Of a stretch of DNA of 55,930 nucleotides, positions 1-55,930 are shown piece by piece (within the stretch, counting starts at the first letter, position 1; every line of letters starts with the position of its first letter). The translations under genes were made by a program, and so were the position numbers. Origin of the DNA: an uncultured virus (IMG/VR IMGVR_UViG_3300037419_002203) (lineage: Duplodnaviria; Heunggongvirae; Uroviricota; Caudoviricetes); the IMG/VR virus record IMGVR_UViG_3300037419_002203, positions 62,001 to 117,930 of that record. The stretch is one strand, 5' to 3'. The notes under the pieces were generated by a model. That model was not told the DNA's origin. It did not search any database and saw only the letters and a program-made list of their open reading frames with translations.

Positions 1-2
1 CG

Positions 3-1181
3 GCGCAAGCCCACGGGCAGGCGATCGCCAAGCGTCCCAACCAGCTGCACGCGCACCGCTGGGGTGCCGCGGCCAAGGTGGCCGGTGCCGACCGCGTCAC
101 GCCCGGTATGCTGGAGATTCACCCCGAGGGCAACGTGGCCGCACGCCTCGCCCAGCTCTTCGACTGCGTGCCCGGTGCCACGGGCGGTTGGGCCGACCTG
201 GAGGGCCGCCAGCTGATGCTGCTGCGCCACCCGTTCATCCTGGGCTACGTGGTCACGATCGGGTTCAACGAGAACCTGACCAAGAACCTCACCCTGGTCA
301 ACCGCCTAGACGGCCGCCGCGCCACCGGCATGGACTTCGACGGTGATCAGGTGTTCCTGTTCGCCATCAAGAGCCGCATCATGGCGGCGATGATCGACGC
401 CGAGATCAAGGCGGTCGTGCCGGACAACGACGCCACCAAGCTCGTGCTGGGCAAGCCCTGCGAGGAGCCCGGCGGCGAGTGGTGGGGCGAGCTGTTGGAG
501 AAGTCCACCGAGCAGAAGCTCGATCAGAAGTTCACCAAGACCATCGGCGAGTGGATCAACTCCCACATCACGATGGGCGACTACGCCAACAAGTTCACGC
601 CCTTCGCGTACCGCATCAGCGACATCGGGGGTGCGATGGCTGCCGTGGGCATCCCTGGTGCGCGCGAGATGTCGCTGATCGGCGCCACGATCGAGGAGAC
701 CTTCTACCTGGGGCTGTCTGGCGGTCCCAAGGAGCTGGACGAGGCCATGGAGACCTGGTTCCGCAAGAAGATGAGCGCTGCCAACCAGCGCATCCTCTTC
801 GCGGGGCTGCGCACCGTGGTCAACCCGGACCTGCTCGCCAACGCGGATGTCCGCACGGCGATCGCCCGCGGGTCGGCCATCAACGGCGGTCGCTTCGACG
901 ACTGCGACCCGCAAGAGCTGCTGGTCCACACCGCCTTCCTGGTCGGTAAGGGCAAGCTCACCCTGGGCAGCGGCGTGCTGCTCGACCAGCTGGCCCTGAT
1001 CGCCAGCGAGCCGACGCTGTCGGCCGAGCTGCGCGAGTCGTTCGTCGCGCGGATGCTCTTCCACGCGGCGCGCAAGCTGCACCAGGTGGTGGGCAAGGGC
1101 AATCCCATCGTGGGCGAGACCCCGAGCGATGACTACGAGGCCGATGGCTTCGAGGAGTACACCTCCGACTTCGAGGAGTAA
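3..1181 (+). CDS. Two-barrel (double-psi beta-barrel) RNA polymerase, beta'-like/YonO-like catalytic region; 5' truncated by window edge
   Basis: Frame is open from base 3. LMLLRHP (RHP at 225-233) is followed by GMDFDGDQVFLF (DFDGD at 333-347), matching the order of the RpoC NRxP and NADFDGD motifs. Acidic C-terminal tail. Confidence 0.75.
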   Translation, partial: AQAHGQAIAKRPNQLHAHRWGAAAKVAGADRVTPGMLEIHPEGNVAARLAQLFDCVPGATGGWADLEGRQLMLLRHPFILGYVVTIGFNENLTKNLTLVNRLDGRRATGMDFDGDQVFLFAIKSRIMAAMIDAEIKAVVPDNDATKLVLGKPCEEPGGEWWGELLEKSTEQKLDQKFTKTIGEWINSHITMGDYANKFTPFAYRISDIGGAMAAVGIPGAREMSLIGATIEETFYLGLSGGPKELDEAMETWFRKKMSAANQRILFAGLRTVVNPDLLANADVRTAIARGSAINGGRFDDCDPQELLVHTAFLVGKGKLTLGSGVLLDQLALIASEPTLSAELRESFVARMLFHAARKLHQVVGKGNPIVGETPSDDYEADGFEEYTSDFEE

Positions 1182-1506
1182 GCCGGTCGATGCCCCAACT
1201 GGTCCGCCGGTTGGGGCGCCTGCGGCGCCGGTTGCCCCACCCGCCTTCCCCCGTTTGATCTTCTTTTGGTTGGCCCACCCTCTGACCCCCGTTTGGCGGT
1301 GGTGGGGTTGGGCTGGATGGACATCGGTTGGTCCACCTGGGCGGTTGTCCGGGTGGGCCAGTCGGACATCGGTTGCGCTGGCCGGGTGGCCGGGGCGGTT
1401 GCCAGTTGGCGATCGCCCCGGTTGGCCGGTTGGGGCGGTAGGACATTGGTTGTCCCCGTTGGCCCGTTGGGTCCGCTGGGACAGGGTTGACCAGAGCGGT
1501 TGACCC
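1182..1506. repeat. A-poor, strand-asymmetric intergenic array of GGTTG/NGTTG motifs
   Basis: About 15 NGTTG copies, including GGACATCGGTTG twice (1319, 1364) and GGACATTGGTTG (1441). No credible ORF. Confidence 0.7.
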
Positions 1507-1583
1507 CGGCTGTCGCTTGCACTCCTACGCTGGAGTGAGCGGCACCACAGACAGGCACGACCCGTGCCAAGGAGACCATTCCC

Positions 1584-2105
1584 ATGACCACTCGTGTGAC
1601 GAACGTCAAGCGCGACGAAGAGCAGCCCACCGAGGGCGCGACCCCGGAGACCACGGCCGAAGCCAAGACCGAAGTGGTCGCTTCCGACGAGTTCCCGGTC
1701 CAGGGCCGCATCGCGGTGCGCGGCGACGGTGGCCCGCAGGCCAGCTACAACCTCCTGGTGCTCAGCACCGAGTCGGTCTTCGCGCTGGAAGCGCTCAAGG
1801 CCGAGTACCCCGACATGGAGTTCACCGACAACCAGGGCCAGCCCTGGATGCAGGTGACCATCGACCCGGCCGGTAAGGCCAAGCTGCGTCAGGCTGCCCG
1901 CCAGGGCGCCACCAAGCTCGTGGTCGAGGGCATCGTGACGGTGGTCGACCTCGTCAACGGCAAGCCGCAGGGCTTCATGCGCGTCACCAGCGCGCGTGCG
2001 GCGACGCTCAAGGACGGCGGCCGGGTCATCCAGCGCGAGAGCCGCGAAGCGGCGCCCGTGGCTTCGATGCCCGCGTTGAGCCTGCGTCGCCAGGCTCGCG
2101 CCTAA
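1584..2105 (+). CDS. Hypothetical protein, possible OB-fold nucleic-acid-binding protein
   Basis: AAGGAG SD, strongly biased codons, acidic disordered N-terminus followed by a beta-strand pattern. Confidence 0.75.
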   Translation: MTTRVTNVKRDEEQPTEGATPETTAEAKTEVVASDEFPVQGRIAVRGDGGPQASYNLLVLSTESVFALEALKAEYPDMEFTDNQGQPWMQVTIDPAGKAKLRQAARQGATKLVVEGIVTVVDLVNGKPQGFMRVTSARAATLKDGGRVIQRESREAAPVASMPALSLRRQARA

Positions 2106-2120
2106 CCCGTTGACGACCTG

Positions 2121-2148
2121 CTGGGAGCTAGCGTAAGCTAGCTCCCGG
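2121..2148 (+). other. GTAA-capped stem-loop (3' stabiliser or terminator without U tract)
   Basis: CTGGGAGCTAGC-GTAA-GCTAGCTCCCGG. Confidence 0.7.
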
Positions 2149-2170
2149 TTCTGCCGAAAGGAGCCGATCG

Positions 2171-2338
2171 GTGCCTAACACCGTGACCAACAACGCGCCG
2201 CACCCCGTGAAGTCCAACGACGACGTGTTCACGCAGAGTGCGCAAATCGACAGCCTGTGCCAGTCCCAGATCTTCCAGGTCTGCATGGCCCAGGTCAACT
2301 GCACCACCTGCCCCGGCAAGATGGTGTGCCCGCTGTGA
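2171..2338 (+). CDS. Small Cys-rich protein (55 aa) ending CTTCPGKMVCPL
   Basis: GTG start after GCCGAAAGGAGCC; stop overlaps the next start (GTGA); too short for the ORF track. Confidence 0.6.
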   Translation: MPNTVTNNAPHPVKSNDDVFTQSAQIDSLCQSQIFQVCMAQVNCTTCPGKMVCPL

Positions 2339-2934
2339 GGCACGCGGGCTGGGCCGTGGTGGGATTGGCCTTCTTCGGACTCACGTTCGCCGTGGGTCAC
2401 CAACCCGTTGCCCAGCCCACCCACTGGGTCCAGGGCAACGACCTGCTCGACGAGCACAGCACCCACGGCGAGGGCAACCTCCAAGCCGTGCGCGGTACCG
2501 TGGACCGGGTGGGCACCAAGGTGACGGGCAGCCGCACCATCCACCTGATTGCCGATGATGGTGCGCCCATCCTGATCAGCGTACCACCCACCGTAAGCGT
2601 GCGGATGCCCAAGAGCGGCGATCGCATCGGCGTGGTGGGCAGCGTCATCACGCCCGGCACGCTCACCCTCAACGGTCGCGACCAGCTGCAGTTCCTGCCG
2701 CCCGCCACCAACAGCTCGCGCCGTCGCGAGTACTTCGCCCAGCTGGAGAACATCGAACGTCTCCCGTCGGGTGCGCACCGCGCCACGGTGGTGGGCGTGC
2801 ACGGCGAGTTCGTGACGACCGCCCTGATTCAGGCTGGCATCGCGATTCCCCACAAGAAGTGGGCCGACTCCGGCTACATGATGAAGGGCTACGTCGGCAG
2901 CGACGGCACCTACGTGGTGGAGTCGCTGGAATGA
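2335..2934 (+). CDS. Membrane-anchored or exported protein, possible OB fold
   Basis: N-terminal hydrophobic segment; GTVDRV...GDRIGVVG pattern; ATGA overlap with next gene. Confidence 0.6.
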   Translation: MRHAGWAVVGLAFFGLTFAVGHQPVAQPTHWVQGNDLLDEHSTHGEGNLQAVRGTVDRVGTKVTGSRTIHLIADDGAPILISVPPTVSVRMPKSGDRIGVVGSVITPGTLTLNGRDQLQFLPPATNSSRRREYFAQLENIERLPSGAHRATVVGVHGEFVTTALIQAGIAIPHKKWADSGYMMKGYVGSDGTYVVESLE

Positions 2935-4169
2935 TCGCCCTCGTCCTGGCCGCGGCCTTCGGTACGCTCGCAGGACTGCTGTCCGCGCTGCCGGGGCTGC
3001 ACATCTCCATCCTGCTCATCGGGGCGTTGCCCCTGCTGGGTGTCAACGGGCCAGTGGGTGCCGTGGTGTTGGTCACGGCCATCGGATCGGGGCTGATCGC
3101 GAGCAACCTCGCCAAGACCTTTCACCCGGCCACGGCCGACACCATCCGCTCGGCCACACCCGAGCAAATTCTTGCATATCGGGGGGACGGTCTCAAAGCG
3201 GTGGGCATCCAGCATCAGGCGGTGTGGGCAGGCGTCCTCACCGTTCTGATGCTGGCCGCTGTTTTGCTGCCGTTGCGCACCCTGATCGGGACCGGTTTCG
3301 CTGCCGTGATCACCACGGTCACCGGCTGGTTGGTCCTGCCCCTGTTGCTCCTGTTCACGGGGCTGGTCGTGCGCCAGGCGAAGCACAAGCTTCCCACGGT
3401 GGCGGTCATCATCCTGGCAACAGGGCTGGGGTTCTACACCCTCAACTGTGCTGCCCTCACGGGCAACCACAACGCGCTCGCCCCTCTTTTGGGTGGCGGC
3501 TTCGCGCTTCCCGCGCTTGCGATGGTCGTGCTCCATCGCGGAAGGGTCCAACCCTTCCCCAAACAGCGTGTGGTCAACAGCGCTGCGAAGCCTGCCCCCG
3601 AACAAGTGTGGGGCGCGCTCGGTGGGATCGCGACGGCGCTGACCGCGGGCTTGGGCTCCGGCGGCGCCGTCTCGGTCTTCGCCGACCAGGTCAACCACGA
3701 AGAGTACCTGGGCATGCACACCGCATCGGAAGCCGCGAACCATGTGTTCGCCGTGCTCCTCTTCATCCTGGTTGGGACGACCCACTCGGGTACCGGCGTT
3801 GCCTTGCGGCAACAACTGGTGAGTCCCGGCCTCGCCATGAGCTTGCTGCTCCTCGTCGCGCTGGCGTTGAGCACGTTCGTGGCGCACTACGTTGCACAAC
3901 AAGTAGTAGGGAGGTACGTCTCATGCATTGGTAGGATTCCCCAACGGTCGGCCGCGATGGTCATCACCGTTGTGACCTTGGCACTGCTCTTCACCGAGAC
4001 CGGCCTGGCAGGGATCGCTGTTGCGATCGCCGCTGCCGCGTTGGGCTGGTGTGCCAAGACAAACTTCGTTCCGAACCAGGCGATGACTTTCACCCTGACG
4101 GGTCCGGTCCTCGTCTACCATCTGGGTCTCTCTGGTTGGTTGGCATCGCTGCTGCACGTTCTTCACTAG
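2931..4169 (+). CDS. TctA/DUF112-like multi-pass membrane protein
   Basis: N-terminal GTLAGLLSALPGLH motif typical of TctA/DUF112; many hydrophobic helices. Confidence 0.6.
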   Translation: MIALVLAAAFGTLAGLLSALPGLHISILLIGALPLLGVNGPVGAVVLVTAIGSGLIASNLAKTFHPATADTIRSATPEQILAYRGDGLKAVGIQHQAVWAGVLTVLMLAAVLLPLRTLIGTGFAAVITTVTGWLVLPLLLLFTGLVVRQAKHKLPTVAVIILATGLGFYTLNCAALTGNHNALAPLLGGGFALPALAMVVLHRGRVQPFPKQRVVNSAAKPAPEQVWGALGGIATALTAGLGSGGAVSVFADQVNHEEYLGMHTASEAANHVFAVLLFILVGTTHSGTGVALRQQLVSPGLAMSLLLLVALALSTFVAHYVAQQVVGRYVSCIGRIPQRSAAMVITVVTLALLFTETGLAGIAVAIAAAALGWCAKTNFVPNQAMTFTLTGPVLVYHLGLSGWLASLLHVLH

Positions 4170-4429
4170 ACACCTCAACCTGTGGACGGACTTCTTGTAA
4201 GAGACCGACGGGCGGTTGCGTGAGACAGATTCAGCATCCACCACACAGCGCTATGCGCGAGACCAGGAGCACGTAACAACAGGTGCTCTCCAAATGGCTG
4301 TGCAAGCACGGTGAGATGCCGTGCAACCTTGGTTGGGTGGTTGGGTAGGTTGGGCCGTGGTTGGCCTCTTGTAGGGCGATCCCATCGGAGGGGTCGGCCA
4401 CGCGGCGAGATGCCGTTACGGGAGACACC

Positions 4430-4819
4430 ATGACCAACCAGCAACCCTTCATCCCGGCGGTGTTGGTAAACACTGCCAAGCTGCGCGAGTTAGCTCTTGA
4501 GCGAGCTGGCACAGTTGCCGATCAGCCGGTGACCCTGCTCGAACGAGTGGTGGTTGCGATCTTGGTGAACCGAGAAGTCAAGAGCCCGACGCATCCCTTG
4601 ATGGATACCATGCGCGAGGACTTGCAGACCTGGAACATCCCCAAGTACACGGCCCTGGTGGGTTGGTTGGCTCCCTACTCGCTGGTCTCCCAGTACCCGT
4701 CTGCGGTCAGCCGCGTTGCCCAGTACCTGCTAGGCACGACACGGGATCTGGAGCACGCCAGCATCGACTGGGAAGCCGTCCGGTACCACTACCCTCAACT
4801 CAAGCCGCCCATCTGGTAG
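4430..4819 (+). CDS. Hypothetical protein
   Basis: GGAG SD and ATG. Confidence 0.65.
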   Translation: MTNQQPFIPAVLVNTAKLRELALERAGTVADQPVTLLERVVVAILVNREVKSPTHPLMDTMREDLQTWNIPKYTALVGWLAPYSLVSQYPSAVSRVAQYLLGTTRDLEHASIDWEAVRYHYPQLKPPIW

Positions 4820-4875
4820 GTGGGCGCACTTGTCACGTCGGTTACATCCCTCCGATGCTCGAAAGGAGCTACCCC

Positions 4876-5436
4876 ATGACCACGCGTTCCACCCGCACCG
4901 CCAACACCGGCACCGAGATCGTCAAGGAGTCGGCCGAGAACATCGAGGCTGCCCCTGCCACCGACGGCCAGGTTGCCGCCACCGAGAAGGACGCCGAGAA
5001 GAAGGCGCCCGGCCCCAACGCCTACGTGGGCAACATCATGCACCTCAAGCGCGAGACCAAGTCCACCGGCAAGGCGTACGCCTTGGTGATGGTGCGCTTC
5101 GTCAACGGCCAGGAGATCGCGCAGAAGGCCGTGCAGGTCTTCCCGCGCACCGAAGGCTTCACCAGCCAGGTCGGCGACATGTTCGGCTTCGAGGCCAAGC
5201 GCCTCGTGGAAGCCTACGACAACGACGACAAGCCGATGAAGCTGGAGGACGGCACGCCCGTCTACCGCGCGTCCGGCGTGGGTCCCGAGCTGAAGCACTT
5301 CACGGTGCGGGCGACCGGCAAGGCCGCCAGCGTGGAGCCGACCGGCGAGATCAAGTCCAACGGCTTGCGCGAGCGCCTGGCGAAGGCGTCCCCGCTCATG
5401 GCCAAGTTCTTGGGCGTCAAGTTCGAGAACTCGTAA
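4876..5436 (+). CDS. Hypothetical protein, possible OB-fold nucleic-acid-binding protein
   Basis: GAAAGGAG SD, biased codons, starts MTTR with acidic leader like 1584-2105. Confidence 0.75.
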   Translation: MTTRSTRTANTGTEIVKESAENIEAAPATDGQVAATEKDAEKKAPGPNAYVGNIMHLKRETKSTGKAYALVMVRFVNGQEIAQKAVQVFPRTEGFTSQVGDMFGFEAKRLVEAYDNDDKPMKLEDGTPVYRASGVGPELKHFTVRATGKAASVEPTGEIKSNGLRERLAKASPLMAKFLGVKFENS

Positions 5437-5446
5437 GCTCCACCTT

Positions 5447-5476
5447 GAGTAGGGTCGTGGTAACATGACCCTACTC
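5447..5476 (+). other. GTAA-capped 13-bp stem-loop before the tRNA-like array
   Basis: GAGTAGGGTCGTG-GTAA-CATGACCCTACTC. Confidence 0.7.
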
Positions 5477-5486
5477 TCCTCTTCAA

Positions 5487-5558
5487 GCCTGGCGAGTCAG
5501 TGAGGAACGACATGCGGTTGAAACCCGCAGGGACCACGTTCGAGTCGTGGGCCAGGCA
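5487..5558 (+). tRNA. tRNA-Phe(GAA)-like, atypical D arm, no encoded CCA
   Basis: Acceptor GCCTGGC/GCCAGGC; anticodon stem TGCGG/CCGCA with loop TTGAAAC; T arm CCACG-TTCGAGT-CGTGG. Confidence 0.75.
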
Positions 5559-5561
5559 CTA

Positions 5562-5620
5562 GATCACTCTGTACCAACTAATCTCCTTCGGGAGGGCAGG
5601 TGGGCTCCTACAGAGTGGTC
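5562..5620 (+). ncRNA. Unassigned long hairpin RNA between tRNAs
   Basis: GATCACTCTGTA/TACAGAGTGGTC basal stem; apical CTCC-TTCG-GGAG. Confidence 0.5.
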
Positions 5621-5629
5621 GACCTTCAT

Positions 5630-5705
5630 GGGTAGGTGGTCCAGTAAGCAGGACGCGAGTGTGAAAAGCTCGGGGCACCGTGTGCAATTCCGGTCCTACC
5701 CACCA
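5630..5705 (+). tRNA. Degenerate tRNA-like gene, anticodon GAA, bulged T stem, encoded CCA
   Basis: GGGTAGG/CCTACCC-A-CCA; D stem GTCC/GGAC; anticodon stem CGAGT/GCTCG with loop GTGAAAA; T arm ACCG(T)G-TGCAATT-CCGGT. Confidence 0.65.
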
Positions 5706-5708
5706 TTT

Positions 5709-5782
5709 CCTCGGGACGCCGATGGTCGGCAGGCGCTACCAGAACATGCGCCCTCTAGGTGGTTCGATTCCATCCCCGAGGA
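5709..5782 (+). tRNA. tRNA-like gene with 11-nt anticodon loop (undetermined isotype)
   Basis: CCTCGGG/CCCGAGG; D stem GCCG/CGGC; anticodon stem GGCGC/GCGCC with loop TACCAGAACAT; T arm GGTGG-TTCGATT-CCATC. Confidence 0.65.
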
Positions 5783-5796
5783 CTTACACAACTCAC

Positions 5797-5967
5797 GGGC
5801 GTGTCAGCACCCTATCCGGCGGGTGCACCCGTGTCGTGACCCTAGCAGGATGACACCCTACGAAGGTCTAAGCTACACTGTCCCAGGCGGTGTGAAAGCC
5901 GTGTTCTGGGGTGTTAACAGCGTAGTGATGGCACGGGAGGTGGCGGGTTCAAATCCCGTCGCGCCCA
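5797..5967 (+). ncRNA. tRNA-like scaffold with ~90-nt structured insertion in the anticodon arm
   Basis: Acceptor GGGCGTG/CGCGCCC; 6-bp D stem GCACCC/GGGTGC; 10-bp stem 5828-5837/5928-5937; T arm GCGGG-TTCAAAT-CCCGT. Confidence 0.7.
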
Positions 5968-5976
5968 CCCCTTTCT

Positions 5977-6123
5977 CTGGAAGTAGCTCAGCGGTAGAGC
6001 ACGCGCATTTCGCCCATAGCTCAGTGGTAGAGCGCGCCCCAGTGAGGGGTGAGGTCCCCGGTTCGAATCCGGGTGGGCGAGCCAACGGCGCGCGGGGCGG
6101 TGGTTCAAGTCCATCCTTCCAGA
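5977..6123 (+). tRNA. Outer tRNA-like gene interrupted in its anticodon loop by a complete tRNA
   Basis: 5' half CTGGAAG-TA-GCTC-AGCGGTA-GAGC-A-CGCGC (5977-6006); 3' half GCGCG...GGTGG-TTCAAGT-CCATC-CTTCCAG-A (6088-6123). Confidence 0.75.
6010..6084 (+). tRNA. Inner nested tRNA, anticodon GTG (His-like but A33 and no G-1), encoded CCA
   Basis: TCGCCCA/TGGGCGA-G-CCA; canonical TAGCTCAGTGGTAGAGC D arm; loop CAGTGAG; T arm CCCGG-TTCGAAT-CCGGG. Confidence 0.8.
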
Positions 6124-6130
6124 CCTTCCT

Positions 6131-6204
6131 CCACGAGATGTCCGACGGTCGGGCGCGCCAGTTGCACTTTGGCGTCTTAGGTGGTTCGATTCCATCCTCG
6201 TGGA
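6131..6204 (+). tRNA. tRNA-Cys(GCA)-like with 9-nt anticodon loop (or 6-bp stem)
   Basis: CCACGAG/CTCGTGG; anticodon stem CGCCA/TGGCG with loop GTTGCACTT; T arm identical to 5709-5782. Confidence 0.65.
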
Positions 6205-6212
6205 CTACTGAC

Positions 6213-6250
6213 AGGGGACATGTGCCAGTGACACATGTCCCCTTTGTTTT
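6213..6250 (+). terminator. Intrinsic terminator ending the tRNA-like array
   Basis: AGGGGACATGTG-N7-CACATGTCCCCT followed by TTGTTTT. Confidence 0.8.
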
Positions 6251-6454
6251 TCCGGCGGCGCGCCATCGATACAGTCACGACCTGTGCCAGTGTCACTGGT
6301 GCAGCGATGGGCTTCTTTTGTGTGGCTTCGAGCCTTTAATGTGCTTCTAGCGTGCATCTACAGGCTCGATCCGTGTCAGAAGAGAGCCATTACTGCAGGG
6401 ATGGGCTAGTGTCATTTGACACTAGCTTTGGCACTGCCAAGTATGGTAGACTCG

Positions 6455-6490
6455 AAAAAGAAGAGCGATCCCGTTGCCGCGGGATCGCTC
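6455..6490 (-). terminator. Putative minus-strand intrinsic terminator
   Basis: GAGCGATCCCG/CGGGATCGCTC stem preceded by an A run on the plus strand. Confidence 0.5.
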
Positions 6491-6519
6491 GGTGACAGAA
6501 CCTACCTCGGACGAACAAG

Positions 6520-7092
6520 GTGACCTTGATGCTACCACAGAACAACAGGGGTGACAAGCCCTATGACGTTCCACGGAACCTGCAGTCCAACTACACCAAC
6601 ATCCACTGGGACAAGTTGCCTCCGGGAGCTGTGGCGGTGTTGTCACTGGGTAGTGACACTGCTAACTTCGAGACGTTGTACTACTTGGCAGCGTGTATGG
6701 CACGTCTACCAGGTCGACACCGACCCCGTGTCGAAGCTGCATTGGATCTTTGGGTAGCGGGCAACAAACGCCTCGAACCCCTAGTGACACCTGCAGTACG
6801 TCGTGCGTTCGAGACGGTCTTCGCCAACAGCAAAGGAGCACCCCCTGTGTCCAAGAATCTCACCGCTAATGAGAAACGTATATTCGCGGCCCTGACTAAT
6901 CTTCAGCCATCGCCCCACGAGATCTTCGAGGTTAGCTATAAGCAAATCGCGGAAGAATCTGGTGTTCCCATAAGGAGCGTGATTAGGTCCGTCAAGAAGA
7001 TGGCAGAGGTGCGGGGTGCCATCGAGATGGCTCCACCAGAACCCGGTAATCCGCACGCCAGCAACGCTTACAGGATTCCCGAGGAAAAGTAG
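6520..7092 (+). CDS. Winged helix-turn-helix protein (replication-initiator/HTH_36-like)
   Basis: LTANEKRIFAAL...VSYKQIAEESGVPIRSVIRSVKKM...NAYRI; codon usage more AT-rich than neighbours. Confidence 0.65.
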   Translation: MTLMLPQNNRGDKPYDVPRNLQSNYTNIHWDKLPPGAVAVLSLGSDTANFETLYYLAACMARLPGRHRPRVEAALDLWVAGNKRLEPLVTPAVRRAFETVFANSKGAPPVSKNLTANEKRIFAALTNLQPSPHEIFEVSYKQIAEESGVPIRSVIRSVKKMAEVRGAIEMAPPEPGNPHASNAYRIPEEK

Positions 7093-7535
7093 CAGTGACA
7101 AAGCCAGTGTCATTTGACAGAGGGGGTTTGTGAAGACCCCTTAACTTTGACACTGGCTTTGTCACTGGGTAGCGGTCCTGGAGATCCTGTGTGGGTGCGG
7201 GCCTACAGGCTTAACTTGACAGAAATATGGGGTTGCATACAAGATCCCATTGGTAGCCGGAGGCGGTCTGTGGGAGAGGCAATGCTGTAACCCTGACCTA
7301 GGGATCGAACCTCCGGCACCCACTGCCAACTTCTTAGAGCCCCTGACACTGCTGCTAGTGTCAGGGGCTCTCACTGTCTGTCACTACCCAACCACCGCCT
7401 CAATCTTGTAGATCCCGGCCAGATACCACTCACTTCCGTCCAACCCACGCCTACTGACAGCATGTGCAAGTTCATGCGATCATGTGTCACATGTCGACGT
7501 TACCCCACTGCCAACCACCCAGAAAGGACTTGCTC

Positions 7536-7871
7536 GTGCTGACCGACCCCGAACGTGAAGCCATGGTCTACACGCTCGTCGCCGAGCACAAGTTCACCTT
7601 CAAGAAGGTAGCGAACCTCATGGGCTGCTCACCGCCTACTGCCAGCAGGCGCTACTTCGCTCACGTCACACGGCTAGCCGAACAGGAAGCGCGAGAGAAG
7701 CGGGCAGAAGCCAGGCGCCTCCGCGAGCAACGCTTGGCAGACGCGCCGCTGACACCTGCCGAACTTCAGGAGCACATCCTCAAAGCCGACCTGGCCTTCG
7801 CACAGACCACGCTCAGGCAGGCAGCGTACATTCACCACTTCCTCACGGCAGCTACTGCCAAGTCAGAGTGA
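7536..7871 (+). CDS. Sigma-70 region 4-like HTH protein
   Basis: LTDPEREAMVY...FTFKKVANLMGCSPPTASRRY; AGAAAGGA SD. Confidence 0.55.
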   Translation: MLTDPEREAMVYTLVAEHKFTFKKVANLMGCSPPTASRRYFAHVTRLAEQEAREKRAEARRLREQRLADAPLTPAELQEHILKADLAFAQTTLRQAAYIHHFLTAATAKSE

Positions 7872-8106
7872 CTGTCACTGGTGCGCTCGCGGTCTATCAG
7901 GCTGGACCTAGACCTTGCTCACGGCGCGGCGGCAATCACGCCGTGCACCTGTTCGCGCAGGTGGAGCGCACCACTGACAGCCACTACCCAACTACCACCC
8001 CGCCGAAAGGAGCCACCGATGTCCGACGCCTACAACTACCTGTTGCGGTTCCGTGACCCCCTCAACGGCGAACGCGACGCTAAACCGCACACCAAAGGAG
8101 CAACCC

Positions 8107-8304
8107 GTGATCATCCACCTCAAGACCCTCATCGATGTCGCCTGCGTCATAGCCGCCCTTGCTGGGCTTAGTTGGCTCACAGTAGGTCTCACCAGTGTGG
8201 GTGAGTACGGCTACAAGACGGCCATCTTCATCGGGATTGTCCTGTTGGGTGGGGCGTTCTTCGTGACGGCCTTAACGATGGGGATCATCACCTTCGTCTG
8301 GTAA
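8107..8304 (+). CDS. Small two-TM membrane protein
   Basis: AAAGGAG SD, two hydrophobic segments. Confidence 0.6.
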   Translation: MIIHLKTLIDVACVIAALAGLSWLTVGLTSVGEYGYKTAIFIGIVLLGGAFFVTALTMGIITFVW

Positions 8305-8336
8305 CCATAGCATCCACCGAAAGGAGCCCACCCACT

Positions 8337-8696
8337 GTGCCCACTCCCACCGTTCCCCAACACAACCCCGAAGCTGTTCGCACCTGGCTGAAGGCCATCA
8401 AGAGCGGCCTCTACACCAAGCGCGACACCGAGCTGGTGGCCGACATCGACCCCACCGACCTGCGCTGCTGCAGCTTGGGCGTTGTCTACAAGGCGGGCTT
8501 GATGCCTACCACGCCTTTCAAGAACACCGCGGACCTGAACACGGACGGCTACACCAACATCCGGTACTACCTGGACATCACCAGCGACACGCTTTGCAGC
8601 ATCATGCTCTACAGCGACAATACGGCCCGAACGTTCGAGGACGTGGTCGCCTTCTGTCGCAAGTTGTTCAATGTCCAACAAGGAGACTTGGTATGA
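8337..8696 (+). CDS. Hypothetical protein
   Basis: Start-associated motif and GTG. Confidence 0.7.
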   Translation: MPTPTVPQHNPEAVRTWLKAIKSGLYTKRDTELVADIDPTDLRCCSLGVVYKAGLMPTTPFKNTADLNTDGYTNIRYYLDITSDTLCSIMLYSDNTARTFEDVVAFCRKLFNVQQGDLV

Positions 8697-8814
8697 GCTT
8701 CCTGCGTGAGCAGTACGACGCCCTTGCCAAAGAGCGAGCCAGCGTCATCCAGTTGATGGCAGCATGTGGGTCTTCTTCATGCGGCTGCCCTAGTCAGGAA
8801 GGAGCCACACCACC

Positions 8815-9006
8815 GTGACTGTAGCCCAACTCATTGCGCTGCTTCAGCAAGCGCCGAACCAAGACCGCGAAGTGTGGGCCGACTTCACGACGGTCACCGA
8901 CGATCCCAACAAAGCGTTGGGGGCCATCTTGGGTCTGCACATCGACGCGCGTGACACCGACGTTGTGCTCGTCACCAACGAGATGGCTGTCATCCACATC
9001 AATTAG
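8815..9006 (+). CDS. Hypothetical protein (MTVAQLIALLQ-type phage small protein)
   Basis: SD and GTG. Confidence 0.65.
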   Translation: MTVAQLIALLQQAPNQDREVWADFTTVTDDPNKALGAILGLHIDARDTDVVLVTNEMAVIHIN

Positions 9007-9022
9007 CCGAAAGGAGCCACCC

Positions 9023-9871
9023 ATGTCCATCAGCTACACCATCCAGACCGAAGGTCGTGCGGCCGAGTACCCCACCACCCATCCTCTGAGCGCCAGCCAG
9101 CGCGCCGCTTACGATGAGAGCAACCAAGAACTGGCCCGTGCCCAGTGCGCGTTCCACAGCCTCCGCCACACGCGCTGGAGCTGGTTGTACTGGAAGGACT
9201 TGAAGTCCTCCTACGAGAAGGTGATGGCGCTGCGCCAGATGCCCCATTACACCGACCCCGATCTGATCGACACGCTGTTGATCGCCGCCGAAGACATCCG
9301 CCAAGCCTGGATGAAGTACCGCCTCTTCGGCAAGCAGCTGGTCCCGTTCGATGGCACCTACCGCATGGGTCAGGTCAACGCGGACGGGGCGCACATCGCG
9401 ATGACCCAGCTGCGCGACACGGCCCACGCCAACGCGTTGCTCGCCTACCAAGAGCAGTTCAAGGGCGAACGCGCCCTGGACCTGTTCGCGGAGCCCAACC
9501 ACAACCTGTCCTACAGCCCCAACCATGCCAAGTCCGACGGCAACGGGATCGAGCTGCAGGATGTCTTCATGGGACGCCTCATCGGCATCCTGCTCCTCCC
9601 CATCCTGGTGCCTATGCAGTTGATCCTGCAGTCGCTGCCGGGGGTCATCAAGCGTACCGAAGACACGTTGGCGAAGGTCAACGCGCGCTTGGAGGTCTAC
9701 GACAGCCCGTTGATCTTCTTGCTGCACCTGCGCAACGAGTTCGGCACGCCCGAAGAGAAGACCAGCATCTCCAAGCAGGAAGAAGCCTGGCTGCGCACCC
9801 TTCAGCCGCAGATGGTGCAGACCATCGAGAAGCTGAAGTGGCGTAAAGCCCACGGCATGTTCTGGTTGTAG
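9023..9871 (+). CDS. Hypothetical protein with one hydrophobic segment
   Basis: Start-associated motif and ATG. Confidence 0.75.
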   Translation: MSISYTIQTEGRAAEYPTTHPLSASQRAAYDESNQELARAQCAFHSLRHTRWSWLYWKDLKSSYEKVMALRQMPHYTDPDLIDTLLIAAEDIRQAWMKYRLFGKQLVPFDGTYRMGQVNADGAHIAMTQLRDTAHANALLAYQEQFKGERALDLFAEPNHNLSYSPNHAKSDGNGIELQDVFMGRLIGILLLPILVPMQLILQSLPGVIKRTEDTLAKVNARLEVYDSPLIFLLHLRNEFGTPEEKTSISKQEEAWLRTLQPQMVQTIEKLKWRKAHGMFWL

Positions 9872-10044
9872 TCATGACGACCACCAACCGTCTTATCGAC
9901 CTTCGTACCAAGCTCTGGCCGCTCAGCAACGACCAGAGTACCCGGATGGTCCAAGTCGCCGTCAAGCACATCCTCCGAAAGCTGGACCAGATGCACGCCG
10001 ACGAGATGAACGAGCTGGACGAACAGCTCGCGCGGGGTTAGCCC

Positions 10045-10410
10045 ATGATGTACAGCTTCCAACAGTTCGACAAGACGTGGGACTTCGACATCGAGTTCGT
10101 CGGCCCCATCAAGCTGCCACGCTTCCGCGAGCGCATGATCGGCAACTACTACGCCACGCGTGGTCAGCCTATCCTCAGTCTCAAGGACCCGTTCGCCACC
10201 TACACCACTCGCAAGGTGCCACCGGCCAACCGCATCAACGTCCGGGGTCTCCCCGAGGTGCTGGACCTCAAGGTGATGTTGGAGCGGACCTTCAGCGGTC
10301 AGCCCATCTACATCAAGGGCATGTGCAGCAAGCCGATGCGTTGGCGTCGCAAGGCACGCGCCCTTCTGGATGGGTTCGACAGCGACGGTACGATCTTCGT
10401 GTTGACCTAG
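10045..10410 (+). CDS. Hypothetical protein
   Basis: ORF track, biased codons. Confidence 0.7.
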   Translation: MMYSFQQFDKTWDFDIEFVGPIKLPRFRERMIGNYYATRGQPILSLKDPFATYTTRKVPPANRINVRGLPEVLDLKVMLERTFSGQPIYIKGMCSKPMRWRRKARALLDGFDSDGTIFVLT

Positions 10411-10492
10411 ACCCATGCTGGACAAGAACCGCGAGACGCTGCTTCGCAACCTCGACATCGTTCGCCAGTTCAACAGCCGAAAGGAGTCTCCA

Positions 10493-10843
10493 ATGGAGCA
10501 AGTCCCCACCCCTAACACGGTGCCCAGCTACGATCGGGGCATTCTCCTGCGCGACGACGAGCTGACCCATAGCCGCAACCGTGTACCCAAGCTCTTCAAG
10601 TTGTTCATGCGCAGCTACCCCGGTGGTCCCGAGATCCAGCCCACGATCGTGATGGCGCTGAACATCACCCAGGCTCTCGCTCGCTACACCAAAGAGTACG
10701 ATCTGGGCCATGTCTACAAGATCGAAGAGATGGAGGACGTGCAGGTGATGCTCTACCCAGACCCTGCGCTCATCGCCTGGGCCAGCAATGGTCGTCCCAA
10801 GAGCCTTCACACCTTGACTGATGAGCCGACCGACGGGGTGTGA
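10493..10843 (+). CDS. Hypothetical protein
   Basis: Start-associated motif and ATG. Confidence 0.65.
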   Translation: MEQVPTPNTVPSYDRGILLRDDELTHSRNRVPKLFKLFMRSYPGGPEIQPTIVMALNITQALARYTKEYDLGHVYKIEEMEDVQVMLYPDPALIAWASNGRPKSLHTLTDEPTDGV

Positions 10844-10893
10844 CCAATTCCTCGTGTCCCTCCAAACCGTCTAGCCGAAAGGAATTTAACCCC

Positions 10894-11133
10894 ATGAACC
10901 ATATGCGTATGTCTCTTGCTGCCGCCGCCCTGGTTGGCACCTCGATCGCCAGCGGCCCCGCTCCGCACTATGTGGAGCCGAAGAAGCCCCAACCCGAACC
11001 CAAGGTTGACTCCACGTACGAGCGAGCTTGGCGCAAGTCGTCTCTGCAGGCACGTAAGCCGGACTACACGCCGGGCAACGTGGGCAGCTTGCCCAAGAAG
11101 GCGCAGCGGAAGCACAAGCGTAAGAAGCGCTAG
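10894..11133 (+). CDS. Small basic protein
   Basis: Motif variant and ATG; Lys/Arg-rich tail. Confidence 0.55.
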   Translation: MNHMRMSLAAAALVGTSIASGPAPHYVEPKKPQPEPKVDSTYERAWRKSSLQARKPDYTPGNVGSLPKKAQRKHKRKKR

Positions 11134-11149
11134 AGAGGAGCCACCCACC

Positions 11150-11530
11150 ATGAACCCCGAACTCCAGAAGCTCATCGATGTGGTGACCCAGCAACTGGGC
11201 ATCGCCCGTGACCACTTCTATCCCATCTTCGTGCGACAGATCTACAACGAGGGTCTGTACTTCTTCATCATCACCTTGGTGGAGCTGTTCGCCTTCCTCA
11301 CGTTGGCTGTGTGGGCATCCGGTAACGCCCGCCGCCTGTGGGCGAAGGCCAACGCGACCACGCACAAGGGCGATCCCTTCTACTTCCTGTCCGCGGGGTG
11401 TGCCGTGCTCACCCTTGCCGGGATCTTCGGCGTCTGGACCGAGATGATCGACCTCGTGCGCAATGCGCTGCTCATCGCCAACCCGGAGTACTACGCCGTC
11501 GAGCGTGTGCTGTCCCTCATCAAGCACTAA
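11150..11530 (+). CDS. Two-TM membrane protein
   Basis: GAGGAG SD; hydrophobic helices, NPEYYA tail. Confidence 0.7.
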   Translation: MNPELQKLIDVVTQQLGIARDHFYPIFVRQIYNEGLYFFIITLVELFAFLTLAVWASGNARRLWAKANATTHKGDPFYFLSAGCAVLTLAGIFGVWTEMIDLVRNALLIANPEYYAVERVLSLIKH

Positions 11531-11540
11531 GGAGCCATCC

Positions 11541-11948
11541 GTGCCCAGCTTGACCTTCCGCATTCACTATTCTCCCCTGCTGCCCAATGTGCAGCCCAAC
11601 ACCACCGAAGCGCAGTTGGCGCAGACCTTCGAGCACATCCAGAACCTCATTCGTGGGATCGCTGCGCTCGACAGCAACATCACCTGCGTTCAGCTCGAAC
11701 GCTATGACGTGCACGAGCAGTTCATCAACGACGAGCCGGCGATCACGGACTTCAGCGCGATGCTGAACGACGTGATGCTCTTGGGTCTCGTCCAGACCCA
11801 CAACATCAAGCAGTTCATGACCGACCTGGGCGACGCCCTGCGTTGGCTCATCGAGGATGAGAACAACCCATTCGACGCCCTCCCCTTCAACGAGGAGGAG
11901 ATCCAGCAGATCGTCGGCGCTTACCGGGAGCTGTACGGTGAAGGCTAA
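11541..11948 (+). CDS. Hypothetical protein
   Basis: AAGGAG SD and GTG. Confidence 0.65.
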   Translation: MPSLTFRIHYSPLLPNVQPNTTEAQLAQTFEHIQNLIRGIAALDSNITCVQLERYDVHEQFINDEPAITDFSAMLNDVMLLGLVQTHNIKQFMTDLGDALRWLIEDENNPFDALPFNEEEIQQIVGAYRELYGEG

Positions 11949-12291
11949 GTTCAAGGGGTGCACGCCACCCACCCGCCAACAACTGCTGGACGCGGGCTTC
12001 GATCCCAAGCGCCCCATCCAGTCCAGCATCCAACGCTGGAACGACGAGAAGCACTGCACCTGGGTCTTCACCCAGGACGAGAAGCCCAAGTTCGACTACG
12101 ACTACCGTCGTGCCGTGCGCAAGGTCTACCCCAAAGCCGACGCCTACGACTACGGCGGGCGCGATGGTTGGTTGGTGCTGGTGCCCAGCGAGGACGACGA
12201 CAAGCCCTCCGAAGCCATAGGGCAAGGCAACACCGCCGCGCTCGCGTGGCTCGACGCGTTCAACCAGTTGCCGAAGGAGAAGAAGTCATGA
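11938..12291 (+). CDS. Hypothetical protein
   Basis: Overlapping start, biased codons. Confidence 0.65.
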   Translation: MKAKFKGCTPPTRQQLLDAGFDPKRPIQSSIQRWNDEKHCTWVFTQDEKPKFDYDYRRAVRKVYPKADAYDYGGRDGWLVLVPSEDDDKPSEAIGQGNTAALAWLDAFNQLPKEKKS

Positions 12292-12647
12292 CCTTGGAGT
12301 GTAACCCCGCCCAACCCACGGAGCAGCTCTACACCATCTACTGCCGCGCTCAGCGGAGCCTGCAGGATGGTCACGGCCCCAGCTTCGCGGTCCAGATGGA
12401 TCTGGCCGAGCATCGTGCCCCGAAGATGGGAGACCACCTCTTCCTGGACGGCAAGCTCCACCAGATCGAGAGCATCAAGGGCGCATTGCCTTCCACGGTT
12501 CCGTGGAGAAACGTGGAAGTGATCTACAGCTTCGACCCGCCCAAGTGGGGTCCAGACCCCAACCATTGGTTCGTGGACCTGCCTGACGTCATCCTGGTCT
12601 GCGTGCCCGTACGTGTGCCCAACGCCACGAGCAAGTTCAACCGCTGA
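12288..12647 (+). CDS. Hypothetical protein
   Basis: ATGA overlap. Confidence 0.6.
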   Translation: MTLECNPAQPTEQLYTIYCRAQRSLQDGHGPSFAVQMDLAEHRAPKMGDHLFLDGKLHQIESIKGALPSTVPWRNVEVIYSFDPPKWGPDPNHWFVDLPDVILVCVPVRVPNATSKFNR

Positions 12648-13022
12648 AAGGAGCCAATCTATGTTCGCTGCCTACCTCCGTGCGGAGGGATCGAGTCTCG
12701 GCCAGGAGTGGCTGTGGGTGGTGACCGCCCTGACCCTCTTCGGACACTGGATGGGTTACACCTGGGGCTCGTCCTTCCTGACCGCCCAGACCGTCGCCTA
12801 CTTCATCACGCCGCGGTAGCTGTGCGCGAGAAGTGCCCGCGCTGCTCGCGCCGCAACGAGCACAACGCCACCAAGTGCGTCGAGAACCTGCTGCAAGACT
12901 TCCGCAGTGCCCAGAAGACGATGGAGCGCGCCAAGCGTCAGCTCCAATCGTTCGGCGCTCAGGGTCTGTTTAGTGTTCAAGTTAAGGTCGCCCTCCAAGA
13001 GATGGGCGTGAGGGGGTAAACC

Positions 13023-13364
13023 ATGGAAGTTGTCATCGCGAGCCTGTCCCAACAGGACTACGACGGCGAGACGCTCGCCAACATGCGCATCGTCTTCGAG
13101 GGCGAGCCCACACCCATCGCGGTGCGTGAAGCCTTCCGGCAAGAAGCCGAAGACCAGCTCAAAGCGATCCCGTTTACGGACCCCCAGCGCGATGACTACA
13201 TGCGGGGCTACGCGTTGTTGATGGATCGGTTGGGTGGGTTGTCGCCTGCGGCCGGTGAGATGTTCGCCGAGCACGATGACTGGTACCACAAGCAGCTGGA
13301 CAGGTTCATCCTCTCGTTCACCAGGTGTCACACGTACCCCGCCAAGTTCAGAGACCACACATAG
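13023..13364 (+). CDS. Hypothetical protein
   Basis: GAGG SD and ATG. Confidence 0.65.
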   Translation: MEVVIASLSQQDYDGETLANMRIVFEGEPTPIAVREAFRQEAEDQLKAIPFTDPQRDDYMRGYALLMDRLGGLSPAAGEMFAEHDDWYHKQLDRFILSFTRCHTYPAKFRDHT

Positions 13365-13375
13365 GAGCTACGCGT

Positions 13376-14110
13376 ATGTTCGACTACGGCGACGATCCTT
13401 GGGATGACCTGTTGGACTTCGCCGCCTACGAGCGCGACCAACAGCTCTACCTCGACCTGGAGAACAGCCCCATCGACATGGAAGTTGATGTCGAAGACCG
13501 CATCTTCGACCAGTGGTTGGACGAGTGGTGGGGCGACTTTGACGAGAGCGACTACACCTACCGCGAGCCGCAGATGGACGATCCGTACCATCCGGCCGAC
13601 GCGTTGGTCTACGTCGGTGGACCGATGATCTTGCCTCGCCAGTTCATCAACCAACGAGATGTCAAAGGTCATCGACACCCCACACGCAGCAAGCGCAACC
13701 ACCGGCGCCAGAACGGCCATTGGTTGTGGGTGTTCAACTACGAAGCTACGGTCGTCTTGCCGCACAGCCCTCGACGCCGCTGCTGGCAGCGGCGGCAAGA
13801 CCAGCGCTTCAAGCACCGGAACGTCAAGTTCTACGCCGACGCGCCGGACTTCACGCCCGACCCGTACCAGGTGTGCTCGTTGTTCGGGTACAACACGCCG
13901 TCGCCTGAACACCGTGCGGACCTCAACCGTACCACCAGCTACGATCCCAGCGACTACGACGAGTACGCCTACGAGAACTACGACGGTTACTCGTACTACT
14001 ACGACGAAGCCGAGGACTGGGCGGCGTTTCTGGGTCCCGAAGACGACCCGTACGAACGCGATCGTCAGTTCGACATCCTCTACGATCGCCTCATCTACGG
14101 CGAAGCCTAG
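13376..14110 (+). CDS. Asp/Tyr-rich protein with basic central segment
   Basis: AGGAG SD and ATG; composition. Confidence 0.65.
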   Translation: MFDYGDDPWDDLLDFAAYERDQQLYLDLENSPIDMEVDVEDRIFDQWLDEWWGDFDESDYTYREPQMDDPYHPADALVYVGGPMILPRQFINQRDVKGHRHPTRSKRNHRRQNGHWLWVFNYEATVVLPHSPRRRCWQRRQDQRFKHRNVKFYADAPDFTPDPYQVCSLFGYNTPSPEHRADLNRTTSYDPSDYDEYAYENYDGYSYYYDEAEDWAAFLGPEDDPYERDRQFDILYDRLIYGEA

Positions 14111-14127
14111 CCGAAAGGAGCCACACC

Positions 14128-14766
14128 ATGACCATCGGATCGTGGGAACCCAACGAAGAGCAGTTCCAGCTGGACCTGCGCAACATCATGGTCCGAGCCA
14201 CGGACAACCCCGCACCCGATGCCAAGGACGGCACCGCAATCGCCTACATGACACGTACGCGTGGTGACAAGGAAGTCGGCTTCACGATGTACTTCGAGGG
14301 TACGCCCACCCCCGACGAGATCAAGGAGACCGCTCATCGTCTGATGAAGAGCGGCGCGTGGGGTGTCGACTACCATGCCATCAAGGTGCTGGTCCAGGCA
14401 TTGAAGTTCAGTGCCAAGCAGTATGCCGAGTGGGACCGCAAGAAGTGGTTGCAGATGTGGGTCGACGACGGCTTCCAGGGCTACCACGTCGAGCCCATCA
14501 AGCTCGTCCCCACCGCCCAGGTGCAAGGGCAGTCGGAGAAGCCACCGTCCGAGGATGCGAAGTGCTACGCCTGTCGTCTCACCGGTCCGCTGTGTCCCGC
14601 GTGTGGCTTGCCCATCTTGCAGCACACCAGCCCCTACGAGAACTTCGCGACCTGTGCGGACACCATCAACTACCGCCTCAAGCGCGCGGCGGCGTACTGG
14701 GAAGAGAAGCGCGTCAACGACCTGGTGGAGATCTTCGAGAAGGCAGAGGAGAAGAAGGATGTCTGA
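14128..14766 (+). CDS. Hypothetical protein with CxxC pairs
   Basis: Start-associated motif; CYAC and CPAC. Confidence 0.7.
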   Translation: MTIGSWEPNEEQFQLDLRNIMVRATDNPAPDAKDGTAIAYMTRTRGDKEVGFTMYFEGTPTPDEIKETAHRLMKSGAWGVDYHAIKVLVQALKFSAKQYAEWDRKKWLQMWVDDGFQGYHVEPIKLVPTAQVQGQSEKPPSEDAKCYACRLTGPLCPACGLPILQHTSPYENFATCADTINYRLKRAAAYWEEKRVNDLVEIFEKAEEKKDV

Positions 14767-15001
14767 GGGCACGCCCTACACCCCGCGCAAGAGCGATCCC
14801 AAGCCCTGCAGCTACTGCGGCAAGGCATTCCACCCGACGCTCGCCGCGGGGTGGGGCACCAACCTCGGTCCTGGCAAGCTGGACGACAGCCATTGCCCCG
14901 ACCCCGAGTGCCGCGACAAGTCGCACGCGGCGTGGGATGCAGCGCTCAAGGAGTCCCGCACGGCGCACATGCGATCCCTCTTCCCGGAGTTCAAAGGCTG
15001 A
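14759..15001 (+). CDS. Small zinc-finger-like protein
   Basis: CSYC...CPDPEC; overlapping start. Confidence 0.6.
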   Translation: MSEGTPYTPRKSDPKPCSYCGKAFHPTLAAGWGTNLGPGKLDDSHCPDPECRDKSHAAWDAALKESRTAHMRSLFPEFKG

Positions 15002-15345
15002 TGGAGTATACCTACAGCGAACACGAGCATGCCGACGAAGTGGAAGCCGTAGAGCAGTGTAGCACTTGTGGTTGTGGCGTTTACAGCTGCATCCATTGTG
15101 GTACACTCTACTGCCCCGCGCAGAGCGAGCGGTGCCCCGATCGGTGGAAGGCCAAAGCCAAGCGCTACGAGTCGGTGGTCTTCCACTACTCGCAGCCTGA
15201 CGGTGTGCTACACCGCGAGGACTTCACACCGGAAGAGCAAGTCGAGGTGGAAACCTTGGAGCGGGAGCTGGGCGAAGCCGTCTGTAAGCTCGTTCAGCAA
15301 TTCGCGTCGTGGGACGACATCGAGGCAGCACGCAATGTACGGTAA
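15001..15345 (+). CDS. Cys-rich hypothetical protein
   Basis: TGATG junction; CSTC and CIHC. Confidence 0.55.
   Translation: MEYTYSEHEHADEVEAVEQCSTCGCGVYSCIHCGTLYCPAQSERCPDRWKAKAKRYESVVFHYSQPDGVLHREDFTPEEQVEVETLERELGEAVCKLVQQFASWDDIEAARNVR
15080..15107 (+). promoter_or_regulatory. Putative intragenic sigma70-type promoter
   Basis: TTTACA-N16-TACACT with TGG upstream of the -10. Confidence 0.4.
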
Positions 15346-15482
15346 AGCTCTGGTCCCCATCTACAACGCGCTTGGACCCTTCTGGTACTTCGCGATGGTG
15401 GTTGTCCTGTTGGGTGGGGTTGCTTACCTCATACACAGGTATGACCGCTAAGTCTCATACCAGCCGAAAGGAGCCCATCCTC

Positions 15483-15722
15483 ATGAGCACAAAAGACATC
15501 GATGTCAGCACAACTTCGCAGCGTGCCGTACACATGAACCAAGTCGGCGATACCCTTGTGGTAAAAGAGACGTTGTATAACTGGCGAGGTCCCGATGTGA
15601 CACAAACCGTCAATGTCACACCCCAGGAGTTGGCCTACATCGTGCTCTGCGCCTCCGGCCAGTTCGTCGAGGCGTTTGACGCCGAGATGGAACGGTTGAT
15701 CAAGAACCACGGGAAGCGTTAG
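15483..15722 (+). CDS. Hypothetical protein
   Basis: Start-associated motif and ATG. Confidence 0.65.
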   Translation: MSTKDIDVSTTSQRAVHMNQVGDTLVVKETLYNWRGPDVTQTVNVTPQELAYIVLCASGQFVEAFDAEMERLIKNHGKR

Positions 15723-16055
15723 ATGTCGCCGCGCTACTACCAGTTCGAGGACGAAGACGAGACCCGCAGGAACGAAGAGAAGCAAGCACTTGCCGAACAG
15801 CGCTTCGCGGCAGCAGTCGATGCCTGCAAGCTCATGGCGCTTCAGAACGGCGAGGGCTCGACCCTACACATCGGGGTCGAGCAAGAGCGCTACTACGCGC
15901 GCGAAGGCACGCCGCCCACGCACATGGTGGCGATGTGCAACATGATCAGCGTCCTGCGTGATCCCAATGATCACGAGATGCGGTACCCCACCTGCAAGCT
16001 GTGCAACAGCAAGCACCGCAAAGCTCTGGAAGAGCGAGGAGATTCGTCGTGGTAG
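15723..16055 (+). CDS. Hypothetical protein
   Basis: Abuts upstream stop. Confidence 0.65.
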   Translation: MSPRYYQFEDEDETRRNEEKQALAEQRFAAAVDACKLMALQNGEGSTLHIGVEQERYYAREGTPPTHMVAMCNMISVLRDPNDHEMRYPTCKLCNSKHRKALEERGDSSW

Positions 16056-16507
16056 CCATTTCTTTCGTCGCCTACTGGATCGGCTTCATGGCCATCATCG
16101 CTGTCACGTTGATGGCGATCGTCGTGGGTGTGGGCTTCGTCACCTCCTTCCTCTCGAAGGCAGCCCTTGATGCCAGCGAGCGCGCCAACAACGTGGTGAT
16201 CTTCGTGCACTTCCTGGCCTGGCGTGCCTGGCACCGCAAGGACTACCTGGAGCTGGAGAACGTCAACAACTTCATCGCCAAGGCGCGCAAGTTCGATGTT
16301 GTCGTCGCCAACCTCCAGAGCGCCTTGGAGTCCCTGATCGACGTCAACAACCAACCGCCCGGCTCGCTGCCCTACACCTGGGAGCAAGCCGAAGGCTGGG
16401 CGCGTCAGGCGCTGGCAGAGACCCGTGACTTCTCCAAGTTCGCGCGTGCCCCGCGTCCCCGTCCGGCCAAGCTGTTGAAGGGTGCTCCCAAGAGCACGGA
16501 GGTGTAA
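16049..16507 (+). CDS. Membrane-anchored hypothetical protein
   Basis: GAGGAG SD; N-terminal TM. Confidence 0.6.
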   Translation: MVAISFVAYWIGFMAIIAVTLMAIVVGVGFVTSFLSKAALDASERANNVVIFVHFLAWRAWHRKDYLELENVNNFIAKARKFDVVVANLQSALESLIDVNNQPPGSLPYTWEQAEGWARQALAETRDFSKFARAPRPRPAKLLKGAPKSTEV

Positions 16508-16509
16508 CC

Positions 16510-17094
16510 ATGCGCGGCTTCCATTACACCAGCTACCCGCACATCATCGCGGAGAACCGCAACCCCGGTCGTGAAGACGAGTCCCTCGTCATCCGGTACG
16601 ACCCGGACGTTCACAACCGGCATATACCCCACAGCGGAATGCGCGCCGACCCGATGAAGTTGGAGTCGCCTGCAGAGATCCGTTGGTTCATCAAGTCCCT
16701 GCAGGAGCTGCGCACGTATCTCCAGAGCGCCTCGCCGCGCAAGAAGAAGTTCGAGTTCAGTCGGGAGTGGATCAGTCCAGCCGGTCGCTACCCGAGCAAG
16801 GTTTACATCGGCTCCTCGCGCCACGGCTACGCTGACGTTGCAGATCCGAACCGCATCTTCCTCGATTGGCACTGGGACCACATGTTGATCGACCAAGGGT
16901 GTCTGGACGTCATTCTCGATCAGCTCCTGCCGACGATCATCGTGCGGATGGAAGCCTGGGAGCGAGCAGAAGCCCAGCGTGTCTCCGAGGCTGCGGAGCA
17001 GTTGAAGAACGCACCGCCTGTCGAGACGGACCCTGAAGAAGACGTCCTGACCATCACCAAGAAACCCACCCGCCGCCGCAAGGTGGCTAGCTAG
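16510..17094 (+). CDS. Hypothetical protein
   Basis: GGAGGT SD. Confidence 0.7.
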   Translation: MRGFHYTSYPHIIAENRNPGREDESLVIRYDPDVHNRHIPHSGMRADPMKLESPAEIRWFIKSLQELRTYLQSASPRKKKFEFSREWISPAGRYPSKVYIGSSRHGYADVADPNRIFLDWHWDHMLIDQGCLDVILDQLLPTIIVRMEAWERAEAQRVSEAAEQLKNAPPVETDPEEDVLTITKKPTRRRKVAS

Positions 17095-17104
17095 GAGAGC
17101 CCAC

Positions 17105-17497
17105 ATGGCTGCCACAACCCCCGTGTACAAAGTCGGCGACAAAGCCAAAGTCGTCAACGGTCTCTCGTACCACAACCAGGTCGGTGTCGTTCTCGACGTG
17201 ACGGTTGGAGGCATTCTGCTAAAGCTTGCAGACAACTCGCTCTACTTCCCGTTCTCGGACGTGGAGCCGGTTGCTGCGACACAGCGAGTTGTGATCGTGC
17301 GTACTGATTGCCCCAGGACCAGCATTGACTGGCCCGAAGGCAACTACAAGCCGTACGTCGGCATGATCCTGCTGAGCAAAACCAAGTCGAAGATCATCAA
17401 GGTCTACGAGGTCAAGGACATCCACTTCGATCCCGATTGGACGCCGGTCTTGCACCTGACCGAGCGCAGCAATTCCCCTGTGGAGGTGACCCTGTGA
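17105..17497 (+). CDS. KOW/SH3-like domain protein
   Basis: YKVGDKAKVVNG...NQVGVV pattern. Confidence 0.55.
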   Translation: MAATTPVYKVGDKAKVVNGLSYHNQVGVVLDVTVGGILLKLADNSLYFPFSDVEPVAATQRVVIVRTDCPRTSIDWPEGNYKPYVGMILLSKTKSKIIKVYEVKDIHFDPDWTPVLHLTERSNSPVEVTL

Positions 17498-17721
17498 GCG
17501 CCGACATCCTCATCAACTACGATGACCAGTTCATCGCTCTCTACAACAACGTGCGGGGTAAGAACGACCCCGGCAGTCAGATGATCCTGGCTGCACTGCT
17601 GCAGGCGGATGCCAACCACCGCCTGGCGCAAGCGGTCAACGACCTGGTCACCAAGATCGCCGGGACGATTCCGGTCGAGATCGTGAACGCGCTCCGCATG
17701 GAGGTTCCCGATGGCAAGTGA
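17494..17721 (+). CDS. Hypothetical protein
   Basis: GGAGGT SD, GTGA overlap. Confidence 0.6.
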   Translation: MSADILINYDDQFIALYNNVRGKNDPGSQMILAALLQADANHRLAQAVNDLVTKIAGTIPVEIVNALRMEVPDGK

Positions 17722-17977
17722 AGGTGATGTGTTCGCTTCGGGGATCTTGATCACCGTCCTCGCCGTGATGGTGGTAGGCGGCATCTTCCTCTTCGGGAAT
17801 AGCCTAGGCGCTGGCCCCAATGCTGCCATTCCCGGAGAGCTGCGTTGGTTGCAGACCTCTCAAGGTCACGCCTTTCTGGTAGAGAACGCCCACCACCAGC
17901 AGAAGATCGTGGTCGACTTCACCAACCAGCATGTCATCGTGGATGTGCCCGCCAGCACACCCGTCAGCCGACCTTGA
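17711..17977 (+). CDS. Small membrane-anchored protein
   Basis: GGAGGT SD; N-terminal TM. Confidence 0.6.
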   Translation: MASEGDVFASGILITVLAVMVVGGIFLFGNSLGAGPNAAIPGELRWLQTSQGHAFLVENAHHQQKIVVDFTNQHVIVDVPASTPVSRP

Positions 17978-17989
17978 AGGAGTACTGCC

Positions 17990-18349
17990 GTGTCCGACTT
18001 GACCCCCGAACAGGTAGCCCAACGCGAGCTGCGCCAAGACCGTCGGCTTGACGCGCTGAAGGTTGCAGGTTACATCGACCAGGACGACACCGATCCGGTC
18101 AACACACGGCGGTACATCATCGTCTACCACGCCAGCATCATCGTGACGTGCTTCGGCGCGATCGATGCCGATACGCTCGAAGAGGTGGGCAAGGTCATCG
18201 AGCAGATCGACATCCAGCAAGGCAGCATCAAGAAGGTGATCGACCTGGACACCAACCAGCCGGTCAAGTTCGTGATCAAGCGCAATGTCTGGGTTGAGTT
18301 CCCCGACGAAAAGTCCGATTCCTTGTCGGACACGGGGGTAGGCCAGTGA
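17990..18349 (+). CDS. Hypothetical protein
   Basis: AAGGAG SD. Confidence 0.7.
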   Translation: MSDLTPEQVAQRELRQDRRLDALKVAGYIDQDDTDPVNTRRYIIVYHASIIVTCFGAIDADTLEEVGKVIEQIDIQQGSIKKVIDLDTNQPVKFVIKRNVWVEFPDEKSDSLSDTGVGQ

Positions 18350-18573
18350 GCATCCCAGCCCATAAGGTAGGACGCCAATCCGATCCGTGCCGGGACTGCA
18401 GCAAGCCCATCGGCAATCAGGGACAGTGGTACCCCCACCCCTTCCACGGCCACAAGCCCTACGGCCGTTGTCCGTCCTGCGTGCAGGCGGTTTGGGAGAA
18501 GATGCTGGCCCAGGTGCCGCCAGCACCCCCGGAATCCTCACGGAACCAGCTGCAGGAAGGAGGCGAGGCGTGA
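18346..18573 (+). CDS. Small zinc-finger-like protein
   Basis: CRDC...CPSC; GTGA overlaps. Confidence 0.55.
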   Translation: MSIPAHKVGRQSDPCRDCSKPIGNQGQWYPHPFHGHKPYGRCPSCVQAVWEKMLAQVPPAPPESSRNQLQEGGEA

Positions 18574-18965
18574 CCTCGACGGAAATCAATGAAGGTATAG
18601 AGAAGCTGGCGGATGGCCTCGACATGGGCGAGCCGGTAGCCATCAAGGGCTTGGAGATGACCGGCAAGGTCATCCCATACATTGGCTGGTACTGGCGCGA
18701 GGTGAACTTCGACAGTCCCATCACGCTGGGTCACTGTGGCCGCTTCGCCGGCTTCATGGAAAACAACAAGTGGGGGTACGACGAGCGGACGCTAACAGCC
18801 GAACAAAGCGCTGAGGTGCGCCGGCAGGCCGAGAACCTCGTGCGCCTGGCTGGTCTGGGCAATCCTATCGAGACGGAGTTACAGACCTTCTGCGATACCA
18901 TCCAGGCGTCCTGGTCGGCATCCCAGCGGAACGCGGCACAGGAAGGAGGAAGCCATGCGACCTAG
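18570..18965 (+). CDS. Hypothetical protein
   Basis: AAGGAGG SD. Confidence 0.65.
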   Translation: MTSTEINEGIEKLADGLDMGEPVAIKGLEMTGKVIPYIGWYWREVNFDSPITLGHCGRFAGFMENNKWGYDERTLTAEQSAEVRRQAENLVRLAGLGNPIETELQTFCDTIQASWSASQRNAAQEGGSHAT

Positions 18966-19209
18966 CATCATCCCTAGCAGCGCACCGGTGCTGCACGAGG
19001 TAGAACTGCGCGACCGCGTTCGGCTTCATCCGGAACACCTTGCCACGTTGACGCACGAACGGGATCGCTTTGCCGGTGAGCTTGAAAGCATCGCCCTGCA
19101 CCTGGGCGTCAACACCGACCGCGAGGACTTCGGCGAAGTGATCGCGGACATCCACGCCAAGCTCGCAGTGCTTCTGCCTGTATCCAGCGAGGTCCAGCCC
19201 AATGAGTGA
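18955..19209 (+). CDS. Hypothetical protein
   Basis: GGAGG SD. Confidence 0.55.
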   Translation: MRPSIIPSSAPVLHEVELRDRVRLHPEHLATLTHERDRFAGELESIALHLGVNTDREDFGEVIADIHAKLAVLLPVSSEVQPNE

Positions 19210-19555
19210 GCGTTTGCACGAGATCGCAAACCGGCTGAGCGCGGCAACTCCAGCCCCGTGGGAGGTGCGAGACATGCACAGCACCTTCCATAGCGCCGTC
19301 GTGTTCCACGGTCGCCACGAGAAGAACCAGACCATCATCCAATGGCTCAATGGCTACAACCGGCCTGCCGACCTGGCCCTTGTTGTCAACGCGCCTGCCG
19401 ACCTGGCGGATCTCGTCCGGGTAGCCAAGGCCGCCAAGGATGTTTGCTCCCAGGTGGCGGAGTTCGGCCAGGTCGTGGACAGCGAGACGATGGATGCTCT
19501 GTTCAACGCGCTGGCCGCGCTGGACACCCCGGTAGCCAACAAGGACCGGCCCTGA
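19202..19555 (+). CDS. Ead/Ea22-like phage protein
   Basis: AATPAPW...ADLALVVNAP motif pattern. Confidence 0.55.
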   Translation: MSERLHEIANRLSAATPAPWEVRDMHSTFHSAVVFHGRHEKNQTIIQWLNGYNRPADLALVVNAPADLADLVRVAKAAKDVCSQVAEFGQVVDSETMDALFNALAALDTPVANKDRP

Positions 19556-19770
19556 TGCCCCAAGCCTGCTACAAGTGCTACCGATGCGGCAAGGACCTAG
19601 AGCCCGGCTATACGGGCTATTGCGGGATGCGCTGCTACAAGAAAGGACCTGTATTCATGGCCCCGTGGAACGCTGCGGTGATCGGCAAGGTGATGGACGA
19701 CGAGCGACGGGCGGCCAATCCGTTCTGGGACCAGCACGGCCCGGTATCCACGCAGGACATGACCAAGTAA
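19555..19770 (+). CDS. Small Cys-rich protein
   Basis: CYKCYRC...YCGMRC. Confidence 0.55.
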   Translation: MPQACYKCYRCGKDLEPGYTGYCGMRCYKKGPVFMAPWNAAVIGKVMDDERRAANPFWDQHGPVSTQDMTK

Positions 19771-19793
19771 CCACAGCCGAAAGGAGCCCTTTC

Positions 19794-20459
19794 ATGACCC
19801 ATCTCCAGGAAGTCACCCACCCGCTCTGGTTCCATCACGGTAACACGACAGGTACCGAGTTGTTGACCATCCGGTACCCCGCTCTCGACAAGTGCCCAGC
19901 CTTCGCCCGGTCGTTCCAAGCAGTGACGTTCACGGGTGAAGAGCACATTCTGCGGCTGTTGACCGCCGTGGATGCGTTGTTCTCCTACGCGACGAAGTAC
20001 CCGAACGCGCAGGCTACGCACGAAGGTACCTGGGGATCGGTCACCAGCAAGAACGATGGCCTCTTCTACCTCCAGGACAACCAGAAGAATGTGTTCCCGG
20101 TCAACCTGTTCGGGCTGTACCACATCGTGGACAGCTTCTGTACGGGTGAACACTCAACAATGCAGCGGCTTACCAGGGTGGTCAACGCCCGTCAGGAGCG
20201 CGCGCTGTACCCACCTACCCAGCAGTTAATCGACCAACTCGTGAAGGTGACCGAGGATGTGGGTGCTCGTCTGAACGGCGTGAGGTTGCGCGCCGACTTC
20301 GCTGATACCACGGCGCGTTTGATCGAACGCGCGGGTCAGCTCGACTCGCTCAATCGTGGGTTGCTGGACCTGATCGAGGCTTACGGGCTCAAGCCTTCAC
20401 CCAAGTACAACAACTACGATGCCTGGCGCATCTCCAAGATCATCGCGGAGGCCAAATGA
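19794..20459 (+). CDS. Hypothetical protein
   Basis: Start-associated motif and ATG. Confidence 0.7.
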   Translation: MTHLQEVTHPLWFHHGNTTGTELLTIRYPALDKCPAFARSFQAVTFTGEEHILRLLTAVDALFSYATKYPNAQATHEGTWGSVTSKNDGLFYLQDNQKNVFPVNLFGLYHIVDSFCTGEHSTMQRLTRVVNARQERALYPPTQQLIDQLVKVTEDVGARLNGVRLRADFADTTARLIERAGQLDSLNRGLLDLIEAYGLKPSPKYNNYDAWRISKIIAEAK

Positions 20460-20917
20460 GTGTTCACCTGATCGCGGAGTTCAAAGGGAAGTACCACTTC
20501 CTGAGCAACTTCTACATCGCGCCGGTTACCCTCTGGCACCCGCTGTTCGGCGAACAGCGTTACCCCACGACCGAGCACGCCTACCAGGCAGCGAAGTGCG
20601 AGAACCGCGAAGGCCACGATCTGATCCAAGTGGCGGGCACACCGGGCAATGCCAAGCGCATGGGTGCCATTGCCAAGCTGCGACCGGACTGGGAGCAGAT
20701 CAAGGACAACGTCATGACGGCGGTCGTCGGGGCCAAGTTCGCCCAGCACGATGCGCTGCACGCGCAGCTACTCGCAACCGGTGATGCCTACCTGATGGAA
20801 GGCAACGAGCACGGCGATAAGATCTGGGGCTGCGTGGAGCACGTCAGCGGCGAATGGATAGGCGAGAACCGACTGGGTCGGATTCTCATGAAGCTGCGGA
20901 AGGAGCTGCGCGGATGA
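20456..20917 (+). CDS. NADAR (YbiA-like) family protein
   Basis: FLSNFY...YPTTEHAYQAAK...KFAQH...LLATGD...D.IWG...GENRLGRILM. Confidence 0.92.
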   Translation: MSVHLIAEFKGKYHFLSNFYIAPVTLWHPLFGEQRYPTTEHAYQAAKCENREGHDLIQVAGTPGNAKRMGAIAKLRPDWEQIKDNVMTAVVGAKFAQHDALHAQLLATGDAYLMEGNEHGDKIWGCVEHVSGEWIGENRLGRILMKLRKELRG

Positions 20918-21243
20918 ACGATCAAGTGGTCCTCCTGGGGTGTTACCATCCCTCTTGTCGGGGTGTCACCCCGGTCGCCATCCACAACACGGACCACGCC
21001 GAATGGACCTGCGTGGCGTGCGGTTGGTACAACTACCACGACACCGCCTTCAATCGGTTCTACGCCCTCGACCCCAACGAGGACGCGAAGAAGGACTTCC
21101 CTAACGCCACCTGGTCCAGCGAAGCCGTCGTGGCGCAGGTCGAGTCCCACCCGGCCAAGACCCGAAGGGTTGTCCATGGGGTAGGACTGGTCTTGCTGAT
21201 CGCAATGTTCCTGCTACTATGGAGGAATGGTTGGGTTAAGTAG
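20914..21243 (+). CDS. Zinc-finger protein with C-terminal TM
   Basis: CYHPSC...CVAC; hydrophobic tail. Confidence 0.55.
   Translation: MNDQVVLLGCYHPSCRGVTPVAIHNTDHAEWTCVACGWYNYHDTAFNRFYALDPNEDAKKDFPNATWSSEAVVAQVESHPAKTRRVVHGVGLVLLIAMFLLLWRNGWVK
21193..21220 (+). promoter_or_regulatory. Putative sigma70-type promoter
   Basis: TTGCTG-N16-TACTAT with TG extended -10. Confidence 0.45.
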
Positions 21244-21262
21244 GAACGACGCAGGAGGTTTC

Positions 21263-21589
21263 ATGTCACTACCGGCACCTCGCTTGGAAAAGCGGGACGA
21301 GGTTCAGGTCATCGCGGGTGACCAAATCGGCCTCACGGGCAAGGTCATCAACATTCTCCAAGGTGCTGGTAGCAGGATCGTCGTACAGTTCGGTCCTGCC
21401 GTGTTTGGTACTTTCACCAGCAACGAACTCAAACGCGTGTCGAAAGGAGCCGTCGTTGTCCAACCTCAAGTTGTTGAAACTGCACAAGTCGAAGAATGCT
21501 CTGTTGGAGGATCTTCGGCGCTTGGTGCAGGCGGGAATCACGCCGAAGTCCGGCCCCTGGAACTCCGAAACCTTAGGCTGGACCCGTGA
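21263..21589 (+). CDS. KOW-domain protein
   Basis: DEVQVIAGDQIGLTGKV; AGGAGG SD. Confidence 0.55.
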   Translation: MSLPAPRLEKRDEVQVIAGDQIGLTGKVINILQGAGSRIVVQFGPAVFGTFTSNELKRVSKGAVVVQPQVVETAQVEECSVGGSSALGAGGNHAEVRPLELRNLRLDP

Positions 21590-22565
21590 CACCTGGAATC
21601 GCGCCCAAGAACTGGACATCCAGCTCCTCTCGCGCAATCTCTACTCCGAGCGGTTGGGTCCGCTGCGCGAGGTTGTGAAGCAGCTGCATCTCGAAGAAGG
21701 GGTGCCTCACGCGGGCTTCGCCAAGGTCAGCTTGGGCGGCGATGCCCAGGACATGATCAAAGACCTCGCGATCTTCTACCTCGTGTACCGGTATTTCCCG
21801 GAGCGCGACAAGGCGAACCAAGGTCGAGGTGGGTGGAGTCTGTCTACCATCCGCTGTGCCAAGAACAGCGGCATCTCGCTTGCGAGCGTGACCAAGTACA
21901 AGTACTGGTTCGGCAGCGTCGACGAAGCCGAGCAGCTGGCACTGCAGCTCATCCGCCACGGCTACAACGGTAACCAACCCGTGACGGGCATCATGTCGCA
22001 GCTGAACTTCGTTCCGCCGCACGTCAACAAGCGCAGCTTCATCAACTTCATCCAGCAACACCCACGTTGGAACCTCAAACCCAATCAACCTCTACCCATC
22101 CCCGTGCTCGCCGCCCCCGAGGAGGAGCCCACCGTGGACCCGACCCCAACCAGCCCCTTCGCTGGCTTGACCAAGCTGTTCGACCAACCCAAGGAGACCT
22201 CACCCGTGGACTACTCGACCGCGAGCAGCCCTGCGCCCGCACCAACTCCCCAACCCACCGAGATGCCTGCTCAGTTGACGCCGAAGTACCTGCCTGGCAC
22301 GATCGTGTTGGTCAGCTACAATCCGGGACAGTGGACGCTTGCTCAGGTGGATGAAGTGGTCGTGCGCTGGACGCGCACCGGGACTTCCGAGTTCGCCTAC
22401 AAGGTGACCGACTCGAACGGTACGCAGGAGACCATGACCAAGCGCTCCAGCATCATCAGCCCTGACGAGTTTGTCGACCAGCTCGCGAGTCTTGCCCAGT
22501 TGGCAGAGAAGCGCGAACTGCCGCTCAACGAGTGGCGCGACGAGCACCCTCTTACCAGTACCTAG
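21456..22565 (+). CDS. Hypothetical protein with Pro-rich linker and C-terminal SH3-like pattern
   Basis: CGAAAGGAGCC and TTG start. Confidence 0.7.
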   Translation: MSNLKLLKLHKSKNALLEDLRRLVQAGITPKSGPWNSETLGWTRDTWNRAQELDIQLLSRNLYSERLGPLREVVKQLHLEEGVPHAGFAKVSLGGDAQDMIKDLAIFYLVYRYFPERDKANQGRGGWSLSTIRCAKNSGISLASVTKYKYWFGSVDEAEQLALQLIRHGYNGNQPVTGIMSQLNFVPPHVNKRSFINFIQQHPRWNLKPNQPLPIPVLAAPEEEPTVDPTPTSPFAGLTKLFDQPKETSPVDYSTASSPAPAPTPQPTEMPAQLTPKYLPGTIVLVSYNPGQWTLAQVDEVVVRWTRTGTSEFAYKVTDSNGTQETMTKRSSIISPDEFVDQLASLAQLAEKRELPLNEWRDEHPLTST

Positions 22566-22595
22566 GCGGGTCTCCGCCTCGAAAGGACGTGACCC

Positions 22596-22982
22596 TTGAC
22601 CAGCAACGTGACCAACATCATCGCCTTCAGCCACCGTCTCCACATCGAGGCGGAGAGCCGCTTGGCGAAGTTGTACCCCGGCGCCGTCTTCCACGAGATG
22701 CTGTACCACTGCGAGGACCGCAACGCGCTGGAGACCGACATCGACCGCATCATGGGCGAACTCAAGGCCAAGGGCGCGCTCGATGGCCGGGTCGTCATCA
22801 CACCGCCCAGCCTTTCCGCCGCGGCGTCGCTGTTGATCATCGCGATCTTCCGCGAGACCGGCCACTTCCCCGACATCGTCAACCTCATGCAGACCGGCGC
22901 GGTGTACGTGCCTGGCTACAAGACGCCAGTGTTCCGGGGTCAGGCGTTCGGCGATCGTAGGCGCCGCGCACGCGCATCCTAG
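22596..22982 (+). CDS. Hypothetical protein
   Basis: GAAAGGA SD and TTG. Confidence 0.65.
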   Translation: MTSNVTNIIAFSHRLHIEAESRLAKLYPGAVFHEMLYHCEDRNALETDIDRIMGELKAKGALDGRVVITPPSLSAAASLLIIAIFRETGHFPDIVNLMQTGAVYVPGYKTPVFRGQAFGDRRRRARAS

Positions 22983-22997
22983 CGAGGATCGGCCACG

Positions 22998-23372
22998 ATG
23001 ACCGACAACGACCTAGACGGCCTAATCCTACTGGCCGAAGCTGGTGTACTGTTTCTCCGTGAGGAAGGTCCGTACACCCTCTACCTGGATGGCAACGAAC
23101 CATGGATGTATCTCTGGCTCGACAAGCCCAGCTTCGTCCTCAATTGGTATCGTTGGAAGCTCAGACCGGGCGGTAAGGACAAGGGCTATCCCGGCCTGAG
23201 CCAAAAGAAACTCCGCAAGTTTGCCAAGGTGCTGCGTGCCGTTGCCAAGGACGCCCGCATGCACAGCCCGCTAAGCAAGTCGATTGCTGCGGCCGTTGAG
23301 CGCCACCAGCGCACCCAGATGGAACGTCTGTACGCTACGACCAAGGACGGTTCCAAGCAGGACGCGGTTTAA
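22998..23372 (+). CDS. Hypothetical protein
   Basis: GAGG SD. Confidence 0.6.
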   Translation: MTDNDLDGLILLAEAGVLFLREEGPYTLYLDGNEPWMYLWLDKPSFVLNWYRWKLRPGGKDKGYPGLSQKKLRKFAKVLRAVAKDARMHSPLSKSIAAAVERHQRTQMERLYATTKDGSKQDAV

Positions 23373-23385
23373 CAAGGAGTTTTAG

Positions 23386-23682
23386 ATGCCTGGCTGTCCC
23401 AAGTTCGTTCAACTCAAGCACCTCCAACTCATCGACGTCCTGCGGGGTGCCGATGAGTTCCACCGCCTGCGCAACAAGGTCTCGATCGACGAGTACCTGC
23501 GCAAGCACTACCCTACGGTCCCGTGGAAGCTGATCAACCTCAAGATCGAGCGCGCCCACGATGAGGGCTACCTGGAATGCGGCGTCAGCGAACGCACCGG
23601 CTGGCTCACCTCCAAGGGGAAGGCCAAACTCCAGGAACTCGAAGAAGCCCAACTGCTGAAAGGAGCCCCCGATGCCGTGTAA
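23386..23682 (+). CDS. Hypothetical protein, winged-helix-like
   Basis: GYLECGVS.RTGWLT.KG pattern. Confidence 0.6.
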   Translation: MPGCPKFVQLKHLQLIDVLRGADEFHRLRNKVSIDEYLRKHYPTVPWKLINLKIERAHDEGYLECGVSERTGWLTSKGKAKLQELEEAQLLKGAPDAV

Positions 23683-24151
23683 CATCGTTCTCGCGATGTA
23701 CGATGCCGATCATCCCGTTGCCAAGGATGCCCAGAAGTGCACGGGCGTCACGGACACCTGCCCCGATCAAGAGTGCCTGGCGTGCAGCGTGCGGGAGTGT
23801 CCCAGCTGCGAACCGCTGCACTTCCACCACGATGGCTGTCCTGCCTGTATTCGCCAGCACGAGATGGCGATGAAGAAGCTGGACGCCGAGGTCAACCAAG
23901 CCGTGTTCCCCGGTGCGGTGAGCCTGGGTAAGTACACGTCGCCGTCCACCGACATCGAGGCGGCGATGCTCGTCCTGTGCAAGGTTCGTGGCAACCTGGA
24001 CTTCCTGATCGGCAACACGCCGGAGGGGCAGTACTATTGCTACATCGCCCTCACCAGCAACTACGGCAAGAAGGGCATCGGCGACACCATCTCCGAAGCC
24101 ATCTGCCGCTGCGCGCTGCTGGTGATGGAGTCTGGCTTGGTGAAGCTGTGA
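23672..24151 (+). CDS. Cys-rich N-terminus plus phage ABA-sandwich-like domain
   Basis: STDIEAAM...DTISEAICRCALL. Confidence 0.5.
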   Translation: MPCNIVLAMYDADHPVAKDAQKCTGVTDTCPDQECLACSVRECPSCEPLHFHHDGCPACIRQHEMAMKKLDAEVNQAVFPGAVSLGKYTSPSTDIEAAMLVLCKVRGNLDFLIGNTPEGQYYCYIALTSNYGKKGIGDTISEAICRCALLVMESGLVKL

Positions 24152-24537
24152 TCCGCGACGACATCAAGATCGAGCTGGAGGACATTGGCGAAGGTCAGTG
24201 CGGTGATTACGATCCCGAAGACCCTGACGATACGCCTCTTCTCCGCTTCTCCTGCTACGTCAAGGGCAAGCTGCGTCAGCAGATCTTGAAGGATCGTTCG
24301 TTCGATCTGGAAGACCTTACCGAGTCGAGCACGATCACCTGGGTGGCGGTCAACAACGCCTCGTTCTGCACGCAGCTGCCTGCTACCATGGACGCAGCCG
24401 ATCAAGCCCGAGCCGAAGAGTTGCTGATGAACAAGCTCTACGAGCCCATCACCTCCGGTACCGACTTGAAGCGCACTCTCGAAGAGGCCAGTTGGATCGA
24501 TCCAACGTGGCTGTCACCCAGAACAAACCCACTCTAA
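24148..24537 (+). CDS. Hypothetical protein
   Basis: GTGA overlap. Confidence 0.65.
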   Translation: MIRDDIKIELEDIGEGQCGDYDPEDPDDTPLLRFSCYVKGKLRQQILKDRSFDLEDLTESSTITWVAVNNASFCTQLPATMDAADQARAEELLMNKLYEPITSGTDLKRTLEEASWIDPTWLSPRTNPL

Positions 24538-24553
24538 GCAAGGAGTCTGCACG

Positions 24554-24856
24554 ATGAAGAGCGATCTGCTTCCCCTCACCAGCTTGGAGTTGGGAGACAT
24601 CTTCGAGTTCGAGACCGAACCGACCACGCTCGACGACCACAACGAACTGCACTTCGCCTGGCATCGGCTCGACTACATCGACCTCAAGCACTCCACGATG
24701 GAGTACACCACCCTGGCGCAAGCCGGTGATGGGGTGACCCTGCGCAAGCGCAACACACTCAACAGCACGTTCTTGGCGGAGTACCAGGTCGTCCGGCGTA
24801 GTCTGGACGACAACCCGCTACAGATCGCGCTGGAAAGCCGAAAGGAGCCTTCATGA
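24554..24856 (+). CDS. Hypothetical protein
   Basis: AAGGAG SD. Confidence 0.65.
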   Translation: MKSDLLPLTSLELGDIFEFETEPTTLDDHNELHFAWHRLDYIDLKHSTMEYTTLAQAGDGVTLRKRNTLNSTFLAEYQVVRRSLDDNPLQIALESRKEPS

Positions 24857-25506
24857 ACCCTTTGGAAGAGATCCAGCTGACCGCCCAAACGATCTACCAG
24901 CGTGAGCGGGCTCTGGAGAGCGAGTACTATACTGCCCTGCTGCAGCTCACGCTGGCGGGGCTGAAGCGCTTCAAGTTCAAGCTGCCCGTGGCCGAAGAGT
25001 TGCCTCACCAGGGCGATTGGTCGAGCAAGAACAAGGACACCATTACCCTGGTCGAAGACGAGCAGGGCGTCATACAAGCCACCTGGTTCGTCTACGACCA
25101 CAGTGGCGCGACCGAAGGCAGGCGCTACAAAGGTCCGCTGTTCGACATGCCACCCGAGGTGCAGGCGCGCACGTTCAAGTTGCTCTACTACAAGCACATG
25201 GCGCTCATGAGCGAGATGCTGGGTCGCATCCGCCATGAGGTTAGCAGCGCCTCGCGCGCCGTCGAGACCGCTCGGGAAGCTCGGCAACGCGACAAGAACC
25301 TGGAGGAGCCAAAGCCGTGCACATCAACCTCATCGTCAACGCCTACTACACCTGCAACCTCGGCCGACAAACCGACATCCAGGTCGAGAACGACAACGGC
25401 CAAGTCCGCCCGCTCTGGAGCGGCTACACCCAAGAGCGCAACGCCGTCGCCGCGGCGCAAGGCTGGGCAGACTTCTTCGGCGTCGAAGTTAGGCGCCAGT
25501 CGCTGA
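24853..25506 (+). CDS. Hypothetical protein; 3' 190 nt overlap the next gene
   Basis: Start-associated motif and ATG. Confidence 0.6.
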   Translation: MNPLEEIQLTAQTIYQRERALESEYYTALLQLTLAGLKRFKFKLPVAEELPHQGDWSSKNKDTITLVEDEQGVIQATWFVYDHSGATEGRRYKGPLFDMPPEVQARTFKLLYYKHMALMSEMLGRIRHEVSSASRAVETAREARQRDKNLEEPKPCTSTSSSTPTTPATSADKPTSRSRTTTAKSARSGAATPKSATPSPRRKAGQTSSASKLGASR

Positions 25507-25547
25507 ACGCACCCTACCCGCCCGTAGCCGAAGGAGCGTCGTACTGA
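25317..25547 (+). CDS. Hypothetical protein
   Basis: GGAGGAG SD and GTG; typical codon bias in this frame. Confidence 0.6.
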   Translation: MHINLIVNAYYTCNLGRQTDIQVENDNGQVRPLWSGYTQERNAVAAAQGWADFFGVEVRRQSLNAPYPPVAEGASY

Positions 25548-25762
25548 TGCCGCTGCCATGTAAGCGCTGCGGCGGTGAGACGTTCAACCACTACCACCAA
25601 GTGCTCTGCCGGAAGTGCACGCAGTGTCAGAGCTGTGAGTGCTGTCCGTGCGAGCAGATTGGTTGCCCCGATTGTCCAGCGGGTGGTCGCCGTGAAGGCG
25701 AAGACTCGCTGGACTACTTTGCACGTCGTATGTTCGGCGAGGAGACACAAGATGGCAAGTAA
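25547..25762 (+). CDS. Small Cys-rich protein
   Basis: Multiple CxxC. Confidence 0.55.
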   Translation: MPLPCKRCGGETFNHYHQVLCRKCTQCQSCECCPCEQIGCPDCPAGGRREGEDSLDYFARRMFGEETQDGK

Positions 25763-25976
25763 ACGGTGTCTCCGGCGTAAGTCCTGCGAGAGCAAGAAGC
25801 GCTTCGAGACGATGGAGATCGCCATCCAAATGAGCGGGCAGCGCATGCGGCAAACACAAGGTAAGTCCGGCACCCTGCACGCTTACAAGTGTCAGTTCTG
25901 CAGTGGCTACCACATGGGCCACCCACCGGGTTCGGCTAGCACCAAACCCAAACCCAAGATTTGGAGAACACGATGA
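25752..25976 (+). CDS. Small zinc-finger protein
   Basis: AYKCQFCSGYHMGH motif. Confidence 0.6.
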   Translation: MASKRCLRRKSCESKKRFETMEIAIQMSGQRMRQTQGKSGTLHAYKCQFCSGYHMGHPPGSASTKPKPKIWRTR

Positions 25977-26185
25977 ACCTGTGGATTCGCGTCTCACGCC
26001 TCTACAAGGAGCAGAATGACCTGGTCATGTTCGGACCTGGCGGCATCACCGCGTTGGAAAAGACCGACGACGGCGAGTTGACCATCCTGCGTGGTAAGGA
26101 CAGTCCTGCAGATGGGTGGGAAGTCGAGGATTCGATCAACACCCTGGAGGCCCATATCACCATCGCGATGAGGGGGAAGTCATGA
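25973..26185 (+). CDS. Hypothetical protein
   Basis: GGAG SD, ATGA overlap. Confidence 0.55.
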   Translation: MNLWIRVSRLYKEQNDLVMFGPGGITALEKTDDGELTILRGKDSPADGWEVEDSINTLEAHITIAMRGKS

Positions 26186-26658
26186 GCACCGGGTTGCCCT
26201 GCCTCTATTGTCACGCCGACCCCTGCCGCGGCGCTCCCAACTGGTGTTGCCAGGCGCTCAAGGACGTCGTCGAAGCGAACGAAGAGACCAACCGTCTCAA
26301 GAACACCGGCATCCCGACGATCCTGTTCTGCCCGGAGTGCAAGTACCAGCACGTCGACCGCGGCGAGTGGGCCACCAAGCCCCACCGTACACACCTGTGT
26401 GAGATCTGCGGTCATCTCTGGCGTCCCTTCGAGGTCGCCACCTACGGCACCACAACCCAAGACATCTTCGTGCCCGAGGTACTCGCCTCCGTCAAGAACA
26501 CACCACCCTACAAGACTCTTGGCAAGTTCATGGCCGAGGGCTACTGCCCGCACAAGCTGTTCGGCGAGGCTTGGTGGAAGACCCGTACGGCCGAATACGT
26601 CAACACCCACGGCTGCGACATCTGCCGTGTGGCTTCACGGAGGGAGCGGCCCTTCTAG
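26182..26658 (+). CDS. Zinc-ribbon protein
   Basis: CPEC..QHVD...PHRTHLCEIC. Confidence 0.65.
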   Translation: MSTGLPCLYCHADPCRGAPNWCCQALKDVVEANEETNRLKNTGIPTILFCPECKYQHVDRGEWATKPHRTHLCEICGHLWRPFEVATYGTTTQDIFVPEVLASVKNTPPYKTLGKFMAEGYCPHKLFGEAWWKTRTAEYVNTHGCDICRVASRRERPF

Positions 26659-26666
26659 GAGATCCC

Positions 26667-26879
26667 ATGAGCACCGTTCTCAGTCCCACCCACCAGTGCG
26701 CCTACGTGGTCATGCAAGAGCCCGTGACCTCGTGCAACGCACCCTGCTTCTCGTGGAGCTTCACCGGCCCCAACGGTCCGTGGGTCTCCCTCTGCCTGGA
26801 TCACATCCCGTTCTGGCCGTTCAAGGGATCGGGCGAGTTCGCGCCGCTGATTCGCCTCCCGGAGGACACCAAGTCATGA
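26667..26879 (+). CDS. Hypothetical protein
   Basis: AGGAG SD. Confidence 0.55.
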   Translation: MSTVLSPTHQCAYVVMQEPVTSCNAPCFSWSFTGPNGPWVSLCLDHIPFWPFKGSGEFAPLIRLPEDTKS

Positions 26880-27250
26880 CCGGCACGCACACCCATCTCT
26901 ACTGCCTGAACTGCAAGGCAGTCACACAACACGACGACGCGGGCGACTTCCAGTGGTCCTGTGTGGGCTGTCAGCGTCTCATCCACGCACCGGACGGCGC
27001 CCATCTGCAGGAGGTCTTCAGCGAGGTCAAGATCGCATTGATGATCGCTTGCGAGTTGCCGATCGCACGTCGCTACGAGCGCTGCCGTCTTCAGCAGCTG
27101 AATGACCCTGACGGGATCATCGCAGTCTGGAACGACATCATGCAGCCTGTCGTGTATGTCAACCGCCTGCGAGCAGAGTTGCTGCCCGATCGTGTCCTGC
27201 ACACCCTCTTCACCAACGCGTTGATCGACATGGTCAACACCCGTCCGTGA
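26876..27250 (+). CDS. Zinc-ribbon protein
   Basis: CLNC...CVGC. Confidence 0.55.
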   Translation: MTGTHTHLYCLNCKAVTQHDDAGDFQWSCVGCQRLIHAPDGAHLQEVFSEVKIALMIACELPIARRYERCRLQQLNDPDGIIAVWNDIMQPVVYVNRLRAELLPDRVLHTLFTNALIDMVNTRP

Positions 27251-27448
27251 GCGCGGAGCAGGCACGCCGCGTCGGCGTTGGTTTGGTGGGCATCGTTGAC
27301 ACGCTCTTGGCGCTTGACGATGCCCGTTTTCTTGCCGCTCTCCAGGAACTGCCGGAGACCGCCCTAAACGGGCTGTTGACTGGTTGGAGGGGCGGTGCAT
27401 TCACCCGCCGTTACACCGATCTGGTTCTCGAAAGGAGCCCTTCCGCCC

Positions 27449-28600
27449 ATGAGCACCCCCACCATCGTTGACAACAAGGTCGAGGTCCGCGTCTGCTTCG
27501 ACACGACGGGATCTATGTCCCCGTGCATCATGCAAGTGCGGCGCGTGGCCCGCGAGATGCTGACCCGCCTTGCCAAGGACGTCCCCGGCATCCGCATGGG
27601 CATCACCGCGCACGGCGACTACTGCGACGATCCGGCGAGCGCCAGCGGTTACTACAGCCGTGGCAGCTACGTCACCAAGCACTCCGCCATGACCAGCGAC
27701 ATCAACTCGATCGTCAGCTTCATCGACAACGTGGGCAACACCGGCGGCGGTGACTCCGACGAGTGCTACGAGCTGGTGCTGAAGGAAGTCCAGGACCCCG
27801 CGATGGGCTGGACGCCTGGCTACAAGCACATCCTCGTCATGATCGGCGACGCCGAGCCGCACGAGCCGGGTTACCGCTACGGTGGCAAGACCTACGACAT
27901 CAACTGGCGCCACGAGGCCAAGAAGCTGGCCGACCAGGGCGTCAAGATCTACTCCGTCCAGGCGATGAGCTACAGCCGCTCGCGCAACTTCTGGTCGGAG
28001 ATCGCGAAGATCGGTGGCGGCCACCACATCACGCTGGACCAGTTCGCCTACATCACGGACATGTTGCTCGCGATCTGCTACCAGCAGCAAGGCCCCGAGG
28101 CGCTCTCCAAGTTCGAGACCGAGCTGCGTACGGCGGGTCGCTTGGGTCGCAACATGGCCACCGCGATCGGCACGCTCGCCGGGCGGTCGGTCGAGGCCAT
28201 CAAGGAAGCCACCACCAAGACCTTCGGCGATCCCGGTAAGCTGCGTGCTTGCGACCCCAGCCGCTTCCAGGCGTTGGAGATCGACGCGGATGTCCGCATC
28301 GACCAGTTCGTCGAGGGCAACGGCATCCCGTTCATCAAGGGCCGCGGCTTCTACGAGTTCATGAAGCGCGAGGAGATCCAGTCCTACAAGGAAGTCATCC
28401 TGATGGACAAGGCGTCCGGCGACCTCTTCGAGGGCGACGTGGCGCGCGAGATGCTGGGCCTCCCCAAGGACAAGACCGTCAAGCTCAGCCCGAAGGAAGT
28501 GGACCTGGGCAAGTACACGGCCTACATCCAGTCGACCAGCTACAACCGCAAGCTGATTGGCGGGACAAAGTTCCTGTACGAGGTTGACCGCACGCGCTAA
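27449..28600 (+). CDS. von Willebrand factor A (vWA) domain protein
   Basis: MIDAS DTTGSM; HGDYCD; GGGD..ECYE; MIGDA.PH. Confidence 0.88.
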   Translation: MSTPTIVDNKVEVRVCFDTTGSMSPCIMQVRRVAREMLTRLAKDVPGIRMGITAHGDYCDDPASASGYYSRGSYVTKHSAMTSDINSIVSFIDNVGNTGGGDSDECYELVLKEVQDPAMGWTPGYKHILVMIGDAEPHEPGYRYGGKTYDINWRHEAKKLADQGVKIYSVQAMSYSRSRNFWSEIAKIGGGHHITLDQFAYITDMLLAICYQQQGPEALSKFETELRTAGRLGRNMATAIGTLAGRSVEAIKEATTKTFGDPGKLRACDPSRFQALEIDADVRIDQFVEGNGIPFIKGRGFYEFMKREEIQSYKEVILMDKASGDLFEGDVAREMLGLPKDKTVKLSPKEVDLGKYTAYIQSTSYNRKLIGGTKFLYEVDRTR

Positions 28601-28609
28601 GCGTCACCA

Positions 28610-28643
28610 ACGTGTCGGCGGAGAGGCTTCTCCGTCGACACGT
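28610..28643 (+). other. 15-bp stem-loop after the vWA gene
   Basis: ACGTGTCGGCGGAGA-GGCT-TCTCCGTCGACACGT. Confidence 0.65.
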
Positions 28644-28687
28644 CCACACATCTTGTCGATCCCATCGACACGCCGAAAGGAGCCACC

Positions 28688-28981
28688 ATGCGATTAGGAG
28701 ATACGACGGGTTCCAAGCCTGTCTACGTACACGATTGCAAACGTTGCGTCTACTTGGGTACCACACTGGTCCCACCCAACAAAAGCGGCAAGGAAGGCTA
28801 CACACCTGCCGACTGGTATGGCTGCAACAACCACGACAACGCGATCATCATCACGCGCCACAGCAGCGAGCCCAGCGACAACCGGACGATCGATGCCCGT
28901 GACATCGGCCCCGCCTACGACTCGTTCAGCATGCTGCGGGCAGGTTTCGCGGCGCTGTACGCCGAACTGCGGGCATCCTAG
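28688..28981 (+). CDS. Hypothetical protein
   Basis: Start-associated motif; HDCKRC. Confidence 0.65.
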   Translation: MRLGDTTGSKPVYVHDCKRCVYLGTTLVPPNKSGKEGYTPADWYGCNNHDNAIIITRHSSEPSDNRTIDARDIGPAYDSFSMLRAGFAALYAELRAS

Positions 28982-29093
28982 ATGCCCGGCCGCAGTCTGG
29001 AAGACATGGAAGAGCGCGCTCATGATGGGTACGCCGATCCCGAGGATGTTCTGACCCTGGTGGGCTGGATTCGCCAGCTCACGAAGCCGAAGG

Positions 29094-29582
29094 ATGATGC
29101 CCATGCAAGCGACGATTAACAAGCGCACGCCCTTGGTTCGGGTTCACATGGTACGCGAAACCATGGTAGAGTACCCCATCGGCGAGCTGATGTCCGGTCC
29201 TCGCTACATCGGTCACGCTGCAAAGGTCATCCTCGACACCTACGACCGAGAAGCCTTCTTGGTTGCACACCTCAACGCCAAGCACAAGCTCATCTCGATG
29301 GAGGTGGTCGCGGTCGGCACCATCAATGCCACCCTGGTCCATCCTCGCGAGGTGTTCAAGGGAGCCGTGCTCGCCAATGCGGTCTCGGTCTGCCTGGTGC
29401 ACAATCACCCCTCCGGTGATCCCACACCCAGCGCTGACGACATCGCACTCACAAAACAGCTCCTGGAAGCCGGGGAGATCCTGGGTATCCGGGTCCTCGA
29501 TCACCTCGTGTTGGGGTACGACCGTTCGGTCAGCCTCCGCGAAAACACCTCGCTGTGGCGAGAGCAATCCTTCCACCGCTAG
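29094..29582 (+). CDS. radC: RadC-like JAB domain protein
   Basis: VHPREVFK...HNHPSGDPTPSADD...VLDHLV. Confidence 0.92.
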   Translation: MMPMQATINKRTPLVRVHMVRETMVEYPIGELMSGPRYIGHAAKVILDTYDREAFLVAHLNAKHKLISMEVVAVGTINATLVHPREVFKGAVLANAVSVCLVHNHPSGDPTPSADDIALTKQLLEAGEILGIRVLDHLVLGYDRSVSLRENTSLWREQSFHR

Positions 29583-29592
29583 GAGGTAGCCC

Positions 29593-30033
29593 ATGCAACT
29601 CGAACGCGTGAACATGTGGGACAGGCACCAGTGGGCGGGCGTCTACGTTGCCACCACGACCAACAGCATGATCAAGGCCAATGGTCGGGCGGCCATGGGC
29701 AAGGGCAACGCACTCGAAGCTTCCCAGCGCTTCCCCAAACTCGCCACCGGGCTGGCCGAATTGCTCAAGCTGCGGGGCAACCACGTCTTCTACTTCCCGG
29801 ACTACAAGCTCTTCACCTTCCCCACGAAGCACAACAACCCGTGGGCCAATTCGGACCTCGCGCTCATCGAGCAGTCCGCTCAAGAGCTGCGTATGTTCCT
29901 GGATGCCTACTCCCAGGTCAAGACCGTCTACCTACCCCAGCCGGGGTGTGGCAACGGTCGCCTCGACTGGAAGGACGTCGAACCCGTCCTGGATCGCCAC
30001 CTCGATGACCGCGTGATCGTGGTCTACCAGTAA
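29593..30033 (+). CDS. Macro domain (ADP-ribose-binding/processing) protein
   Basis: TTN...AAMGKGNA...FTFPTK...LPQPGCGNGRLDW. Confidence 0.8.
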   Translation: MQLERVNMWDRHQWAGVYVATTTNSMIKANGRAAMGKGNALEASQRFPKLATGLAELLKLRGNHVFYFPDYKLFTFPTKHNNPWANSDLALIEQSAQELRMFLDAYSQVKTVYLPQPGCGNGRLDWKDVEPVLDRHLDDRVIVVYQ

Positions 30034-30061
30034 CCCTCCCTCTGCTGAAAGGAGCCTCATC

Positions 30062-32116
30062 ATGGCCTCGATCTCCACGTCCCTGGACTTCCTGCCCTTC
30101 AAGCTCGCGGTCGCCGCCCAGTTCAAGAAGATGCAGGCGCACCCGATGCTCCGCATGACCGCCACCAAGGATGGCATGTGGGAGACCTACCTGGGCAGCT
30201 TCCCCGTGGGCACCGACCCGATCTTCCGCGAGCGCACGGAGCACAACTGCAACTGCTGCCGCTCGTTCATCCGCCACATCGGCAACACCGTCGCCATCGT
30301 CGACGGTCAGCTCGTCTCGATCTGGGACAACCTCCAGAGCATCGACCCCGCCTACGCGACGGTCGCCGCCGCGATGTCGGCGTACGTGAAGGCCCAGGCG
30401 ATCGACAACCTGTTCCTGCACAACGAGCACCGCATCGGCACGGACAAGAACTTCGAGCAGATCATGAACTCCGCGAAGGAGTGGCAGCACTTCTACGTGG
30501 ACCTGCCGAAGGAGCTGGTCGTGGAGAAGGGCAAGACTGTCGAGGCGGCGCTGTCCGACCCGCGTGCCACCCACGACGTCATGCTGCGCGGCTTGAAGGA
30601 GCTGACCATGGACGCCGTGGACACGGTCCTGCAGCTGATGGCGCAGGGCTCGCTGTACCGTGGCGACGAGTTCAAGTGGGCGGTCGCCGAGTTCAAGAAG
30701 CTCAAGACCGACTTCGACAAGCTCACCACGGACCTGGATCGCGAGATCTTCGTCTGGTCGCGCGTCAAGAGCGTCAACCAGGCGGTCTCGCGCATCCGTA
30801 ACTCCGCGATCGGCACCTTGCTCGTGGACCTGTCGGAGAACCCCGGTCTCCTGGAAGAGGCGGTGGGCTGCTACGAAGCCAAGGTTGCCCCGGTGAACTA
30901 CAAGCGCACCACCGCGCTCGTGACGCCCAAGATGCTGGAGTTGGCGAAGCAGGAGATCGAGAAGTTGGGCCTCATGTCCGCTTTGGATCGCCGCTTCGCG
31001 CACTTGGAGGACATCACGATCAACAACGTGCTGTTCGCCGACCGCTCCAGCAAGGCCAAGATGGCGGGCAACATCTTCGACGAGCTGGCCGCCAAGGCGA
31101 ACACCACGCCGAAGAACCTCGACAAGGTCGAGGAGGTCACGATCGAGAAGTTCATGACCGACATCCTGCCCACGGCGCAGTCCCTGGAGATCATGGTGGA
31201 GAACCGCCATGTGCCCAACCTGATGACGCTGATCACCGCCGCCAACCCGACGGCCGGTCAGCTCTTCAAGTGGGGCAACAACTTCTCCTGGGACTACAAC
31301 GGTGGCGTCACCGACGCCATCAAGGAGCGCGTCAAGAAGGCGGGCGGCAACGTCGAGGGCGAGCTGTCCTGCCGCCTGGCGTGGAGCAACACGGACGACC
31401 TGGACTTCCACATGATCGAGCCGGGCGGCTACGAGATCGCGTTCCCCAACAAGGGTCGCAAGTCCCCTAACGGGGGCATGCTCGACGTCGACATGAACGT
31501 GTCCGGCGAGAGCACGACCCCGGTGGAGAACATCTTCTACACCAACCGGAACCAGATGCGCGAAGGCGTCTACACGCTCAACGTGCACCAGTACACCCTC
31601 CGCAACCCGAACAAGAACGTCGGCTTCCAGGTGGACATCGACTTCTTGGGGACGGTCCACAGCTTCGTGTACCCCAAGACGGTACGCCAAGGCGAGACCA
31701 TCACCGTGGCGCGGATCGAGTACAGCAAGAAGGACGGCGTGAAGTTCCTGCCGGGTGGTCTGGACTCCAGCCAGGCGACCAAGACGGTCTGGAACGTGCC
31801 GACCCAGACCTTCCAGAAGGTCAACGTCGTGTCGCTCTCGCCCAACCACTGGGACGGCGAGGGCATCGGGGCCAAGCACTACTTCTTCTTCATCGATGGT
31901 TGCCTCCACGAGGGCGACGCGCGGGGCGTCTACAACGAGTTCTTGAAGAACGAGTTCACGCCGCACCGCAAGGCGTTCGACCTGGTGGGCTCGAAGATGG
32001 TGACCGGCCAGTCCGATCGCCAGCTCTCCGGCCTGGGCTTCTCCAGCACCGTGCGCAACGACGTGCTCGTGCGCGTCGGCGGCGTGTTCACCCGGACCCT
32101 CAAGGTCACCTTCTAG
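30062..32116 (+). CDS. Large conserved phage protein with YfaP/DUF2135-like C-terminal domain
   Basis: HNCNCC near N-terminus; LAWSNTDDLDFH...GGMLDVDMN. Confidence 0.7.
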   Translation: MASISTSLDFLPFKLAVAAQFKKMQAHPMLRMTATKDGMWETYLGSFPVGTDPIFRERTEHNCNCCRSFIRHIGNTVAIVDGQLVSIWDNLQSIDPAYATVAAAMSAYVKAQAIDNLFLHNEHRIGTDKNFEQIMNSAKEWQHFYVDLPKELVVEKGKTVEAALSDPRATHDVMLRGLKELTMDAVDTVLQLMAQGSLYRGDEFKWAVAEFKKLKTDFDKLTTDLDREIFVWSRVKSVNQAVSRIRNSAIGTLLVDLSENPGLLEEAVGCYEAKVAPVNYKRTTALVTPKMLELAKQEIEKLGLMSALDRRFAHLEDITINNVLFADRSSKAKMAGNIFDELAAKANTTPKNLDKVEEVTIEKFMTDILPTAQSLEIMVENRHVPNLMTLITAANPTAGQLFKWGNNFSWDYNGGVTDAIKERVKKAGGNVEGELSCRLAWSNTDDLDFHMIEPGGYEIAFPNKGRKSPNGGMLDVDMNVSGESTTPVENIFYTNRNQMREGVYTLNVHQYTLRNPNKNVGFQVDIDFLGTVHSFVYPKTVRQGETITVARIEYSKKDGVKFLPGGLDSSQATKTVWNVPTQTFQKVNVVSLSPNHWDGEGIGAKHYFFFIDGCLHEGDARGVYNEFLKNEFTPHRKAFDLVGSKMVTGQSDRQLSGLGFSSTVRNDVLVRVGGVFTRTLKVTF

Positions 32117-32313
32117 GAGAATGTCATGAGTGAGATCAACTTCCTGCTCACGGCGCACATCGAAGGTGACGTCGAGGACATTCCTACCTTGAAGGAGAAC
32201 ATCTTGGCAGCGTTGGAGCGGACCCGCTCCAACGATGGCATCTCCTCCGATAAGGAAGCCCATGGCTACGTCATGGGCTTCAGCGCCCGACACATCGACA
32301 CGTAGGAGAATCC

Positions 32314-32721
32314 ATGGCTCAGACCATCATCCCGGCGGGGTACCGCATCCACGTCACGTCGTGGGAGAACGACGCTGACAACTACCAAACCAAGACGCTC
32401 GAAGGGGTTGTGAAGGAGCACATCCCCTTCATCTTGGCTGCTTGTGATCTGCTGGACGACTCCTGCAACAACAGCAGCAAGTTTGGCAACATCTACGAGG
32501 GCAGCCTCGACGGGTTGCGCGAAGCTCTCGACGACCTCCTCAAGGAGTACCCCGACCGCCCAGCGGGGTGCGACTCTGGTGAAGCCATTGTCGAGGGTCT
32601 GTTGAGCAGCCTGGGACTCACCTACACAGGTGAGTTCACGACCCGTGTCTTCGATAACGTCAAGATCGAGTACGTTCCCCAGGAGATCCTCCTGGAAGAC
32701 GTCACCTCCCAGTTCATCTAA
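32314..32721 (+). CDS. Hypothetical phage protein
   Basis: AGGAG SD; IPAGY...SWENDADNY. Confidence 0.7.
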   Translation: MAQTIIPAGYRIHVTSWENDADNYQTKTLEGVVKEHIPFILAACDLLDDSCNNSSKFGNIYEGSLDGLREALDDLLKEYPDRPAGCDSGEAIVEGLLSSLGLTYTGEFTTRVFDNVKIEYVPQEILLEDVTSQFI

Positions 32722-32758
32722 TCCCCACCCCACGATCAGAAAGGATCGGTTCAACACC

Positions 32759-33181
32759 ATGGCCAACGAGAACATCTTCGAGCAGGCGTCCCGCATCAAG
32801 CTGCGTTTCGCCACGTCCAGCGCCAAGGGCTCTGGCGTCGTCTCCGTCGAGGACTTGTGGGATCTGCCCCTCAAGTCCGAGGCGGGTCGCCCCAACCTCT
32901 ACGACATCGCCACCGCGCTGAACAAGCAGGTGCAGTCGGTGGGCGACGTGCCCGCCTTCCTGCAGGACGAAGCCAAGCCCGCCGACACCCAGGCGGCGCT
33001 GGCGCTGGACATCATCAAGCGCGTCATCGAGGTCCGCAAGGCCGAGGCGCTGGAGCGCAGCCAGGCTGCCGACAAGGCGGCCCAGAAGCAGAAGATCCTG
33101 GCGCTCATCAACGAGAAGGACGACGAGTCCCTCAAGACGAAGAGCAAGGAAGAGCTGATGCTGGAGCTGGCGAAGCTCTAG
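32759..33181 (+). CDS. Conserved phage coiled-coil protein
   Basis: IFEQASR.KLRF...SVEDLWDLPL; highly biased codons. Confidence 0.75.
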   Translation: MANENIFEQASRIKLRFATSSAKGSGVVSVEDLWDLPLKSEAGRPNLYDIATALNKQVQSVGDVPAFLQDEAKPADTQAALALDIIKRVIEVRKAEALERSQAADKAAQKQKILALINEKDDESLKTKSKEELMLELAKL

Positions 33182-33188
33182 TCCGGTT

Positions 33189-33216
33189 GGGGCGGATGGC
33201 TTCGGCTGTCCGCCCC
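33189..33216 (+). other. cUUCGg-capped stem-loop
   Basis: GGGGCGGATGGC-TTCG-GCTGTCCGCCCC. Confidence 0.7.
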
Positions 33217-33241
33217 GCTTCATGTAGAAAGGAGCCGCCCC

Positions 33242-33463
33242 GTGGACGTCGCCAAAGACTTTGCTCGTGCCAAGAGGCACTTGCAGGAAGCTTACAAACA
33301 AGTCATCCAGGACTGCCAGGCCAACTTGGAACGGCTGGAGTCTGCGCCTAAAGGTGACAAGCGTCCGTGGGATCTGATCCCGTTGGAGGGTAAGATCGGC
33401 AACGTGATCGTCTGTCAAGCCAAGTACCAGATTCTGGCAGAGGTCTCTACTACCAAGAACTAG
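33242..33463 (+). CDS. Hypothetical protein
   Basis: AGAAAGGAG SD. Confidence 0.6.
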   Translation: MDVAKDFARAKRHLQEAYKQVIQDCQANLERLESAPKGDKRPWDLIPLEGKIGNVIVCQAKYQILAEVSTTKN

Positions 33464-33480
33464 CCGAAAGGAGCCGCCCC

Positions 33481-33684
33481 GTGGGTCTTTATCAATCCTT
33501 GTTCTTCAAGTCGTGGTCTGTGGTCGTGAAAGACGTCCGCGAGGCCAGCCAACCCCACATGCCGACCCACACGTTGCGGCGGATCGTTACCGCCAACACA
33601 GCCGAGGCGGCCATCGACAAAATGAAGCAGTACCTCACCAACGAGGGCTTCATGTTCGGTGTTGTCACGGCAGAGCTGGGCTAA
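33481..33684 (+). CDS. Hypothetical protein
   Basis: Start-associated motif and GTG. Confidence 0.6.
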   Translation: MGLYQSLFFKSWSVVVKDVREASQPHMPTHTLRRIVTANTAEAAIDKMKQYLTNEGFMFGVVTAELG

Positions 33685-33868
33685 CCATGCGTCCCAGCGA
33701 ACTAAGAGACATGCAGGACTACCTGCAGATCGCGGTCGATGTACCGCTACCCGCTCGTGACGCCATGTACCGCCTCATCGATGAGGTGAAGCGTTTGGCG
33801 AACCGCCTGGCAAAAGTCCAAGGACTGCCAGAGCTACCCTATCCACCCAACAGCTGAAGGAGACTCCC

Positions 33869-34597
33869 GTGAGCAAGCCCATGATCAACCTCAAGAAGAC
33901 CGAGGTTGAAGACCTTCGCAAGTTCTCCGTCGAACCTGTTCTCACCAACATGAAGGTGCTGGACGTAGTGTGCAACGTCGTGTTGGTGTTGGACGACTCC
34001 GGCTCGATGGAGCACGAGTACGAAGAGGGCCACGTCCAGCTCGTCGCCGAGCGTGCGCTCGCCCTGGCCATGGTCTGGGACGCCGACCAGAAGGTCGACA
34101 TCTTCACCCTCAACCGCGGCTTCATCGGCACGATGTCCCCCGACTCGTTCAAGGGCTGGGTCGGTCGCAATATCCGTGCATTCGGCGGGACCCCGTACTC
34201 GACCGTCATCCGCCAGATCGTGGAGCGCTACGGTCAAGTCTTCCTAAAGGGCTTCTTCGCCAAGTTGCGCACCCTCTTCGGCGCCAAGGAAGCTCCCGTA
34301 CTCCCCACCTACGTCCTCTTCGTGACGGACGGTGACTGTACCGACCAACCCGAAACGACCTCGATGATCGCCCAGCTCATTGGCGGTCCCATCTTCATCC
34401 AGTTCGTGGGCTTGGGTGAAACCACCTTCTCGTACCTCAAGACCATGGACCGCCGCAACACCAGCTTCTTCATCCTCCCCTGCGAGGAAGAAGACGCGGT
34501 CGTGGACGATGGCTGGCTCTACCAGAACCTCGCCCGCGGCTTCAGCAACTGGCTGAAGAACCGTCAGGGCACGGGCAGTGTGGTCGGGAAGGACTAA
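33869..34597 (+). CDS. vWA protein, TerF-like vWA family
   Basis: LVLDDSGSM...GGTPY...YVLFVTDG...PIFIQFVGLG. Confidence 0.8.
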   Translation: MSKPMINLKKTEVEDLRKFSVEPVLTNMKVLDVVCNVVLVLDDSGSMEHEYEEGHVQLVAERALALAMVWDADQKVDIFTLNRGFIGTMSPDSFKGWVGRNIRAFGGTPYSTVIRQIVERYGQVFLKGFFAKLRTLFGAKEAPVLPTYVLFVTDGDCTDQPETTSMIAQLIGGPIFIQFVGLGETTFSYLKTMDRRNTSFFILPCEEEDAVVDDGWLYQNLARGFSNWLKNRQGTGSVVGKD

Positions 34598-34600
34598 CCG

Positions 34601-35053
34601 ATGTCCGACCTGTCCCCCTCCTTGAACAACGTTCCTGCGGGTGGTGACGCACCCGCGCTGGGTTTCCGTCCGACCGATCTGCCCAAGCTGTGGGCGGAGG
34701 GTGACGAGCTACCGCACCGCGACGTCAAGCGGAGTCATCGTGACCCCGAACCCGAACCGAAGGTTGGCATGGGTGTCACAATGGGCTACGGTTCCGACTG
34801 TTATCCCGGCACGATCGTCAAGGTGTCGCCGTCCGGCCACGCCGTCTGGGTGGTGGACGACCGGCACACCTATACGGGTCCGCCGCGGCCCTACGGCGAT
34901 CCCGGCAAGGACGAGGACTGGCACTACTTCCGCACCGCCGACAACGAGGGCAAGAAGGCCACCCGTCGCCAGAATGGACGCTACGCGTTCGTGGGCAGTC
35001 ACCAAGCTCTCAACTTGGGTGCCCGCCGCTACTACCAAGATCCCCACTTCTAG
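34601..35053 (+). CDS. Hypothetical phage protein
   Basis: PKVGMGVT...SDCYP...YYQDPHF. Confidence 0.7.
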   Translation: MSDLSPSLNNVPAGGDAPALGFRPTDLPKLWAEGDELPHRDVKRSHRDPEPEPKVGMGVTMGYGSDCYPGTIVKVSPSGHAVWVVDDRHTYTGPPRPYGDPGKDEDWHYFRTADNEGKKATRRQNGRYAFVGSHQALNLGARRYYQDPHF

Positions 35054-35067
35054 CCGAAGGAGCTACC

Positions 35068-35469
35068 ATGTCCACCAAGACCGTTACCGTCAGGGAAACT
35101 TACGTTGCCCGCTTCTTTACGGAGACCACTCGCACCGAGGTCGAGGGCCGCGACGTAGCTGCTGCCGTAGCTGCCTTGCAGCCCTACGAGATGGGCTTCT
35201 CGTTCTTCGACCAGCAGGTGGAGACCCACAAGACCACCTGGGGCGAAGAGAAGACGGACTATGGTCCCAGGCTCGATGAAACCGGCATCTACTACCCTGG
35301 CGGCACCCTCTACATGCGAGATCAAGTGCTCGATCCCACCGGTGAATTTGCTGGTGAGAGCTTCGACATCTTGCGTAGCAACGTCGAAAACAACAACGTC
35401 CAGGCACTCGTCAAGACGCGCTCTGGCAACCTCATCCAGTTCCACCCCGATCGCGACCACATCATCTAG
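35068..35469 (+). CDS. Hypothetical protein
   Basis: Motif variant and ATG. Confidence 0.7.
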   Translation: MSTKTVTVRETYVARFFTETTRTEVEGRDVAAAVAALQPYEMGFSFFDQQVETHKTTWGEEKTDYGPRLDETGIYYPGGTLYMRDQVLDPTGEFAGESFDILRSNVENNNVQALVKTRSGNLIQFHPDRDHII

Positions 35470-35483
35470 CCGAAGGAGCAACT

Positions 35484-35762
35484 ATGTCCTACCAACCGCC
35501 CCACAAGCGAGGTACCCACAGGTTCGACCGTCCCCGCTGCGTCGCGTGCAACGGTTCCGGTTATGCCGAGTTCCCACGCGCCGTCGAGCGGGTCGAGGTG
35601 ATGTTGGGTGACAGTGGTCTCTCCGTCACGCGCACCGTCTACGAGGGCGTGCGTCAGATCGGCACGGGCGCCTACATCAAGTTCAGCGGCAAGCACGTCG
35701 CCGTGAAGAAGGTGGACGGCAAGTGGGTTACCGAAAACCCGGAAGAGGCGGTGGTCAGGTGA
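35484..35762 (+). CDS. Hypothetical protein
   Basis: Motif variant and ATG. Confidence 0.65.
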
Positions 35763-36385
35763 GTCGCGCGTTCCTGAACAACGAGATCTACATCAGCGTC
35801 GATGTCGAGACCGACGGCCCCATCCCCGGCCCCAACTCGATGTTGTCGCTGGGCGCCGCCGCGTATCGGATCGAGATCGTCAATGGCAAACTCGTGCCCG
35901 TGCTGCTGGACACCTTCAGCATGAACATCGAGCAGCTGTGGGATGCCAAGCCCGATCCCGAGACCGAAGCCTGGTGGAAGACCCAGCCTGCTGCTTGGGA
36001 AGCTTGTCGCAAGGATCTACAGAAGCCTGGTATCGTCATGAAGCTGTTCAGCCAGTGGGTCGAAGAGACCTCGAAGGAAGCTAATGCGAAGCCCGTCTTC
36101 GTGGGCTACCCTGCGGGCTTCGACTTCCTCTTCGTCTACTGGTACCTGATCCGCTTCGTGGGTAAGAGCCCCTTCTCGTTCTCCGCGCTGGACGTCAAGA
36201 CGTTCGCCATGGCCGTGTTGGGCACCGAGTACCGCAACTCGACGAAGCGCAACATGCCCAAGGGATGGTTCCCCAAGGTCCGCCACAACCACATTGCGGT
36301 CGATGATGCCGCGGAGCAGGGCGAGTTGTTCTGCAACATGTTCATCGACAACTACCGCCGCCGTAAGCCCAACACGACCCTTTAG
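35759..36385 (+). CDS. DEDDh 3'-5' exonuclease (Rv2179c-like exoribonuclease)
   Basis: SVDVETDG...AGFD...HIAVDDA. Confidence 0.85.
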
Positions 36386-36394
36386 GAGGTCTCC

Positions 36395-37123
36395 ATGCTA
36401 CTTGGTTGTCCCTACTGTCGGACCGTGCTCACCAAGCACTGGTTGTTCCGCACGCTGAAGTGCCCCACGCACGGCAAGATCGAGCCGTACCGCGCGATCA
36501 ACCTCGCGACCACGCCACCGCCCAAGCCGCCCGCGGCTCCGATCAGCAAGACGGCGCCTGTACCCACCCCGCGCCCGCCACAGCCCTCGCGGACCCACCA
36601 CAACCCGCCGCCCCCGGCTAGCCGTCCGGCTCCTCCTCGCGGCGTCCAGCATGTCCACCACGAGCACGAACACCACGAGCATCACCACCACACCTACATC
36701 CAGCCTTCGCCGCCACCCGTGGTCATCGAAGACCTCGGTGTTACGGCCAGCGGCAACTGGGGCACGGACACCCTGGCCCCTGCTGACAGCGGCGTGACCG
36801 CCAGTGATAGCTGGGGCACGACGGGTGCGGCAGGTGGTAACGGTGGTACGCCGGACAACTCTGGTTCTGGTGTGGACGCCAGCGGCAGCTGGGACACGGG
36901 CAACACGTACAGCCCGCCTCCCCCGCCTCCGCCGCCGTCCTACGAGCCCAGCTACAGCCCGCCTCCGCCGCCTCCCCCGGCTTCGGATTACAGCTACAGC
37001 CCGCCGCCTCCTCCCCCGCCTCCGCCGTCGTCGGACTACGGTTCGTCTTCGTCTTCCTACGACTCCGGCAGCTCCAGCAGCTCGTACGACTCCGGCGGAT
37101 CGTCGGGCGGCGGGGACTGGTAA
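36395..37123 (+). CDS. Low-complexity protein: Zn finger, His tract, YSPPPP repeats, Ser/Gly tail
   Basis: AGGAGG SD; CPYC...CPTH; repeats visible in translation. Confidence 0.7.
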   Translation: MLLGCPYCRTVLTKHWLFRTLKCPTHGKIEPYRAINLATTPPPKPPAAPISKTAPVPTPRPPQPSRTHHNPPPPASRPAPPRGVQHVHHEHEHHEHHHHTYIQPSPPPVVIEDLGVTASGNWGTDTLAPADSGVTASDSWGTTGAAGGNGGTPDNSGSGVDASGSWDTGNTYSPPPPPPPPSYEPSYSPPPPPPPASDYSYSPPPPPPPPPSSDYGSSSSSYDSGSSSSSYDSGGSSGGGDW

Positions 37124-37124
37124 G

Positions 37125-37451
37125 ATGCCGACCATCGTCAAGCAGCCTTGGGCTGAGTACGACGCGTGGTCGGGCTGCAAGCCGGATGGCTACTCGGTTC
37201 ACCTCAGTGAGTCGGATCGAGTAGCCTTCGTTGATGGGTTCGACAAGACCTTCAACAACGAGGCGCAGGTCCCAGACAACTATGACAAGGCAGTTGGCAA
37301 CCCCACGGTGATCGACGTTCCCGATCACGTACATCAGGCGCTGGTCGCGGTCCGGGAGGACAAGACGCACGACTACCCTTGGCGTGCATTTGGGATCTTC
37401 GTCCCCAACGACGCCGCGATCATGAAGTTGGGCATCAACCCCAACCCATAA
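37125..37451 (+). CDS. Hypothetical protein
   Basis: Abuts upstream stop. Confidence 0.65.
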   Translation: MPTIVKQPWAEYDAWSGCKPDGYSVHLSESDRVAFVDGFDKTFNNEAQVPDNYDKAVGNPTVIDVPDHVHQALVAVREDKTHDYPWRAFGIFVPNDAAIMKLGINPNP

Positions 37452-37461
37452 GGAGTCCGCC

Positions 37462-37713
37462 ATGGACGCCGAATCCGCCTGGGCGATGGATCGTCACTGG
37501 GACGCGCCACCGCCCGAACCTCACTACAACTTGGGGATGTTGATCCTGTTCGTGGGTAGTTCGGTCCATCAAGCAGAGTCGCGATTGGCCGAAGCGATTG
37601 CCAAGGCACCTGAAGGCGACATCAAGAACCGCCTTGCTGCTTGGGGCGAGCAGTTGAAGATCCTGGCTCAAGATCTTGACACCATACAATCCCTAGAATC
37701 CCCCTTTAAATAA
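37462..37713 (+). CDS. Hypothetical protein
   Basis: AAGGAG SD. Confidence 0.55.
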   Translation: MDAESAWAMDRHWDAPPPEPHYNLGMLILFVGSSVHQAESRLAEAIAKAPEGDIKNRLAAWGEQLKILAQDLDTIQSLESPFK

Positions 37714-37724
37714 GGAGCACCGCC

Positions 37725-38846
37725 ATGAGCACCGTCCGCACCACCATCGAGCGTCTGGTCAACGTCCGGCCGCACACCAACTCTGACAACCTGAACCTCG
37801 CCATCGTGCGTGGCTGGCAAATGGTCATGAACGACCGCAACGCGGAGAACCCGCGTAAGACCGGCGACCTGGTCGTTTACTTCGAGGCGGGCACCGTGCT
37901 TCCGTTGAAGTGGGCCGAGAAGTTCGAGGTCGTCAACTACCTCTCCAACAAGACGGACATCGAGGGCAACAAGGTCTTGGTGGTCGGCAAGGTCCGCTTG
38001 CGGGGCGAGCCCAGCTTCGGTCTCACGGTTCCCGTCGCCGAGGCGCTGGCCCTGATGGACGAGCCGGACACCGCGGTTCTGTTCGAGGGCGACGACGTGT
38101 CGCACCTCTTCGGCACCAGCAAGTACCGGCCGCCGGTCAAGGCGAGCGCGGGTGACGCCGAGGAGGATCACCCGCACTTCCAGCCCTACACCGACATCGA
38201 GAACCTGCGCAACTTCCCCAACATCATCGAGGAAGGCGAAGAGGTCACCTACCGCGAGAAGCTGCACGGCACGAACTGTCGCGTGGGCTTCGTGCGCTGT
38301 GACGAAGATCCCAACTGCATCGTCCGCATGGCGGGCTCGCGCGAACTGCGGCGCAAGGCGCCCAAGACCGACGACGAGATGGCCGCCAACACCTACTGGT
38401 TCCCGTGGACGCTGGAGTCGGTCAGCTTGATGCTCAGCCACCTGGGTATTCAAGGTAACCAGAGCGCGACGCTGTACGGTGAGGTCTACGGTGGTGGCGT
38501 CCAGAAGGGCTTCGACTACGGCCACAAGCGTCCGCAGTTCCGCGCCTTTGACCTGTCGGTCAACGGCAAGTACCTGGACGATCCCGAGTTCGAGGCGCTG
38601 TGCCAGGAGTTCGGTATCGAGGTGGCGCCGCTCGCGTACCGCGGTCCCCACAACATGGCCAAGCTCAAGGAGCTGGCTGAAGGCAAGACGGCCATCGAGG
38701 GTGCCACGCATATCAGCGAGGGCATCGTCGTAACCCCCACCAAGGAGCGTGTCCACCCGCAGGTGGGTCGCGTGATCCTCAAGTACGTGTCGGATGCCTA
38801 CCTCTTCCGCAAGGGCGGGGATGACGACGACACGACCGACGTGTAA
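37725..38846 (+). CDS. RNA ligase, DRB0094/Rnl2 family with N-terminal OB domain
   Basis: HTNSDNL...LRGEPS.G N-domain; motif I EKLHGTN; YGEVYG; FD; EGIVV; ILKYVS. Confidence 0.9.
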   Translation: MSTVRTTIERLVNVRPHTNSDNLNLAIVRGWQMVMNDRNAENPRKTGDLVVYFEAGTVLPLKWAEKFEVVNYLSNKTDIEGNKVLVVGKVRLRGEPSFGLTVPVAEALALMDEPDTAVLFEGDDVSHLFGTSKYRPPVKASAGDAEEDHPHFQPYTDIENLRNFPNIIEEGEEVTYREKLHGTNCRVGFVRCDEDPNCIVRMAGSRELRRKAPKTDDEMAANTYWFPWTLESVSLMLSHLGIQGNQSATLYGEVYGGGVQKGFDYGHKRPQFRAFDLSVNGKYLDDPEFEALCQEFGIEVAPLAYRGPHNMAKLKELAEGKTAIEGATHISEGIVVTPTKERVHPQVGRVILKYVSDAYLFRKGGDDDDTTDV

Positions 38847-38852
38847 TCACCA

Positions 38853-38878
38853 AGGGGCCAGCCTTCGGGTTGGCCCCT
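38853..38878 (+). other. cUUCGg-capped stem-loop after the RNA ligase gene
   Basis: AGGGGCCAGCC-TTCG-GGTTGGCCCCT. Confidence 0.7.
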
Positions 38879-38895
38879 CGCCGAAAGGAGCCACT

Positions 38896-39357
38896 ATGCC
38901 CCGCCCCAGCCGACGTACCCCGGAACGGGTCGTGGGTCGCGCCCACAAGGAACAATGCTTTGAACTGGCTCGGCAGCTGGCCACCGAGTTCAAGTTCACG
39001 ATGCCCTACTACAACGAGAAACAGTCTCTCTACCCGGAGACGTACTACGCCCAGCGGTTCATCGTGGTCAAGCGTCACACCATCTACAACAACGATGACG
39101 ACGGCCACGGCGCATCGGTCAAGGACGAGAACGCTTACGGCGAGTGGGCGGCTACTCCTGAAGACGCTGTCGAGAAGGTCCGTGAGGAGCTGAAGCACTA
39201 CGGCTACCGCCACGTCGAGGTCTACGATGTCGAGCGCCAAGAACAGTGCGACATCGACTTTGCCATCGTGTTGAAGTACAACGCGGTGGTGACCCAGGTG
39301 GCAGTGGCAGGCGGTGAGTACCTGGGCAACGCGCCCACAGTGAAAGGCAAAGACTAA
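38896..39357 (+). CDS. Hypothetical protein
   Basis: Start-associated motif and ATG. Confidence 0.7.
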   Translation: MPRPSRRTPERVVGRAHKEQCFELARQLATEFKFTMPYYNEKQSLYPETYYAQRFIVVKRHTIYNNDDDGHGASVKDENAYGEWAATPEDAVEKVREELKHYGYRHVEVYDVERQEQCDIDFAIVLKYNAVVTQVAVAGGEYLGNAPTVKGKD

Positions 39358-39830
39358 TGGGCATGTTCGATTCGTTCTTCGCACCGATCACCTGCCCGCG
39401 CTGCAAGCAGCATTTCCCGAACGGCGAACTGCAGACCAAGCACGGTGTCTGCCACCTGGAGAAAGTGCGCATCGGCGAGTCCTCTCGCAAGATCGACAGC
39501 GGATTGCAGACCGGTGTGATCGACGACATTCTCTGGTTCTGTCCCAACGACGCGTGCCGCAAGGCCACCGCCTGGAAAGACACCCCGCGTGTCAAGGTCT
39601 TCATCCGCGACTTCGTGTTCATGGGAGCCAAGGTCGAGGACCAGACCAACCCCGACGACGACTTCGCAGACTCGCCGGTACCGTTCCGCGTAGAAGTTGC
39701 CCCGAAGGACAACTACGTGGAGCAGCTGGAGCAGGTCATCGCGCGCGTCAAGGACGCCTTCGAGAATGGCGACTACAGCAAGGTCTACGACGAGTTGAAG
39801 GACTACGGACACCTGTCCGTGAAGGAGTAA
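39357..39830 (+). CDS. Zinc-ribbon phage protein (MGMFD...CP.C...QTK type)
   Basis: TAATG junction; CPRC and CPNDAC. Confidence 0.65.
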   Translation: MGMFDSFFAPITCPRCKQHFPNGELQTKHGVCHLEKVRIGESSRKIDSGLQTGVIDDILWFCPNDACRKATAWKDTPRVKVFIRDFVFMGAKVEDQTNPDDDFADSPVPFRVEVAPKDNYVEQLEQVIARVKDAFENGDYSKVYDELKDYGHLSVKE

Positions 39831-39832
39831 CG

Positions 39833-40291
39833 ATGCACACTCAGATCCGCGAACTGGCCGAAGCTCTGCTGAACCGCCGGAATGGTGGTGGCGGTGAACT
39901 AGATGGCCCCGTGCGTAATCTGCTAGCAGCAATCGCCGAAGAGCACACGGAGTTCGCTGACATCATCTACGAGTACCTGCCGGACATTGTCACCGGTACC
40001 TACGATCGTCGCTTCGAGCTGGTTGAGATCAAGGAGGGCGACTTGCCGCGGCTAACGGTCGCCACCAACCGCATTTCGCTCAAGATGCCCAAGGGGTCGT
40101 CTCAAGCGATGATCGACCATTACACCAGCTTGGCACATACCATTGCTGATCAGGTCGACAACCCGCACACGGTGCGCGGCACGTTCATCGGAACAGGTAT
40201 CCGCCTACGCGACGTTAAGAACAAGACGTACGGCCGCTTCGATGAGAACGGTCAGCGCAAGGTGCCCGATGTTCAACCCGACGAGGCGTGA
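39833..40291 (+). CDS. Hypothetical protein
   Basis: AAGGAG SD. Confidence 0.65.
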   Translation: MHTQIRELAEALLNRRNGGGGELDGPVRNLLAAIAEEHTEFADIIYEYLPDIVTGTYDRRFELVEIKEGDLPRLTVATNRISLKMPKGSSQAMIDHYTSLAHTIADQVDNPHTVRGTFIGTGIRLRDVKNKTYGRFDENGQRKVPDVQPDEA

Positions 40292-40295
40292 CACG

Positions 40296-40940
40296 ATGCC
40301 GGACCGCATGCAAGACCTGGGGGACCTGCGAGACGCCTGCATGGGTTGTCGCAACTGCGATCTAGCAATTGCTAGAACCAACGTGGTCTTCGCTCGCGGC
40401 AACCCCTACGCACACGCGATGATCGTGGGCGAGGCGCCCGGCGCCGACGAAGACGCCACGGGCAAGCCCTTCGTCGGGCGCGCCGGTCAGCTCCTCGACC
40501 GGATGTTCAAGTCCGTGGGGCTGGACACCGAGGAGCACTTCTACCTCACTAACACCGTGCGCTGCCGTCCGCCGGGGAACGCCAAGCCCACGCCCGACCA
40601 AACTGCCGCCTGCAAGTACTGGCTCATCGACCAGATCCATCTGCTGCAGCCGCGCTTCATCGTGGCCGTCGGCGGCGTCGCCACAAGCTGGTTCAAGGGC
40701 GAGGAGGCCAAGATCACGCACCTCCGCGGACGCTGGTTCACCTGGAGCCCGCCGGACAGTTCGCTGGTCATCCCGGTCTTCCCCATCCTGCACCCCGCGT
40801 ATCTGCTGCGCCAGAACGACCCACGTTGGGAAGACCCGACATCGCCGCACAGCTTGACCTTCCGGGACATGAAAGCCATCCGTCGCGCCTACCAGAATCG
40901 CGGGCTCATCAACACCGCCGACCTTCCCGCAGAGGAGTGA
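40296..40940 (+). CDS. udg: Uracil-DNA glycosylase family 4 (Fe-S)
   Basis: C..C.L...VGEAPG..ED..G.PFVG.AG.LL...N.VRCRPP.N...HPAYLLR. Confidence 0.93.
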   Translation: MPDRMQDLGDLRDACMGCRNCDLAIARTNVVFARGNPYAHAMIVGEAPGADEDATGKPFVGRAGQLLDRMFKSVGLDTEEHFYLTNTVRCRPPGNAKPTPDQTAACKYWLIDQIHLLQPRFIVAVGGVATSWFKGEEAKITHLRGRWFTWSPPDSSLVIPVFPILHPAYLLRQNDPRWEDPTSPHSLTFRDMKAIRRAYQNRGLINTADLPAEE

Positions 40941-40943
40941 TCC

Positions 40944-41135
40944 ATGCAGAAACCCAACTACGACAACCTGACACCTAATGAGAAAGCAGCATTTCTCGCG
41001 GGCATGCAGTACGGCGCCGATCGCGTTGGTAGCGAGATCAGTGACAACGCTCTGCACTACTTCGATGCTGCCTACAAGCTCGTGGAGAACGAGATCGAGG
41101 AAAGTCAAGCCGAGCTGAACAAGGAGCAGAGGTAG
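40944..41135 (+). CDS. Hypothetical protein
   Basis: GAGGAG SD. Confidence 0.55.
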   Translation: MQKPNYDNLTPNEKAAFLAGMQYGADRVGSEISDNALHYFDAAYKLVENEIEESQAELNKEQR

Positions 41136-41137
41136 TC

Positions 41138-41596
41138 ATGGGTCAGAAACTGCAAGAGCACTGGATCGAGCCGCCCATCCAGATCGCCTCCGAGATGGCG
41201 TCCAGCGTCCACTGGTTCCAGGTGGGCATCGCCAAGGATAACCGCGACGAGAAGCCGTACCTCCGCATCAGCATCTGGCAGAAGGTCTTCCGCCTCGACA
41301 ACCACGAAGCGATCGCCGCCGTCGCCAAGGTCGCCTTGCGGTGGGTGGAACTGTACACCCCGAAGAAGGAAACGATCGGCGTCGACCTCTGGCGGGAAGG
41401 TTTCTCCATGACGGGGGAGTCCGGTACGGCCGAGTTTCTGGGGCACTACCCGGAAGCCAAGACCGTGCGGGAAGCAGCGGACGCTCACGCAGCGGCGAAC
41501 CCCCAATTCGCCAAGCTGTACAAGCCCGAGCACCTTACCTACTGGGGTTGCCGCTTGTACGACAACGAGGCCGATGCACGCAAGAGCTTCGGTTAG
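41138..41596 (+). CDS. Hypothetical protein
   Basis: GAGG SD; WGCRLYDNEADAR.SFG tail. Confidence 0.7.
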   Translation: MGQKLQEHWIEPPIQIASEMASSVHWFQVGIAKDNRDEKPYLRISIWQKVFRLDNHEAIAAVAKVALRWVELYTPKKETIGVDLWREGFSMTGESGTAEFLGHYPEAKTVREAADAHAAANPQFAKLYKPEHLTYWGCRLYDNEADARKSFG

Positions 41597-41657
41597 TTGA
41601 CGACGTCCCGGTCTTTTGACCAGTTGGGTTGGTTGTCCACTGCTGAAAGGAGCCCCC

Positions 41658-42107
41658 ATGCACACGCTTACGGCTGCCCCGCTTACCATCACCTTCGGGA
41701 AGCATGCTGGCATCCCGATCACCCGCGTCCCGCCGGACTTCCTCGTCTGGCTTGCCAGCAAGAGCGAGTTCGTCATGGACGGCATCGAGTGGGTCGCGAT
41801 CGCCGAAGCCGAGTTAAAGCGCCGCGGCACCCGGCGGGAGGGTATCCTACCCAGCCACCACGCCATCGACCGCTTCAGCCAGCGACACCTGGACAAGTTC
41901 CTCCAGCGGGAGAACCCCGACGAGGGCTTGTCCAGCTTCGTCGGCCGCTTGGCAACCACCGCGTGGGAGCTGGGCGAGGTCATCAACTACGAGGAGATCG
42001 GTGACATGATGACCGTCGTCAAGGCGCTGGGCAACATGGGCTTCGTGTTCGCCTGCACCTCCGAACCGCGACCGCTCACGGTCAAGACCGTCTTGGTTCT
42101 GGAGTAG
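41658..42107 (+). CDS. DUF3820/ExoX-C-terminal-like domain protein
   Basis: ITFGKHAG.PI..VP.DFL.W. Confidence 0.6.
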   Translation: MHTLTAAPLTITFGKHAGIPITRVPPDFLVWLASKSEFVMDGIEWVAIAEAELKRRGTRREGILPSHHAIDRFSQRHLDKFLQRENPDEGLSSFVGRLATTAWELGEVINYEEIGDMMTVVKALGNMGFVFACTSEPRPLTVKTVLVLE

Positions 42108-42116
42108 GTGGCGTAG

Positions 42117-42329
42117 ATGGAAGTTTATGTCTACGCGGGCAATGCTCCGCTGGGTCAGGAGCCCTTGGGCACTGAAGGACGGCACATTTGGCGGGATCTC
42201 ACCACCCTTAAGGGAGCCATTCAACGCGCCCGTGCGTTGTACCCCAGCGATGGGTTCATGGTCTACACCTTCACCAACTTCTTCAACGACGCGACGTTCA
42301 AGCTCCAGCACAGGGAGCCGGGCTTGTAG
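42117..42329 (+). CDS. Hypothetical protein
   Basis: ORF track. Confidence 0.55.
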   Translation: MEVYVYAGNAPLGQEPLGTEGRHIWRDLTTLKGAIQRARALYPSDGFMVYTFTNFFNDATFKLQHREPGL

Positions 42330-42352
42330 GATCGTTACATGCGTGGTAAGGT
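42324..42352 (+). promoter_or_regulatory. Putative sigma70-type promoter
   Basis: TTGTAG-N17-TAAGGT with TGG; intergenic, before AAGGAGG SD. Confidence 0.55.
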
Positions 42353-42376
42353 ACATGTACTTCCAAGGAGGTACAT

Positions 42377-42670
42377 ATGGCTCCCCGTTGTCATCACTGC
42401 CTGTTGCTCGCCCAGGCAGTCATTGCGATCCCAGGTCAGAAGATCTACACCTGCCCACGGCACGGTAGGATCACAACCATCGTCGAGATGGACGCTCCCG
42501 AACCGGTCCCGGTAGAGGACGAAGGTGATGACGAGGAGCTGGGCGCCTACCGTCGTGTGGTTGCCCAAGCTTACCCGAACGCGCAGCCTGTCGCGAGCGA
42601 CGAGCCCGAAGGTTACGAGACCTTCTCCCACATCCCTGGATACACCCGCTTTACGAGGAACAGTGCCTAA
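42377..42670 (+). CDS. Small zinc-finger protein
   Basis: CHHC...CPRH; AAGGAGG SD. Confidence 0.6.
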   Translation: MAPRCHHCLLLAQAVIAIPGQKIYTCPRHGRITTIVEMDAPEPVPVEDEGDDEELGAYRRVVAQAYPNAQPVASDEPEGYETFSHIPGYTRFTRNSA

Positions 42671-43299
42671 TGGCTGGCAAGAAGCACACCGGGTTCGCCC
42701 ACGAAGATCGCCGTGCCAAGAAGCACGAGTGGGGAACCCCTGCCACGATCTTCGAGTTGCTGAACATCATGTTCGATCTGGACCCGTGCCATCCCCAGAT
42801 CGCCTACTCCATTCCCATCGACAACTGGTGCCACGCCTGGTACACCAAGGAGGATGATGGGCTCAAGTCGCCGTGGTTCGGGCGGGTCTTCATGAACCCG
42901 CCCTACGGTGACGGCATCATCCACTGGATGGCGAAGATGCACGAGCACGCGAACGGCATCGCGCTCGTGTTCGCCCGCACAGACGTCAAGTGGTACCGAC
43001 AGTACGCGCTCCAGGCTGACGCGATCCTGTACCTCAAGACCCGCTTGAAGTTCATCGACATGAACGACGACAAGGACGAAGAGAAGGCGAAGAACGGCGC
43101 GGGCGCCGGGTCGATGCTCGTTGCCTGGGGCGACGACAACGTGGCTGCCCTTGCCAACCTCGCCCATTTGGGCGACTTTAGGGATCTCCGCATCGAGCGT
43201 CTGTTCAAGTCCTACGCCGGTAAGCCCCTCAACGCGCTCACGACCGCTGCTGCCAAGCTGTTGATCGGGGCGGCAGTCGAGAACTGCGTAGCCGCCTGA
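42670..43299 (+). CDS. Phage Dam-family N6-adenine DNA methyltransferase
   Basis: EWGTP...FDLDPC...DGL...W.GRVFMNPPYG...ARTD. Confidence 0.9.
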   Translation: MAGKKHTGFAHEDRRAKKHEWGTPATIFELLNIMFDLDPCHPQIAYSIPIDNWCHAWYTKEDDGLKSPWFGRVFMNPPYGDGIIHWMAKMHEHANGIALVFARTDVKWYRQYALQADAILYLKTRLKFIDMNDDKDEEKAKNGAGAGSMLVAWGDDNVAALANLAHLGDFRDLRIERLFKSYAGKPLNALTTAAAKLLIGAAVENCVAA

Positions 43300-43315
43300 C
43301 AGAAAGGAGCACCCC

Positions 43316-45529
43316 TTGTCCTGCGAGATTCGCCTTCGCACCGACATCTATGACGAGCCCATGGCCGCCTTCTTTAGGATGGTCCCGGCCGTTCACAAAC
43401 AGAACCTGCCAGATGGTCGGCTCATGTACACGTTCTACGGCGACGAGGGTTACCGGGTCTTCGTAGATACCGCCAACTGCCAGATCCAGGTCTGGGAGCA
43501 GTCACAAGAGTTCGATGATGACGACTTCGGCGCCCACATGAGGCGCAAAGACCCTTGGAGCTTCTCGTTCACCAGTATCTCGGCCGACGAGATCGTGAAG
43601 CGTCTGCGCAAGACGGCGCACGAGCTGATCTCCGACACCATCAAGAGCGAGCTGAACCTCGATCCCAAGTTGGGCACCGTCCAGATCACCATGGACATCC
43701 CCTATGAAGTGGGGACCTGGCTCAAGCGCGGTATGGCGCCTTCCCTCGCAGGTCGCATGACGGGTGATGCTCGCAACGAGGACATCTACAGGTATCTGGT
43801 ACCCAAGTGGGTGGCCGAAGGTGCCGTCAACTTCGCCCAGGAGATGCGACACTCGCGTTACAGCTACAGCCTGGCGGTCCTGAACTTCTACTGGGCGCAT
43901 CACGAGGTCATCAAGGAGATCAAGACCAAGTACCCTCGGCTCTACAAGTACCTGCCCGAGTACCTGTCCAACGGGCACGAACGCGCGGGTGTGACGCAGG
44001 CAGAGAAAGACGCTGCCCGCCAGAACTGGGACCGCAAGCGCAAGTCTCTGATCACGGAGCTGCGCAACTACGTGATGTGGAAGTGCAAGCTCACCAAGAG
44101 CGAGTTGGCCGAGTGGTTGGAGCTGGACGAGCAGAAGTTCGTCTGGATGACCAAGTACGGCGCCGACATGGGTTACGGCGTGGCGCTGGACGTGATCCGG
44201 GCAACCGGTCGCACTCCTGCCATGACGGGTCTCGATACCCTCAACCGCTTCTGGCGTGACGTGCACCACCGCTACACCATCGTGGACTCCGCTTTCTTGC
44301 GGCAGCTCTTCGTCGAGGCGCTGAAGCAGTCCATCAAGCGGCGCCACCGCATGGGCATCGCCCAGTGGCTGGAGCTGGAGTGGGGCCAGGTCGCCGACTG
44401 GTACCGCGCGGCGGGACGGGCATTCCGTCCCGACAAGAACCAGAAGGGCGCCAAGTGGAGCTGGTTCGTCCGTCACTCCGAAGAGTGGCACGACCAGCAA
44501 GCCATCGCCAAGATGGACGCCAGCACGCCCACCGACGAGTGGACGTCGCTGATTCCCCAGCACGTCGCGGGCGACTTCCTGTTCGTGCCGATGCTCTCCA
44601 ACAAGGATCTCCACATCGAGGGCGAATCGCAGGCGCACTGCGTCGGCGGATCGACCTACGTGGAAGGCTCCAAGCGAGGCGACATGTTGATCTGGTCGAT
44701 CCGCACGCGCGAGAACAACCGCGTCGCGACACTCCAGCTCAACAAGCGCGTCGACAAGGTCAAGGTGAAGGACGAGAACGGTCAGGACAAGGAGGTCGAC
44801 AAGATCGTCTGGCTCCGCGGCCAGTGCCTCGGTAAGCGCAACTCCCAGATCGAACCGGCTACCAGTGCGGCAGCCGACGACCTGATCAAGCGCTACAACC
44901 AGCACCAGAGCATCGACTGGGAAGCCGAGCGCGAGCGCGATCAGCTTGCCTACGAAGCCAAGAAGAAGGCAGCCGTCGAGAAGGCACGCAAGGCGGCGAA
45001 GCACACCAAGCGCGTCGAGAAGCTGCTGAAAGAAAACCCGCTGATGCCGCTGGACCAGGCACGTCAGCTCGCAGCCGAGCAGATTGCCACGGAAGAGCGC
45101 GAGAAGGCGGAGAAGGAGCGCAAGAAGGTGGACGATCAGGGCCGTGTGCTCTCGATCGTGGACAGCGAGACCGACGAGGTTCCGCCGCCCATCACCGACG
45201 CCGAGCCCGGTTGGGTTTGTCCCGGTGTCGAGCCTCCCGAACAGCTCACGCAAGCCGCCCAGGAGTTCCAGGAAGCCGTCGTGGCGCTCGAAGCTCCTCC
45301 GGCACCCCCGGAGGTCGAGGACACCCCGGACGACGTTCCTGACGGCTTTCAACGGCTAGTAGAACAGGCGTTGGGGGACGAGCCCGAACTCGAACTGCCG
45401 CCCGCGCCTGAACGGACCATGGACGAGATGATCGCCCGACACAACGAACAACTCGCCGAAGCGCTGGATGCGCCTACAGCATTGGTTAACCATCCCCAAG
45501 ATCCCCAACCGGTTGATGCCGCGGCCTAG
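43316..45529 (+). CDS. PcfJ-like domain protein with acidic C-terminal tail
   Basis: L..EG..QAHCVG..Y...IWSIR...ATL...Q..GKRN. Confidence 0.7.
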   Translation: MSCEIRLRTDIYDEPMAAFFRMVPAVHKQNLPDGRLMYTFYGDEGYRVFVDTANCQIQVWEQSQEFDDDDFGAHMRRKDPWSFSFTSISADEIVKRLRKTAHELISDTIKSELNLDPKLGTVQITMDIPYEVGTWLKRGMAPSLAGRMTGDARNEDIYRYLVPKWVAEGAVNFAQEMRHSRYSYSLAVLNFYWAHHEVIKEIKTKYPRLYKYLPEYLSNGHERAGVTQAEKDAARQNWDRKRKSLITELRNYVMWKCKLTKSELAEWLELDEQKFVWMTKYGADMGYGVALDVIRATGRTPAMTGLDTLNRFWRDVHHRYTIVDSAFLRQLFVEALKQSIKRRHRMGIAQWLELEWGQVADWYRAAGRAFRPDKNQKGAKWSWFVRHSEEWHDQQAIAKMDASTPTDEWTSLIPQHVAGDFLFVPMLSNKDLHIEGESQAHCVGGSTYVEGSKRGDMLIWSIRTRENNRVATLQLNKRVDKVKVKDENGQDKEVDKIVWLRGQCLGKRNSQIEPATSAAADDLIKRYNQHQSIDWEAERERDQLAYEAKKKAAVEKARKAAKHTKRVEKLLKENPLMPLDQARQLAAEQIATEEREKAEKERKKVDDQGRVLSIVDSETDEVPPPITDAEPGWVCPGVEPPEQLTQAAQEFQEAVVALEAPPAPPEVEDTPDDVPDGFQRLVEQALGDEPELELPPAPERTMDEMIARHNEQLAEALDAPTALVNHPQDPQPVDAAA

Positions 45530-45547
45530 CGGCGAGGAGGACCCACC

Positions 45548-47044
45548 ATGGCAAATGCCACGGACGAGAAGTACAAGCGAGCGCGTGACATCGTTGCCGC
45601 GTACCAGAAGGGCGGCATCTACCGCGCCAAGGACGCGATGACGCAGCAGAACCGTGACACGGAGCTGATGTTCGAGTACACCGCGCACCTGCAGTCCGAG
45701 CTGGACCAGCTGAAGCTGCAGGACGGCGACAGCGGCGGCAAGATCGTCGCCTTCACCGGCATCGCGCCTTCGGACAACAGCCCCGAGATCGCCGAGCTGC
45801 AGACCAAGCTCGACGAGGCGCAGGAGACCATCATGCAGCTTCAGCTGAAGCTGCAGGGTGAAGGCAACAGCGCCGAGACCGACGAGCTGAAGCAGAGGCT
45901 GGCCGATGCCGAGGCGGCGGCGGGCACCAGCGAGAACGCGGACATCTACGACATCCTCAAGACCACCCGTGTCTCGCTCAACAGCACCAAGATCGAGCTG
46001 GCTGGCGCCACGACGAACATCAAGGCGCTGCACGAGCAGCTGGAGACGGCTCGCCAGGAGCTGGACAAGACCATGACCGAGCTGTCGTCCACCAAGGGCG
46101 CCCTCGCGGCCAAGGAGACCCAGCTGACCGAAGCGCTCGACTCGGCCAACAAGTCGATCGGGGACCGCAACACCCAGATCGAGACGCTCACGGACACGAT
46201 CACGAAGCTGGAGTTCCAGCTGAACGAGGCCAAGTCCGCGGTGCCCACGGCTCCTGCGCCCCTCGCGACGCCGCATTCTCACGAGGTGTACCCGCGCGAA
46301 GTCTCGCCGACGCAGCTGCGCGAGATCTTGGCGCTGGTCAATCAGGGCCGCAAGATCGACGCGTTGAAGCTGCACCGCGAGATCACCGGTCTCGGTCTCA
46401 AGGAGGCGAAGGACTTCATCGACAAGCTGGTCTCGTCCAGCGAGATGCAGAACGCGGCCACCTTGGGCGTCGTTTCGCCAGACTCGATCCGGTTCATGCA
46501 CGGCGGGACGGAGATGACCCTGACCGCCTGGATGAACGACGTCGACAACAAGCTCAACGGCTTGGGCAAGTACGGCGTGTCCGAGATCCAGGCGATCGTT
46601 CCTCCCAAGGAGGTTACGGGCATCGTCATCGCCGATGGGACCCTCGACTCGATGACGCTGGGTGTCGATCCCGCCGTTGAGAGCGGTGACACCACCAGCA
46701 TCTCGATCGTGGACCGCATGCCCGAGGCGGTCTCCCAGCACTTGCCGGAAGCGGTGGAGTCCGTGGACGAAGACGAGGACGAGGTCGATGAAGCGCCCGA
46801 GCTGGCGGTGAAGGCGACCGAGCCCGAAGACAAGAAGCCGAAGACCGGCGACTGGCTCTTCACGTCGGACCTCTTCAAGGCGCTGGGCGGCGACCCCAAG
46901 GACACCTCGTCCAAGGTCACGTTCGGTGGCAAGACCCTGACGTACAAGGCGTTCCGCCAGCAGGAGAACTCCTTCTTCACGAAGGCTGGCCTGAAGGTGG
47001 ACACCAAGCGTCAGAGCAAGAAGGAGCCCTGGCTGCAGCGCTAG
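45548..47044 (+). CDS. Coiled-coil protein with ribosomal L7/L12 C-terminal-like domain
   Basis: Heptad repeats; GRKIDALKLHREITGLGLKEAKDFID near 46345-46425. Confidence 0.75.
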   Translation: MANATDEKYKRARDIVAAYQKGGIYRAKDAMTQQNRDTELMFEYTAHLQSELDQLKLQDGDSGGKIVAFTGIAPSDNSPEIAELQTKLDEAQETIMQLQLKLQGEGNSAETDELKQRLADAEAAAGTSENADIYDILKTTRVSLNSTKIELAGATTNIKALHEQLETARQELDKTMTELSSTKGALAAKETQLTEALDSANKSIGDRNTQIETLTDTITKLEFQLNEAKSAVPTAPAPLATPHSHEVYPREVSPTQLREILALVNQGRKIDALKLHREITGLGLKEAKDFIDKLVSSSEMQNAATLGVVSPDSIRFMHGGTEMTLTAWMNDVDNKLNGLGKYGVSEIQAIVPPKEVTGIVIADGTLDSMTLGVDPAVESGDTTSISIVDRMPEAVSQHLPEAVESVDEDEDEVDEAPELAVKATEPEDKKPKTGDWLFTSDLFKALGGDPKDTSSKVTFGGKTLTYKAFRQQENSFFTKAGLKVDTKRQSKKEPWLQR

Positions 47045-47060
47045 GGTAGTACACCCAACA

Positions 47061-47088
47061 CAGGGGCGGGGCTTCGGCTCCGCCCTTG
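47061..47088 (+). other. cUUCGg-capped stem-loop
   Basis: CAGGGGCGGGGC-TTCG-GCTCCGCCCTTG. Confidence 0.7.
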
Positions 47089-47109
47089 CTTCAGCCGAAA
47101 GGAGCCAAC

Positions 47110-47514
47110 ATGACCGTCGAGTACAACGACGACCTCTCCCATGAGGACCAGGTCGACGCGGAAGAGGGCATTGCCCACATCATCCACGCGTTCGAGTACG
47201 GCGAGAATGCCGAGATGCGTCCCTCCGAAGAGGACTGCGCCGAGTTGGGTCGCCAGATCCTCCTGTTCGTGCTGGAGAAGTTCCGGCCGGACTTGGTGGA
47301 CGGTGGTGAAGAGCCCGTCGCCGAAGAATCCGAGGGCGGAAGCTTCGAGTGCAAGCGGTGCGAGACCGAGTTCCACTTCCCCGCGGAGGAGTACACGCCA
47401 GAAGAGGTTGATGACCAGCTTGCGCAGCATCTGTGCGATGCTCATGACATCAACCTCTCGACAAGCGCGTTCGAGTCGGAGCGGTCGCACTACTTTAAGC
47501 GGATCAACTCGTAG
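47110..47514 (+). CDS. Acidic hypothetical protein with C2H2-like motif
   Basis: Start-associated motif; CKRC...HL...H. Confidence 0.65.
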   Translation: MTVEYNDDLSHEDQVDAEEGIAHIIHAFEYGENAEMRPSEEDCAELGRQILLFVLEKFRPDLVDGGEEPVAEESEGGSFECKRCETEFHFPAEEYTPEEVDDQLAQHLCDAHDINLSTSAFESERSHYFKRINS

Positions 47515-47516
47515 GG

Positions 47517-47545
47517 TTGCGATCCTGTACCACATCTGGTACACT
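47517..47545 (+). promoter_or_regulatory. Putative sigma70-type promoter for the gmk cluster
   Basis: TTGCGA-N17-TACACT with TGG; intergenic. Confidence 0.65.
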
Positions 47546-47588
47546 CCTACCTGCTAAGGAACAACTACGCCGGGGCAAGAGGAGCACC

Positions 47589-48182
47589 ATGACCCAACCC
47601 ATCGAGTCCGAGCTGTACCTGCTCGTCGGCCCCAGTGGTGCCGGTAAGACGTCCGTGATGGACGAGTTGTACCGCGAGGGCACCCTGATCAAGGCGACCT
47701 CTCACGCCACGCGCCCCATGCGGGAAGGCGAGTCCCAGGGCAACCCGTACCACTTCATCTCGGTGAACGAGTACAAGGGGTTGGATCTCGAAGGCCAGTT
47801 CATCGAGAAGATCGAGTACAACGGCAACCACTACGGCTTCACCCGCGGCGAAGTGCTGAACGCGTTGGAGCGGGGTGACGTTGGTCTGATCGTCGAGGGT
47901 CACGGTGCGGCGCAAATTCGCAAGCTCTTCCCCGGCCGGGTCACCACCATCTTCCTGGACCCGCCACCCCGCGAAGAGCTGGTGCGCCGGATGCGTCAGC
48001 GCAAGAACACCCAGGCGGAGATCGAAGAGCGCCTAGCGCTCATGGTGGACGAGATGAAGTTCGGTCCCGAGGCCGACTACCACGTCGACACCAACGACTC
48101 GTTCGACCACGTTCTTACCAAGGTGCGCACGATCATCAAGATCACCCGTGCTCGCCGTCAGAACAAGACGGAGGGTCTGTAA
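47589..48182 (+). CDS. gmk: Guanylate kinase
   Basis: GPSGAGKTS P-loop; SHATRPMREGE..G.PYHF; YNGNHYG. Confidence 0.9.
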   Translation: MTQPIESELYLLVGPSGAGKTSVMDELYREGTLIKATSHATRPMREGESQGNPYHFISVNEYKGLDLEGQFIEKIEYNGNHYGFTRGEVLNALERGDVGLIVEGHGAAQIRKLFPGRVTTIFLDPPPREELVRRMRQRKNTQAEIEERLALMVDEMKFGPEADYHVDTNDSFDHVLTKVRTIIKITRARRQNKTEGL

Positions 48183-48183
48183 G

Positions 48184-48624
48184 ATGACGTCGCCCAAGCT
48201 CATCTTCGTCGCCTCGCCCCTGCGCCCCTTCATCCCGCCGCACGTCCTGCAGATGTTCCCCGACCCGGATTGTTGGCAGCGTCAACAGTACTACCACGAG
48301 GTGTTGCAGAAGAACCTGCAGCACGCACGGGAATGCTGTCAGAAGGTGCTGGCCGAGGGCCACACACCCATCGCGCCGCACCTGATCCTGCCGCAGCTTC
48401 TGGACGACGCCGACCCCGCCCAGCGCGAGCAAGGCATCAACGGTGGTTTGGTCTACCTGACCCGTGCCGACGAGCTGTGGTACTGGGACGACCCCACGGA
48501 AGGGATGATCAAGGAGATCCAGACGGCGTACCGCTTGGGCATTCCGGTGGTCTATATGGGCAACGTCCCCCTCACCCGCGTCATCCCCCAGGCCGCTTCT
48601 ACCGGCCAACTCAAGGAGTCCTAG
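48184..48624 (+). CDS. DUF4406/nucleoside-deoxyribosyltransferase-like protein
   Basis: IFVASPL...PIAPHL..PQ.LDD...DELW...TEGM..EI..A...GIPV. Confidence 0.65.
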   Translation: MTSPKLIFVASPLRPFIPPHVLQMFPDPDCWQRQQYYHEVLQKNLQHARECCQKVLAEGHTPIAPHLILPQLLDDADPAQREQGINGGLVYLTRADELWYWDDPTEGMIKEIQTAYRLGIPVVYMGNVPLTRVIPQAASTGQLKES

Positions 48625-49566
48625 ATGTTCGAGCGGTACACCGAGAACGCCATTAAGGCGATCATGCTCGCCCAGGAAGAGGCTCGTCGTCTCGGCCACA
48701 ACTACGTCAGCACGGAGTTTGTCCTGTTGGGGTTGATCGGTTTGGGTGAGAACAGCCCGGTCTACCGTGCCTTGGTGAAGTTGGGCGTCAGCTCGCCTCT
48801 CAAGACTGCGCGTCTTTTGGTCGAGCAGAGGGTCGGCAAGGGCTCCGGCTTCGTTGGGGTCGAGCTGCCCTTCACGCCACGCATGAAGCGCTCGATCGAA
48901 GTCTCGTGGAACACCGCCCGCGAGCTGGGCCACAACTACATCGCGCCGTTCCACGTCCTGTTCGCCATCATCGCGGAGGAAGAGAGTACAGCGCGTGCCG
49001 TGCTGTTCGACATGGGCATCATCGACCTGGAGACGTTCAAGTCGCTGGTCGTGGACGAGGCTTCGCGTGCTGCAGTTGCCAAGACCGACAGCATCTTGCA
49101 GGCGGTCAACGAGAAGCGTACCGCCGACGAGCGTCGGAACGAGAAGCAGTGTGCGTGGGACAAGAGCTACATGGCGATGGCCCATATCATCGCTGGTCAC
49201 TCTCACGACCCCAAGTTCAAGGTCGGTGCCATCGTCGTCAACGACCTCAACGGCGCCATCGTCGGTCTCGGCTACAACGGTCGCGGCAAGGGTCGTCCCA
49301 ACGACCGTCTCTCGATGGAAACGGGCCAGAGCGGCTTCGTCCACGCCGAGATGAACGCCATTGCCCGTGTCTCGTGGGAGATGACGTGTACCTACACGCT
49401 CTACACCACCCTGGCGCCCTGCATGGTCTGCGCGGGTCTGGTTCTGAACAACCCCATCAAGCGGGTCGTCTACGGCCAGATCTACAACGATGACAAGACC
49501 GGCGTCGAAGAGCTGATTGGCGGCTTGGGGGCGCATCTCGTCCACCATTGTCCGCACCATTCCTAA
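48625..49566 (+). CDS. ClpC N-terminal (Clp repeat) domain fused to dCMP-deaminase domain
   Basis: MFERYTENAIKAIMLAQEEARRLGHNY...PFTPR; then WD..YM...KVGA...GYNG...HAEMNAI...PCMVC. Confidence 0.88.
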   Translation: MFERYTENAIKAIMLAQEEARRLGHNYVSTEFVLLGLIGLGENSPVYRALVKLGVSSPLKTARLLVEQRVGKGSGFVGVELPFTPRMKRSIEVSWNTARELGHNYIAPFHVLFAIIAEEESTARAVLFDMGIIDLETFKSLVVDEASRAAVAKTDSILQAVNEKRTADERRNEKQCAWDKSYMAMAHIIAGHSHDPKFKVGAIVVNDLNGAIVGLGYNGRGKGRPNDRLSMETGQSGFVHAEMNAIARVSWEMTCTYTLYTTLAPCMVCAGLVLNNPIKRVVYGQIYNDDKTGVEELIGGLGAHLVHHCPHHS

Positions 49567-49578
49567 AGGAGCACTCCC

Positions 49579-49689
49579 ATGAAAGTTTGGCATGTTCTCG
49601 CTGGTATGGCGGGTTTGTTTACCGCCGGTCTCGCTGTTTGGGATGGTATCGGCTATGTGGCCTGGCACTTCATTCACAAGCTGTGGTAG
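49579..49689 (+). CDS. Small hydrophobic peptide (36 aa)
   Basis: AAAGGAG SD and ATG; single TM. Confidence 0.5.
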   Translation: MKVWHVLAGMAGLFTAGLAVWDGIGYVAWHFIHKLW

Positions 49690-49694
49690 TCAGC

Positions 49695-49719
49695 TGAAGC
49701 ACACGCTGCTTCATTTCTT
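49695..49719 (+). terminator. Putative intrinsic terminator
   Basis: TGAAGCA-N5-TGCTTCA followed by TTTCTT. Confidence 0.45.
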
Positions 49720-49725
49720 CCACCG

Positions 49726-50361
49726 TTGGCAGTGGGCGCTGGCCGCCCTCTTGGATGCGCTGTGCTAGAACCGATCATCATCGACCATGACGCGAGCATC
49801 TCGTTCACCGGCTACTGGCAGGCGGACGAGATGTACCGGCTCGTGATCGCGCGTAAGCCGGTCACCGGACCGGTCCTTGCGAGCTTGTTGATGGGATCGA
49901 CTGGCACGCGCCGTTCCAACTTCCAGGTGCTCAAGACCCCGCCAGGCACCAGCCCGGTAGTTCAAGCGATGGGGCTCAACCGGATGTTCGCGATGCCCCT
50001 GGAAGCGCCTGGTGAGCGCAAACCCACCAAGGCGTTCTCGGTGTACGTGTTCGACGGGAACGACACCGAGGGTAGGGGCCGCTTTTCGTGGCTGACGAGT
50101 CTGAACGTCTATCGCTGTGATTGGATGCTAGATGTCCAAAAACAGCGGATGCTCGATCAGATGGATGAAGCCTACGATCGCTGGTTCGTCATGATCGACC
50201 ACCAACTGCACAAGTTGCCGTTTGGGCGCGAAGAGGTCGGATTGTCCAAAGCGTGCGAAAACTGCCCACACCAGTTTTCGTGCATGGCGGGCAATACGCC
50301 CGGTTACCTCATTGGCGACGATCTGCCCGAAAGTGCCCGTCCGCCCCAAAAGCAGGTTTAG
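49726..50361 (+). CDS. Hypothetical protein with C-terminal CxxCxxQFxC module (start uncertain)
   Basis: CENCPHQFSCMAG. Confidence 0.65.
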   Translation: MAVGAGRPLGCAVLEPIIIDHDASISFTGYWQADEMYRLVIARKPVTGPVLASLLMGSTGTRRSNFQVLKTPPGTSPVVQAMGLNRMFAMPLEAPGERKPTKAFSVYVFDGNDTEGRGRFSWLTSLNVYRCDWMLDVQKQRMLDQMDEAYDRWFVMIDHQLHKLPFGREEVGLSKACENCPHQFSCMAGNTPGYLIGDDLPESARPPQKQV

Positions 50362-50366
50362 CCAAC

Positions 50367-51056
50367 ATGGACTTTGACGCCCTTTTTGACGCCCAAGCCA
50401 AAGGCACCGTGAACGTAAATGTGAACACCACGCGCCCCGAGGGCTTCTGGTTCGAGCCAGACCCCGAGTGGGACGGTGAGTGGTTGCTGTGGTTCAAGTG
50501 TGGCACCGACATCGCCTTCCAGCTCATGAGCGACGCGAAGGGCAACCAGCTCGACTACACGGTCACGCTCAAGATGCGCACCAAGACAGGCAAAGACGCT
50601 CCTCGCCGATCGGTCGTCCGTACGATCGAGAAGACCAACGACAGGGGTGAAACACAGCAAGTGGCCTACCCCACAATCGTCAACTACTTCGATGTTTCGT
50701 TGATGGAGTCGATCCGGGAGGTCATCGTACGCCAACCCGGTCTGGGCGGCGCCATTCTGTCTCGTGGAAGCGACTACGAGATCGAAGGTACGACGCTGGT
50801 CACGCTCCAGGAGCTGAACGACGAAGCGTGCCTGGAGATCGAAGGCAAGGGTTGGGGCTTCGAGCGGGCCATGACGCACAACGGCAAGATGCCGTCTAAC
50901 TTCTCATTCCCCACCACCGAGGTCAAGCGCGGCACCAAGGCCATCTGCGATGTCTGCCCAAACCAGTTCGCCTGTCTCGCCGGACAGCAGAAGATGTTCG
51001 GCATGGAGGAGTACAAGGTGGCGAAATTGATGAAGGGTGGCGATCCCTTCAAGTAG
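50367..51056 (+). CDS. Hypothetical protein with C-terminal CxxCxxQFxC module
   Basis: CDVCPNQFACLAG. Confidence 0.7.
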   Translation: MDFDALFDAQAKGTVNVNVNTTRPEGFWFEPDPEWDGEWLLWFKCGTDIAFQLMSDAKGNQLDYTVTLKMRTKTGKDAPRRSVVRTIEKTNDRGETQQVAYPTIVNYFDVSLMESIREVIVRQPGLGGAILSRGSDYEIEGTTLVTLQELNDEACLEIEGKGWGFERAMTHNGKMPSNFSFPTTEVKRGTKAICDVCPNQFACLAGQQKMFGMEEYKVAKLMKGGDPFK

Positions 51057-51142
51057 GTGCAAGTACACCTACTTTGGATCTCAGTTTTTCGTCGTCGTAA
51101 TTTTTCAAATTCGAGATCCGTGTTTCACAAGGGGCAAGGCCA

Positions 51143-51478
51143 ATGACAACCGACGACGAGACCACACCCGACCCGCTGACCTTGTGGCAGCCGGTCGTCG
51201 AGAACCCCAACGTCCTTCCGTCCAAAGTCAACTACAAGGCGAAGGGCCGTGTCCAGGAATGGCCGTGCTACAAGTACGCCAACTGGGCGCTCGGCAACGA
51301 CGCGGCCTACGTCCGCATCCGTCAGGGTTACAGCCGTGACAGCTTCGTCAAGGTCCCCACAAAAGCCGATCAGATCGGTACTTCGGAGGTCTGCAACCAC
51401 TGCTCTCAGCAGTTCGCGTGCCTGGCAGGCAATGTCACGTCGTTGACGTCTCGCACCCTCCTCTTACCTCCCCCTTAG
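51143..51478 (+). CDS. Hypothetical protein with C-terminal CxxCxxQFxC module
   Basis: CNHCSQQFACLAG. Confidence 0.7.
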   Translation: MTTDDETTPDPLTLWQPVVENPNVLPSKVNYKAKGRVQEWPCYKYANWALGNDAAYVRIRQGYSRDSFVKVPTKADQIGTSEVCNHCSQQFACLAGNVTSLTSRTLLLPPP

Positions 51479-51479
51479 C

Positions 51480-51508
51480 TTGTCCACGGACGAGGTTCGT
51501 GGTATAAC
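51480..51508 (+). promoter_or_regulatory. Putative sigma70-type promoter
   Basis: TTGTCC-N17-TATAAC with TGG; intergenic. Confidence 0.6.
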
Positions 51509-51524
51509 CCATAAGGATCAAACC

Positions 51525-51938
51525 ATGAGCAAGCGTTCAGTAGATCCCGTGAAGCCGATTGACGGGTACCAGACCCTTCCGGCGGACCCCGGACCCGGCA
51601 CCTACGAGGTGGACATCGAGGTCACACACCGTATTGATGATGTCGTGACTCCCCTGCACAAGGAGACCGTCACCGTCGAGACTGCCTACGGGCGACCCCA
51701 AGCCAGCGCCAGCGCCCAGCTCCAGCTGTGTAAGACGCACCCCGAATTTGCCCGTGAACACGTCTACACCCAAGTAATGGAGGCTCGTCATGTCGCTGGA
51801 CCCGCTCAACCCGTCCCCGCTGCAGCCGTCGAGCCAGGCAGTGCTGGAGAACCTGTGGTCGATCCTGAACGCCTCGAAGACGGAGACGAGCACCCCGACT
51901 ACGACTACAACTTCGACAAGCCCTTCGACATCTACTGA
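51525..51938 (+). CDS. Hypothetical protein
   Basis: AAGGA SD and ATG. Confidence 0.65.
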   Translation: MSKRSVDPVKPIDGYQTLPADPGPGTYEVDIEVTHRIDDVVTPLHKETVTVETAYGRPQASASAQLQLCKTHPEFAREHVYTQVMEARHVAGPAQPVPAAAVEPGSAGEPVVDPERLEDGDEHPDYDYNFDKPFDIY

Positions 51939-52011
51939 CGAAGGGTCGGTTAGCTACGCGATCACTGTCGGCCCGCCACCTACGGTCGAGGGTTTCAGGA
52001 ACGAGATCCTG

Positions 52012-52452
52012 ATGCGCCAGGCGGAGGTGCTGGGCACGGTCGAGGTGTTGACGTCGCAGGTTCATAACCTGCTCGAATCCGTCAGCCGTGAAGTCAGCTT
52101 CCGCACCCAGATGCCCAAGACACTCGCGTTCGGCGACCCTTTGGACCTGCCCGTCACACCGCCTTCGCGGGTACCGGCAGAGTTCATGCGTCCCACCTCC
52201 GCGGCGCACTTCCTGGCGGCACACACGGGCCACAAGTGGACCAACCCCAAGCTGCACGACCTCGCCAAGCGTCTGGGATGGCGGCCCGCCGATGTCAAGT
52301 ACGACATGGAGCGCTCCGACCATCGCTACTTCACTGTGGTCACAACGCGTGAAGGGTTCGACTTCGGTGTCTATACCCCCAACGCGCTCGACTACGTCCT
52401 GGATCGGCCTGACGAGTGCTGGCAGATCGCAACCAGCAAGGAGACTCGATGA
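52012..52452 (+). CDS. Hypothetical protein, possible DNA-binding (start uncertain)
   Basis: ORF track; ATGA overlap at the end. Confidence 0.55.
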   Translation: MRQAEVLGTVEVLTSQVHNLLESVSREVSFRTQMPKTLAFGDPLDLPVTPPSRVPAEFMRPTSAAHFLAAHTGHKWTNPKLHDLAKRLGWRPADVKYDMERSDHRYFTVVTTREGFDFGVYTPNALDYVLDRPDECWQIATSKETR

Positions 52453-53525
52453 GCATGTCTACCACCCCCAACACCACGGCGCTGACCACCCGCTCGGCCG
52501 TCGGCTGGACGGGTGAGCATGCTCGCGTGCGTGTCAAGCAGTACTACGAGGCGACCGGTTTCTTCCCGGAGACGGCCGGTAAGCCCTGGTGGAACGACTA
52601 CACCCGTGCGATGGCCGACCGCCATGGCATCGTGCTTCCGCCCTACCAGGTCGTGCTCACGACCGGCGGGTTGCTGCAACTCAAGAACACCATCCTCGCA
52701 GAAGTGGCCGCGATGCCCCGTGTCGAAGACGAAGTGCTCGCGACCACGACGGCACCGCTCGTGACCGATGCCAGCGTGCCGATTGCCCCGTGCGGGATGG
52801 TTCACCGACAGAAGGCTATCGAGGCGTACGCGCACATCTCCGAGCGCATCCTGCGGGCGGTCGACCAGGAGCATCGCACGCTGTCAAGTGTGGCGGTCGA
52901 ATTGAACGGAGAGGGCATGACGACCCGTACGGGCAGCAAGTTCACCTCCAAAACGATCGGCAACATCTACCGGCGCGCCAAGGGTCTGCCCTCCTACGAG
53001 CAGCTGTTGCTTGCCCGTGTTGGTACACCCCTCCCTACACTCCCCGACGCCGTGCGCGAGCCGCAGGCGGTCGAGGCGGAGCTGGTCACGGACGACGACA
53101 CGCCGACGAGCATCTTGACCCAGGCGCCCGACTACTCGCACAGCCCACCGCAGATGATCGAAGACGAGCCCCCTGCGTCCCCAGCACCAGTGCTTTCTGG
53201 TCGTCTCGTCGAGGTGCCCGCCGACCAGTTGCAACAGGCGTTGGAACTGGCCTCTCAGGCAGCCGCGGCTCAGGCGAAGGTCGCCCAGTACGAGGCGGTG
53301 ATCGCCCAGTACGACGAGAAGTCCAAGGCATTGCTCACTCAGGTCGAGCGCGCTCAGACCATCGTGCAGGAGAACGTCAACCTGCGTGTTCAGGTCCAGG
53401 ATCTGAAAGATCAGCTCCAGCAGCTGGAGTTCCGTAACGCGCACTGGCTCAACACCAAGGAGTTGATCCAGGAAGCGTTGAAGAGTGCCCCTTACCCCCT
53501 CCCCCTCCAGAAGAAGGAGTCCTAG
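52449..53525 (+). CDS. Protein with recombinase-domain-like HTH and C-terminal coiled coil
   Basis: TLSSVAVELNGEGMTTRTGSKFTSKTIGNIY resembles the serine-recombinase DNA-binding motif; no catalytic domain seen. Confidence 0.55.
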   Translation: MSMSTTPNTTALTTRSAVGWTGEHARVRVKQYYEATGFFPETAGKPWWNDYTRAMADRHGIVLPPYQVVLTTGGLLQLKNTILAEVAAMPRVEDEVLATTTAPLVTDASVPIAPCGMVHRQKAIEAYAHISERILRAVDQEHRTLSSVAVELNGEGMTTRTGSKFTSKTIGNIYRRAKGLPSYEQLLLARVGTPLPTLPDAVREPQAVEAELVTDDDTPTSILTQAPDYSHSPPQMIEDEPPASPAPVLSGRLVEVPADQLQQALELASQAAAAQAKVAQYEAVIAQYDEKSKALLTQVERAQTIVQENVNLRVQVQDLKDQLQQLEFRNAHWLNTKELIQEALKSAPYPLPLQKKES

Positions 53526-53527
53526 TC

Positions 53528-54397
53528 TTGCCCGAGTCTGCTATCGTTCTTGCCGACAGCATCAGCCCCAACGGTGTGCGTTTGACCACCTTGCAGGTCA
53601 CCTTCGCGCGCATCGTGCTGGCGGAGGTCAACACGCACCGTCAGTTCACCCGCAGCTCGGCCAGCTCGCGAGCTATCCCCGTCGAGAAGATGATCCAGCG
53701 CTGCATCGACGACCCCTTCATCCCCGATGCGTTCGGTAAGAACCGGGCGGGCATGCAAGCCAGCGAGAACCTGAACGACCGGGACGCGCAGGTGGCCCAG
53801 CAGATCTGGCTTGAAGCGCGCGACCAAGCCGTGCGTTCGGCGAGGGCGCTGCTCAACACCGGTGTGCATAAACAGATCACCAACCGTCTGTTGGAGCCCT
53901 TCATGTGGCACACCGCGATCATCACTGCCACGGAGTTCTCCAACTTCTTCGCGCTGCGCTGTCACCCCGACGCCCAGCCCCAGATCCGGGCAGCAGCGGA
54001 GTTGATGCGTGAGGCGATGGCGAACTCGACACCCGTGCACGTCAACCATGGCGAGTGGCACTTGCCTTTGGTTAGTGGTGTCGATCTGCACGAGCTGTTG
54101 GCGGAGGGCTACGCGATGGAGCAGATCGTGCGCATCAGCGCCGGTCGCTGCGCGCGGGTCAGCTACCTCACCCACGACGGCAAGCGCGAGCCCGTCAAGG
54201 ACATCGAGCTGTGCGACCGCCTGGTTACGAGCGGTCACATGTCTCCGTTGGAGCATGTCGCCACGCCGGGTGTCTTCCACAACAACGGGGAGACGAACGA
54301 GCAGGTGCCTTTCATCGGCAACTTCAAGGGCTGGCTCCAGTTGCGCAAGACCATCCCCAACGAGCACGACTTCAGCCTGATCAAGTCGGCTGTGTAG
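53528..54397 (+). CDS. thyX: Flavin-dependent thymidylate synthase
   Basis: EVNTHRQFTRSSASSRAIP...HKQITNRLLEPF...NFFALR...AQPQI...ARVSY...HMSPLEH. Confidence 0.88.
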   Translation: MPESAIVLADSISPNGVRLTTLQVTFARIVLAEVNTHRQFTRSSASSRAIPVEKMIQRCIDDPFIPDAFGKNRAGMQASENLNDRDAQVAQQIWLEARDQAVRSARALLNTGVHKQITNRLLEPFMWHTAIITATEFSNFFALRCHPDAQPQIRAAAELMREAMANSTPVHVNHGEWHLPLVSGVDLHELLAEGYAMEQIVRISAGRCARVSYLTHDGKREPVKDIELCDRLVTSGHMSPLEHVATPGVFHNNGETNEQVPFIGNFKGWLQLRKTIPNEHDFSLIKSAV

Positions 54398-54425
54398 TAG
54401 GAGGCGCGGCTTCCGAGGAGTTCTT

Positions 54426-55451
54426 ATGGCCGCACACCTCTCGCGCACGGCGATCGCACTGACCCAGGTACCCACCCCCGACCAGCGTAGTCACATCATG
54501 GCGACGCTGGACGTGGTGTTCCGTCAGGAGCTGGGCATCTACGTCAGCACGGAGATCAGCCGGATGGCGTGCCACCCCAACATCAACGTCGCGCTGACCA
54601 AGGCGGGACGGGTGCCCTGGTCCTACGAGTTCACCATTTACAAGATGGGCTTGGAGATCAAGGGCATCTTCAGCCCGTTGTGGGAGCCCACCCAGGTAAC
54701 GGGTAAGCGCGGTGGTGTAAAGGTCGAGCACTTCCTGGTTGATTGGCTCGTCACGGTCTACGCGGTCAGCTCCAGCTGGACGGACTTCACCCCGTCCGAC
54801 ATGGCCTGGGCCAGCGGTTCGCTGCTGCGCCACATCGAATCCGATCGGCTCAAAGGCTTCGAGTTCGAGTTGACCACCGAGAAGGAGCGGGACGCGCAAG
54901 GTCGAGAGATCAGTGTCCCCCGCTACCGGATCAAGAAGGTGTTCCAGTTCCAGCTGGGGCACCTGCTGAAGGCCGACAGCGAAGAGCCGGACCCCGACCT
55001 CCAGAACATCGACCACTGGATCTGGTCGCTGGGGTCGCGTGCTGACTCGTTCGTCGTGGACGACCTGATCGATGTCTCGCCCGAGGTGCAGCTCTTGCTG
55101 CCCAGCAAGTTCATGCTTCAGCATCGCACCCAGCGCGTGACCTACAAGGACACGAACGGCAAGGATGCCGAGGAGAACGTGGACTTCACCTTGGTCTGGA
55201 TGAAAGACAACTTGACCACTTGGCGCAACAAGCTGTCCACCCCTTGTCCTTACGCTCACCAAGGGGGCTTCCACGACATGAACACCACGCTTACCGAGGC
55301 GATCCTGTTCTGGAATAACAAAGTGTTGGGCAACCGCGAGCTGTGTGCGGGTTGTACCAACGAGTTCACCTGTATGGCACGGGAGTACCGTGGCGGTGGT
55401 AGCAAGTTGGAGTACCCATTGCAACTTCTGGAGCCACCCTTGGCACAGTAG
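54426..55451 (+). CDS. Hypothetical protein with C-terminal CxxCxxEFxC module
   Basis: GAGGAG SD; CAGCTNEFTCMA. Confidence 0.7.
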   Translation: MAAHLSRTAIALTQVPTPDQRSHIMATLDVVFRQELGIYVSTEISRMACHPNINVALTKAGRVPWSYEFTIYKMGLEIKGIFSPLWEPTQVTGKRGGVKVEHFLVDWLVTVYAVSSSWTDFTPSDMAWASGSLLRHIESDRLKGFEFELTTEKERDAQGREISVPRYRIKKVFQFQLGHLLKADSEEPDPDLQNIDHWIWSLGSRADSFVVDDLIDVSPEVQLLLPSKFMLQHRTQRVTYKDTNGKDAEENVDFTLVWMKDNLTTWRNKLSTPCPYAHQGGFHDMNTTLTEAILFWNNKVLGNRELCAGCTNEFTCMAREYRGGGSKLEYPLQLLEPPLAQ

Positions 55452-55468
55452 GTCCCTTGTGGTAATGT
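55440..55468 (+). promoter_or_regulatory. Putative sigma70-type promoter
   Basis: TTGGCA-N17-TAATGT with TGG. Confidence 0.6.
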
Positions 55469-55504
55469 AGGATCGTCACCCACCTCAGAGGGAGAAGCGA
55501 TCCA

Positions 55505-55873
55505 ATGAGCCAGAAGAACAACAAGAAGACCTACAGCCCCGGCGATCCGAACTTCGACGCCTTCAAGTTCGGGCCGACGGCCCAGCCCCTGACTCCCATG
55601 GTGTTCCACGGTGACTGCGTCTGCGGCCAGCGCATCTTCACCGTCAGCGGCTTCGGCATGGCCATCGACGTGCCCATCGGCATGGATCTGGTCTGTCGCT
55701 GCAAGTGCGGTCGCGAGTACTCTGCCAACCTGCAGAGCGCCGCGGCGCTGGAGAAGCTGAAGGCCCAGCAGGCCGGTCAGGCGCCTGCCGAAGGACAGCC
55801 CCCGGTGGACAGTGCGCCTGCTGCACCGGCCGAGGCTCCCGTCGACCCGCAGGCTGCGAACAAGACGATGTAG
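55505..55873 (+). CDS. Zinc-ribbon protein with Ala/Pro-rich tail
   Basis: CVCG...CRCKCG; GGAG SD. Confidence 0.65.
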   Translation: MSQKNNKKTYSPGDPNFDAFKFGPTAQPLTPMVFHGDCVCGQRIFTVSGFGMAIDVPIGMDLVCRCKCGREYSANLQSAAALEKLKAQQAGQAPAEGQPPVDSAPAAPAEAPVDPQAANKTM

Positions 55874-55930
55874 CCATGGCAGAGGGGCGGTGCCAAGCCT
55901 GCCCTCACGAAGGTAAACTGACCAAGCACC

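Follow-up and report, generated by a model that had tools for sequence, protein, structure and literature searches.

What does a phage gain from a row of tRNA-shaped RNAs, most of which could hardly decode, when a normal set of tRNA genes lies elsewhere in its genome? The question is raised by an array of 804 bases in the window, the stretch of 55,930 nucleotides analysed here, which forms the last 56 kb of one virus record (G000, 117,930 bases). The original prediction, made from the letters alone, had described seven cloverleaves with mostly non-canonical anticodon arms. The present study confirms the array, finds it well in excess of chance expectation and shows it to be more unusual than that description; the functions discussed for it are proposals drawn from sequence.

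Two further IMG/VR contigs are ~99% identical to G000. One of them, G001, is 205,180 bases long with terminal repeats and 100% estimated completeness, and its 63-149 kb part is absent from G000. Phage replication genes are present in the genome. In G001 the array site lies 11-12 kb from the left end, behind polymerase-like genes and ~72 kb from a canonical tRNA cluster, a position that would correspond to an early-expressed region. The DxDGD protein (Table 1), which from its motif we take to be the catalytic subunit of an RNA polymerase, has no Pfam or NCBIfam match. The 186-aa ORF in front of the array, for which a database search returned its own sequence only, is probably co-transcribed with it. 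A promoter scan found nothing upstream of the array and a single weak + strand site, inside the T4 insert. Elsewhere in the window (48625-49566), a ClpC-type Clp N-terminal domain is fused to a cytidine/dCMP deaminase domain. Since the closest solved structure to this Clp domain is chloroplast ClpC1 (139 vs 104 bits for the next) and a cyanobacterial genome encodes a protein with 57% identity to it, a host of cyanobacterial lineage is probable. The window also holds NADAR, two vWA (one TerF-like) and PcfJ-like genes (20456-20917, 27395-28600, 33869-34597 and 43316-45529), which are of the stress and conflict accessory type of large phages.

Table 1. Features of the array and of its genomic surroundings, in window positions
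Feature	Position	Strand	Remarks
DxDGD protein, C-terminal part (phage protein of ~500 aa)	78..1181	+	motif invariant among 19 relatives
Orphan ORF, 186 aa, directly upstream of the array	4876..5436	+	no named family
GTAA-tetraloop hairpin, 13 bp, head of the array	5447..5476	+	z -6.63
T1, tRNA-Phe(GAA)-like, canonical 7-nt loop, G8, without encoded CCA	5487..5558	+	
H2, non-tRNA hairpin, 12-bp outer stem, inner UUCG hairpin	5562..5620	+	z -3.1; no Rfam family
T2, Phe(GAA)-like, G32, bulged T stem, UGCAAUU T loop, without D-loop GG, encoded CCA	5630..5705	+	Rfam 43.9 bits
T3, 11-nt anticodon loop, A8, 5-bp D stem, 3-nt D loop, paralogue of T7	5709..5782	+	
T4, 6-bp D stem, 8-bp anticodon stem, 94-nt structured insert replacing the loop	5797..5967	+	z -3.7
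T5, outer tRNA of the nest	5977-6123	+	two halves flanking T6
T5 5' half: acceptor strand, D arm, anticodon stem strand, A32-U33-U	5977..6009	+	
T6, complete inner tRNA, A33, anticodon GUG, encoded CCA	6010..6084	+	Rfam 56.7 bits
T5 3' half: remaining loop, anticodon stem strand, T arm, acceptor strand, A73	6085..6123	+	
T7, GCA cloverleaf, G32, 9-nt loop, A8, 6-bp D stem, A73	6131..6204	+	
Intrinsic terminator-like hairpin, T-rich tail	6213..6251	+	
ORF of 190 aa, C end winged-helix-like by eye	6520..7092	+	no Pfam match
RNA ligase, DRB0094/Rnl5 family	37725..38846	+	TIGR02306 160.2 bits, cut-off 151.15

The seven cloverleaves lie on the + strand where they had been predicted, flanked as proposed by the GTAA hairpin (z -6.6) and by the terminator. 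Six of the seven have aberrant anticodon arms, including the 11-nt loop of T3, the 9-nt loop of T7, A33 in T6 and G32 with a bulged T stem in T2, all of which had been foreseen. T1 is the canonical exception and the sole unit with a normal arm (loop UU-GAA-AC), and T7 may alternatively be drawn with a 7-nt loop closed on a longer stem. T4 and T5 each carry an insert in the anticodon loop, with halves that still pair. One of the two large inserts of the original prediction stands, namely the 94 nt of T4 (5836-5929), which contain no T loop and match no Rfam family; the other 'insert' turned out to be a complete tRNA, T6, nested in T5. From identity elements (U1-A72, G73) and blastn matches, we take the body of T6 to be Asn-type. 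T5 has no clear identity and, unlike T6, shows no sign of an Asn or His type.

Two smaller observations concern the loops. In the T4 insert (5851-5927), pairings 5851-5858/5909-5916 and 5872-5881/5917-5926 cross when read by eye, so that a pseudoknot or a switch is possible. The triplet GAA stands in four hairpin loops, those of T1, T2, T3 and the T4 insert (5518-5524, 5661-5667, 5737-5747 and 5890-5897), and the loop in the T4 insert resembles that of T2, which could point to mimicry of tRNA-Phe or be due to chance.

Are these cloverleaves more than patterns drawn by a willing eye? All 153 hand-assigned stem pairs of the units form (144 Watson-Crick, 9 G-U, no mismatch). A strict T-arm motif matches seven times in the 804 bases, at six true T arms and the anticodon arm of T1; it matches twice in the other 234 kb of G000, both strands counted, and dinucleotide shuffles gave a mean of 0.003 and a maximum of 1 in 1000. 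This density is far above chance. Detection by standard tools was partial: default ARAGORN called three of the seven units and Rfam two at gathering score, and relaxed ARAGORN settings produced noise (12 calls with -ps90, four of them in the array). Since standard tools call the inner tRNA only, nested genes are missed in annotations. Rfam scores for tRNA-Sec were 25.7 and 19.1 against a cut-off of 47; ribozyme, group I intron, tmRNA and Y RNA models came nowhere near their cut-offs in the array, and no intron or ribozyme model was among the 15 Rfam matches at E up to 10. Furthermore, an assembly artefact is unlikely, because the nest is also present in the two other contigs, where its inner tRNA differs by three substitutions.

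The canonical cluster of the same phage serves as an internal control. This second cluster of G001, at 84-88 kb, gave 32 ARAGORN calls that include every array anticodon (Phe-GAA, Asn-GUU, His-GUG, Cys-GCA, Arg-ACG). Codon supply by the array is therefore unlikely, and the earlier proposal that it does not supplement codons gains support. Aberrant anticodon arms occur in 6/7 array units vs 3/32 tRNAs of the cluster (Fisher p 1.7e-4), and these three comprise two C33 loops and one doubtful call. Conversely, a 7-nt loop with pyrimidine 32 and U33 is found in one array unit (T1) vs 29 of the 32. The same control removed two supposed peculiarities. U8 is indeed missing in three of the seven units, but this is not special, as 7/32 cluster tRNAs also lack it. 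Likewise, the 8-bp acceptor stem can no longer be regarded as a special trait, with U at -1 in 21/32 and U-1 facing A73 in 8/32 cluster tRNAs. Encoded CCA is found in three of the 32.

The cluster has its own oddities. One is an RNA of 82 nt (G001:C1:85320-85401; L168 5320-5401) that ends in ACCA and resembles only the tRNA-like domain of tmRNA (Rfam tmRNA 43.2 bits, E 4.7e-15, cut-off 47); a tag reading frame would not fit in it. Others, at G001:C1:86272-86405 and 84786-84928, comprise an Ile(GAU)-like 5' part that continues into long hairpins replacing a normal T arm, and further structured spacers.

How the array varies bears on whether its shape is under selection. G000 and G001 differ by five substitutions within 5447-6127, one in the T3 D loop, one in the T4 insert and three in the T6 anticodon arm, where a G-U pair becomes A-U and positions 36 and 38 change, turning GUG into GUU. 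None of the five breaks a pair, a weak result (chance P ~0.14, computed with one insert stem mis-specified). A decoding tRNA should not tolerate GUG and GUU on the same body in 99%-identical strains. The paralogues T3 and T7 have identical T arms and differ by two compensatory changes in the acceptor stem and at least one in the anticodon stem; this covariation, the sole test of its kind, was reached by 18 of 500 shuffles and rests on three sequences, two of them nearly identical. Thus, the claim that shape is maintained rather than decoding draws support from the excess of aberrant arms, from the strain-variable T6 anticodon and from the T3/T7 changes, whereas the parts of the argument built on U8 and on 8-bp acceptor stems fail.

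Could the array instead be a collection of dead tRNA genes, once captured, then reshuffled by chance cleavage and ligation in their anticodon loops and now drifting without function? The redundancy of all array anticodons, the drift of the T6 anticodon, the dispensable T7 and the outer T5 without clear identity would fit such an origin, as would restored loops that range from 4 to 16 nt across the viral nests among the matches listed (see below). Free decay would be expected to affect stems too, yet no mismatch is seen in 153 pairs despite changed conserved loop positions in most units, and T3 and T7 changed in compensation. Stems could persist in a relic if the events were recent or if an unprocessable RNA were mildly harmful. 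We consider this explanation unlikely.

The site itself is variable. T7 and the terminator of G000 are replaced in G001 by a different structured RNA. This GC-rich RNA (L001 5255-5400; G001 ~11945-12090) has its own terminator-like end and matched nothing in Rfam at E up to 5. Searching with the flanking proteins among viral contigs recovered the two near-identical contigs, and blastn of the array against 50,697 phage records gave short tRNA matches only. These searches brought to light no diverged version of the array; the phage set and 401 genomes from the cyanobacterial phylum likewise gave no match, and a DNA search of 201 genomes of the cyanobacterial class gave ordinary tRNAs only. An alignment of the polymerase-like protein retrieved three metagenome loci, none with a tRNA call, of which L182 alone (42% identity in that protein) reaches the matching site, flanked by a likely homologue of the 190-aa ORF. 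There, L182 has ~450 hairpin-rich, non-coding bases (2720-3170) with GTAA loops and a similar terminator; their Rfam search gave weak miRNA-type hairpin matches only.

These exchanges recall another possibility, in which the cloverleaves are processing punctuation, that is, cut sites or protective ends that release functional small RNAs or stabilise the upstream mRNA. H2, the T4 insert and the RNA that replaces T7 in G001 would be the passengers. Non-tRNA structured RNAs do stand between and inside the cloverleaves, T7 was exchanged for one, and the L182 site is a structured RNA without tRNA call. Moreover, the acceptor/T corner, which suffices for processing, is intact. However, the successive units from T3 to T7 are separated by spacers of 6-14 nt, which leave no RNA to be released, hairpins of a similar kind also separate tRNAs in the canonical cluster, and no Rfam family fits the passengers. 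On balance, such a role appears improbable.

The nest is the most unusual part of the array. T6 sits flush in the T5 anticodon loop, from base +1 to its own CCA with 0-1 extra base, and both ~99%-identical contigs carry this insert as well as that of T4. Four pattern scans of viral contigs, with 346 loci screened among the matches listed, showed that it is not alone. In-silico excision of 617 distinct tRNAs gave at least 26 junction-spanning calls, against 0/32 when each tRNA of the main cluster was removed. Six cases without a credible D arm in the 5' half and two with uninterpretable loops (0 and 25 nt) were dropped, and two near-identical pairs were merged, which left at least 16 distinct viral flush nests, the present phage included. 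Among the matches listed, exact removal from +1 to CCA leaves 7 nt in 5/16 and 8 nt in 5/16 (this phage among them), and 6, 6, 4, 9, 10 and 16 nt in the others, a loop-length peak that is partly built in because the scan patterns favour short offsets. The five 7-nt nests among the matches listed restore Lys-UUU twice (once with C33), Asn-GUU, Gln-UUG and Arg-UCU, and inner and outer tRNAs are usually of different types. Inner tRNAs have encoded CCA in 10/14 nests vs 130/380 other viral tRNAs (p 0.008; among the matches listed, the 14 nests coming from scans that did not require CCA). A related pattern run over 185,579 prokaryote genomes gave 52 matches and a single nest, which has extra flanks and lies in a Saccharibacteria genome; by this crude pattern and screen, nests look mainly viral.

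Some loci deserve mention in their own right. In L438 (7221-7347; G010), a nest lies far from the main tRNA cluster and its inner Ile(GAU) duplicates a cluster copy, as in this phage. L029 (1190-1380) has a tRNA between a 5' half and two apparent T-arm 3' pieces in a row; the nesting there may have several layers. In L017, L026, L027 and L020, the last being a giant-virus record, duplicated 5' halves precede tRNAs with short anticodon-loop inserts.

Because the nests have flush boundaries and an excess of CCA, which few tRNAs of this phage's main cluster encode, their origin was probably at the RNA level: a mature CCA-ended tRNA would have been ligated into a cut anticodon loop and the product copied into DNA. 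No reverse transcriptase was found in the five records searched, G001 included, so a host enzyme would be needed for the copying.

A nest could also be read as a tRNA-shaped intron, with T6 removed from T5 and two tRNAs obtained from one gene. RNase P would cut the 5' end of T6, a 3' endonuclease would cut behind its CCA, and the phage ligase would join the 3'-OH and 5'-phosphate ends of T5; the T4 insert would be removed another way, and T1, T2 and T6 would be working, nuclease-resistant tRNAs. That T6 serves as an intron here is doubtful in our estimate. Exact removal of T6 gives a T5 loop of 8 nt (6 nt in the other register) and not 7. A cut at -1, where U-1 of T6 can pair with G73, gives the 7-nt loop A-U-ACG-G-C and an ARAGORN score of 120, inside the canonical-cluster range of 102-129, but this product has A32, duplicates the Arg-ACG of the main cluster and lacks A20, an Arg identity element. 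None of eight tested deletions in T4 gave an ARAGORN call. Elsewhere, the same reading fares better: 5/16 viral nests among the matches listed do recover a 7-nt loop on exact removal, against 11/16 that are not restored to exactly 7 nt. Three exact nests lie in records whose tRNA calls include no intact gene of the outer type (G006, complete, 5 calls; G007 and G009, fragments, 24 and 12 calls). The exact nests include L006, L329 and L394. L006 and L291 share an Asn tRNA in a Lys tRNA at 36/37 and differ at five acceptor and two anticodon-stem pairs, all of them paired across the halves when checked by hand.

The enzymes speak on both sides. The Rnl5 ligase gene lies 31 kb from the array; the closest solved structure to its product is Naegleria RNA ligase, and it is a candidate for joining or repairing tRNA halves, with a 3'-OH/5'-phosphate chemistry that matches the intron route. 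In contrast, the available part of one report describes Rnl5 as a sealer of duplex nicks, not a joiner of loop ends, and calls its physiological functions uncharted (PMC5397189). Similarly, there are RNase Z and RNase E enzymes that cleave immediately after CCA, whereas Bacillus RNase Z is strongly inhibited by it, according to the accessible portion of another (PMC7479834). PF09414 is no commoner in nest-bearing records (7/15) than in others (11/23), many of which are fragments; in the same, often fragmentary, records RtcB occurs in 1/15 vs 1/23 and T4-type Rnl1 in 0/15 vs 8/23. A link of PF09414 to a subset of nest-bearing records chosen post hoc (5/7 vs 2/8, ~0.13 by hand) was rejected. The intron reading thus has its greatest appeal for the five exact nests and less for the nest of this phage. 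The general form of the idea is that phages use whole mature tRNAs as introns, excised by ordinary tRNA-maturing nucleases and followed by sealing of the outer halves by a phage RNA ligase, with no dedicated splicing nuclease or ribozyme. We regard it as a long shot; under it, the window would hold a divergent example in a mimic cassette, and the five exact nests, from unrelated viruses, would be the cleanest.

A tRNA within a tRNA is not unprecedented, because one tRNA intron of Lak megaphages may itself encode a tRNA, as stated in the text available of Devoto et al. 2019 (PMC6784885; preprint 10.1101/356790). There, as far as that text goes, the inner tRNA follows ~30 nt of extra sequence and lacks CCA, whereas T6 is flush from +1 to CCA. 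By our own reading of its Table S6, Lak introns have a 5' hairpin and end in a T-loop minihelix; the T4 insert has no T arm and T6 no extra hairpin, so the Lak layout is not found here. Unlike in the available Lak account, the whole array is aberrant and redundant. Group I introns also occur in tRNA genes and are far longer than the 94-nt T4 insert. HDV-like theta ribozymes beside phage tRNAs (PMC10879173, available part) share with the array a structured RNA near phage tRNA genes, and no ribozyme match was found here. L-arrays such as the Anabaena trn operon are mobile, supernumerary and redundant, with 3/26 tRNAs called pseudogenes and 23/26 aminoacylated in the accessible part of that study (PMC8421152). 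This mostly charged picture fits the canonical cluster of G001 and not the seven-unit array. A survey of viral structured RNAs lists, in its available part, tRNA-like candidates without function (PMC10690425). Beyond the Lak paper, no flush tRNA-in-tRNA nest or non-decoding tRNA decoy array in phages appeared among the matches listed of a literature search that covered little of the subscription literature. The array can be likened to tRNA-derived counter-defence or to an intron-bearing tRNA region, and departs from both a decoding cluster and the Lak layout.

Counter-defence is the direction in which we lean. Tentatively, and ahead of the other explanations, we propose that the array encodes host-processed, non-decoding tRNA mimics that act as decoys. 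In this 205-kb phage it would form an accessory RNA cassette, set apart from the decoding tRNA cluster and transcribed with upstream genes up to the terminator. Host RNase P and a 3' processing nuclease would cut at the intact acceptor/T-arm corners and yield tRNA-shaped RNAs, most of which, their anticodon arms being spoiled, would be unable to decode. Processing of T6 would leave T5 as two base-paired halves, in the form of a tRNA whose anticodon loop has already been cleaved. Such shapes may be kept since tRNA-recognising host proteins would bind them. Most likely, they would act early in infection by competing with genuine tRNAs for anti-phage effectors that cleave or sense tRNA, the least secure step of the scheme.

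In favour of mimics, all stems are paired while loops drift and anticodons are redundant, and the site is swappable, with T7 replaced in G001 and a non-tRNA structured RNA in L182. Phage tRNAs are, moreover, known counter-defence tools, and those described in the available parts of two reports have altered anticodon loops and a plausible counter-defence role in common with the array (PMC11555353, PMC10264068). They are, however, working or proposed working tRNAs that replenish the pool, whereas most array units cannot plausibly decode and a normal set lies elsewhere. In the case tested in the former report, as far as its accessible text goes, protection needed a working tRNA, and changes to the anticodon or stem-loop abolished it (PMC11555353), which argues against decoys. 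Furthermore, the array may be a mixture, given the normal loop of T1 and the possible charging of T2 and T6. The canonical cluster contains odd tRNA-derived pieces too, and the phage may simply gather them.

Considering that one genome holds two classes of tRNA, a decoding set and a set in which shape and not decoding appears to be kept, this phage offers a built-in control for asking whether such RNAs are counter-defence mimics, and bears on the long-standing question of why phages carry tRNA genes. In addition, its nest and the five 7-nt viral nests would provide short, defined substrates on which RNase P, a 3' nuclease and a ligase could be assayed for bacterial tRNA splicing, as well as a candidate RNA substrate for the Rnl5 ligases.

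Follow-up and report, generated by a model that had tools for sequence, protein, structure and literature searches.

What does a phage gain from a tRNA gene whose anticodon loop is occupied by another, complete tRNA gene? The question arises from a soil-phage record in which a whole tRNA gene is seated in the anticodon loop of a second, tRNA-shaped gene. The window, the 55,930-nucleotide stretch that we analysed, forms the right-hand 55.9 kb of a 117,930-bp IMG/VR record rated 57% complete; it has a G+C content of 62.8%, and elsewhere the record codes for structural proteins of the myovirus type. The outer gene could be a shell kept for its shape, a relic of insertion, a tRNA restored by splicing, or one head of an RNA that is never cut.

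A complete tRNA gene lies within the anticodon loop of a tRNA-shaped gene

The original prediction described a nested double cloverleaf at 5977–6123, and we found each of its elements in place. The locus is made up of the following parts:

5977..6009, + strand: 5' half of the outer gene, with acceptor strand, D arm, anticodon-stem strand CGCGC and loop bases AUU (from the sequence, ARAGORN after deletion of the inner gene, and the fold)
6010..6084, + strand: inner tRNA (6010–6081) with its encoded CCA (6082–6084) (ARAGORN, Rfam, and alignment with the related contigs L004 and L005)
6085..6123, + strand: 3' half of the outer gene, with loop bases ACG, anticodon-stem strand GCGCG, variable region, T arm, acceptor strand and discriminator A

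The outer acceptor stem is formed by 7 bp between CTGGAAG (5977–5983) and CTTCCAG (6116–6122), followed by a D arm with a 4-bp stem (GCTC-AGCGGTA-GAGC, 5986–6000), a 5-bp anticodon stem pairing CGCGC (6002–6006) with GCGCG (6088–6092, a register at 6090–6094 being equally possible) and a T arm (GGTGG-TTCAAGT-CCATC, 6099–6115), with A6123 as the discriminator. All 21 pairs of these stems (7, 4, 5 and 5) are intact, and the invariant bases U8, G18 G19, G15-C48, T54 T55 C56 and G53-C61 are present. Along the outer loop, AUU leads into the inner cloverleaf (6010–6081), which is followed by CCA and ACG before the stem closes. The inner gene begins directly after outer position 34, without a spacer, and its limits are precisely +1 and CCA, as would suit a tRNA set free by tRNA-processing enzymes. 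As had been proposed, the nesting is real and the locus is not a tandem duplication; the outer and inner genes differ. Alignment of the outer gene with the 32 tRNAs of a complete relative, G006, gave no clear paralogue, and the best matches were not to the inner gene.

On the intact locus ARAGORN called the inner gene alone (6010–6084 including CCA), and this gene scored 56.7 bits with the Rfam tRNA model (RF00005) against a gathering score of 29. Run in intron mode over the whole record, ARAGORN did not call the outer gene. When the inner gene was deleted in silico, a check that had been proposed for this locus, ARAGORN reported an outer tRNA starting at 5977 in 99 of 160 boundary combinations; 42 ordinary control tRNAs at other loci, treated alike, yielded 0 outer calls. 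Left unconstrained, 5977–6123 folds at minimum energy into the double cloverleaf (−65 kcal/mol, z = −2.05, with 5 of 200 shuffles equally good). In this fold there is no bulge-helix-bulge at the junctions, which flank the 7-bp inner acceptor stem without 3-nt bulges around a 4-bp helix. There was likewise no Rfam match to a group I intron model within 4500–7500 at E values up to 10, the insert being just 75 nt long, and no inverted-repeat stalk surrounds the inner gene, which abuts the loop bases of the usual 5-bp anticodon stem.

The arrangement is carried by independent assemblies

The contiguity of the assembly, on which the original prediction had staked itself, is borne out, and the assembly of the locus is sound. 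Two IMG/VR contigs that are approximately 99% identical to the window, L004 and L005, keep the nested layout, and their outer halves are identical to those of the window. Over the whole window we counted 156 differences from these relatives in 55,415 aligned bases. In independent assemblies, the locus is spanned by an 82-kb contig from run X4 (depth 283) and by a 151-nt contig from run X8, both in the haplotype of the relatives, while a 61-kb contig from run X1, possibly the source sample, is identical to the window over the locus. Among the DNA contigs compared, we saw no allele without the inner tRNA and none with joined outer halves.

The nested locus sits in a second, deviant cluster of tRNA-like RNAs

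The double cloverleaf is flanked by further tRNA-like elements:

5487..5559, + strand: deviant tRNA-Phe(GAA) with G8, the first gene of the odd cluster (ARAGORN; not reported by Rfam)
5630..5705, + strand: another tRNA-Phe(GAA), its T loop atypical and its CCA encoded (Rfam, 43.9 bits; ARAGORN at a lowered threshold)
5708..5782, + strand: tRNA shape whose acceptor stem has 8 bp and whose anticodon loop, 11 nt long, contains ACCA (fold, −36 kcal/mol, z = −3.49)
5797..5967, + strand: 171-nt tRNA shape with acceptor stem and T arm, in which a hairpin of about 110 nt replaces the anticodon arm (fold)
6130..6205, + strand: Cys(GCA)-like tRNA that has 8 bp in the acceptor stem, 6 bp with a closing G.U pair in the anticodon stem, and C at position 37 (ARAGORN)
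6213..6250, + strand: intrinsic terminator at the end of the tRNA-like cluster (terminator scan; 12-pair stem with a run of T after it)

The elements at 5708–5782 and 6130–6205 are paralogues with an identical T arm, and both match the Rfam tRNA-Sec model, the former weakly (19.1 bits) and the latter at 25.7 bits. The differences between them are paired changes, at pairs 4 and 7 of the acceptor stem and along the whole anticodon stem, so their shape is being maintained. The 9-nt loop that had been assigned to the Cys-like gene is possible, but a 7-nt loop on a 6-bp stem with a closing G.U pair is an alternative reading of the same bases. The fold of the 171-nt element is strong (−83.9 kcal/mol, z = −4.47, with 0 of 200 shuffles equally good). 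A YrlA match at 5937–6002 (Rfam, 19.9 bits against a cut-off of 69) was rejected, as it covers just a T arm and the D arm of the next element.

The source record of L005, G006, is a genome of 205,180 bp with terminal repeats that is rated 100% complete. It carries 32 canonical tRNAs for all twenty amino acids, clustered approximately 72 kb from the nested locus; these include Asn GTT, His GTG, Trp CCA, Phe GAA and Cys GCA, have normal anticodon loops, and lack a Leu-UAA tRNA. Given this canonical set, the nested locus lies in a second cluster (5487–6205), made up of deviant tRNA-like RNAs, and is not needed for ordinary decoding. The phage thus keeps a deviant tRNA cluster beside a full canonical one.

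The inner tRNA is an Asn-type variant whose anticodon differs between haplotypes

The inner tRNA has U1-A72 and G73, and its anticodon loop, CAGUGAG, carries the anticodon GUG. Position 33 is A in both haplotypes, which departs from a 7-nt loop with U33. In bacteria, tRNA-His is identified by G-1 paired with C73, and the combination of U1-A72 with G73 is the bacterial Asn pattern by established identity rules. In the inner gene, T6009 occupies position −1 and G6081 position 73. Judged by these rules, the body of the inner tRNA is Asn-type, not His-type.

The window and L004/L005 differ at three positions of the inner gene, every one of them in the anticodon arm, which reads CGCCC-CAGUGAG-GGGUG (GUG) in the window and CACCC-CAGUUAA-GGGUG (GUU) in the relatives. 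The changes (6036, 6044 and 6046, at tRNA positions 28, 36 and 38) exchange GUG for GUU and turn a G.U pair into A-U, and the variant letters are also present in the X4 and X8 contigs. The anticodon of one deviant tRNA therefore switches between Asn and His in genomes that are otherwise 99.7% identical. About eight such local SNP clusters occur in 55 kb, this triple being one, so its clustering is suggestive and by itself no proof of selection.

van den Berg et al. (2023, PMC10264068) proposed that phage tRNAs with variant anticodon loops evade the tRNA nucleases of the host. The inner tRNA resembles the tRNAs of that proposal in being a variant copy (A33, and the changes at 28, 36 and 38) that stands beside canonical copies; nesting, by contrast, forms no part of the model. 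With A33 and a haplotype difference confined to the anticodon arm, the inner tRNA looks like a nuclease-escape variant.

Outer stems covary in another phage lineage

A nested locus of the same kind is present in two distant relatives, G003 (a complete genome of 122.7 kb) and G007 (an 8.7-kb fragment). Both have a Lys-CUU-type inner tRNA and similar outer genes in a syntenic place; the neighbouring genes share 32–55% identity (tblastx), and the nested loci are 74.8% identical over 143 nt. The double cloverleaf comprises 42 pairs, and 98.8% of its 84 pair cells are paired. Between the two sequences we counted 11 double changes, as compared with 0–1 in controls with slid pairing partners; 6 of them fall in outer helices (acceptor, anticodon and T) and 5 in those of the inner tRNA. 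What remains of the outer loop is 4 nt longer in one sequence than in the other, and the inner anticodon loop of G007 has 6 nt only. Immediately upstream of the nested locus, G003 carries a paralogous outer-type gene with a 46-nt insert in its anticodon loop that is not a tRNA; this upstream shell scores 55.8 bits with the Rfam tRNA model over 119 nt.

The parsimonious reading is that nesting predates the split of G003 and G007, in which case the shape of the outer gene would be under selection in that other lineage, as judged from two sequences, and its loop would not. Such a pattern would be expected of a shell that does not decode, more than of a relic in decay or of a decoder made by splicing. 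The covariation that had been suggested as a check on the outer stems was thus found in G003/G007, whereas the outer halves of the window's relatives, at about 99% identity, are identical to its own.

Direct nesting recurs in about nine further phage contig families

We scanned IMG/VR with three patterns. Pairs of D arms 12–22 nt apart gave 35 loci, a complete count, with an inner tRNA in 26. An outer tRNA was called in 11 of these 26, which fall into eight families, one of them being the window's own relatives; in the other 15, a piece that reads as a 5' tRNA fragment abuts a complete tRNA, with no outer call. Pairs of T loops 20–45 nt apart gave at least 124 loci; among the matches listed, 44 had a tRNA at the first T loop, and 4 of these 44 were flagged as nested. 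The third pattern, a T loop, CCA and a second T loop, matched at least 122 loci. Of 100 tested, 8 were flagged, and L192 was the sole clear new case among the matches listed, in which the remaining 92 have a further T-loop motif within 12–24 nt, probably a 3' tRNA fragment, and no outer call.

L027 and L192 add nested cases beyond the eight families of the D-arm scan. L108, L176, L203 and L242 were left out of the family count as doubtful, and L123 is nested on a long stalk. Direct tRNA-in-tRNA nesting therefore recurs in about nine further phage contig families, so that the arrangement, found in about ten families, is not a one-off. In most of them, as in the window, the inner gene follows 1–5 loop bases and ends in CCA, which is not encoded in L138 and L139. 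Among cellular genomes the D-arm pattern matched 112 loci, 42 of them with an inner tRNA; 5 were flagged as nested, at least 3 of these 5 on long inverted-repeat stalks.

A blastn search of GenBank phages with 5400–6300 returned a single 72-nt match, at the junction of tRNA-Asp and tRNA-Asn in Pseudomonas phages, which we set aside as generic tRNA similarity, and for the nested loci of L151 and L134 no record covered at least 80% of the query. The 186-aa protein encoded upstream had no homologue beyond itself. The neighbouring 657-aa protein had 11 homologues (44–64% identity), and a profile scan of viral contigs with it returned only the two contigs near-identical to the window.

Preferred reading: a working tRNA in a tRNA-shaped shell

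Our preferred reading, to which we give somewhat less than an even chance, is that the inner gene is a working, nuclease-evading variant tRNA and the outer gene a conserved, non-decoding, tRNA-shaped shell. The steps that we infer for it are as follows. The locus would be one double-cloverleaf gene in a short operon of tRNA-like RNAs (approximately 5487–6205) ending at the terminator at 6213–6250. Host RNase P would cut at 6009/6010, and an endonuclease cut in the short single-stranded linker past CCA, followed by trimming, would free the inner 3' end. The released tRNA would serve as a variant built to escape anticodon-loop nucleases, alongside canonical Asn and His tRNAs. The shell would be kept for its shape rather than for decoding, like its neighbours with an 11-nt loop or a long hairpin, and its halves, of 33 and 39 nt, would stay paired after release through 12 stem pairs. 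The phage ligase may or may not re-seal them, and a re-sealed product would lack a normal anticodon loop. The shell would most likely serve to mimic tRNA before a protein that binds tRNAs, or act as a folded leader and trailer.

Several observations count against this reading. The covariation comes from a different lineage and from two sequences, with nesting assumed to be older than their split, and the window's relatives, only about 99% identical to it, have the same outer halves. The 7-nt loops that excision restores in L151 and L134 (see below) better fit true splicing or very recent insertion, the substrates of the phage RNA ligase are of the type that RNase P and a 3' endonuclease should leave, and a young dead relic, too, would be expected to have a fully canonical outer body.

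Possible insertion into a resident tRNA

That last possibility is the strongest of the alternatives, though we consider it unlikely. A tRNA gene with its CCA would have entered the anticodon loop of a tRNA gene already in place; of the two, the inner alone would work, while the outer would be dead and not yet decayed. Half-genes abutting complete tRNAs are common, as the 15 of 26 D-arm loci and the 92 of 100 tested T-loop, CCA loci among the matches listed illustrate. The cluster is also recombinationally active: in L004/L005 the Cys-like gene and the terminator are replaced by unrelated sequence from four bases past the end of the outer gene, so that cassettes have been swapped between haplotypes exactly at the outer 3' end (6127/6128). 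In L141, an intact paralogue of the outer gene lies 40 nt upstream of it, making one copy spare there. Removal of the inner tRNA with its CCA would moreover leave the window with an outer loop of 6 nt, or of 8 nt in the register at 6090–6094, rather than 7. Against this, the 21 outer pairs of the window are all intact, and other shells in the window exist without an inner tRNA. A pattern for the empty site (the outer gene without insert) had 0 matches in the viral contigs and 0 in the metagenome contigs searched; a pattern for diverged occupied relatives also had 0 matches in metagenome contigs. In G003/G007, outer pairing has been kept through 6 double changes, which would be unexpected of dead DNA.

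A tRNA as a possible intron

Under the splicing reading of the original prediction, RNase P and a 3' endonuclease would release the inner tRNA, and the phage ligase would join the outer halves into a second decoding tRNA. We regard this as improbable, rather more so than insertion into a resident tRNA. Its nesting and its exact +1-to-CCA inner gene, with no spacer, stand, as do the outer stems, intact in the window and covarying in G003/G007. A ligase is present as well:

37725..38846, + strand: ATP-dependent RNA ligase with an N-terminal OB domain, candidate sealing enzyme (PF09414, 2.4e-21; PF21189)

This protein matches PHROG 968 at 3e-50, and its nearest solved structure is the Naegleria RNA ligase NgrRnl (4.7e-9), with T4 Rnl2 also among the nearest. 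NgrRnl/Rnl2-like enzymes join a 3'-OH to a 5'-phosphate. Cleavage by RNase P and a 3' endonuclease should produce such ends, suited to an ATP-dependent ligase, so re-joining of the outer halves appears chemically plausible. However, the nearest solved relative seals nicks in duplexes, not loops, and the PF09414 ligase occurs in only one of five other nested-bearing records, being absent from two that are rated 100% complete. A search for PF09511 (Rnl1) found 0 of the five nested-bearing records positive, but also 0 in every control genome, and so carries no weight.

Exact excision of the inner tRNA and CCA restores a canonical 7-nt loop in L151 (Arg-UCU type) and L134 (Lys-UUU type). In the window, only a cut between C75 and A76 gives a 7-nt loop, with anticodon UAA and C37; the neighbouring Cys-like tRNA likewise has C37, and the main cluster of G006 lacks a tRNA for Leu-UAA. 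No single cutting rule leads to 7 nt in all cases, and the outer gene of the window does not reach it by one defined rule: the remnants are 6, 8 or 9 nt in the window, 9 nt in L141 and 10 nt in L027, and differ by 4 nt between G003 and G007. The specific product that had been proposed, a spliced tRNA-Trp(CCA), finds no support, as the cut after the inner discriminator that it calls for leaves a 9-nt loop with no closing pair, and the product would duplicate the canonical tRNA-Trp(CCA) of G006. The broader claim that phages use whole tRNAs as introns, so that one 147-nt gene yields two tRNAs and the outer anticodon is safe from nucleases until processed, is to our mind slightly more doubtful again. 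If splicing were true, it would amount to protein-only tRNA splicing in the bacterial world, without EndA or a ribozyme.

Finally, an uncut 147-nt double cloverleaf acting as a two-headed RNA, for example as a decoy for a host defence protein that targets tRNAs, would suit the minimum-energy fold, a cluster made of deviant tRNA mimics, and the mere 3 nt of single strand before the inner +1, which might slow RNase P, but is very unlikely given that RNase P accepts short leaders and that the inner gene is an excellent tRNA with encoded CCA whose anticodon is under change, as expected of a decoder.

Comparison with known systems

A full-text literature search found no paper on a complete CCA-ended tRNA inside the anticodon loop of another tRNA. 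Interrupted tRNA genes as such are familiar from archaea and eukaryotes, where they take the form of protein-spliced introns and of split and permuted genes, and from bacteria, where they contain group I introns. As in the intron-containing, split and permuted genes of archaea and eukaryotes (EndA, RtcB), the locus described here is interrupted in the anticodon loop and its halves would be held together by the tRNA fold; unlike them, it has no bulge-helix-bulge, its insert is a complete CCA-ended tRNA, and it belongs to a bacterial virus. The ends expected here are a 3'-OH and a 5'-phosphate, in contrast to the cyclic phosphate and 5'-OH of the archaeal and eukaryotic type. Group I introns of bacterial and phage tRNAs also interrupt the anticodon loop of a bacterial-type tRNA gene, whereas the insert here is 75 nt long and itself a tRNA. 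With the Pnkp/Rnl1 system of phage T4, which repairs PrrC-cut tRNA-Lys, the phage shares an RNA ligase; this ligase is not of the Rnl1 type, however, and no polynucleotide kinase-phosphatase family matched among the 107 ORFs (60 + 47) of the record, which is 57% complete. The nested locus offers a concrete substrate on which to ask if bacteria can splice RNA by means of RNase P, a 3' endonuclease and a ligase.

For the shell, parallels are found among the tRNA-like stable RNAs of phage tRNA clusters, namely the species 1 and 2 RNAs of T4 and RNA1–3 of T5. The outer shell and the elements at 5708–5782 and 5797–5967 resemble these in having a tRNA shape without a usable anticodon loop among phage tRNAs, and the T4 and T5 RNAs are presumably cut out by tRNA-processing enzymes, as the shell may be. 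The body of the outer gene and its place in the cluster fit this class, with conservation of shape seen in another lineage only. We know of no T4 or T5 stable RNA with a complete tRNA in its anticodon loop; the nested locus would link these long-unexplained RNAs with tRNA genes proper.

The arrangement also has a counterpart in the laboratory. In the engineered 'tRNA scaffold', RNAs are expressed inside the anticodon stem of a tRNA, and there, as in the reading that we prefer, cargo at the anticodon position is provided with folding, stability and processing by a tRNA body. The scaffold is a laboratory design, whereas the locus described here is natural and its cargo is itself a tRNA, which makes it a natural counterpart to that device.

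Deviant tRNA-like genes beside the nested locus

The nested locus (outer gene, 5977-6123; inner tRNA, 6010-6081) lies within a cluster of deviant tRNA-like genes at approximately 5487-6205 of the window, whose further members include:

5487-5559, extra tRNA-Phe(GAA), non-canonical, with G8
5630-5705, extra tRNA-Phe(GAA), non-canonical, with an atypical T loop
5708-5782, tRNA-shaped RNA with an 11-nt anticodon loop that contains ACCA
5797-5967, tRNA-shaped RNA of 171 nt, fold z = -4.47

The largest of these has a T arm, an acceptor stem of 7 bp and a D-like hairpin, with another hairpin, of ~110 nt, in the place of the anticodon arm, and ARAGORN called neither a tRNA nor a tmRNA at 5797-5967. 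The loop of the 5708-5782 RNA could be the scar of a former nested tRNA, whose body (positions 1-72) would have been deleted to leave the discriminator and CCA; we estimate that ACCA would occur by chance in such an 11-nt loop roughly 3% of the time. The two tRNA-Phe genes stand beside a canonical Phe(GAA) already held in the main tRNA cluster of the relative, and every decodable member of the deviant cluster has a G34 anticodon (GAA, GAA, GUG or GUU, and GCA). An open frame of 804 nt (267 aa) at 5547-6350 spans the entire tRNA-like cluster; it failed the third-position G+C filter (threshold of at least 0.75), and we consider it very unlikely to be a gene.

Anticodon switch and cassette exchange among close relatives

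The anticodon of the inner tRNA is GUG in the window, whereas it is GUU in L004 and L005, two IMG/VR contigs ~99% identical to the window, and in the contigs of sequencing runs X4 and X8. This difference comprises three substitutions (6036, 6044 and 6046), all within the anticodon arm of the inner tRNA, one of which is an improvement from a G.U pair to A-U. Since the body of the inner tRNA is of the Asn type (U1-A72 and G73), its GUG form may be a poor substrate for charging or may receive the wrong amino acid.

Where the window has the Cys-like tRNA and its terminator (6128-6239), the 99%-identical relatives carry an unrelated sequence of 138 nt with a terminator of its own (L004, 5253-5390). 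The swap begins four bases past the 3' end of the outer gene, which argues that tRNA gene borders are sites of cassette exchange.

Related arrangements in other phages

A 9-nt anticodon loop, G-U-N-N-N-A-C-(U/A)-U, recurs in tRNA-like genes of unrelated phages, and its closure by a G.U pair is possible, giving a 6-bp stem and a 7-nt loop with C37:

window 6161-6169
L399 (fragment G007), the tRNA that follows the nested locus
L141, another nested family, outer gene

Two further genes lie close to nested loci or outer-type shells elsewhere:

L279 (G003:6500-8100), minus strand, permuted tmRNA gene in two pieces (64.3 bits for Rfam RF04321)
L281 1195-1269 (G001), tRNA with anticodon UUA and C37, with the nested locus 40 nt downstream

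Directly downstream of the tmRNA gene, the complete 122.7-kb G003 genome holds two tandem outer-type shells. The L281 tRNA is a close paralogue of the outer gene of that nearby nested locus, the two having in common two T-stem mismatches; judged by its anticodon, the L281 tRNA would decode UAA, a stop codon.

Probable partial tRNAs beside complete ones came up in two of the IMG/VR pattern searches. In phage contigs from the D-arm scan, a 5' tRNA fragment adjoins position +1 of a complete tRNA at 15 of 26 inner-tRNA loci. Among the matches listed in the T-loop scan, 92 of 100 loci have another T-loop motif 12-24 nt past the tRNA CCA and no callable outer gene; we read these motifs as probable 3' tRNA fragments. 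Full nesting is much rarer than either the 5' or the 3' fragment arrangement in phage contigs, for the T-loop scan among the matches listed.
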